DNA of 46,940 nucleotides, taken from positions 1 to 46,940 of the forward strand of contig ONCB01000001.1 of the NCBI GenBank assembly GCA_900316175.1, read 5' to 3'. Origin of the DNA: an uncultured Succinatimonas sp. Its GTDB lineage: Bacteria; Pseudomonadota; Gammaproteobacteria; Enterobacterales; Succinivibrionaceae. Positions 1-46,940 of the stretch are shown here, piece after piece; position 1 is the stretch's first letter; every line of letters starts with the position of its first letter. Below the pieces are notes generated by a model. It did no database searches and had not been told where the DNA came from. It worked only from the letters and a program-made list of their open reading frames with translations. Position numbers and translations under genes: made by a program.

Positions 1-30
1 GTGGAGAGCTAGAGTAACCTCTTGGAAATG

Positions 31-55
31 CAAAGCCCCACTCTGTGGGGCTTTG
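31..55. terminator. Inverted-repeat hairpin, probable intrinsic terminator
   Basis: CAAAGCCCCAC-tct-GTGGGGCTTTG, a perfect 11-bp stem downstream of csrA. A + strand gene may end at TAG 10-12. Confidence 0.7.
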
Positions 56-109
56 ATCTCGGACTTTCTCATGTGACATAAAAAATGTGAAAATCCGAGA
101 AATAAATGG

Positions 110-298
110 TTAGCTTCTGTCTTCAAAATATGGTGAAGAGGTCTTTTTTTTCTGATCGGAAGCTACTCTCTTAATCTCTACAGACTGAGGAGCATCTATA
201 CCTAATCTGACCTTTCCTCCTTTTACAGACAGCACTGATACAGTAATACCACTACCGAGCTGAATCTTATCCCCAACCTTTTGTGATATTACTAACAT
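110..298 (-). CDS. csrA: Carbon storage regulator CsrA/RsmA (divergent)
   Basis: 62 aa with the MLVIS..VGD.I..G..ITVSVL...G.KVRLGIDAP..V.I.R pattern; lies directly after alaS as in gammaproteobacteria. Confidence 0.85.
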   Translation of the reverse strand: MLVISQKVGDKIQLGSGITVSVLSVKGGKVRLGIDAPQSVEIKRVASDQKKKTSSPYFEDRS

Positions 299-302
299 AG
301 GC

Positions 303-2936
303 TTATACGCGCTCGCTTACAAAGGCATTTACAGCTGCTAATGCCTTATCAAGGTTAGCTGCATCGGTACCGCCGGCCTGAGCCATATCTGGACGGCCAC
401 CGCCTTTACCGCCAACGTATGAAGCGATTTCACGGATTAAGTCACCAGCCTTAACCTTTGCTACGAGATCTTTTGATACTGCAGCAATCAGATTTACCTT
501 GCCGTCTTCGGTTGCAGAACCTAAAACAACAACTACGCTTGGCATACGTGACTTTAAGTTGTCCACTGCTACACGAAGTTCTTTAGAACCGTAGTTCTCA
601 ATCTTCTGAGCAATAACAGGAACACCCTTAACATCTACAGCCTTTGAAGTTAAAGCAGCACACTCGAGTGCAACAATCTTCTCCTTTAACGCCTCATTCT
701 CCTTCTCAAGAGACTTGGCGTGATCAAGCATTGCTTCAGCCTTTGATGCGATGGTTGCGTTGCCGCCAACCTTCATTAAAGACTTGGCATCAGCAACTTC
801 AGAGAATACAGAGTTTAAGTACTCAACTGCAGCACCACCAACTAATGCCTCAACACGACGAACGCCTGATGCGATTGACTCATCAGAGAGCAGTACGAAA
901 GCACCGATATCACCGGTAGCGCAAGCGTGGGTACCACCACATAATTCCTTGGAGAAATCACCCATTGAAACTACGCGAACCTTCTCTTCGTACTTCTCAT
1001 CGAATAATGCGATAGCACCAGACTTCTTAGCCTCATCAAGATCCATAATGTCGGTTACGATCTTGTTGTTAAGTCTGATCTGCTCATTTACAAGAGCGGT
1101 TACAGCCTGCTTTTCAGCCTGAGTTAAAGGCTGTGAGTGTGAGTAGTCAAAGCGAAGTCTGTCGTTTGCTACATAAGAACCCTTCTGAGCAACACTGTCA
1201 CCTACAACTGCCTTTAAGGCTGAGTCTAAAAGATGAGTTGCTGAGTGGTGTCTTGCAATGTCAGCACGGTTAGCCTTATCAACAGCAGCAGTTACAGCTG
1301 CATCCTTTTCAAACTGGCCGATATCAACTCGACCTACATGGATGGTAGCCTTGCCGACATGCTTGGTATCCTCAACAATGAAACGTGAGCTTTCAGAAAT
1401 GGTAATAATACCCTTATCACCAATCTGACCACCCATCTCGCCATAGAAAGGAGTCTTATCAAGAACAATTACAGCCTTCTCATCAGTTGCAATTGCATCT
1501 ACCTCAACGCCATCCTTGAAGATGTGAGTAATCTTTGAATCAGAAACTAAAGTGTCGTAACCTAAGAATTCAGTATTCTCAGTGATCTTTAATTCCTTGT
1601 TGTAATCAATACCGAAGGTGGATGACTGCTTGGCACGGGCTCTCTGCTCAGCCATGCACTTGTCAAAACCTTCCATATCAACAACGTAACCGCGGTCACG
1701 TACAACGTCCTGAGTTAAATCTGCAGGGAAACCGTAGGTATCGTAAAGCTTGAAGGCTACATCGCCAGGGAAAGTCTTTGAGTCGCCTAACTTAACTAAT
1801 TCACCCTCTAACAGAGCCAAACCTCTGTCAAGAGTATTTAAGAACTGCTCTTCTTCCTTCTTTAAGGTGCGCTCAACCAGAGCCTGCTGAGATACAAGCT
1901 CAGGGTATGCATTGCCCATAAGCTCAGCAAGTTTTGCAACGAGCTTGTAGAAGAATACATCCTTAGCGCCTAACAGACGGCCGTGACGAACAGCACGGCG
2001 GATGATACGACGAAGAACATAGCCACGACCTTCATTTGAAGGAAGTACGCCATCTGCAATTAAGAATGAGCATGAACGGATATGATCTGCAATTACGCGT
2101 AATGACTTGTCTGTTAAATCAGTTACGTTAAGAATTGATGCGGTTTCTTTAATCAGGTTGGTGAACAGGTCAATTTCATAGTTTGAGTGAACACCCTGAA
2201 GAACTGCAGAAATACGCTCTAAACCCATACCGTTGTCGATCATAGGCTTTGCAAGTTTCTCAAAGGTACCATCAATCTTGCGGTTGTACTGCATGAACAC
2301 GATATTCCAGATTTCGATGAAACGATCACCGTCTTCATCTGGTGAGCCTGGAGGGCCACCCTGAACTTCTTCGCCGTGATCATAGAAAATTTCTGAACAT
2401 GGACCGCATGGACCGGTATCACCCATCTGCCAGAAGTTGTCTGACTCGTAAAGGCCACCCTTGTTGTCGCCGATACGTACAATCTTGTTCTCAGGAAGTC
2501 CTACAATATCCTTCCAGATGCTGTATGCTTCGTCATCCTTGTCGTATACAGTTACCATTAAAGATTCCTTTGGTAACTTGAATACTTCAGTCAGCAGCTC
2601 CCAGGCATAGGTGATTGCTTCTTTCTTGAAATAATCACCAAATGAGAAGTTGCCTAACATTTCAAAGAAAGTGTGGTGACGAGCTGTATAGCCTACATTA
2701 TCTAAATCGTTCTGCTTACCGCCGGCACGAACACACTTCTGAGATGTGGTAGCGCGCAGATAATCACGCTTTTCCTTGCCAAGATAAATATCTTTAAACT
2801 GATTCATACCTGCATTGGTAAAAAGCAGAGTAGGATCATTGTATGGAACTAAAGAGCTTGAACGGACGATAGTATGACCGTGATCTTCGAAGAATTTCAG
2901 ATACGCTGTGCGAATCTCATCTGTTGTCATGAACAT
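303..2936 (-). CDS. alaS: Alanine--tRNA ligase
   Basis: [36 protein letters not shown], editing motifs HSATH and ELCGGTH, C-terminal [15 protein letters not shown]. Start may be the second Met (2930). Confidence 0.99.
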
Positions 2937-3132
2937 ATATTCTGGATCCTAATAAAAACGATTCACTAATAAGGTGAGATTATACATTGTTTTGACCCTT
3001 TTATCTCAATATTGAAAAAATTGGATCAACAGAAAAATTCCAATTATACGTAATATAAAATCAATACTGCTTAAAACACATTTTTTTAAACACGTAAAAT
3101 CAGATTTTAAGAATGTACAGGCTTTTTTACAC

Positions 3133-3618
3133 TTAATCTTCAGAAAATGAAGCGGATGCGGTTTTCAGAGCTTCAAGACAGTCAGAATTGGAAAAACCGC
3201 GTCTTGCAACTGAAGACAAAAGCTTCTGCCTGTCTTCAAAACTCATGTTTTTAATACTCTCTGAGGCCTTCTTTTTTATAAAAGATGCAGCCACCTCACA
3301 CCAGTTGGTCTCATCAATATACTGCTGATAGAATTCTGGCTTTACACCTTTTACCATCATCTGCATAGCGATTTTTTTAGGACCATACAGAGAATTTTTA
3401 AGATGGTTAAACAGCATCTGAGCATAGCGTTCTTCTGATTGCCAGTTTTCTTCTATGCATTTTTTTAAAGCCTGTCTGGCAGCCTCTTTTGTATATCTCT
3501 CAAGGAGCTTGTTGTATAGCTCCAGTTTTGAGTATTCGCGGCGGGTTAAAATGCGCAGTGCCGCATTTAGTGCGGCAGCTGCATCATCGCTTTTAGGTTT
3601 GGTCCTGCGGACAAACAT
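3133..3618 (-). CDS. recX: Regulatory protein RecX
   Basis: ALRILTRREYSKLEL, YGPKKI, RRGFS motifs; directly downstream of recA. Confidence 0.92.
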   Translation of the reverse strand: MFVRRTKPKSDDAAAALNAALRILTRREYSKLELYNKLLERYTKEAARQALKKCIEENWQSEERYAQMLFNHLKNSLYGPKKIAMQMMVKGVKPEFYQQYIDETNWCEVAASFIKKKASESIKNMSFEDRQKLLSSVARRGFSNSDCLEALKTASASFSED

Positions 3619-3629
3619 ACGGATACTGA

Positions 3630-4796
3630 TTAGATATCGTCAGGAATTGGAGTAATCAGATCGCTTTCTGACAGATCTGCGCCTAAAGCATCAAGATCAT
3701 CACCCTGTGAGCTTACTTCATCACCAATTGAAGCGGTATCTTCGTAATCGTTGTTGTTCTTGTAGTACTCACGGATTTTCTGCTCAATCTCGTCAGCTAC
3801 CTCTGGATTCTCATCAAGGAACTTCATGGCATTTACCTTGCCCTGACCAATCTTCTGACCATTGTAGGCAAACCAGGCACCTGTCTTGGCAATAATCTTG
3901 GCGTTAACGCCTAAATCAAGAAGTTCACCATTCTTGGCAATACCATAGTTGAAGAGGATCTGGAAGTTAGCTGTCTTGAATGGAGGGGCAACCTTGTTCT
4001 TGACAACCTTAACCTTGGTCTCATTACCAATTGCCTCTTCCTTATCCTTTAAAACGTTGCTCTTACGGATATCCAGTCTTACAGAAGCATAGTACTTTAA
4101 GGCGTTACCACCAGTTGTGGTCTCTGGGTTTCCAAACATCACTCCAATCTTCATACGAAGCTGGTTGATGAATACAACCATACAGTTTGCCTGCTTTACA
4201 ATACCAGTAAGCTTACGCAGAGCCTGAGACATCAGACGAGCCTGTAAACCTACGTGATTGTCTCCCATTTCACCTTCAATTTCAGCCTTTGGCACCAGAG
4301 CGGCTACAGAGTCAATGATAACCACATCAATACCGCCAGAACGAACCAGAGTCTCACAGATTTCAAGGGCCTGTTCACCGGTATCAGGCTGAGAGATAAA
4401 TACATCCTCAACCTTGACTCCAAGCTTCTTGGCATAGATAGGATCTAATGCATGCTCAGCATCAATAAAGGCGCACACTTTGCCCTTCTTCTGAGCCTGA
4501 GCAATCAACTCTAAGGTTAAGGTAGTCTTACCTGAAGACTCAGGACCGTAGATTTCAACGATTCTTCCCATTGGAAGACCGCCAACGCCTAATGCAATAT
4601 CAAGAGAAAGCGAACCGGTTGGAATAGCTTCAATGTCCATAAGCTCACTCTGTCCAAGTCGCATGATTGCACCTTTACCAAACTGGCGCTCAATCTGCTC
4701 CATTGCAGCTTCTAGAGCTTTCTGCTTCTTAGGATCTTTTGTAATATTTGATACCAGCTTTGCTGATGATGAGGCTGTTTCTTTTGCTGCGGCCAT
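3630..4796 (-). CDS. recA: Recombinase RecA
   Basis: GPESSGKTT Walker [32 protein letters not shown]. Start moved to ATG 4796 because the GGAG upstream is the SD. Confidence 0.99.
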
Positions 4797-4832
4797 GGTT
4801 ATCTCCAATAAAATTATCTTTACCTGATATGT

Positions 4833-4861
4833 ATAATATTTATTCTATATATTATTGTCAA
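4833..4861 (-). promoter_or_regulatory. Sigma70-type promoter of recA-recX
   Basis: Minus strand reads TTGACA-N17-TATTAT, 36 nt upstream of the recA ATG. Confidence 0.7.
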
Positions 4862-5018
4862 TAATTATTTAATATATTTTTTATATTGATAAATTACACA
4901 TAACAAAATACGAGTTAAAGATTTAAAAAATTTTTTCCATTATAATATGACAACTAACAATCATGTTTAAAAACCGGATCTTTTTACCCTGTTACTTGAA
5001 AAAAATTTGAGAAAGCTC

Positions 5019-7580
5019 ATGTCTGACAGATTTGATAATGCTACACCAATGATGCGCCAGTACCTTGAAATCAAGGCCCAGTATCCTGATACCCTGGTAC
5101 TTTACCGTTTAGGTGACTTCTATGAGCTTTTTTATGAAGATGCCATAAAGATTGCAAAGCTTCTTGATTTAACCTTAACAAGACGCGGCACCAATAATGG
5201 CGAACCAATTCCTATGGCTGGTGTTCCATTCCACGCTGTAGACAACTACATTGCCCGTCTTATTAAAATGGGCGAATCCTGTGTTATCTGTGAACAGATT
5301 GGCACTCCAGGTGCACAGAAGACCATGGTTCGCAAAGTCTCTAAAATTGTAACCCCCGGCACCGTAACAGATGAAGGTATAGCCCCTGACAGACAGGACA
5401 ACATCATTGCCAGCATCTTTAAAGGTAAAAAGAATTATGGCCTTTCATATCTGAGCCTTGGCTCTGGTCTTTTCAAAACAGCTGTCTGCCCTGATTTAAA
5501 TTCATTAAAACTCTATACAGACAGAGTCAGTCCGATCGAAATTGTGTATCCTGAGAATTTAAAGGAAATTTCATGTTTTGAAGATATTTGTTCAAAAAAG
5601 GCCCTGCCTTCATGGAATTTTGAGTTTGAAAGCTGCTACCGTCTATTATGCTCGCAGTTTTCAACTAACAGTCTTTTTGGCTTTGACGTTGAAGATCTTG
5701 AAGATGGTATCTGCGCCTCAGGAGCTCTTTTAACTTATGTCAGACAGACGCAGAATGTCTCTTTAACTCATATCAGAAACATCAGCAGAGATGACTGTTC
5801 ACTAAGCGTAATTCTGGATAAATGCGCCTTAAGAAATCTCGAGCTTTTAAGTAATTTAAGAGGCGAAAAATCAGGATCTCTGTTAAGTGTTCTTGATTAT
5901 GCCAAAACCCCGATGGGACAGCGACTTTTAAGAAATCTCATCGTAAATCCATTAAGAGACAACGCTAGACTTAAAAACCGTCTTGATGTGGTTGAAGCCT
6001 TAACAGAACATGACAGAGACGAACTTCTGTCGTACCTTGACAGTATTGGTGATATCGAGCGTATCGTTGCAAGAATTGGTCTTAGTTCAGCCAAGCCAAA
6101 AGATCTGGCTGTGTTAAGAGATTCTCTTTTAATTGTTCCAAAAATCAAAGAGAACCTTATAAAATCCGATAAACAGATTTTAAAGAAACTCTCTGACAGA
6201 ATTGAATCTCTTGATGATATCAAGACTCTTCTTATAAGAGCTGTTTTACCTTCCCCCTCCACATTCTTAAGAGACGGTAATGTAATTGCCGGAGGCTTTA
6301 ACAGTGAGCTTGACTCTTTAAGAGAGCTGATGAATGGCTCAGAAAAGCTTTTAAGCGATATTGAAGAAAGAGAAAAAGCTGCAACCGGTATTCCAACCTT
6401 AAAAGTCAACTTCAACTCAGTTCACGGCTTCTACATCGAAGTGTCAAAAGCCCAGGCTGACAAGGTTCCTGCAACCTATATCAGACGACAGACATTAAAG
6501 AACAATGAACGCTACATTACACCAGAGTTAAAGGAGCTTGAAGAAAAAGCACTGTCAGCAAAAGACAGAGCCTTAGCTTTGGAAGAGGAAATCTTCAACA
6601 CTCTTATAAATACCCTGCAAAATCAGATTGATTCACTGTCAAAGCTTGCATCAAATCTTGCAATGACTGATGTTCTGTCAACTTTTGCATCCATAGCATC
6701 AGACAGAAATTATGTAAGACCAGTTCTTTCAGACAGAAAAGAAATAGTCATTGAAGAAGGCCGCCATCCTGTTATAGAAACATTAACAGACAAAGCCTTC
6801 GTTTCAAACTCAATTTCACTTGATAAAAAACGCATGCTGGTAATTACAGGTCCTAATATGGGAGGTAAATCTACCTATATGCGTCAATGCGCCTTAATCT
6901 GCATTCTTGCGCGAATTGGCTCATTTGTGCCAGCAAAGAGTGCCGTAATTGGAGATATTGACAGAATCTTTACCAGAATCGGAGCGTCAGATGATTTAGC
7001 TTCAGGACGTTCAACATTTATGGTTGAAATGGAAGAGGCTGCCTCAATTATCAATAACGCCAAAGAAAATTCTCTTGTGCTTATGGATGAGATCGGCAGA
7101 GGCACATCTACCTACGAAGGATGCGCCCTGGCTCTTGCTATTGCAGAGCATATGTGCACAGACGTAAACAGCTTTACCCTATTCTCTACACATTATCCTG
7201 AGATTGCCTCTCTGTCTTCAAAATACGAATCGATTGAAAATATCTGCTTTAAGGCTAAAGAATTAAATGGACAGATTGCCTTTATGTACCAGGCAATCAG
7301 AGGTTCACAGAACTATTCTTATGCAGTTGAGGTAGGTCAGAAAGCAGGTCTGCCTCTTAACATCATCTCAAAAGCCAAGCATTACATCGAAAATATGGAG
7401 CATTTAAGCTCAAATGTAACTGCAAAGAACCTTAAAAACGAGGATGTACAAAAGGAAGATACTGTCATTTATAAGGAAAAGGACAGTGAGATTGAAAAGA
7501 TAATTTCAAATACTGAGGTTAACAGTCTGACGCCAATTGAAGCTCTGGTACTTCTGTCTAAATTAAAAGAAATGCTGTAA
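5019..7580 (+). CDS. mutS: DNA mismatch repair protein MutS
   Basis: [48 protein letters not shown] 5019 preferred over TTG 5007. Confidence 0.99.
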
Positions 7581-7585
7581 AAACA

Positions 7586-7616
7586 ACAGGGCCTGACATC
7601 TGATGTCAGGCCCTGT
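7586..7616. terminator. Perfect 15-bp inverted repeat between convergent mutS and rpoS
   Basis: ACAGGGCCTGACATC-t-GATGTCAGGCCCTGT; on the minus strand it is followed by TGTTTTT. Confidence 0.8.
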
Positions 7617-7636
7617 CAGTTCGTTAAAGATATTTC

Positions 7637-8611
7637 TTAATTTCCGTGAGGAATTGAAATGGTTGACTTATCGATGCCGTATGACTCGAAGGTCTTTCTC
7701 AAGCTCTTTAAAACCTCACTCTGGATCTGACGGACACGTTCACGGGTCAGATTAATCTTCTGACCTACATCCTCTAAGGTTAAAACCTCTTCATCATTCA
7801 GACCGAAACGGTATAAAACCACCATCTGCTGCTTTTCTGGAAGAGAATTAAACCAGTTGCGCACAATCTCAACAATTTCACGCTTGTCCACGTTCTCAAA
7901 AGGAGTCTCAAGCTTGGTATCAGGAACAACATCAAGTAAAGAAACTTCCTTATCGTCCTCGCTGCCGCGAACACTTACATCAAGAGGTGTTGTGCCCTCA
8001 AGCAGGGATAAAAGATTTCTTACCTGATCCGGATCTTTACCTGAAATGTCTGCAATATCCTGAATTGAAACAGGCTTTGTGATGTCTTTTTCCTGAAGAG
8101 ATCTCTTAATCTTTAAAAGAATGTTAATCTCTTTAATTACATGAACTGGCAGTCTGACCAGACGAGACTGACACATGATAGCCTGCTCGATAGCCTGTCT
8201 TATCCACCAGGTTGCGTATGTTGAAAAACGGAAACCTCTGTCTGGTTCGAACTTCTGTACGGCGTGAATCAAACCTAAATTGCCTTCCTCAATCAGATCA
8301 AGCAGAGGAACTCCGCGTGCTCGGTAGTTCTTGGCAATCTTTACCACAAGACGAAGATTTGAGGTGATCATAAGATCGATAGAACGGCGATCACCTGCAC
8401 GAGCCTTCTTGCCAACTTCTGTTTCCTGCTCAGAGGATAACAGAGGATACTTGCGGATAGAGCTGAAATAGCTTGAAAGCAGATCTGCATTGTCAGCACG
8501 CTTTGACAGGCTGTCATTCTGATCTGAATCTTTGTCCAGTACCTGAACTGAGGCTACTGCATCCTCAAAATTCTGATCACTTAATTCAACTTCATCGGTG
8601 GTATTACTCAT
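7637..8611 (-). CDS. rpoS: RNA polymerase sigma factor RpoS
   Basis: [46 protein letters not shown]; nlpD-rpoS-mutS synteny. Confidence 0.93.
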
Positions 8612-8678
8612 TATGATGATCCTTACGAGTTTGTCTGATGTTTTTTATGTCATCAGATTTCTCTGATGACTTATATTA

Positions 8679-9857
8679 TTATGGAAGATACTTTCTTGGG
8701 TTTACGGAATTACCTTTGTATCGGATCTCAAAATGCAGCTTTACTCTGTCTGCATCAGTTGAACCCATACGGGCAATTACCTGACCTTTCTTTACCTTCT
8801 GTCCTTCCTTAACCAGAAGCACATCATTGTGTGCATAGGCAGAAAGGTATTCATTATTATGATTGATAATCACAAGATTACCGTAGCCACGCAGTGCATT
8901 ACCAGAATATACAACCTGGCCTTCTGCTGAAGCATTGACATTCTGGCCACGAGAACCTGCTATGTCGATACCTTTGTTATCATTGGAAAAACCTTTAATA
9001 ACAGAACCCTTGGCAGGCCACATCCAGGAAATACCTGCAACCTTGGCACTCTTGCCTGAAACCACCTTAACAGGTGCCTGATTATCAATTACAGCTTTAG
9101 CAGTCTCAGTAGTGTTTACTGTTTCAGTTTTTCCTGCAACGGGAACTGTCTTAGGTTGTGAGCTTTGACCATTATTCTTTTTAATATTGTTATTCACATA
9201 GAGTTTTTGACCCTTGTATAAAGAATAAGGCTTCTTAAGGCTGTTTAATGAAACCAGCTGGGATAAGGTTAAATTATGGGTACGGGCAACTGATACAGCT
9301 GTATCACCAGCTTTAACGATGTATATGCCGTCCTGCAGCTCTGATACCTTCTTAACTTCAGGAGTCTTAGCTGCTTGCTGTTTATCAGAAACCGCTATAG
9401 GTGCCTTTGCATTATTCAGGTAAATGGTCTGGCCAACACTGATTGAATAAGGGGATTGAATACCGTTTTCTTTTGCTAATACTCTGTAATCTTTTCCATA
9501 GCGGAAAGCAATAGAATAAAGAGTGTCTCCAGCCTTTACCTGATATGAATCAGGTGTTCTGCCCTGAACAATTACTGCAGATCCATTGTCATCTGGAACA
9601 TAAGGCTTTACCACATGGGAAGTATTACTTTTGGCTAATTCTTCATCAGGAATATATGGTTTAATGGTGCCTGCGGTGGTTGCAGTTAAAGTTGAAGCTG
9701 AATTGTATCTTGAAGAAACATTCTTACTTACATGAACTGGTGCTATGTTTTCTACTGGAGCCGGATTTGCTCGTTTTGCAGTCTGAGATGTAGTGCTGCA
9801 GCCTGCAATTGCAACTAGAGCAGAACCTAATAATAGAGTAAATGCCTTTAATTTCAT
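8679..9857 (-). CDS. nlpD: Lipoprotein NlpD (2x LysM + M23-like domain)
   Basis: Lipobox IAGC, two LysM repeats (YQVKAGDTLYSIA, YIVKAGDT), WPAKG...KGIDI...YAHN...LHFEIR. Confidence 0.93.
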   Translation of the reverse strand: MKLKAFTLLLGSALVAIAGCSTTSQTAKRANPAPVENIAPVHVSKNVSSRYNSASTLTATTAGTIKPYIPDEELAKSNTSHVVKPYVPDDNGSAVIVQGRTPDSYQVKAGDTLYSIAFRYGKDYRVLAKENGIQSPYSISVGQTIYLNNAKAPIAVSDKQQAAKTPEVKKVSELQDGIYIVKAGDTAVSVARTHNLTLSQLVSLNSLKKPYSLYKGQKLYVNNNIKKNNGQSSQPKTVPVAGKTETVNTTETAKAVIDNQAPVKVVSGKSAKVAGISWMWPAKGSVIKGFSNDNKGIDIAGSRGQNVNASAEGQVVYSGNALRGYGNLVIINHNNEYLSAYAHNDVLLVKEGQKVKKGQVIARMGSTDADRVKLHFEIRYKGNSVNPRKYLP

Positions 9858-9958
9858 CTTTGCTTAATATTTTTCTTTCTGATTACTTAAACTGAGTTCT
9901 TTAATTTTTTTAATACACAATATTTTTACATAACTTTATGTATAAAAACAGATTTTAA

Positions 9959-10582
9959 TTAGGCAATTATTTTATATACGACAAAAATCACAAACACAAT
10001 GACTATTGCCCAGCCAATGCGGTCGATATATTTTGAAATTGCTTTTTCCATCTTTTCGCCGCCTAAGTAGATTACCAGCGCTTCAAGATAGAAACGAAGT
10101 CCGCGTCCGACTAAAGAAACCAGTACAAAGATAAGCACGGATAAAGATCCGCTTGTCCCTGATGCTAAAACGCTTTCACAAGCTACAAGTCCCGTAGTTA
10201 CGGCAATTACCTTGTAAGGAACAGGGGTAAAAGCTCCGATAAAGACCATCAGAATTCCAAATTCACCGGTTAGCCATGAACGAACCACTTCCATATGATG
10301 CTCATAATGGAAAAAGGCAATGGCTCTTGCAACGTATGGATCATAAAGGTAGTACCCCAGATAATAGCCTACAATGGCGCCTAACACTGAAGTTACAACA
10401 GTTAAGGCTGCATAGTAGAATGCCCTGTTTCGCTTGCTTACACACATTGGCAACAGCATCACATCTGCAGGGATCGGCCAGAAGATGGACTCGCAAAATG
10501 AATTAAGGCACATAAAGGAAGTTGCCAGACGATGATTTGTAAGCCTGATGCAGTATTCGTAGATTTTAGAAAAGATCTTCAT
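9959..10582 (-). CDS. yqaA: YqaA/DedA-family membrane protein
   Basis: ESIFWPIPADVML, FTPVPYKV, GRGLRFY motifs; upstream of nlpD. Confidence 0.85.
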   Translation of the reverse strand: MKIFSKIYEYCIRLTNHRLATSFMCLNSFCESIFWPIPADVMLLPMCVSKRNRAFYYAALTVVTSVLGAIVGYYLGYYLYDPYVARAIAFFHYEHHMEVVRSWLTGEFGILMVFIGAFTPVPYKVIAVTTGLVACESVLASGTSGSLSVLIFVLVSLVGRGLRFYLEALVIYLGGEKMEKAISKYIDRIGWAIVIVFVIFVVYKIIA

Positions 10583-10583
10583 G

Positions 10584-11060
10584 CTAAACCTTCTTCAAAA
10601 GAACAACAGACTCTACAGCAATACCTTCCTTTCTTCCGGTAAACCCTAATTTTTCTGTAGTGGTTGCCTTTATGGAAACGCAACCTAAATCAATTTCAAG
10701 ATCAGCTGCCACATTTTTCCTCATCTGTTCCTCATATGGAGCCATTTTTGGAGCCTGAGCCATAATTGTAGTATCCGAGTTTACAACCACATAGCCAAGC
10801 TCGTGTACTTTCTTTACCACATCGCGAAGCAGGATACGGCTGTCTATATTCTTGAATTTATCATCATTGTCAGGATAAAAATGTCCAATGTCTCCTAAGG
10901 CAAGAGCTCCTAAAAGGGCATCAGAAATGGCATGAAGGACCACATCACCATCAGAATGAGCAATCAGTCCCTGTTCGTAAGGCACCTTCACACCACCTAA
11001 GCAGCATGGACCTTCCCCACCAAATTTATGTACATCAAAACCATGACCGATTCTAAACAT
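10584..11060 (-). CDS. ispF: MEcDP synthase
   Basis: [32 protein letters not shown]. Confidence 0.98.
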
Positions 11061-11091
11061 TTAATATCCTTAACAAATAAAACTCTAATCT

Positions 11092-11763
11092 CTATTCTTT
11101 GATGAGAAGTCTGGCCATATTCAGATCTTCTCTTGTGGTAAGCTTGAAGTTGTCTGCACTTCCTTCAACAATTTCAACAACAAAACCAGATAGTTCTAAA
11201 GCTGAAGCATCATCTGTGATGGCAAGATTGTTTTCAAAAGCATAATTTAATGACTGCTTTAAAAGATCAAGCCTGCAAAGCTGTGGAGTATAAGCTCTGA
11301 AAAGATTTTTACGAGGTACTGTTTTAACGATTTTTCCGTCTTCAACCAGCTTTATGGTGTCAGTTACGGCACAGGCTAAAATAGCTCCCTGGGTTTTTCC
11401 GTCAGCCTTTAAACAGAGCTTATCAAGATCTTCTTTTAAAATCAGAGGTCTGGCTGCATCATGGACCATAACATACTCGGTTGTGCACAGGGCAAGACAC
11501 TCTCTTACGGTATCTGAGCGTTCCTTGCCACCAGGACCTTTAATTACTCTTTGCCTGTCAAAATTGAGACTGTCAAAATACTCATCTGTATCAGATACAC
11601 CGACAATAATTCTGCCAACGCGCTCGCAGCGCATCAGAGCCTTTACTGTATGTTCTAACACTGTTGCAGAATGAATAAGAGCGTACTGCTTGGGAATGTT
11701 AAGCTGCATCCTTTTGCCGACACCGGCTGCAGGCACAACCACATCAATGAGGGAGCTTTGCAT
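11092..11763 (-). CDS. ispD: CDP-ME synthase
   Basis: PAAGVGKRM..PKQY, VHDAARP, TPQ, TDDAS, NFKLTT. Confidence 0.97.
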   Translation of the reverse strand: MQSSLIDVVVPAAGVGKRMQLNIPKQYALIHSATVLEHTVKALMRCERVGRIIVGVSDTDEYFDSLNFDRQRVIKGPGGKERSDTVRECLALCTTEYVMVHDAARPLILKEDLDKLCLKADGKTQGAILACAVTDTIKLVEDGKIVKTVPRKNLFRAYTPQLCRLDLLKQSLNYAFENNLAITDDASALELSGFVVEIVEGSADNFKLTTREDLNMARLLIKE

Positions 11764-11781
11764 GTGAGGCTCCTTGAAATG

Positions 11782-12065
11782 CTATTTGGATTCAGATTTA
11801 TCGATAACGCGGTAAAATTCTTCGTTTGGCTTTACCATGCCAAGTTCGGAACGTGCAAGCTCTTCAATAACGCGATTTCCCTGTTTCAAATCTGAAATCT
11901 CGTCTTCAAGAGCCTGATTGCGAAGCTCGTATTGTTTGGTCTTATTAGCGACATGTTCGAGCTTCGCCTGCATATGATCCTGCTGCACCACTCCATTTCT
12001 ACCAAAATAGACGTCATAGCTTAAATAGCCGATAACCAGAAGAAGAAGCAGTGCAAAAAGTTTCA

Positions 12066-12066
<1 letters not shown>
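11782..12066 (-). CDS. ftsB: Cell division protein FtsB
   Basis: One TM helix plus coiled coil, IEELARSELGMVKPNE; upstream of ispD. Confidence 0.93.
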
Positions 12067-16119
<4,053 letters not shown>

Positions 16120-16157
16120 TTTTCATCCTTAAAGCCTGAAGCATTGGCTTGGGCTTT

Positions 16158-17555
16158 TTAATCCATTAAGGAAAACTCTAAAACCATCTCGACATGAGTG
16201 GTTCTTGGGAACATATCGCAAACGCCCCATGATGTTATTTTATAACCACTGTTAACTAATTCAACAGCATCTCTTGATGCTGCCAGAGGATTGCATGAAA
16301 TAAGAACAATCTTTTTAACCTTATTATTTGAATTATCAGATTTATTTTTTGCTCTTTTGGCTAAAAATAAAGTTGCTCTTTTTGCACCGGAACGGCCAGG
16401 ATCCATTACTACCGCATCATAAGGAGCTTTAGCCCAGGTCTGATTTTCAAAAAGTTCTTCAAGATCTGCAACTTCAAAGGAGGCATTTGAAAGACCTGCA
16501 TTTTTTGCATTTTCTCTGGCATCCTCAATCATCTTGAAGACAATATCAACGCCAACTACACAAGCTCCGGCTTTTGCTATTGGCATGGCAAAGTTACCAA
16601 GACCGCAGAAAAGATCCATTACTCTAAGGCCAGGTGCTGGTTTAATCATATCAAGTACAGTAGAGAGCATCTTTTCGTTAATTTCACTGTTTACCTGTAC
16701 AAAAGATGATGGCTTGCAGTTAATTCTGACCCCGGCTGAAGTGATATATAAATCCTCCATAGATCCTGCAACAAAACGCTCTCGGGTAGTTTCAACCTTT
16801 GAGATTTCACGTTTATCCTTGTATGGCTCAATTACAGAAATAACAAGGTCATTTTCCTTTCCAAACTCTCTTAATTTGTTCTCATCAGCCTCAGGAAGAG
16901 CAACTGTTATTCTAAAGAGAATTGCAAGAGCTCCGTCTGAATCTAAAAACTCAACATGGCCAACCTTATCTTTTACAGAAAGTGTATTTAAAAGCCTGTT
17001 TACAGGCACAATGAATTTATTGATTCTGTCTGTTAAGGTTACACAACTCTCAACCCTTACAAGTGCATGGCTCTTTTCCTGTCTGTAACCTAAATAGAGC
17101 TTGCCATGATCTCCTCTTACAGCAAAACGACAGGCTCTGCGGTAATGAGTGCTGTTACCTGAATGAACAAAGGATGGTCTTCCTATATCCTGGTTAATGG
17201 ATTTTGAAAACAGACGGATAATTCCTTCAACTTTTGAGTTAATCAGCATGTCTGAAGGTACATGCTGCATAGAACAGCCTCCGCAGGTTCCACTTACAGG
17301 ACAGTCACTTTCGAGTCGGTTTTCTGCTCTTTTTATAATCTTGGTGATCTTTGCATTTACAATACGCTGTTTTTTAAGATCAACATCAGGACTTACCTGA
17401 ACATTTGCAACTTCTGTTGGCATCAGACCATCGACAAAATAGACCTTATCACCTTCTTTGGCGACGCCTCTGCCCTGCAGATCAAGATCTGTACAGGTAA
17501 CCTTTACGGCTTTTGGTGCCTTATCTTTTTTAGCGGGTTTGTAAAAAGTAACCAT
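16158..17555 (-). CDS. rlmD: 23S rRNA m5U1939 methyltransferase
   Basis: TRAM domain, CPVSGTCGGC Fe-S motif, DLFCGLGNF, DPGRSG, ISCNP, DMFPRTTHVE. Confidence 0.93.
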   Translation of the reverse strand: MVTFYKPAKKDKAPKAVKVTCTDLDLQGRGVAKEGDKVYFVDGLMPTEVANVQVSPDVDLKKQRIVNAKITKIIKRAENRLESDCPVSGTCGGCSMQHVPSDMLINSKVEGIIRLFSKSINQDIGRPSFVHSGNSTHYRRACRFAVRGDHGKLYLGYRQEKSHALVRVESCVTLTDRINKFIVPVNRLLNTLSVKDKVGHVEFLDSDGALAILFRITVALPEADENKLREFGKENDLVISVIEPYKDKREISKVETTRERFVAGSMEDLYITSAGVRINCKPSSFVQVNSEINEKMLSTVLDMIKPAPGLRVMDLFCGLGNFAMPIAKAGACVVGVDIVFKMIEDARENAKNAGLSNASFEVADLEELFENQTWAKAPYDAVVMDPGRSGAKRATLFLAKRAKNKSDNSNNKVKKIVLISCNPLAASRDAVELVNSGYKITSWGVCDMFPRTTHVEMVLEFSLMD

Positions 17556-17557
17556 TA

Positions 17558-18304
17558 TTATTTCACCGTTAAATATTGAGCATAAAGTTCTCTGCTTTGC
17601 AGAGCTTTGCCGTTTAATAGAGAGTCGATGACAGTTTTATTAAGTGTCTTTAATAAACTTAACTTACTTTTATCAAAATAAGAATCAGTCTCTAAAGCAC
17701 CATGAGCTCTGGTATTAAGGTACTGTTTAAGTTCAATCAGGTCGCATCCTTTAAAAGTATAGGACTCATGGAGATTATCAAGCACAAAACCATGGTTTAA
17801 GGAGTAAAAATAATGCTCGTTTCCATCAAGCTCACTACCATCAGCACATTCATAATTAATTGAATAACCAAGACTTTCAATTAAATCAGCCTCAAAATCT
17901 CTTAAAATCAGAGCTTCACTGTCACTTCCTTCAAGACGTTCTAGAGTTTTAATATAGGAGGCAAACAGTTTCGGATCCGACTCTGTTACCTTTACAAGGT
18001 TCATCATCAGCTCATTTGCATAAATTGCACTGAACAGTCTTGGAATTTCAAAATGAAATGCCGGCCTTTGCAGATAGGCTTCCTTAAGAGAAAAAAGGGA
18101 ACTTTTTCCTTTGGACAATGATAGCTTTAAAAGAGCATAGGGCTGATATATTCCACGAGCTCTTGAAGAGACCTTTTTGGAGATCCTTGCAACAGCACTG
18201 ATGCGTCCATAGTTAAGCGTGTAAAGCTCAACTAACAGAGAGTTTTCCTGATAGGGTCTGGTATGCAGAATAACACCAGGCTCTGAATCTATACTAAGCC
18301 CCAT
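17558..18304 (-). CDS. recO: DNA repair protein RecO
   Basis: ILHTRPYQENSLLVELYT..YGRI, YANEL, LRDFE, LQSREL; follows era. Confidence 0.92.
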   Translation of the reverse strand: MGLSIDSEPGVILHTRPYQENSLLVELYTLNYGRISAVARISKKVSSRARGIYQPYALLKLSLSKGKSSLFSLKEAYLQRPAFHFEIPRLFSAIYANELMMNLVKVTESDPKLFASYIKTLERLEGSDSEALILRDFEADLIESLGYSINYECADGSELDGNEHYFYSLNHGFVLDNLHESYTFKGCDLIELKQYLNTRAHGALETDSYFDKSKLSLLKTLNKTVIDSLLNGKALQSRELYAQYLTVK

Positions 18305-19197
18305 TAACTTGTAAAATCGTCGTAGCCCAAACTCTTTAAAGCTCTGGCATCATCAGACCAGCCAGCCTTAACCTTAACAAAAAGACGGAGGAAAACCTTA
18401 TTATCAAACAGCTTTTCCATGTCCTTTCTAGCTTCAGTTCCGATCATCTTGATACGGCTTCCGCCTGCGCCAACCACCATCTTTTTCTGACCGTCGCGTT
18501 CAACTAAAATTGCAGCAGAAATTCTTAAAAGCTTCTCTTCTTCCTTGAATTCCTCAATTTCTACAGTTGACTCATATGGAAGTTCATCTCCCATCTGACG
18601 CATCAGTTTTTCGCGCACAATTTCAGCTGCAAGGAATCTTGAAGAGCGATCGGTAATACTGTCATCAGGGAACATATGGTCACCTTCTGGCAGAGCATCA
18701 TGAATCAGCTGCTTTAAGATATGCAGATTGGTACCGCGCAAAGCTGATACCGGAACAATATCCTTAAAGGTAATAGACTTTGAAAGACGGTCAATTAAAG
18801 GCAGCAGAGTTTCCTTGTCAGCAATGGTATCAACCTTGTTGATTACCAGAACAACAGGAGCACCTGACTGCTTTACTCTATGAAAAGCCATCTCATCATC
18901 ATCAGTCCATCGGTTAGGATCGATTACCATCAGCACCAGCTCCACATCACCTAAAGCACTTTCAGCAGCTCTGTTCATCAGATGATTGATTGCTTTCTTC
19001 TCCTCACGATGAAGACCAGGAGTATCAACATAAACTGCCTGATATTCGCCTTCAGTATCGATACCCATCACACGATTGCGGGTAGTCTGTGGCTTTCTTG
19101 AAGTAATAGAGATTTTCTGACCGATAAGGTGGTTCATCAAAGTTGATTTACCAACATTAGGTCTGCCGATAATAGCTACAAAACCAAAATGATTCAT
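18304..19197 (-). CDS. era: GTPase Era
   Basis: [27 protein letters not shown] domain. Confidence 0.99.
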
Positions 19198-19208
19198 ATT
19201 TACTCCGA

Positions 19209-19913
19209 CTACTTCTTTGAATGTTCTTTTAAGTACTCAAGTACCAAGCCTGCGGCCTTCTGCTCCGCCTTGCGACGGGACGGGCCCTCACCGGTCATGG
19301 CAGGAACTCCGGTTACGGTTGCAGAAACCACAAAGATCTGATCATTGTCAGAGCCCTTTATATTTTCCACCTTGTAAACAGGCAAAGGCTTGTGCATTGA
19401 CTGTAAAAGTTCCTGCAGAGTTGATTTGTGATCTTTCTGATTAACATCAGGTTTGATGGTTTCAAGTCTTGAAGCGAACCACTTAAGCACAATCTGACGC
19501 ACATGAGCAAAGTCTTCATTGGTGTCAATAAACATGGCACCGATGATTGATTCAACCGCATCTGCAATCAGAGAGTCACGGCGAAAACCGCCAGTCTTAA
19601 GTTCTCCTGGCCCTAATCTTAAACAGTTACCGATTCCAAATTCTCTTGCCATCTCAGCTAAAGTAGTTTCACGAACCAGAGTCGAACGCATTCTGGTTAA
19701 ATCGCCTTCAGGGCACTTTGGGAATCTGTCATAGAGATCTTTTGCGATGACCATACCCAAAATGGAATCCCCAAGATACTCAAGGCGCTCATTGTGTACT
19801 GAGCCATAGCTTCTGTGTGTTAATGCCTGATCCAGAAGCGCAATATTCTGGAATGCATAGCCTAATCTTAATTCAAGATTCTGCAGTTCCATTACATTGA
19901 ATTTATCAGCCAT
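19209..19913 (-). CDS. rnc: Ribonuclease III
   Basis: [16 protein letters not shown] signature, C-terminal dsRBD. Confidence 0.98.
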
Positions 19914-19915
19914 CT

Positions 19916-20845
19916 TTAATCAATACCGCCGATTCTGTCAAAACGAACTGCTGATGGGATCCAGGTTGGAAGCGCATCATCGCTCTTACGGTTAAATTCT
20001 AAAGAAAGCCATATGCCCTTGGTCTTTCCCACAATATTCTCAAAAGGAACAAAGCCCCAGAAACGTGAATCAGCGCTGTGGTCACGATTATCGCCCATTA
20101 CAAAGTAACAGTTCTCTGGAACCTTGAAGTGACCTTCTGGTGTGCCGCCGATTGGAAGTCTGGCTGCATTAGGATCAATTAAAACCTTATGAGTACCGAT
20201 ACCTTCAAAAGTCTCAGCGTACTGTTCATAACTCTCATCAAAACCCATCATGGTTTCATAGCTCTTGGTACCGTCTCGCTGCATGGTGATAAGCTCAGGA
20301 ACGGCATCTTCAGGAGCATCAGCCTTTAAAAGGTATAAATGCTTGTCCTGATAAATAACAGTATCGCCAGGAAGACCAATCACGCGCTTAATGTAATCAG
20401 TGGTCTTATCTTTTGGATACTTGAACACAATTACATCGCCACGTTCCGGTGCTGATGTATCAATAAGCACGTTGTTTGTAAGCGGATTGCGAATACCGTA
20501 GCTTAACTTTGAAACTACAATAAAATCACCTGGCTCCAAAGTTGGCTGCATAGATCCGGAAGGAATTCTGAAAGGTTCAACAATGAATGATCTGAAGATG
20601 AAGACAAATAAAATCACTGTAAACAGAGAACCTGCCTGACCTACTATGGTATTTGGCTCAAGCATCTTCTTGCACTCTTTTTTAGAAAGAGGCTTATTCT
20701 GCTCTGAAGCAGCCTTTTTAGCACCTTCTAAAACCTGCTTTCTCTTTGGCAGGAGCACCTTTGTGTCATACACATAAGCTACACCAGTGATTACTGTTGC
20801 TAAAAGAAGGATCCATGCAAACAGATTTTCAAAAACTGCATCCAT
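19916..20845 (-). CDS. lepB: Signal peptidase I
   Basis: EPFRIPSGSM, DYIKRVIGLPGD, GDNRDHSADSRFWG. Confidence 0.98.
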   Translation of the reverse strand: MDAVFENLFAWILLLATVITGVAYVYDTKVLLPKRKQVLEGAKKAASEQNKPLSKKECKKMLEPNTIVGQAGSLFTVILFVFIFRSFIVEPFRIPSGSMQPTLEPGDFIVVSKLSYGIRNPLTNNVLIDTSAPERGDVIVFKYPKDKTTDYIKRVIGLPGDTVIYQDKHLYLLKADAPEDAVPELITMQRDGTKSYETMMGFDESYEQYAETFEGIGTHKVLIDPNAARLPIGGTPEGHFKVPENCYFVMGDNRDHSADSRFWGFVPFENIVGKTKGIWLSLEFNRKSDDALPTWIPSAVRFDRIGGID

Positions 20846-20849
20846 AATC

Positions 20850-22661
20850 TTATTCCTTACCTACCTTTAAAATTGCCAGGAATGCATCCTGTGGAACTTC
20901 CACCTTACCAAGCTGCTTCATACGCTTCTTACCAGCCTTCTGCTTTTCAAGAAGCTTTCTCTTACGGGTTATATCACCACCGTAACACTTGGCCAGCACG
21001 TCTTTACGCAGTGCCTTTACAGTACATCTTGCGATAATCTGAGAACCGATGGCAGCCTGAATTGCGATATCAAACATCTGACGGGGAATTACTTCCTTCA
21101 TCTTCTCGACAACGGCTCTACCGCGGGACTGAGCAACAGAACGGTGCAGAATAATAGCCAGAGCATCCACTCGCTCTGAAGCAATTAAAATATCCATTCT
21201 GATTAAGTCATCGGTGTTAAAACGCTTGAAGCTGTAATCAAGTGAAGCATAGCCACGGGAAGCTGACTTGATTCTGTCAAAAAAGTCTAAAACCACTTCA
21301 GACATTGGAATATCATAGGTTAAAGCAACCTGCTGAGCGTGATACTCAAGACCTACCTGAATACCACGTTTCTCCTGACAGATCTTCATAATAGGACCGA
21401 CATACTCAGGAGGCATAAGCATACGGCATTCTGCAATCGGCTCACGAATTTCAGCGATATTTGAAATTGGAGGAAGATTTGCAGGAGAATCAATATGAAT
21501 GATTTCGCCGTCAGTCTTTAAGATCTCATAAACTACTGTTGGAGCGGTGGTAATGAGATTTAAGTTATACTCGCGCTCTAATCGCTCCTGAATGATCTCC
21601 ATGTGCAGCATGCCTAAGAAGCCGCAGCGGAAACCGAAACCTAAAGCCTTTGAGTTTTCTGGTTCAAAGAACAGTGAAGCATCATTAAGAGATAATTTCT
21701 CTAATGCCTCTCTAAAGGCGTTATAGTCCTCGGTATCAACCGGGAACATACCTGCGTAAACCTGAGGCTTTACCTTCTGAAAACCAGGAAGAGGTTCTGT
21801 TGCTGCAGGCTTTACGTGAGTGATGGTATCACCTACAGGTGCAGCATGGACTGACTTGATATCACATACAACCCAGCCTACTTCACCGCAGTTTAATACA
21901 TCCACTCTTACTCTCTTAGGAGTTGAAATACCAAGATTCTCAACTTCCCATGAAGTGCCAACAGACATAACCTTAATCTTGTCATGACGGCGCAGAGTAC
22001 CATTTTTAACTCGAACCAGAGCAACCACACCAAGATAGTCATCAAAATATGAATCGATGATAAGAGCCTGCAGCGGACCGTCCGGATCACCTTCAGGAGC
22101 TGGAATTGAGGTTACAATTCTCTCTAATACATCATCTACACCTACACCGGTCTTTGCTGAACACTTGCATGCATCCTGAGCCTCAATACCGATAAGATCT
22201 TCAATTTCATCGATAGCTCTCTGTGGATCTGCAGAAGGAAGATCAATCTTGTTTAATACAGGAATAACCTCTAAATCAAGATTAACAGCCTGATAGCAGT
22301 TGGCCAGAGTCTGAGCTTCTACCCCCTGACTTGCATCAACAACTAAAAGCGCACCTTCGCAGGCAAATAAAGAACGGGATACCTCGTATGAAAAGTCCAC
22401 ATGACCTGGGGTATCGATGAAATTAAGCTCGTAGGTTTTGCCGTCTCTTGCCTTGTACTTTAAAGTAACAGCCTGAGCTTTAATGGTAATTCCTCTTTCA
22501 CGCTCAATGTCCATATTGTCTAAAACCTGAGCGGTCATTTCACGATCTGATAAGCCGCCGCACATCTGAATGAATCTGTCAGACAGTGTAGATTTACCAT
22601 GATCAATGTGTGCAATCACAGAGAAATTTCTCACTAAAGAGCGATCAAAAACTTCTGCCAT
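20850..22661 (-). CDS. lepA: Elongation factor 4 (LepA)
   Basis: [42 protein letters not shown]. Confidence 0.99.
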
Positions 22662-23254
22662 ATAATTCCTAAAATAAGCCTGTTTAATACAAATTGAGTG
22701 TTTTGGGAATATACAATATGAGTTCCTAAAACTGTTAGATATTTTATCAGTTTACATCGTATTTTTAAACGAAAATCGTTAGGCCAGACTTCTATTTTTC
22801 AATCAGAAAATCTGATGTGTAAAAGCGTATTTATAGAAAATAATTTATCTTTATAATCAACATGTAAAATCAGATCATTACTTAAATAAATCTTTCTTTT
22901 TCATAATCTCAAGCCTCTGAGGCTCAATAAAAAGTTCTGTAACACCATTGAGCTGAAAATAAAAAGTTTTTCCTGTCACTTTTTTGCAGGTAACATCTTT
23001 TAGAATTTCATCATCGCATTCAAAGCTGTTAGGACACAAACAAGCCTCATATTCAGTATTTCAGACTAAATTTTCATCAGAAATCAAATCTGTCTGAAAA
23101 GGTAGTCTGTACAAAGAATTTCGTTTAAAACAGATTTGAAACAGAAGATGATCATGACCTGTTATAAAAAACAGATTATCAATACAGACAAGCAATGCCT
23201 GTTATCACCTGAATGATAAGTAGAGTTGTTAATATAATCATGACAAAAGCATAA

Positions 23255-23280
23255 CAGGTCAGAGCCTGTGCTCTAACCTG
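23255..23280 (-). terminator. Probable terminator of rpoE-rseA-rseB
   Basis: Minus strand CAGGTTAGAGC-acag-GCTCTGACCTG followed by TTATGCTTTT. Confidence 0.65.
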
Positions 23281-23297
23281 AATACAGATTATCAGCG

Positions 23298-24236
23298 TTA
23301 CTTAGGCAGGATCTTGGATAAAACGAGCATAGACAACTCAAGCGGAATTTCACCTACAACTGCATATTCATAATTATCCTTTGCAGCTCTGAAAACTGTA
23401 AGTGTACCGTCAGTTGCGGTTGGAACAGATACTGCGGTTTTGGTGTTTCTGTATACTCTGAAACTTACAAGACCGTCAGAAAACTCCTGATAGGAGATAT
23501 TCTTGCCGTCAGGAAATTTCTGGGTTGAAGTTGCCTTGATTTTAAAATTGGATGGAATTGTAAGCTCTCGCCAGACCATACTTGAAGATGAAACCCTCTT
23601 TGGAGAGAGCTTTTCAACTCTGTCAAAGGTCTCATCAGTAAGTGAATACTTATCTGAACTGCCAGCATGCACTGCAGTTACAGTAAATTTTGCTCTTACA
23701 ATCTGTTTAGGAGAAACCACTGCCAGTTCAACAGGAAGAGATGTATCTTCATCACGGGCAACAACAAAACTGTAACGCATCTCATCTACTGGAGACAGTC
23801 TCATCATGGCAACCAGACGACCTGCCAGTCTGGTACGTCCAAGCATGGTACATTCATATCCTTCAAGTCTGGTCTTATCTGAGAAAAGTTTGTCCCAGAT
23901 TAGAGTCTGATGCCATGAAAGAATACCAATGAAAGACTGACTGTGGTTGAAATCAAAGCCCTTTCCGTTACGCAGAGCATATCCTTCAACTTCATTGTTC
24001 AGCGTTTTCCAGGTGCTGTAGGAAATTCCATTAACAGATGCATGATCTAAGGAAAATGGCTCAACATTTAAAGATGCAGAGTCTATTACTGTAGCCTCAA
24101 AGTTACTCTTTGAATAGGCTTTCTGGACAGAAGCAAAATCGACCATACACTGATCGGCTGCAGCTGATGGAGATGTATTAAAAAATAAAACCGCAATGAC
24201 GGCTGCCACAGCGGTTTTTGTAAAATTCATTTTCAT
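23298..24236 (-). CDS. rseB: Sigma-E regulatory protein RseB/MucB (divergent)
   Basis: Signal peptide, GRTRLAGR, RYSF, FSDGLVSFRVY, VVGEIP motifs; follows rseA. Confidence 0.85.
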   Translation of the reverse strand: MKMNFTKTAVAAVIAVLFFNTSPSAAADQCMVDFASVQKAYSKSNFEATVIDSASLNVEPFSLDHASVNGISYSTWKTLNNEVEGYALRNGKGFDFNHSQSFIGILSWHQTLIWDKLFSDKTRLEGYECTMLGRTRLAGRLVAMMRLSPVDEMRYSFVVARDEDTSLPVELAVVSPKQIVRAKFTVTAVHAGSSDKYSLTDETFDRVEKLSPKRVSSSSMVWRELTIPSNFKIKATSTQKFPDGKNISYQEFSDGLVSFRVYRNTKTAVSVPTATDGTLTVFRAAKDNYEYAVVGEIPLELSMLVLSKILPK

Positions 24237-24244
24237 AGTTCTTA

Positions 24245-24853
24245 CTAATTAGCGGCAGTATCGAATATATAACCTCTAATGTAATTGTTAATGCGTTCAA
24301 CTTCAAGCTGTTGCTGCTTTTTAATCTCAGCATCGTTAAGCTTGGCAGAATTTTCTTTCTTTACAGAATGTTTTTCATCTGCAACAGTCACTGGATTTGC
24401 TTTTTGTGATGAGTAGCTTGCAAGAGACACATCGCTGATGCTGCCTAAGGTTGCTGCAGTTGACTCTGAAAGAGAATCATCTACATTCATAACCTGATAA
24501 CCAATGATGGTAACAGCTGCAACTGAAGCTGCCAAAGCGGCCTGGGTAAGACCAAAACCAATCTTCTTGAAGGCAAACTTAATGGTTTCAAAGGCTGAGG
24601 TCTGAATTTCAGCCTGATCATCTAATACTTTTTCAGGAACGATATTTTCTTTTTCAATCTGAGCCATAACAGAGGATGCTATGGAAAGATTTACTTCTTT
24701 TGGAAGATCGTTGCGTAATGCGGCACCGATAAGTGCAAAATCCTCTAACTGAGATTTATCTTCAGCATTAAGCTCAATATTTTCTGGTAAATTCTCGCCA
24801 TCAAAAAGAGCACTGTTGAGTTCTGCTCTTTCTAACTGTTCTGAATTCATCAT
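24245..24853 (-). CDS. rseA: Anti-sigma factor RseA
   Basis: SALFDGE, LIGAALR, single TM helix, QQQ..ERIN tail; follows rpoE. Start placed behind the AGGAG SD. Confidence 0.88.
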   Translation of the reverse strand: MMNSEQLERAELNSALFDGENLPENIELNAEDKSQLEDFALIGAALRNDLPKEVNLSIASSVMAQIEKENIVPEKVLDDQAEIQTSAFETIKFAFKKIGFGLTQAALAASVAAVTIIGYQVMNVDDSLSESTAATLGSISDVSLASYSSQKANPVTVADEKHSVKKENSAKLNDAEIKKQQQLEVERINNYIRGYIFDTAAN

Positions 24854-24877
24854 ACTTACTCCTGATACTTGCAAAGT

Positions 24878-25465
24878 TTACAGCTTTTTCATTCTCTCTT
24901 CGATAAACTGTCGGGCTCTGAAGATTCTTGAACGTACCGTTCCAACTGGAACCTTCATCAGATCTGCCATATCCTCATATGACATTCCTTCAACTTCTCT
25001 TAAGGTAATTGCCTGACGCAGTTCCTCTGGAAGTTCAGCCATCGCATCGAAGATAACCTGCTGTAATTCTTGCGATTCTATAATTCTATCTGGCGTATCC
25101 TTGTAGGTTAACGCACCCTGCTTATCCACACTTTCAAACTCTTCAGCATCCACATCAAGATGATTCTGATGCTTTGAATTTGACTCCAGGTATGTCTTAG
25201 CGGCGTTTACCACAATCCTGTACAGCCAGGTGTAAAAAGAGCTTTCTCCGCGAAAAGTATTTATTGCCTTATACGCTTTGATAAAGGACTCCTGGGCTAC
25301 ATCTGAAGCATCTGCACTGTTTCCGACAAATTTTGAAATAATCTGCAGTACCTTGTGCTGATACTTTATTACCAGGATGTTGTAGGCATTTACATCGCCC
25401 TCCTGCACCCTCTTTACGATGGCTTCATCAGAAGAAGCTAATTTTTTATCGTTCAGGGATGACAT
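24878..25465 (-). CDS. rpoE: ECF sigma factor RpoE
   Basis: DVAQESFIKAY, FRGESSFYTWLYRI, PVGTVRSRIFRAR; divergent from nadB. Confidence 0.97.
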   Translation of the reverse strand: MSSLNDKKLASSDEAIVKRVQEGDVNAYNILVIKYQHKVLQIISKFVGNSADASDVAQESFIKAYKAINTFRGESSFYTWLYRIVVNAAKTYLESNSKHQNHLDVDAEEFESVDKQGALTYKDTPDRIIESQELQQVIFDAMAELPEELRQAITLREVEGMSYEDMADLMKVPVGTVRSRIFRARQFIEERMKKL

Positions 25466-25486
25466 CCTTTATGCACCTTTTAACTA

Positions 25487-25513
25487 TTTGACCTTGAGTT
25501 TTTAAAAAAGTTC
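25487..25513 (-). promoter_or_regulatory. Sigma-E autoregulatory promoter of rpoE
   Basis: Minus strand GAACTT-N16-TCAAA, matching the sigmaE consensus, 21 nt upstream of the ATG. Confidence 0.85.
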
Positions 25514-25972
25514 AAAAATTTTTTTATATTTTAAAAAATATTTCAAAAAAGACTGTTTTTCTTTTTTCTATTATACATTAGAGAGCACTTGGCAAAAAAA
25601 TATTAAACGCACAATTTTGAAAAATATGAATAAATATTCATCTAAAACCGATGTACAAAATTCTCAAAAAAATATTAATCACAGCTCTTTTCAGCATTAT
25701 TTTTATAAACAGGAATTACAGAATTTTATCTTCCTCACAGACTGAAAAATACTCAATTGTGAAAAAAAGACAAAAAATTTCTAATACATGCTGTCTTTCT
25801 GGAAAGCACCATAAACGATCTTTATCTCAAAATTAGTCAAAGTTTAAAGATAGGAGTAAAATAAACATCAGTTTTAATGTTGTGGAGATATAGCCTGTCG
25901 GCATTATCCCCATGATATTTGAAAAAAGCGCTTTCCATATTTGGTCGTATATCGTAACAGGTACATATATAT

Positions 25973-27586
25973 ATGAATCACACAGCTGATGTTCTGGTTA
26001 TCGGTTCAGGTGCAGCAGGTCTTACCCTGGCACTTGGCATTGCTGATAAGGCTAAGGTTATCGTTCTTTCAAAAGAGAACGCCTGTGCAGGCTCAACCAA
26101 CTATGCTCAGGGCGGTATTGCAGGTGTTTACAACATTAAGGATGATGACGACAGTATCGCAGCCCATGTTAAAGATACATGCATTGCAGGCGGCTTTCTG
26201 TGTGATGAGAAGACTGTAGATTATGTTGCAAAAAATGCACATGACGCCATTCAGTGGCTTATCGATGCAGGCGTTCCATTTGATACCAAGGAAGAGGCTG
26301 TAGGTGAAGATCAGTCTCCATATCACCTTCACCGAGAGGGTGGCCACTCACACAGAAGAATTTTCCACGCCGAGGATCATACCGGTAAATCAATTCAGGA
26401 AACACTGGTAGAAAGAGCAAAAGAGCATAAAAACATCACTCTTCTAGAAGGCTACAATGCCATTGATCTTATCACTACCAGAAAATTAGGACTGGTAGGC
26501 AACAAGGTTGTAGGAGCCTATGTTTTAAATACCAAAACCAACCATGTTGAAACCATCAAAGCAAACTTTATTGCTCTTTGCACCGGCGGTGCCTCAAAGG
26601 TATATCAGTATACCTGCAACCCAGAAGTAAGCTCAGGTGACGGTATTGCCATGGCCTACAGAGCAGGATGCCGTGTAGCCAACATGGAGTTTAACCAGTT
26701 CCACCCTACCACCCTTTACTGCGATGCTGACAGAAACTTCCTGTTGACCGAAGCGCTGCGCGGTGAAGGAGCTCAGTTAAAGCGTCCTGACGGCACCAGA
26801 TTTATGAAGGATTATGATGAGCGTCTTGAACTTGCTCCTCGCGACATCGTTGCAAGAGCCATCGATCATGAGATGAAGAGATTAGGCGCTGACTGCATGT
26901 ACCTTGATATCTCCTTTAAAGATGAAGAATTCTTAAAGAAACACTTCCCTACTATCTATGAGCGCTGTCTGAAGGTTGGCATTGATATTACAAAACAGCC
27001 AATTCCTGTAGTTCCAGCAGCTCATTTCAGCTGTGGTGGCATCATGGTAGACAGCAAGGCAAGAACCGATATTCAGGGTCTGTATGCTGTAGGTGAATGT
27101 GCCTATACCGGTTTACACGGTGCAAACCGTCTTGCATCAAACTCTCTTTTAGAGTGTGTAGTTTACGGTAAGGCTGCAGCTCAGAACATCTTAAAGCACT
27201 TAGAAGATGAGGAAGAGCAGGAAATCACTATTCCAGACTGGGATGAAAGCCAGGTAACAAACTCTGATGAGGAAGTTATCATCACCCATAACTGGCATGA
27301 GTTAAGACTGACAATGTGGGACTATGTCGGTATCGTAAGAACCAACAAGCGTCTTGAAAGAGCAATGCACCGTATTGAGATGCTTAAGAAGGAAGTTAAT
27401 GAGTACTACTCAAACTTCAGAGTCTCAAGAAACCTTTTAGAGCTTAGAAACCTCCTGGATGTTGCAGAAATTATTGTTAAGTCTGCAATGATGAGAAAGG
27501 AATCAAGAGGTCTTCACTACAACATCGACTATCCAGACACTCTTGAAAAGTCAGGACCTACCATTCTGATGCCAAAATCAAACTAG
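25973..27586 (+). CDS. nadB: L-aspartate oxidase
   Basis: [47 protein letters not shown]. Confidence 0.98.
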
Positions 27587-27604
27587 CAGCAGAACAATTT
27601 TTAT

Positions 27605-27637
27605 AAAAATAAGAGCTTTTTAGCTCTTATTTTTTTT
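27605..27637 (+). terminator. Intrinsic terminator after nadB
   Basis: AAAAATAAGAGCT-tttt-AGCTCTTATTTTTTTT. Confidence 0.85.
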
Positions 27638-27698
27638 GCCTTTTGTATAATATCAACAGATTCTGTTATTAAATGCTTTTATGCGAATTTCTGAAATT

Positions 27699-30600
27699 AT
27701 GAAAAAAATATCTGCTCTTCTTTTTTCCTTCTTCATTTTAATGTCTGCAGCCTTTGCCTCAGATCAGGTTCAGACCCAAATCGGGCTTATAAATATTGCT
27801 ACTGAGAAGGAACTTCAAAGTGCAAAGGAGCTTCTATCATCCTCTGAACTTTCTGAAGAAGATAAGCAGAAAGCATCCATGCTTTACACAAAAGCAGCTG
27901 AAAACCTTGTACAAATAAAAAACTTTCAGACCATAATTTCAGATTTTAAAAAAGAACTTTTGCATTTAAATAAAACTATTGCAAAGCTTTCTTATGAATA
28001 TAACAAGGAAAACAGTGAAGAACCGCTCTCAGATCAATATATCAGCTCACTTAGTGAAGATGCTTTAAGAAACCTGATTACCAAGAGACTTACTGAACAG
28101 CAGAAAGTTCAGAATGAGTATGATTTTGCATCCTCTGAAGCCTCAAGAATTCAGACTCTTCCTGAAAGAGCGCAGAGCACTATTATCTCAAACAATGAGA
28201 AAATCAGATATCTCTCTGAAAAAATCAGCAAAAATCCAGATCCGGAGGCTTTTGAAAACAGAGCCTACGCTACAGGGATTCTGCGCATGACTTTGGAGAG
28301 CAATTTTTTAAATCTGCAGCTTAGCAATATTTCTTTGATGCAGGACATCAATTCATATCAGCTCAAAACCGCAACACACAGAAGATCAAGACTTGATCAG
28401 GACATAAAGAAGCTTACCGCACAGAAGTCTGTGTTCCTTGAGGAAACAGCCAATGAAGATTTATCTGATATCGCATCACATCATTCAAAACTGTCAGCAT
28501 TAATTTCAAAGATCAGCTTTATTCAGGAAAATACCAGGAATTACACCAAAAAGAATGCGGAATTCATTGAGTTAATTCAGGTTTTAGACAGAGATTTATC
28601 AAACATTACTCAGATTGAAAAGAATATTAAATCTCAAATTCAGGAACTTGGCAAAACACTGGTACTCTCAAGACTTCTCAACAAGCAGAAATCCCTGATC
28701 CCGTCATTTACAATTAAAGAGAACTTCAGCGAACTTATTCCAAATCTCAATATATATCTTTACGATATCAGAGAAATGACTACAGCTTTAACTGACATAG
28801 AAGAAGCTGTAAACAAGGAAATTGCTGTTGATGAATCCTTAAAACCTTATAAGGCTGAATTTAAAACAGTCATGATCAAGCGCAAAGAAGCGCTTAAAGA
28901 GCTCTATCAGGTGATAGCAAACCAGCTTGCTCTTGCCATTCAGCTTAAAATGAAATACGAGGATTTCTGTAAAAAACAGGTATTTATTCATGAGGAAATC
29001 GATGAACAACTGTTCTGGATTAAATCAAATCAGCCTTTAGGAGTTGATCTGGTTAAGCAGTTTATTCCTTTTGTTAAATACAATTTCTCAAACCTGCTGG
29101 TTAAACTCAATTCAGAATCATTTAAGCTGCACTGTCTTGATACAGCACTGGTGGTACTGCTTCCTCTGCTGATTTTTGCAGTGGTTGCAAAACTTTTTGG
29201 AGCAACCATCATCAGAAAAAACAATCGACTGGTCCGCAACATAGATACTCCAAATGACAGCATAACCAACACTCTTACAGGTATCTTCTACAATATTGTG
29301 CTGATGCTGCCAAAGCTATCCATAATGATATTTATCGGAACTACAGTGATCTGTCTTTCTCTTTCAAACTTTGAAAAGCAGACTGTTGTCATTCTTACTA
29401 TGTGCCTGCATTTCTTTGTTTACACCTTCTCACTGCAGATTGTTAAACCAAATGCTCTGGTACAGCGTCACTTCTCTGTCGCTCCATACAAGATTGAGAA
29501 AATGCGTGAAGTGTTCAACAGTGTATGGTTCTATGTGCTGCCATTACTGATTTTTGCAAACATCGCGGAGGCCGATGTAGATAAAATCTTCTTTGACATT
29601 ACAGCTTATTCGATCATTCTGATTTCCTTTATCGCCCTCTCTTTAATTTCGCTTAAGATTTTTATAAAGAATCTTAAAACCATAAGTGAAGGCGATTCTG
29701 GTAGAATTCTTATTTCGCTGCTGGCACTGATTGCAGCTTTATGCTGTGTAATAGCAGTAGCATCTGGTTACCTTTATACAACCGTAAAACTGTTAAATTC
29801 AATTGCTTTAACCTGCTATATTATTCTCGGATACTATTTCATAAAAGAAACAGTTCACAGAACCATGCACGTAATGATTTTAAAGCACTTTGAAAAGAAA
29901 GCATCAAAGAAGGAAAACAGTATTCTTTCACTGGTTGGCAAAAACCCCTCTTTACTTACAGAAAAGGTATTTAAACTGACCAGATATACGCTTATAACCC
30001 TGACTGTTTTAGTGCTGTACTGGCAGTGGTCTGATATTGCTTCTGTATTGAGCTACTTAAAATCAATCACCGTATGGTCAAAAATCAGCTATATCAACGG
30101 AATTCCAACTGAAGTTGACTCACTGACACTTGCAAATATCTTTATTGCAATTGTGATTTTTATCTTTACCTTCATCTTAAATCACAATCTTCCGGGTATT
30201 TTAGAGAAGATTATTCTCTTAAACAGCGGTAGCTCAAACAGTGTTAAGTCAACTGGATATACCGTCAAGGTTATCTCCTCCTACGTTATTCTGGGGCTTG
30301 GCTTTATCTTCTCGGCTGGAGCCATAGGTATTAAGTGGGAAAATCTGCAGTGGCTGGTGGCGGCATTATCTGTGGGTCTTGGTTTTGGTCTTCAGGAAAT
30401 CTTTGCAAACTTTGTCTCAGGCATCATCCTGCTTTTTGAAAGACAGACCCGTGTAGGTGACATTATTACCTTAAACGGACTTTCCGGCACTGTAAAGAAA
30501 ATCAGAATTCGTGCAACCACTGTAATGAGCTTTGAACATAAGGAAGTTCTCATTCCTAACCGTGCATTTATCACCTCAGAACTCACTAACTGGTCACTTT

Positions 30601-31007
30601 CAAGCACCGTTACCAAGATTGTGTTTGATGTGGGAGTTGCCTACGATGCAAATGTGGATCTGGCAAGAAAAATTCTCCACCGCATCATTCGTGAGACCAA
30701 TCTGATCTCAAAAGAAATGGCTCCGCTCATCTACATCAAGGAACTTGCAGATAGCTCTGTAAACTTCTCATGTGAAGTATATGTGGGCACAATTTCAAAC
30801 CGTAAGCTCACTCTTGATTATCTGTGCACCAGAACCCTGTCAGAATTCAGGAAGGCAGGCATTGAGATTCCTTTCAATCAGCTTGATGTCAATGTAAAGA
30901 CTCTTGAAAAAGAGGAATTTATTGAAAAGTTAAAACAGGGACTGTTTTCAAAGAATGGAATAGACGACTCTAAAGTTCTAGAAAACACTGTTAATTCAAA
31001 AATATAA
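27699..31007 (+). CDS. mscK: Large MscS-family mechanosensitive channel (MscK/MscM-like)
   Basis: Signal peptide, long periplasmic coiled coil, QLFWIKS, multiple TM helices, QWLVAALSVGLGFGLQEIFANFVSG, IRIRATT. Start is 27681 or 27699. Confidence 0.88.
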   Translation: MKKISALLFSFFILMSAAFASDQVQTQIGLINIATEKELQSAKELLSSSELSEEDKQKASMLYTKAAENLVQIKNFQTIISDFKKELLHLNKTIAKLSYEYNKENSEEPLSDQYISSLSEDALRNLITKRLTEQQKVQNEYDFASSEASRIQTLPERAQSTIISNNEKIRYLSEKISKNPDPEAFENRAYATGILRMTLESNFLNLQLSNISLMQDINSYQLKTATHRRSRLDQDIKKLTAQKSVFLEETANEDLSDIASHHSKLSALISKISFIQENTRNYTKKNAEFIELIQVLDRDLSNITQIEKNIKSQIQELGKTLVLSRLLNKQKSLIPSFTIKENFSELIPNLNIYLYDIREMTTALTDIEEAVNKEIAVDESLKPYKAEFKTVMIKRKEALKELYQVIANQLALAIQLKMKYEDFCKKQVFIHEEIDEQLFWIKSNQPLGVDLVKQFIPFVKYNFSNLLVKLNSESFKLHCLDTALVVLLPLLIFAVVAKLFGATIIRKNNRLVRNIDTPNDSITNTLTGIFYNIVLMLPKLSIMIFIGTTVICLSLSNFEKQTVVILTMCLHFFVYTFSLQIVKPNALVQRHFSVAPYKIEKMREVFNSVWFYVLPLLIFANIAEADVDKIFFDITAYSIILISFIALSLISLKIFIKNLKTISEGDSGRILISLLALIAALCCVIAVASGYLYTTVKLLNSIALTCYIILGYYFIKETVHRTMHVMILKHFEKKASKKENSILSLVGKNPSLLTEKVFKLTRYTLITLTVLVLYWQWSDIASVLSYLKSITVWSKISYINGIPTEVDSLTLANIFIAIVIFIFTFILNHNLPGILEKIILLNSGSSNSVKSTGYTVKVISSYVILGLGFIFSAGAIGIKWENLQWLVAALSVGLGFGLQEIFANFVSGIILLFERQTRVGDIITLNGLSGTVKKIRIRATTVMSFEHKEVLIPNRAFITSELTNWSLSSTVTKIVFDVGVAYDANVDLARKILHRIIRETNLISKEMAPLIYIKELADSSVNFSCEVYVGTISNRKLTLDYLCTRTLSEFRKAGIEIPFNQLDVNVKTLEKEEFIEKLKQGLFSKNGIDDSKVLENTVNSKI

Positions 31008-31011
31008 TAGA

Positions 31012-31033
31012 AACGGGGAGCTTTGCGCCCCGT
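31012..31033. terminator. Hairpin between convergent mscK and ferredoxin genes
   Basis: AACGGGGAGC-ttt-GCGCCCCGTT. Confidence 0.65.
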
Positions 31034-31051
31034 TCTGTTTAGGATGAAGAA

Positions 31052-31240
31052 TTATTCTTCTGAGTCTGTCTCTTCGATAGCCTCAAACGGACATACAGAC
31101 TGACAGGCAGCACAGTCGGCACACATCTGAGCATCAATCTTGAAACTGTCATCTGGCTGTTGCTCAATGGCACCGCATGGGCAGATATCCTGACATTCAC
31201 CACACTGAGAGCATTTTTCTTTATTGATTACAAACATCAT
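31052..31240 (-). CDS. 2x[4Fe-4S] dicluster ferredoxin
   Basis: Two CxxCxxCxxxCP motifs (CSQCGECQDICP, CADCAACQSVCP). Confidence 0.93.
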   Translation of the reverse strand: MMFVINKEKCSQCGECQDICPCGAIEQQPDDSFKIDAQMCADCAACQSVCPFEAIEETDSEE

Positions 31241-31317
31241 ATGTTCCTTAAAAAAAGTGTCTTCTTAAGTCTTTAGCTTTATAATATGTAAAAACTTATA
31301 AATACAAGGCAGAATTC

Positions 31318-32835
31318 ATGGATAGCATTGTACATAATTTAAAGGCAGTTAACACTCAAGTTTCAAATTTTTCTCAACTTTACGAAAGAAAAATTGAAGA
31401 TATAACGCTGCTGTGCGTAAGCAAAACCAAACCAGAAGATATGGTAATTGAAGCCTATAACTCAGGAGAGCGCCATTTTGGTGAGTCCTATGCAGTAGAA
31501 GCATCTGAGAAAATCGCTTCTTTAAAGGAAAAAGGCTACAAGGATATAATCTGGCACTTTATAGGTCCTATTCAGAAAAATAAAACCAAACTTATTGCAG
31601 AGCATTTTGATATTGTTGAATCTGTAGACAGAGAGATCGTAGCTAAAAGATTAAATGACCAGAGACCTCCTTTTAAAAAGCCTCTGGAGGTTTTAATTCA
31701 GGTGAATATATCAGATGAAGATCAAAAATCAGGATGTCTTATATCTGATGTAGACGCTCTGGTAAAAGCTATTGATGCACTTCCTAATCTAAAGCTCAGA
31801 GGCTTTATGGGTATTGGAAAGGACACAGAAAACAGAGCTGAAATCGAAGCAGAATTTGCACAATTACAGAGCCTCTTTAATGAATACAAGACAAAACGTG
31901 CAGACTTTGACATACTTTCTATGGGTATGACTCAGGATATGGATCTTGCAATAAAAAAAGGTTCAACAGAAGTTAGAATAGGCACAGCAATTTTTGGTGC
32001 CAGAGTTTATAAGAGTAAAGAAATGGAACAGAATAATATCGCATTTATCGGCGGCGGCAATATGGCCAGCTGTATCTATGACAGTATCGTAAAAGGCTTT
32101 GATGCAAAGAATATCACTGTAAGTGGTCCTCATATCGAAAAGCTTGAAAAGTTTAAGGCTCAAGGTTCAGCTGTTACCACTGACAACATTGAAGCCGTAA
32201 AGAACGCAAAGGTTGTTTTCCTGGGTGTAAAGCCACAGATTTTAACCTCTGTTTTAGAGGAAATTGCCTCATCAGGAGCAGATCTTTCAGACAAGCTCTT
32301 TGTATCAATGGCAGCAGGTTTCAAGCTCTCATCAATCTCAGATAAGCTGAATACTCACAGAATCATCAGAATTATGCCAAATACACCTGCAAAGCTTGGT
32401 TTAGGTGTAATTGCAGTTTCATATGACAACGCTGTGTCAGATGCTGACAAGGCACTTGTAAAGACCATGCTCAAGAATATGGGGGCATGTATTGAAGGTG
32501 ATGAGCAGGCATTGAATGTTATTGGTGCCGTATGCGGATGCGGTCCTGCGTTTGTATATCGTTTCATGGAAGCCCTAATCAGTGAGGCTGTAGCTCACGG
32601 TATAGATGAAAAGGATGCTAGAATTATGGTTGAACAGACTGTATTCGGTTCTGCTTCAATGGTAATCAAAAACCAGGATAGCACCATTGCTTCTCTGCGT
32701 GAAGCTGTAACCTCAAAAGGCGGAACCACTTTCGCTGGACTTACCAAGATGACTGAAGGCAATTTTGAAGGAATTATGAAAAACACCATTCAGGCCAGTC
32801 TTGATAGAACCTATGAATTTGAGAAAATGTTCTAA
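31318..32835 (+). CDS. yggS-proC: Fused YggS (PLP homeostasis protein) + pyrroline-5-carboxylate reductase
   Basis: aa 1-~232 carry VSKTKP, FGESY, WHFIGPIQKNK, LSMGMT, VRIGTAIFGAR. aa 236-505 carry IGGGNMA, VKPQ, RIMPNTP, GCGPAFVY, VTSKGGTT. There is no stop between them. Confidence 0.92.
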   Translation: MDSIVHNLKAVNTQVSNFSQLYERKIEDITLLCVSKTKPEDMVIEAYNSGERHFGESYAVEASEKIASLKEKGYKDIIWHFIGPIQKNKTKLIAEHFDIVESVDREIVAKRLNDQRPPFKKPLEVLIQVNISDEDQKSGCLISDVDALVKAIDALPNLKLRGFMGIGKDTENRAEIEAEFAQLQSLFNEYKTKRADFDILSMGMTQDMDLAIKKGSTEVRIGTAIFGARVYKSKEMEQNNIAFIGGGNMASCIYDSIVKGFDAKNITVSGPHIEKLEKFKAQGSAVTTDNIEAVKNAKVVFLGVKPQILTSVLEEIASSGADLSDKLFVSMAAGFKLSSISDKLNTHRIIRIMPNTPAKLGLGVIAVSYDNAVSDADKALVKTMLKNMGACIEGDEQALNVIGAVCGCGPAFVYRFMEALISEAVAHGIDEKDARIMVEQTVFGSASMVIKNQDSTIASLREAVTSKGGTTFAGLTKMTEGNFEGIMKNTIQASLDRTYEFEKMF

Positions 32836-32846
32836 TTGGAGAATCT

Positions 32847-33431
32847 ATGCACATTCTGCAGATTATTTTAATGATTGTTCAGGCTGTTATGATGCTTTTT
32901 ATGTTAAGAGCTCTGATGCAGTCAGCAAACAGCTTTTACTACCACCCTTTTACTCAGGCAGTAATTAAGCTTACAGATCCAGTATTAAACCTTCTGCCAT
33001 TTAAAAACAACCGTGTAGCAGGATGTTATTTTGCAGGTTTTGCCGTAGCTTCCGTTCTGGCATTCGGATACTGTTTTGCCTGCCTGTTTTATGAGAAGAA
33101 TCTTTTCTACTATTTACTTATCACAGACGGCGGACGTTTCCAGAACATATATGTGATTGCAGTGGTTTTATCCATTTTAACCATCATTAAGACATTTGGT
33201 TATCTCATCATTGCAATTCTCATTGCTCAGGCCTTAACCTCATGGTTGCCATCAACAAGACAGATGAGTGTTCTTTTATCAACACTGACAGAGTTCTTTG
33301 TACGTCCGGTGCAGAAAGTGATCCCTCCAATTGGAATGATTGATATCAGCCTGATGGTGGTTATTCTTGCAATCTATGCTATTGAATATATCCTGCATCT
33401 TGTTTTCGGTATTCTGTGGATGATTCCATAA
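32847..33431 (+). CDS. yggT: YggT-family membrane protein
   Basis: YHPFTQAVIKLTDP, IPPIGMIDIS; yggS-proC-yggT synteny. Confidence 0.9.
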   Translation: MHILQIILMIVQAVMMLFMLRALMQSANSFYYHPFTQAVIKLTDPVLNLLPFKNNRVAGCYFAGFAVASVLAFGYCFACLFYEKNLFYYLLITDGGRFQNIYVIAVVLSILTIIKTFGYLIIAILIAQALTSWLPSTRQMSVLLSTLTEFFVRPVQKVIPPIGMIDISLMVVILAIYAIEYILHLVFGILWMIP

Positions 33432-33454
33432 TTGCTATAAAGAATCAGCCTAAT

Positions 33455-33481
33455 AAAAAACCAGGCAAATGCCTGGTTTTT
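33455..33481. terminator. Bidirectional terminator yggT/parC
   Basis: AAAAAACCAGGCA-aa-TGCCTGGTTTTT. Confidence 0.88.
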
Positions 33482-33495
33482 GTCTTTATATAAAG

Positions 33496-35817
33496 CTACT
33501 CCAAAGTAAACTCTATCTCCTCAGCAGGAGCTGACTCAGTTTCTGACTCCTCTGTCTTTGGAATTATAACCTCAAGAGAATCAATCTTCTGGAAGCCTCT
33601 TGGCAGCAGATCTCCTCGTTTTGCTCTTTGAGCAATTCTTTCTAATATTTCTGCATTAGAAAGGTTGATTACTCGTTTGCCACAGTGGATCACCATAGAG
33701 GAACCTTCAGGGACAATCGCCATTGTTGCAATTCCATCTGCTCCTATGGCAAGTGCAGAGCCTGAGATTGCAATAAGTTTGTTACCCTTACCCTGAGAAA
33801 GTTCTGGAAGTTCATTTAACTTAAAGATTAAAAGGCGACCGGTTCTGCTCGCTACAGCAAGTAAGTCAGTTTCTTTGTTGTAAATCTCTAAAGGAGGCAT
33901 TACCAGACCATCTTCTTCAAGAGTGATTAAGGCACGGCCGTTTTTCATTCTTGATACCAGATCTGTCTGTTTTGTAATGAAGCCATAATCCTTATCTGAA
34001 GCTATAAGAACATACTTATCCTTATGAGCTACCAGCACATGTACAGCCCTTTCATTTGGCTGCATGGTGGTCTTTGAAGATAAAGGTTCACCCTGACCTC
34101 TGGCTGAAGGCAGATCTTTGATATCTACAGTATAGACACGGCCAAGGTTGGTGATAAAGCAGGCCTGCTCATTGGTTCTGCCTGATGATTTTGACAGGAA
34201 TTTATCACCGGAGCGGTAATTCATATTCTCTGCATCAACGTCATTTCCGCTTGCAGCTCTAACCCATCCCATCTTAGAAAGAATTACAGTAGCAGGAGTG
34301 CTTGGAGTGATTTCATCCTCACTCATGGCAACAGCTGCAGCTCTTTCAACAATAAGACAGCGTCTTTCATCGCCATAAAGTTTGATATCAGCCTGAATTT
34401 CCTTTTTAATGAAGGTCTTCAAACGTGCATCAGAACCTAACAGCAGTTCAAGTTTTGCCTTCTCTTCAAGGAGCTTATCCATCTCCTCTTTAATCTTGAT
34501 TTCCTCAAGTCTTGCCAGCTGTCTTAACTTGGTCTCAAGAATGTATTCAACCTGGGCATCAGACAGATTAAAACGCTCTTTAAGCTTGGCTTTAGGATCT
34601 TCTTCATGACGGATAATATCAATTACCTCGTCAATATTGAGGACAACCAGCAGATAACCTTCTAAAAGGTGCAGACGCTTGTTGATTGCATTTAATCTGG
34701 TTTCAAGACGACGTCTTACTGTTGCAGTTCTAAACTGCAGCCACTCAGAAAGTATGGTTTTAAGATCTTTCACCTGAGGATTACCATCAAGACCTAATAT
34801 ATTTAAATTTACCTTATAGGTCTTTTCAAGATCGGTAACTGCAAATAAATGCTCCATCAGTGACTCCACATCAACACGATTTGATCGTGGTTCAATGATA
34901 ATTCTGCATGGATTTGAGTGATCTGAAGCATTTCTGATATCAGCAACCAAAGGAAGCTTCTTCTTACTCATCAGATCGGCTACCTGCTTTTCAATCTCAC
35001 CACAGGAAACCTGATATGGAAGAGCACTAATCTCAATGCCATCTTTGGTAACAGCATAAACAGCTCTCTGTCTAATCATGCCCTTACCTGATTCGTACAT
35101 CTTTTTAAGATCTTCACGAGATGTGGTAATCTCACTTCCACATGGGTAGTCAGGCCCCTGAACAAAACCCATCAGATCATCAATAGATGCCTCTGGATTC
35201 TCTAAAAGATGGATAGCAGCATTGCTTACTTCGGTTAAATTGTGTGGTGGAATATCGGTAGCCATACCAACTGCGATACCGGTGGTACCATTTAAAAGAA
35301 TGGTAGGTAGTCTTGAAGGAAGCGATTTAGGCTCTTCAAGCTCACCATCAAAATTTGGGATCCAGTCAACACAGCCGGTGTTGATATCCTGAAGCAGAAC
35401 CTGTGCAAATGGAGACAGTCTAGATTCTGTATAACGCATTGCAGCAAAGGACTTTGGATCTTCTACATCACCCCAGTTACCCTGACCGTCTACTAATGGG
35501 TATCTGTATGAAAAAGGCTGAGCCATTAAAACCATTGCTTCGTAACAGGCTGCATCACCATGCGGATGATATTTACCGATTACATCACCCACAGTTCTGG
35601 CTGACTTTACGTGTTTTGACTTGGCGTCAATGCCAAGCTTGCTCATGGCATAAACAATTCTTCGCTGAACCGGTTTCATTCCATCAGTTACAGATGGAAG
35701 AGCACGGTCACGAATAACATTCATTGAATAATTAAGATAGGCGTCCTCAGCAAAACGCTCCAAGGCCATCAATTCAATGCCTTCCAGGCTTAATTTACTG
35801 TTATCTTGGTCAGACAT
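33496..35817 (-). CDS. parC: Topoisomerase IV subunit A
   Basis: [36 protein letters not shown]; 773 aa; no GyrA box seen. Confidence 0.96.
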
Positions 35818-35922
35818 TTATTAATTCTCTCAAAAAAAGCTTCGTATTGTAGTAGAATTCATTTATCTATTATAAATATTAATTTTCATTGTAACAAAGC
35901 AAAAAATAATTCGGATCTAAAA

Positions 35923-36744
35923 GTGAAACTATTTAAAATTCTTTCTCTTTTTGCTCTGGTCACAGCAGGTGCCAATACTTTTGCTGCTGGCTATCATAAT
36001 ATCCCACAGGAGCTCCTGAATAAGGGAGCAAATGAGTATATAGTTTATGATCCTATGTTTGATTATACAAAAATCAGAGATGGGTCTAATTCTGTACTCT
36101 CTTCAATGAAGTTTTATGAGTATACAGGTGTTGATGCAAATCCGATGTCAACATCAACAACATCTAAAAAGCTTTCAACAACTTCTGTAAGAACATCTTC
36201 AGGCAGAAGTTCAGTATCAAGAGATCTTTCTGTTGGCGTTGGTGAAGGCATTGTTGAGAATTTAACTGATCTCGCTGTTGATGCCGATCCTGAGATTATC
36301 CACAGAAGATCAGATACTAGACTTGTGGACAGTGTTGTAGTAAACAAGGCAGCTCACAAGATGCTGCTTATGAAGAATGGTCAGATTGTACGTTCATTCT
36401 GGATTGCTCTTTCTAACAAACCACAGGGTGCCAAGCGTTATGAAGGAGATAAAAGAACCCCAGAGGGAACTTATATTCTCGATTATGTAAAGCCACATTC
36501 AAACTACTATAAGGCTTTCCATATTTCCTATCCAAATGCCAGTGATATTGATTACGCAAGAAAACACGGCAGAAGACCAGGTGGCAGAATTATGGTACAT
36601 GGCCAACCTCCTTCAAAAGGAGATTATCAGGAAACAGTGCAACGTTCAGACTGGACCAATGGTTGCATTGCACTGTTAAATCCAGATATGGATATATTCC
36701 TGCAAATGGTTGACGTTGGAACTCCAATTACCATCAATCCATAA
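35923..36744 (+). CDS. Exported L,D-transpeptidase (YkuD)-family protein, YafK/DpaA-like
   Basis: GTG start with signal peptide (KLFKILSLFALVTAGANTFA), EGDKRTPEG, FHISYPN, IMVHG...WTNGCIAL catalytic His/Cys. Confidence 0.85.
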   Translation: MKLFKILSLFALVTAGANTFAAGYHNIPQELLNKGANEYIVYDPMFDYTKIRDGSNSVLSSMKFYEYTGVDANPMSTSTTSKKLSTTSVRTSSGRSSVSRDLSVGVGEGIVENLTDLAVDADPEIIHRRSDTRLVDSVVVNKAAHKMLLMKNGQIVRSFWIALSNKPQGAKRYEGDKRTPEGTYILDYVKPHSNYYKAFHISYPNASDIDYARKHGRRPGGRIMVHGQPPSKGDYQETVQRSDWTNGCIALLNPDMDIFLQMVDVGTPITINP

Positions 36745-36745
36745 C

Positions 36746-36777
36746 ATAAAAAGCACTACAAATGTAGTGCTTTTTAT
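36746..36777. terminator. Bidirectional terminator
   Basis: ATAAAAAGCACTACA-aa-TGTAGTGCTTTTTAT. Confidence 0.88.
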
Positions 36778-36801
36778 TGATGATTCACGATAGATTTCTT
36801 C

Positions 36802-37161
36802 TTAATTATCTGGGAACCAGCTTACAGAAGCATAAGCCTCATCCTTATCTACTGAAAGCATTACAGAGGCAGCATGAACATCATCCTTTAATGAACCCTC
36901 AACTGCAGTCAATTCGATATCTGCAATGACGTAGGAATCGATATTATTGATATCCTCTTCCTCGTACTCATCATTTTCGTCAAGGTTTCTTAAAGAGACG
37001 TTAAGCTCATAATCATCATCATCAAGAAGTCTTGCTAACCTTGCATAAAGTTCTTCATCATTCTCTGATAATGAATTCTCAGCAACTTCCTTAAACAGAT
37101 CTAAAGCATCTGTTACAATGCTGTCAAAATCATCTTCTGATAATTTTTCAATATCTACCAT
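36802..37161 (-). CDS. Highly acidic protein, probable HI1450/YciU (DUF440) dsDNA mimic
   Basis: About one third D/E. ALDLFKEVAENSL and DDVHAASVMLSVDKD...VSW resemble, from memory, YciU AYDIFLELAADNL and DVFARILLCREKD...IIW. Confidence 0.6.
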   Translation of the reverse strand: MVDIEKLSEDDFDSIVTDALDLFKEVAENSLSENDEELYARLARLLDDDDYELNVSLRNLDENDEYEEEDINNIDSYVIADIELTAVEGSLKDDVHAASVMLSVDKDEAYASVSWFPDN

Positions 37162-37171
37162 ATATTCCTCA

Positions 37172-37720
37172 TTAACCTTTGATTAAGTCTGCGCCTGAAG
37201 CAAATATACCGCCAGAAACATGATGCATGGTATTAAAACATCCTGGATTGAAGTTTTCCTCTGCAGCATTCCACATATCTGTACGAGCATAGACATTCTT
37301 AACCTTTAATAGACATATTCCTTTGTCTTTAAAAAGATTTAAATCGGAGCATTCACCTTCGAAATATGCAAGTGCATTCTTTAATGAAGGGATCTTGAAA
37401 AGTTCTGATTCAACAGATTCTAAAGATTGTGCTTTAAACTTGTCACCAACATCTCTTCCATGAACTGAGCCAGCTTTTAAAGCTTCATTAACCTGCTCTT
37501 TTGATGGAAGGGCCACAACAATTTTACTGCCGTTTCTGATGTTCTCTGAGGTTGTATGTTCTGTTGATAAAACCAGAAGTAACTCATCTGAATCAAAAGG
37601 ACATGACCAAGCAGCTGTCATAATATCAGCAGTACCTTCAGCAGACAGTGTGCTGATAGTTACTAACGGACCACCGGTGAATACGCGGTATGCATTCTTT
37701 ACATCAATCTTTGTATACAT
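37172..37720 (-). CDS. Flavin reductase-like FMN-binding protein
   Basis: GPLVTIST, DIMTAAW, HTTSENI, GSVHGRDVGDKF, HHVSGG. Start placed behind the GGAG SD. Confidence 0.8.
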   Translation of the reverse strand: MYTKIDVKNAYRVFTGGPLVTISTLSAEGTADIMTAAWSCPFDSDELLLVLSTEHTTSENIRNGSKIVVALPSKEQVNEALKAGSVHGRDVGDKFKAQSLESVESELFKIPSLKNALAYFEGECSDLNLFKDKGICLLKVKNVYARTDMWNAAEENFNPGCFNTMHHVSGGIFASGADLIKG

Positions 37721-37768
37721 AGATAACTCCATATTTTTGTTTAATAGATATTAGCACAAATAACGCAT

Positions 37769-37798
37769 AAAAAAAATCCAGGGGTTAACCTGGATTTT
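37769..37798 (-). terminator. Intrinsic terminator ending the alpha operon (after rpoA2)
   Basis: Minus strand AAAATCCAGG-ttaacc-CCTGGATTTTTTTT. Confidence 0.88.
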
Positions 37799-37820
37799 CT
37801 TGCAATTCCGAATGTATAGA

Positions 37821-38810
37821 TTACATAGTTGTATCTAAATCTGATGGAGGCCAGTTCTCTAAACGCATGCCTAAAGATAAGCCACGCTCAGCTAAGACAT
37901 CCTTAATCTCGGTTAATGACTTCTTACCTAAGTTAGGAGTCTTTAACAGCTCAACTTCAGTCTTCTGAACAAGGTCACCAATGTACTTGATGCCTTCGGT
38001 CTTCAGACAGTTTGCTGAACGTACAGTAAGCTCTAAATCCTCAACAGGACAAATGAGCTTAGGATCGATGAGAGGACGGAATGTTGCATCCTCAGCTGGA
38101 GCTACAGAATTTCTGATATCAACAAATGAATTTAACTGATCTGCAAAGATGGTAGCTGCAATGCGAACTGCCTGATTTGGATCAATAGTACCATTAGTTT
38201 CAATATCTAAAATTAACTGCTCCTGCTCGTTACCAATGTCTGCAGTATGAACAGCAACATTTAAAACTGGGCAGTATGAAGCATCGATTAACAGACGACC
38301 GATGAAACTATCATCTGAACCTTCAACATATGGACGGCTAACAGTTGGAACATAACCGCGACCACGTGAAACATAAAGACTCATATTGAGTTCTTTATTG
38401 TCATCAGTTAAGTGACAGATAATCTGCTCAGGATTGCGGATTTCAATACCCTGTGGGCACTGAATATCTGCAGCGGTAACAGGACCGATTCCCTTCTTTC
38501 TGATATGAAGAACAGGATCGTCCCTTAATGATCCTTCAGAAGCAACAGCAACTTCTTTGAGATTTAAGAGAATAAGAAGAATATCTTCTTGGATGCCTTC
38601 TACTGCACTGTATTCATGCACTACACCATCAATCTCCGCTTCGGTGATGGCATATCCAGGAATAGAGGACAGCATAATACGACGGAGTGCTGTGCCTACA
38701 ATCTGAGCATAGTTACGCTCAAATGGCTCAAGAATTACACGGCTAACGTTATGAGAAAGCTCGGTAACATCCTTAATATTTGGCTTAATAGAATCAATGA
38801 TCTGATCCAA
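37821..38810 (-). CDS. rpoA: RNA polymerase subunit alpha, copy 2 (predicted beta-binding, alphaI-type)
   Basis: 329 aa. [42 protein letters not shown] and a full CTD. TTG start with GAGGG SD. Confidence 0.96.
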
Positions 38811-38856
38811 GGTATCACCCTCGTTTTTAGTACAGTTAGTAAGCTAGAATTCTGTA

Positions 38857-38875
38857 AGGGCGCATATAGCGCCCT
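38857..38875 (-). other. GC hairpin after rplQ with only a vestigial U-tract
   Basis: Minus strand AGGGCGC-tatat-GCGCCCT followed by TACAG. Confidence 0.6.
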
Positions 38876-38881
38876 CAAGCA

Positions 38882-39277
38882 TTATTCAGCTGCCTTTGAG
38901 TCAGACTCTTCAGCAACTTCTGGACGGTCGGTTAACATGATGTAAGCTACTGGAGCTGCATCATTTGCGCGTAAACCAGCCTTTAAGATACGGGTGTAGC
39001 CGCCGTTACGGTTAGCTGAAAGCTTGCCGATAACGTTGAATAACTTAGCAACAACAGCTTCATCCTGAAGACGTGCAAATGCTAAGCGACGGTTTGCAAC
39101 AGTATCAACCTTAGCCAAGGTGATTAAAGGCTCAACGAAGCGACGTAACTCTTTTGCCTTTGGCACAGTAGTCTTGATTACTTCGAAGGTTAATAAAGCC
39201 TTAGCCAGGTTACGGTATAAAGCAGCACGGTGAGCTGCAGTACGACCTAAATGACGACCACTTGTACGATGTCTCAT
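38882..39277 (-). CDS. rplQ: 50S ribosomal protein L17
   Basis: [25 protein letters not shown]. Confidence 0.99.
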
Positions 39278-39298
39278 TTTTTAATTCCTTCAATACAA

Positions 39299-40291
39299 TT
39301 ATTTATTTGGCACACGAAGTCCTGGTGGAGGCCAGTTGGCCACACGCATACCTAATGACAGATTACGCTGAGCAAGAATATCCTTAATTTCAGTTAAAGA
39401 TTTCTTACCGAGGTTAGGTGTCTTAAGTAACTCAACTTCAGTTCTTTGTACCAAATCGCCGATGTAAATGATTGACTCCGCTTTCAGACAGTTTGCAGAA
39501 CGAACAGTTAATTCTAAATCGTCTACTAACTGCATTAAAACAGGATCAGGCATTGGAGGAGCGACAGGAGCAATTACTCGCTCACTGATCTCTTCCTTAT
39601 CAATGATGTTATCAATGCTGCCACAAATCATGTTAGAAGCATTCATCAGAGCAACTTCAGGAGCTACTGTTCCATCAGTTTCTAAGTTGATTACTAATCT
39701 ATCTAAATCTGTACGCTGCTCAACACGTGCTGACTCTACTTCGTAGACATAGCGACGGATTGGGCTGTAGTTTGCATCGATAAGAACAACATCCTCAGAA
39801 TCTGCAGGTAAATGCTTTTCTGAAGTTGTCATTACGTAACCCTGACCTGAAGTTACGCGAAGTTTCATCGACAACGAAGCCTTGGCACCTTTTAGAGTGC
39901 AAATACGAGCTTCAGGGTCAACAAAAGATATAAAATCTGGACAGGTGATATCAGAAGCGTGAACTTCACCTTCACCACGTCTTTCAATTGTTAACCAAAC
40001 AGGCTCTTTAAGAGGCTCTTCAGTTCTGATACCAAGTGATTTTAAATTAATAACCACATCGAACAGATTCTCAACGAGATCACTCTTTGAGCTGTTAATA
40101 TCCTTTACGCCCGCCATCTGGAACGCATCAATTGCGTTACCAGACAGGGTCTTTAGTAAAATTCCACTTAAAGCTACGCCCAAAGTATAACCGAAACCAC
40201 GCTCCAATGGCTCAAGCACTAAACGTGCATGATTTGGACTAACTTCGGTATAGTCAACAGGCTTTGGCTTTAGCAGTTCAACAACAGACAC
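39299..40291 (-). CDS. rpoA: RNA polymerase subunit alpha, copy 1 (predicted beta'-binding, alphaII-type)
   Basis: 330 aa from GTG 40291 (GGGG SD). [23 protein letters not shown] and a full CTD, in the canonical rpsD-rpoA-rplQ position. Confidence 0.96.
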
Positions 40292-40338
40292 TAGAGATAC
40301 CCCACAATAATAAAGCGGTGCTGGCAATGTTGCCTATA

Positions 40339-40962
40339 TTACTTAGAATACAATTCGACGATGAGCGCTTCCTTAATATCAGAAGGTAGCTCAGCACGTT
40401 CAGGATTGTTCTTATAAGTACCCTTCATATGATCGTGATCAACATCGATCCATGTTGGCTTAAGAGCACGCTGACCGGATAAGTCGATTGCTGCCTTAAT
40501 ACGTAACTGCTTCTTTGCCTTTTCGCGAACAGCAATAACGTCTGAAGGCTGAACCTGGTAAGAAGGAATGTTTACGATCTTATCGTTAACAGTAATTGCC
40601 TTGTGGCTTACCAACTGACGAGCTTCCATACGGGTTGAACCAAAACCCATACGATAAACTACGTTGTCCAGACGAGCCTCAAGAAGCTGTAACAGGATTT
40701 CGCCGGTGTTACCCTGCATTCTTGATGCTTTCTTGTAATAGTTACGGAACTGACGCTCGAGAACGCCGTAAATACGACGAACCTTCTGCTTCTCACGTAA
40801 CTGCATGCCGTAATCTGACAGGCGAGGCTTGTTTGCGCCATGCTGACCAGGAGCAGTTTCTAACTTGCACTTGTCCTCAATTGCGCGAACGCCTGACTTT
40901 AAGAATAAGTCAACACCCTCACGGCGGCTTAATTTCAGGGCTGGACCTGTATATTTTGCCAT
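40339..40962 (-). CDS. rpsD: 30S ribosomal protein S4
   Basis: [30 protein letters not shown]. Confidence 0.99.
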
Positions 40963-40990
40963 TTATCTTTCTCCAAAACTTGAACTAGGG

Positions 40991-41410
40991 TTATACGCGA
41001 CGCTTCTTAGGTGGGCGACAACCGTTATGAGGGATAGGGGTAACATCAGTGATGTTAGTGATCTTGTAACCCTGAGCATTTAATGCACGGATTGAAGACT
41101 CACGACCAGGACCTGGGCCCTTAACCAACACTTCAAGATTCTTTACACCATATTCTTTAGCAGCTTCACCTGCACGCTCAGCAGCAACCTGTGCAGCGTA
41201 TGGGGTTGACTTACGTGAACCACGGAAGCCTGAACCACCAGATGTTGCCCATGATAAAACGTTACCCTGACGATCAGAGATAGTTACAATGGTGTTATTG
41301 AAAGATGCATGGATGTGTGCAACACCGTCAGCAACCTGCTTCTTTGAGCGCTTGCCAGAACGGGTGCGTGATGCAGCTGACTGCTGCTCTTTCTTGATTT
41401 CTTCTGCCAT
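40991..41410 (-). CDS. rpsK: 30S ribosomal protein S11
   Basis: [30 protein letters not shown]. Confidence 0.99.
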
Positions 41411-41420
41411 CTAAGCTCTC

Positions 41421-41777
41421 CTACTTCTTGATGCTCTTACGTGGACCCTTACGAGTACGTGCATTAGTCTTAGTACGCTGACCACGTACAGGAAGACCTC
41501 TGCGGTGACGTAAACCACGATAAGTACCTAAGTCCATTAGGCGCTTGATGTTCATTGAAATTTCACGGCGAAGGTCACCTTCAACGGTGAACTTTGCTAC
41601 TTCGGCACGAACCTTATCTACTGTGTTCTCGTCTAAATCTTTGAACTTAGCAGACTGGTCAACACCTGCTGCAGCTAAAATTTCAGCTGCACGAGTTGGG
41701 CCGATGCCATAAATTGACTGCAGAGCAATCACGGCAATCTTTTGATCAGGCACATTGATGCCAGCTATACGGGCCAC
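41421..41777 (-). CDS. rpsM: 30S ribosomal protein S13
   Basis: GTG start, [22 protein letters not shown]. Confidence 0.99.
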
Positions 41778-41850
41778 TATTGATCTCCTAAATATAGGTC
41801 GGTTTAAAACATGGTTATCGCAAAGCCCGTTAGGATACGCGATAACCCCT
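41758..41850 (-). promoter_or_regulatory. Alpha-operon leader (S4-binding pseudoknot, Alpha_RBS-like)
   Basis: GGTTATCGC/GCGATAACC stem enclosing GTATCCTAACGGGCTTT. ACGGGC can pair with GCCCGT after the rpsM GTG, as in the E. coli alpha leader. Confidence 0.8.
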
Positions 41851-41918
41851 TATAGTGCACTTTGGCATTGTCAGAAAAGCACAAAGACTCTCATCCTTGT
41901 GCTTTTTCAAGCTGTATG

Positions 41919-41947
41919 ATTATACAGATTTTAATTCAAATGTGCAA
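41919..41947 (-). promoter_or_regulatory. Sigma70 promoter of the alpha operon
   Basis: Minus strand TTGCAC-N17-TATAAT between rpmJ and rpsM. Confidence 0.7.
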
Positions 41948-41973
41948 ATTATTTTTACACATCTGAACAAGCA

Positions 41974-42087
41974 TTAGCCCTGACGCTGCTTATGCTTTGG
42001 ATTCTCACAGATAATACGTACTACACCGTGACGACGAACTACTTTGCAGTTGCGGCAGATTTTTTTAACTGAAGCACCAACTTTCAT
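41974..42087 (-). CDS. rpmJ: 50S ribosomal protein L36 (zinc-ribbon type), not in the ORF track
   Basis: Manual translation: [37 protein letters not shown]; GGAG SD. Confidence 0.97.
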
Positions 42088-42108
42088 TTCTAATCTCCAA
42101 TTAGATGA

Positions 42109-43467
42109 TTATCGACCATAATTCTTTAAGTTTGCCTTTCTCATGATATCACCGTACTGGCTGTTCATCATGTGACTCTGAAGCTGAGCTACGAAGTCCA
42201 TTGAAACCACTACGATAATCAGTAAGGATGTACCACCGAAATAGAACTGAACGTTAAACCAGTTCATAAGTAACTGTGGAATCAGACATACTAATACCAT
42301 GTAGATAGAACCACCTAAAGTTAAGCGGGTCATTACCTTATCGATGAATCTTGCTGTCTGTTCACCAGGACGAATACCTGGAATGAATGCATTGCCTCTC
42401 TTTAAGTTGTCTGCCATCTCGCGAGGATTGAAAACCATAGCGGTATAGAAGAAAGTAAAGAACACAATTGCAGCTGCATACAGCAGTTCATACAGAGGCT
42501 GGCCAGGAGAAACAAATAAAGCAATCTGCTGAAGAACTTCTTCTACAGTAGAAGCCTCTTTGCCCTGAGGACCGCCAATCATAGTCAAAATTGTACCAGG
42601 GAACAGAATTATTGACGAAGCAAAAATTGCTGGAATAACACCTGATAAATTGATCTTTAATGGTAAATGAGAGCGTGGCTGAGAGTAAATTCTATTACCT
42701 ACCTGACGCTTAGCATATTCGATAACAATCTTACGCTGACCGCGCTCAACGAAAACCACGAAGAAGGTCACAAGGACAACAACTACACCAATAATCAGTA
42801 ATGCGATAGTTGAAAGATCACCCTGACGTGTCTGTTCGAAGGTTCTAGCAAGTGCTGATGGCAGACCTGCTACGATACCAGCGAAAATGATAAGGGAAAT
42901 ACCATTACCAATTCCACGCTCAGTAATCTGTTCACCTAACCACATCAACAGCATGGTACCAGTTACAAGACAGATGGTAGTTACAAAGTAAAAACCAAAA
43001 CCAGGATTAGCAACTAATCCTTGAATCATGCTTGGGATACCTGTTGCTACACCAACAGCCTGAACTGTAGCCAGAACTAGAGTTGCATATCTGGTGTACT
43101 GTGTAATCTTACGGCGACCTGACTCACCCTCTTTCTTGAGCTCAGACAGATTTTTGTTAATTACACAAAGCAGCTGGATAATAATTGATGCAGAAATATA
43201 TGGCATAATACCTAATGCTAATACAGATGCACGCTCAAGAGCACCACCTGAAAACATATTGAACATGCCAATAATGGTATCTTTGCTACTGTCGAATGTC
43301 TGCTGAAGCGCGCTAACATCTACACCAGGAACAGGAACGTATGATCCCAGACGAAACATGATTAAAGCTATAACAACAAACATAAGACGCTGACGAATTT
43401 CGCCAGTGCCTTTATTCTGCTGTTCAGCTAACTCACGACTTCTATCAAATAGCGACTTTCTAGCCAT
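42109..43467 (-). CDS. secY: Protein translocase SecY
   Basis: [44 protein letters not shown]. Confidence 0.99.
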
Positions 43468-43509
43468 GCAAACCTCTTTAAAGGGGGCTTTTGCCCCCCT
43501 TGTTATTTA

Positions 43510-44109
43510 TTAAGCTCTAGCAGTTTTCTTAGCTGCTTTCTGCTCGGCAGTCTTCTTAGCAGGTTTCTGGATACCAACTGCTGCGAGATTGTCTAAGCGA
43601 GCCTTCTGCTTAGCAGCTGACTTCTCTTTAGACTTCTGTAAACGAGCCTGTGCATCGGTTACATAATCTGCAACTTCAACGGTACCGCCAGCTGCCTCAA
43701 TAGCAGCCTTAGCACCCTTGGTAACACCTAAACCCTTTAAGGTGATCTTCTTGGTGAAGTTTGGAACGCGTGATAAAACAACCTTCACAAACTTAACACG
43801 CTTGTTGATGAGACGTGCAGCTAATAAAGCTTCCATATCAACAACATCACCTTCGATACGATTTAAATCGTTTAAGGTAACTTCAGTAGTTACATATGCC
43901 TTAGGAGACCAGAAACCAAACTTTGGTAAACGGATCTTCATTGGCATCTGACCGCCTTCGAAGCCTGGACGCTTGTGGGCACTCTTACGTGCACCAGCAC
44001 CCTTAACACCACGGCCACAGGTCTTGCCTAAGCCTGAACCGCAGCCACGGCCTACGCGAACAGCTGCTTTACGTGAGCCCTCTGCAGGCTTTAAAGTATC
44101 TAGACGCAT
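43510..44109 (-). CDS. rplO: 50S ribosomal protein L15 with C-terminal extension
   Basis: [29 protein letters not shown], then about 50 extra residues. Confidence 0.97.
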
Positions 44110-44113
44110 TATC

Positions 44114-44299
44114 TTACTCCTCTACCTTTAACAGATAGCTTACCTTGTTAATCATACCGCGAACTGAAGGAGTATCCTCGAGCTCAACAGTGTGACGAAT
44201 ACGGCGTAAGCCTAAACCCTTAACGGTAGCGATGTGCTTTGGCTGACGACCAATAGTGCTCTTAATCAGAGTAACTTTAACGGTTTTCTTTTCTGCCAT
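44114..44299 (-). CDS. rpmD: 50S ribosomal protein L30
   Basis: [20 protein letters not shown]. Confidence 0.98.
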
Positions 44300-44302
44300 T
44301 TT

Positions 44303-44809
44303 TTACTCCAAAATTTCCTTCACTGATAAGCCACGCTTTGCAGCGATTGACTCAGGAGTACGCATTGAAGCTAAAGCTGCAACAGTAGCGCGAACTACGT
44401 TAATTGGGTTGGTTGAACCATAAGCCTTAGCTAACACGTTACGAACACCAGCAACCTCTAAAACGGCACGCATAGCACCGCCAGCAATAATACCGGTACC
44501 TTCTGAAGCAGGCTGCATGTAAACCATTGAGCCTGAGTGCTCGCCCTTAACAGCGTGGAATAAGGTTCCATTGTTAAGAGTGATATTATTGTTAACGTTA
44601 CGACGAGCCTGCTCAATTGCCTTCTGAATAGCAGCTGGAACTTCGCCTGCCTTGCCATAACCATAACCTACACGGCCGTTACCATCACCAACTACAGTCA
44701 GAGCGGTGAATGAGAAAATACGACCACCTTTTACTACTTTAGCTACGCGATTAACAGCGACTAACTTCTCTTGTAATTCGCCAGCTTGAGTTTCATCTTT
44801 GTGCTGCAT
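44303..44809 (-). CDS. rpsE: 30S ribosomal protein S5
   Basis: [27 protein letters not shown]. Confidence 0.99.
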
Positions 44810-44818
44810 TTCACACTC

Positions 44819-45172
44819 CTAGAACTTAAGGCCGGCTTCACGAGCTGCGTCAGCTAATGCTGCTACACGACCGTGATACTGATAGCCTGATCTGTCAAAA
44901 GCTACGGTTTCAACCTTAGCTGCAATTGCACGCTCTGCAACAGCTTTACCAACTACCTTGGCTGCTTCTACGTTGCCGGTGCTCTTAAGATCCTTAACAA
45001 GATCTTTATCTAAAGTGCTAGCTGAAGCTAAAACACGGTTATCATTGCTGATAATCTGAGCATAGATGTGACGTGGAGTACGGGTAACAACTAAACGGGT
45101 TACACCTAACTCGCGCATCTTTGCACGAGACTTAGTAGCGCGGCGAATGCGAGCTATTTTCTTTTCGAACAT
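44819..45172 (-). CDS. rplR: 50S ribosomal protein L18
   Basis: [27 protein letters not shown]. Confidence 0.99.
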
Positions 45173-45186
45173 ATTATGCCACCCTA

Positions 45187-45720
45187 TTATTTCTTCTTAG
45201 CTTCTTTAATGTGGATAACTTCGTCTGCATAACGAACGCCCTTGCCCTTATATGGCTCTGGAGCACGGAATGCGCGAACCTTAGCTGCAACCTGGCCTAA
45301 TAAAGCCTTATCGAAGCTCTTTAACACAACTTCAGTCTGTGAAGGAACTTCAGCGGTTACACCCTTTGGTAACTCGAAGTCGATTGGGTGTGAATAACCT
45401 AAAACAAGGTTTAAAACATTACCCTTAACAGCTGCACGGTAACCAACACCTACTAACTTCATAGCCTTTACGAAGCCCTTGTCTAAGCCAACAACATAGT
45501 TGTTTAACAGAGCACGGGTGGTACCTGACTGCATATTAGCTTCTTTAGACTCATCTTTAACAGCAACCTTTAAAGCGCCATTGTCGAGAGTTACAGAAAC
45601 TAATGGATGTACATTTAAGCTCATCTCGCCTGACTTAGACTTGATGGTAACTTTCTGGCCGTCGATAGCAACTTCGACGCCCTGAGGAACTACTACAGGT
45701 TCCTTAGCAATACGTGACAT
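45187..45720 (-). CDS. rplF: 50S ribosomal protein L6
   Basis: [23 protein letters not shown]. Confidence 0.99.
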
Positions 45721-45731
45721 GTTGCCTCCTA

Positions 45732-46121
45732 TTATGCGACGTAGCAGATAACTTCGCCGCCCAGGCCGTCCTTACGGGCAGCACGATCGGTCATTAAGCC
45801 TTTTGAAGTAGAGATAACAGCGATACCTAAACCATTCATGATCTTTGGTAACTCATTGCTTCTCTTGTAGATACGAAGACCAGGACGTGAAACACGCTGG
45901 ATTAACTCGATAACTGGAGCACCTTCGTAGTACTTAAGGCCAATTTCTAAAACTTTCTTAACGTCACCGTTCTCTGAAACAGAGGCAATGTAACCTTCCT
46001 TTAATAAAAGGTTAGCAATAGCTACCTTTAACTTTGATGAAGGTAATGAAACGGAAACTTTGCCAGATGCCTGGCCGTTGCGAATGCGGGTTAATAAATC
46101 CGCAATAGGATCTTGCATCAT
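45732..46121 (-). CDS. rpsH: 30S ribosomal protein S8
   Basis: [25 protein letters not shown]. Confidence 0.99.
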
Positions 46122-46135
46122 TTGTATCTCTCCTC

Positions 46136-46441
46136 TTACCAGCTAGCCTTGTGCAGACCAGGGATTTCGCCACGCATCATGTGCTCACGCAGCTTGATAC
46201 GGCATAAGCCGAACTTACGTAAGTAACCATGTGGACGACCAGTCTCACTGCAGCGATTGCGCTGACGTGAAGGGCTTGAATCGCGAGGCAGAGCAGCTAA
46301 TGCCTGAACTGCAGCGAAACGCTCTTCATCAGAAGCAGATACGCTAGAAATAATCTTTTTGAGATCTGCACGCTTTGCTGCATACTTCTCAGCTAAACGC
46401 TTTCTCTTGAGATCTCTGTAAATCATTGAAGTCTTTGCCAT
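46136..46441 (-). CDS. rpsN: 30S ribosomal protein S14 (long, zinc-independent type)
   Basis: 101 aa, [29 protein letters not shown]. Confidence 0.99.
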
Positions 46442-46456
46442 TAGTTCGTCCTCGAA

Positions 46457-46940
46457 TTACTTGTTGGCCTGAGTACGGAATGGGAAGTTGAATGCCTCAA
46501 GAAGTGCTCTGCCTTCTTCATCGGTCTTAGCAGTGGTGGTGATAGTAATATCTAAACCACGAACAGCATCAACTTTATCGAAATCGATCTCAGGGAAAAT
46601 GATCTGCTCACGTACGCCCATTGAGTAATTTCCTCTGCCGTCGAAAGACTTAGCAGATAAACCACGGAAATCACGGATACGTGGAATTGCAATCACAATT
46701 AAACGCTCGAGGAACTCCCACATACGCTCACCGCGCAGGGTAACTTTACAGCCGATTGGATAGCCCTCACGAATATGGAAGCCCGCTACAGATTTACGAA
46801 CTTTGGTGATCAGTGGCTTCTGACCTGCAATAGCGGTCATATCGCGTGCAGCATTCTCTAAAACTTTCTTGTCTGCAACTGCTTCACCAACACCCATATT
46901 CAGGGTGATCTTCTCAATCCGAGGGACTTGCATGATTGTC
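46457..46940 (-). CDS. rplE: 50S ribosomal protein L5 (5'-truncated by the window edge)
   Basis: [26 protein letters not shown]. Confidence 0.98.

Follow-up and report, generated by a model that had tools for sequence, protein, structure and literature searches.

Two diverged rpoA genes flank rplQ in Succinivibrionaceae and point to an oriented alpha heterodimer of RNA polymerase

Results

Gene content of the locus

The window, a 46,940-nucleotide stretch of contig ONCB01000001.1 from an uncultured Succinatimonas sp. (assembly GCA_900316175.1), carries the spc-alpha cluster on the minus strand, with a 3' order of rpsM-rpsK-rpsD-rpoA-rplQ-rpoA. The genes rpsM, rpsK, and rpsD (40339..41777, minus strand) form the remainder of the alpha operon. 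They are followed by the upstream rpoA copy (39299..40291, minus strand), which sits in the ancestral operon slot, encodes 330 aa from a GTG start, and is predicted to be the beta'-side subunit, alphaII; the ORF lister prolongs it to a TTG at 40327, and homologues start at the GTG position. Next come rplQ, encoding ribosomal protein L17 (38882..39277, minus strand), and the downstream rpoA copy (37821..38810, minus strand), which encodes 329 aa from a TTG start and is predicted to be the beta-side subunit, alphaI. A few bases 5' of this TTG, the sequence reads GAGGGTG (38811..38825, minus strand), a putative Shine-Dalgarno element. A hairpin followed by a U run lies past the downstream copy (37768..37803, minus strand) and is likely an intrinsic terminator ending the operon (-17.3 kcal/mol, z -3.73, 0/200 shuffles as good); it is missing from the output of a consensus scan. 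A promoter scan of the locus gave nothing above chance (8 found vs 9.1 expected).

An earlier note, made from the letters alone, had claimed two intact alpha genes around rplQ, and both minus-strand ORFs indeed proved free of internal stops at these coordinates. Both exceed the TIGR02027 cut-off of 227.8 bits (249.5 upstream and 306.7 downstream), and the dimerisation, insert, and CTD domains (PF01193, PF01000, and PF03118) are present in each. Relative to E. coli K-12 RpoA, the upstream copy is 51% identical (324 bits) and the downstream copy 58% (381 bits); the latter is 88% identical to its Succinivibrio dextrinosolvens counterpart, and named relatives such as this one place the source lineage in Succinivibrio. 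Codon adaptation is 0.66 for the downstream and 0.55 for the upstream copy. The two share 31% identity in the NTD and 80% in the CTD, and public databases name both simply 'subunit alpha'. On alignment with E. coli alpha, all upstream substitutions that the note had listed were found, including R44S, the change at R45, and SGQGY, as were those in the downstream copy, namely ERNYAQIVG and a 183-201 segment of 15 residues vs 19. The upstream copy keeps R33/G34, T38, R182, and the 186-199 hairpin with R191, has S44/G45 and D66-I67-N68, and has lost IGRLL. The downstream copy keeps R44/R45, S49/S50, HEYS, EGxQED, T134, IGRLL, and Q227, and has N34/Y35/I38, N182, and a hairpin that is four residues shorter and without R191.

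The genome of the window has exactly two rpoA matches, and an intact third copy was not found in this assembly, which is 86% complete. Because the assembly is without rpoB and rpoC, beta and beta' residues were taken from relatives. Elsewhere in the window, a 505-aa ORF (31318-32835, plus strand) looks, read by eye, like a YggS/PLP-binding protein fused to pyrroline-5-carboxylate reductase ProC, and an L15-like ribosomal protein (43510-44109, minus strand) is extended at its C-terminus by a lysine/alanine-rich stretch of about 55 aa.

Public RNA libraries were also compared with the region. Fourteen RNA runs from nine studies each contain at least 91% of its sequence words, contigs span both rpoA genes in 4/4 runs aligned, and contigs of two studies end at 37802 and 37809, at the hairpin-U run just past the downstream stop; RNA-library contigs can derive from DNA, and these matches are no proof of transcription, strand, or level.

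Distribution and conservation of the two copies

Among 98 genomes of the family, 82 match TIGR02027 at least twice, 9 (genera g10, g15, and g16) have a single full-length rpoA, and 6, all incomplete, have no match; the remaining one, G097, has only weak CTD-like matches. Extra weak matches in G087, G092, G096, G097, and G027 are not rpoA; they are CTD-like stretches in long ORFs. Several family members have ORFs of 927-1381 aa (L192, L195-L201) with one or two weak alpha-CTD matches. The loci of 59 relatives were compared together with the window, with 31 further genomes with at least two matches left out. In this set, both copies are full-length and intact in 51 genomes (the end of a contig truncates one of them); the other 9 genomes have a single canonical copy. 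The second copy directly follows rplQ in 50 of the 51 two-copy genomes; in the other, G031 (L060, L061; G031:C140), the downstream copy is intact and lies about 46 kb from the alpha operon on the same contig. A search with a downstream-copy profile found no hidden second rpoA in 5/5 single-copy genomes. The isolate genomes of Succinivibrio dextrinosolvens and Succinatimonas hippei share the layout, which rules out an assembly artefact. The note had named a missing or decayed second gene in close relatives as evidence against its proposal; both copies are there in all 51 fetched genomes of the two-copy clade.

Elsewhere in the order, 218 of 234 genomes have one TIGR02027 match, 6 have none, and 10 have more than one. 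Several genomes of genus g27 of family f11 (L241-L246) carry two or more near-identical rpoA copies; in the three g27 genomes opened, out of the 10 with multiple matches, the duplicates are 96% identical, keep every motif, differ mainly in the linker, and have rplQ and rpsD beside both copies. Psychromonas and Leptospira are also listed with two rpoA genes per genome in the accessible text of PMC3294249. It is thus conceivable that the second Succinivibrionaceae gene is likewise redundant or decaying, and that dosage or its operon position explains why it persists. However, the Psychromonas, Leptospira, and g27 duplicates are identical or 96% identical with all motifs, whereas the two copies in the window share only 31% of the NTD (31-40% between paired copies across the two-copy genomes) and have complementary losses; a recent redundant duplication does not fit this divergence. 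Moreover, dN/dS in the NTD is 0-0.19 for both copies in 12/12 genome pairs, so both are under purifying selection, and the second copy was retained after its move of about 46 kb in G031. The site counts below and dN/dS largely refute redundancy, which we consider extremely unlikely.

Contact residues kept and lost

Published structural work has R45 of alphaI bonded to beta G1215/R1216 and, in alphaII, hairpin 186-201 engaged with beta' (PMC13202282), with R191 bridging beta' D410/D413 (PMC9177976); R191C destabilises the enzyme (PMC8092217). In B. subtilis, R42A alpha still binds beta (PMC13202282); R45 dependence is lineage-specific, not universal. We counted residues in E. coli numbering in 35 copy pairs of clade S (Succinivibrio/Anaerobiospirillum/Succinatimonas, 35 genomes), 16 pairs of clade R (Ruminobacter-type, 16 genomes), 9 single-copy family members, and 30 outgroups.

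On the beta side, all 35 downstream copies and none of the 35 upstream copies of clade S have R45, which is also present in both copies of clade R (16/16), in 9/9 single-copy members, and in 30/30 outgroups; the clade R upstream copy keeps R44 as well (16/16). H66/E67/Y68 are found in 35/35 downstream and 0-3/35 upstream copies of clade S and in 11-15/16 upstream copies of clade R. Across both clades, T134 is kept in 51/51 downstream and 4/51 upstream copies, and S49 and G73 in 51/51 and 0/51. On the beta' side the pattern is reversed: R191, Q194, and T196 are kept in 51/51 upstream and 0-1/51 downstream copies (R191 itself in 51/51 and 0/51). R33 is kept in 51/51 upstream and 5/51 downstream copies, and G34 in 50/51 and 1/51; we take these two residues to be alphaII contacts to beta. 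The family's beta' sequences keep D410. K86, which the note had given as a feature of the upstream copy, is indeed kept there, but it is kept in both copies (51/51 each) and is therefore uninformative on polarity. In the CTD, R265, N268, C269, V287, N294, G296, K298, and S299, presumably DNA and activator determinants, are invariant in all 102 copies.

The losses do not partition cleanly over the whole NTD. At 119 ancestrally conserved sites, a loss in one copy excludes a loss in the other no more often than expected by chance (Fisher p 1.0, 0.24), and 21-23 sites are lost in both. The published beta footprint (30-55) is not better kept downstream (retention 0.56 vs 0.64 upstream), and the enrichment in the beta' footprint (p 0.023) comes from a post hoc count. 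Thus, the published footprints separate the copies only partly. The losses show no global anti-correlation; it is their location that carries the argument. The polarity given in the earlier note, with the downstream copy as alphaI and the upstream copy as alphaII, agrees with the published R45-beta, R191-beta', and hairpin 186-201 contacts and with the family-wide conservation.

The dimer interface

The alpha dimer is held by a cluster of residues 35, 38, and 39 of one monomer and 46, 50, and 227 of the other, and point changes at 35 and 38 impair dimerisation of E. coli alpha (PMC3294249). In clade S, T38 is kept in 35/35 upstream and 0/35 downstream copies; F35 is mostly kept upstream and in 1/35 downstream copies, and L39 is mostly kept upstream. 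Conversely, S50 is found in 1/35 upstream and 34/35 downstream copies, Q227 in 6/35 and 35/35, and F231 in 0/35 and 35/35; the downstream copy keeps I46, S50, Q227, L228, and F231 (34-35/35). Since the halves of the cluster are kept in opposite copies, one ancestral cluster can form only between unlike copies. From this split cluster, we predict that the heterodimer forms, that homodimers form poorly or not at all, and that activity needs both copies. In clade R, the cluster is nearly ancestral in both copies.

These counts bear on two other readings. The downstream copy might form a housekeeping homodimer, and the upstream copy might join the enzyme only occasionally, in an accessory or regulatory role. 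In favour of this, the downstream copy is the nearer of the two to E. coli alpha, retains R45 and K86, and shows higher codon adaptation, and Francisella alpha1 alone gives low activity (PMC3294249). However, R191/E193/Q194/T196 are found in only 0-3/51 downstream copies, T38 and F35 in 0-1/35 of those in clade S, and the upstream hairpin is nearly invariant in 51/51 genomes, all of which makes this reading very unlikely. The other reading is that the heterodimer is preferred but neither obligate nor strictly oriented, so that several core species coexist. Beta binding by B. subtilis alpha does not need the R45 contact, and in clade R, where the upstream copy keeps R44/R45 and a near-ancestral cluster, such mixing is plausible. 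For clade S, whose upstream copy has lost R44, R45, HEY, D77, T134, and IGRLL together and whose cluster is split, we judge it very unlikely.

Structural comparison

E. coli alphaI and alphaII differ in conformation (PMC13202282). In single-chain models, both NTDs fold as alpha. Among 46 PDB chains common to both Foldseek lists, the downstream model wins 26/26 first-labelled chains and the upstream model 16/16 second-labelled chains, with 4 labels ambiguous; we take the first-labelled alpha chain in PDB entries to be alphaI. In a VIA comparison of the upstream model, 44/50 rows are second-labelled chains. Each copy thus prefers the matching chain conformation in solved structures, in line with the polarity proposed earlier. 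As the chains are not independent (mostly the E. coli enzyme, with one model per copy), the label convention is an assumption, and the VIA comparison covers the upstream model, this preference lends the polarity weak support.

Duplication history

In a tree of beta and beta' (39 rows), the single-alpha genera group together (SH-aLRT 100) as the sister of the two-alpha clade (100), which splits into R (holding named Ruminobacter and WG-1 loci) and S; topologies that join the single-alpha genera to R or to S were rejected (p 0.0017 and 0.0018). The alpha NTD tree (89 rows, 17 genomes left out) gathers all upstream copies in one clade (99) and all downstream copies in a second (99), and both clades divide into R and S. 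Upstream and downstream copies group together with a support of 72, and a grouping of single and upstream copies was not rejected (p 0.84); as this tree alone cannot place the single-copy clade, its placement rests on the beta and beta' tree and on indels. Separate duplications in R and S were rejected modestly (p 0.034 and 0.030; 50 rows), in a test that shared constraint could bias. The simplest reading is one rpoA duplication on the two-alpha stem, with the second copy set after rplQ. Recent gene conversion behind the CTD similarity was unsupported (dS > 1.1 or saturated in 5/5 genomes).

The two-alpha genomes also share a beta insertion of 133-148 aa near E. coli residue 411, found in 25/25 two-alpha, 0/6 single-alpha, and 0/8 outgroup genomes, E. 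coli included. It is alignable across the 25 genomes (loci L203-L240; for example, L214:1437-1913, beta of G052). It has no Pfam match, no Atlas match, and no match elsewhere in the RNA polymerase subunits, which shows neither novelty nor absence.

Several other features of beta and beta' were observed. A 26-aa beta' insertion near E. coli residue 592 occurs in all family members covering the site, single-alpha ones included, and is absent from the outgroups; beta' of clade R has a further insertion of 50-60 aa near 1072. Apparent inserts in rpoB and rpoC of G096 are N runs. In clade S, the clade in which the upstream alpha is without R44/R45, all 16 sequences covering the site have K in place of beta' R538, and several genera have T or M in place of beta R1216 (L203-L240).

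Clade R looks halfway in its sequences, with R45 and a near-ancestral dimer interface both retained in its upstream copy. Because clade R is a sister lineage with changes of its own, its downstream copy carrying an insertion and its own form of hairpin, 18-20 residues long, we infer this status rather than observe it. The chances seem to us evenly balanced that a three-step record of the change from homodimer to heterodimer survives in the family, running from the single-alpha clade through clade R, where the beta' surface of the downstream copy is gone and the upstream copy would still homodimerise and bind beta weakly, to clade S with its split interface and obligate oriented pair; the beta insertion, gained along that branch, may be a sign that the enzyme was remodelled more broadly.

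Discussion

Textbook bacterial RNA polymerase is alpha2-beta-beta' with an alpha homodimer. Based upon the residue patterns described here, we consider it highly probable that the two Succinivibrionaceae alphas pair as an oriented heterodimer, with the downstream copy as alphaI and the upstream copy as alphaII, and that this pair arose independently of that in Francisella. As each copy has lost a contact surface that the other keeps, the enzyme is likely built on a fixed mixed pair. In the mechanism we propose, one operon would supply both alphas at about 1:1. The ancestral dimer cluster would survive across the copies only, with upstream F35/T38/L39 opposite downstream I46/S50/Q227, and the mirror cluster would be rebuilt from changed residues on both sides, leaving homodimers mismatched. 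Beta would dock on the downstream copy and beta' afterwards on the upstream hairpin. Given this division of docking between the copies, both rpoA genes would be required, and as both CTDs keep their conserved residues, the enzyme would still have two working tails. Such a change is subfunctionalisation of a homodimer that was already asymmetric within the enzyme.

Literature searches found no paper on rpoA of Succinivibrionaceae, with subscription papers and supplements outside their scope. A 2011 survey of rpoA duplications lists others, and not Succinivibrionaceae, in its main text, the supplement on 1055 complete genomes being outside our scope (PMC3294249), and a 2026 review, in its accessible part, still gives bacterial alpha as a homodimer (PMC13374769). 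Within the literature found, a tested bacterial alpha heterodimer is described for Francisella only.

The archaeal and eukaryotic switch is too ancient to dissect. The independent switch proposed here sits in a common, culturable rumen and gut family that has an unduplicated sister clade and a less advanced clade, and these relatives seem to represent the stages before and midway through the change. The order of events, in which the partner surface would be lost first and the dimer interface locked later, is directly testable by natural subunit swaps, and the paired copies offer a natural map of alphaI-only and alphaII-only residues. In practice, rpoA is not a single-copy marker in Succinivibrionaceae.

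The closest known system is the Francisella alpha1/alpha2 heterodimer (Mukhamedyarov et al., 2011; PMC3294249). There, too, two diverged full-length rpoA paralogues arose by a lineage-specific duplication, only one alpha keeps the R45 equivalent, and dimer-cluster residues are changed (PMC3294249). Each Succinivibrionaceae copy prefers the matching Francisella subunit: the upstream copy scores 188.7 bits with alpha2 and 150.7 with alpha1, and the downstream copy 210.3 with alpha1 and 156.8 with alpha2. Descent is nonetheless separate. The copies score 324 and 381 bits with E. coli alpha vs 151-210 with the Francisella subunits, and a shared duplication is contradicted by the single-copy sister clade within the family and by the single match in 218 of 234 other genomes of the order; the independence claimed in the earlier note is thus supported, although Francisella is not in any of our trees. 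The Succinivibrionaceae pair would work like alpha1/alpha2 and is, judging from these comparisons, not descended from it. The systems differ in layout, with the positional polarity reversed: the Francisella alpha that keeps R45 (alpha1) is encoded in the operon and alpha2 outside it (PMC3294249), whereas in clade S the copy in the ancestral slot has lost R45 and the second copy is in the same operon. They also differ in that a putative halfway clade survives in Succinivibrionaceae, where the heterodimer is a prediction from sequence. The Francisella heterodimer is reportedly also the subject of work by Charity et al. in 2007, and PDB 6wmp is an entry for this system.

More distantly, archaeal Rpo3/Rpo11 and eukaryotic Rpb3/Rpb11 and AC40/AC19 are also alpha-like heterodimers derived from a homodimer by duplication and partition (PMC13374769). 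Unlike these pairs, both Succinivibrionaceae copies keep the full length, insert domain, and CTD, and the likeness is one of analogy only. We know of no extra assembly subunits for the Succinivibrionaceae alphas. Finally, oriented heterodimers of E. coli alpha have been engineered with R45A (PMC3294249, PMC13202282), and in these the alpha without R45 is confined to the beta'-side position, as we predict for the upstream copy. Compared to this engineered pair, the Succinivibrionaceae case is natural and reciprocal, with a partner that lacks the beta' hairpin, and involves many changed sites, including those of the dimer interface.
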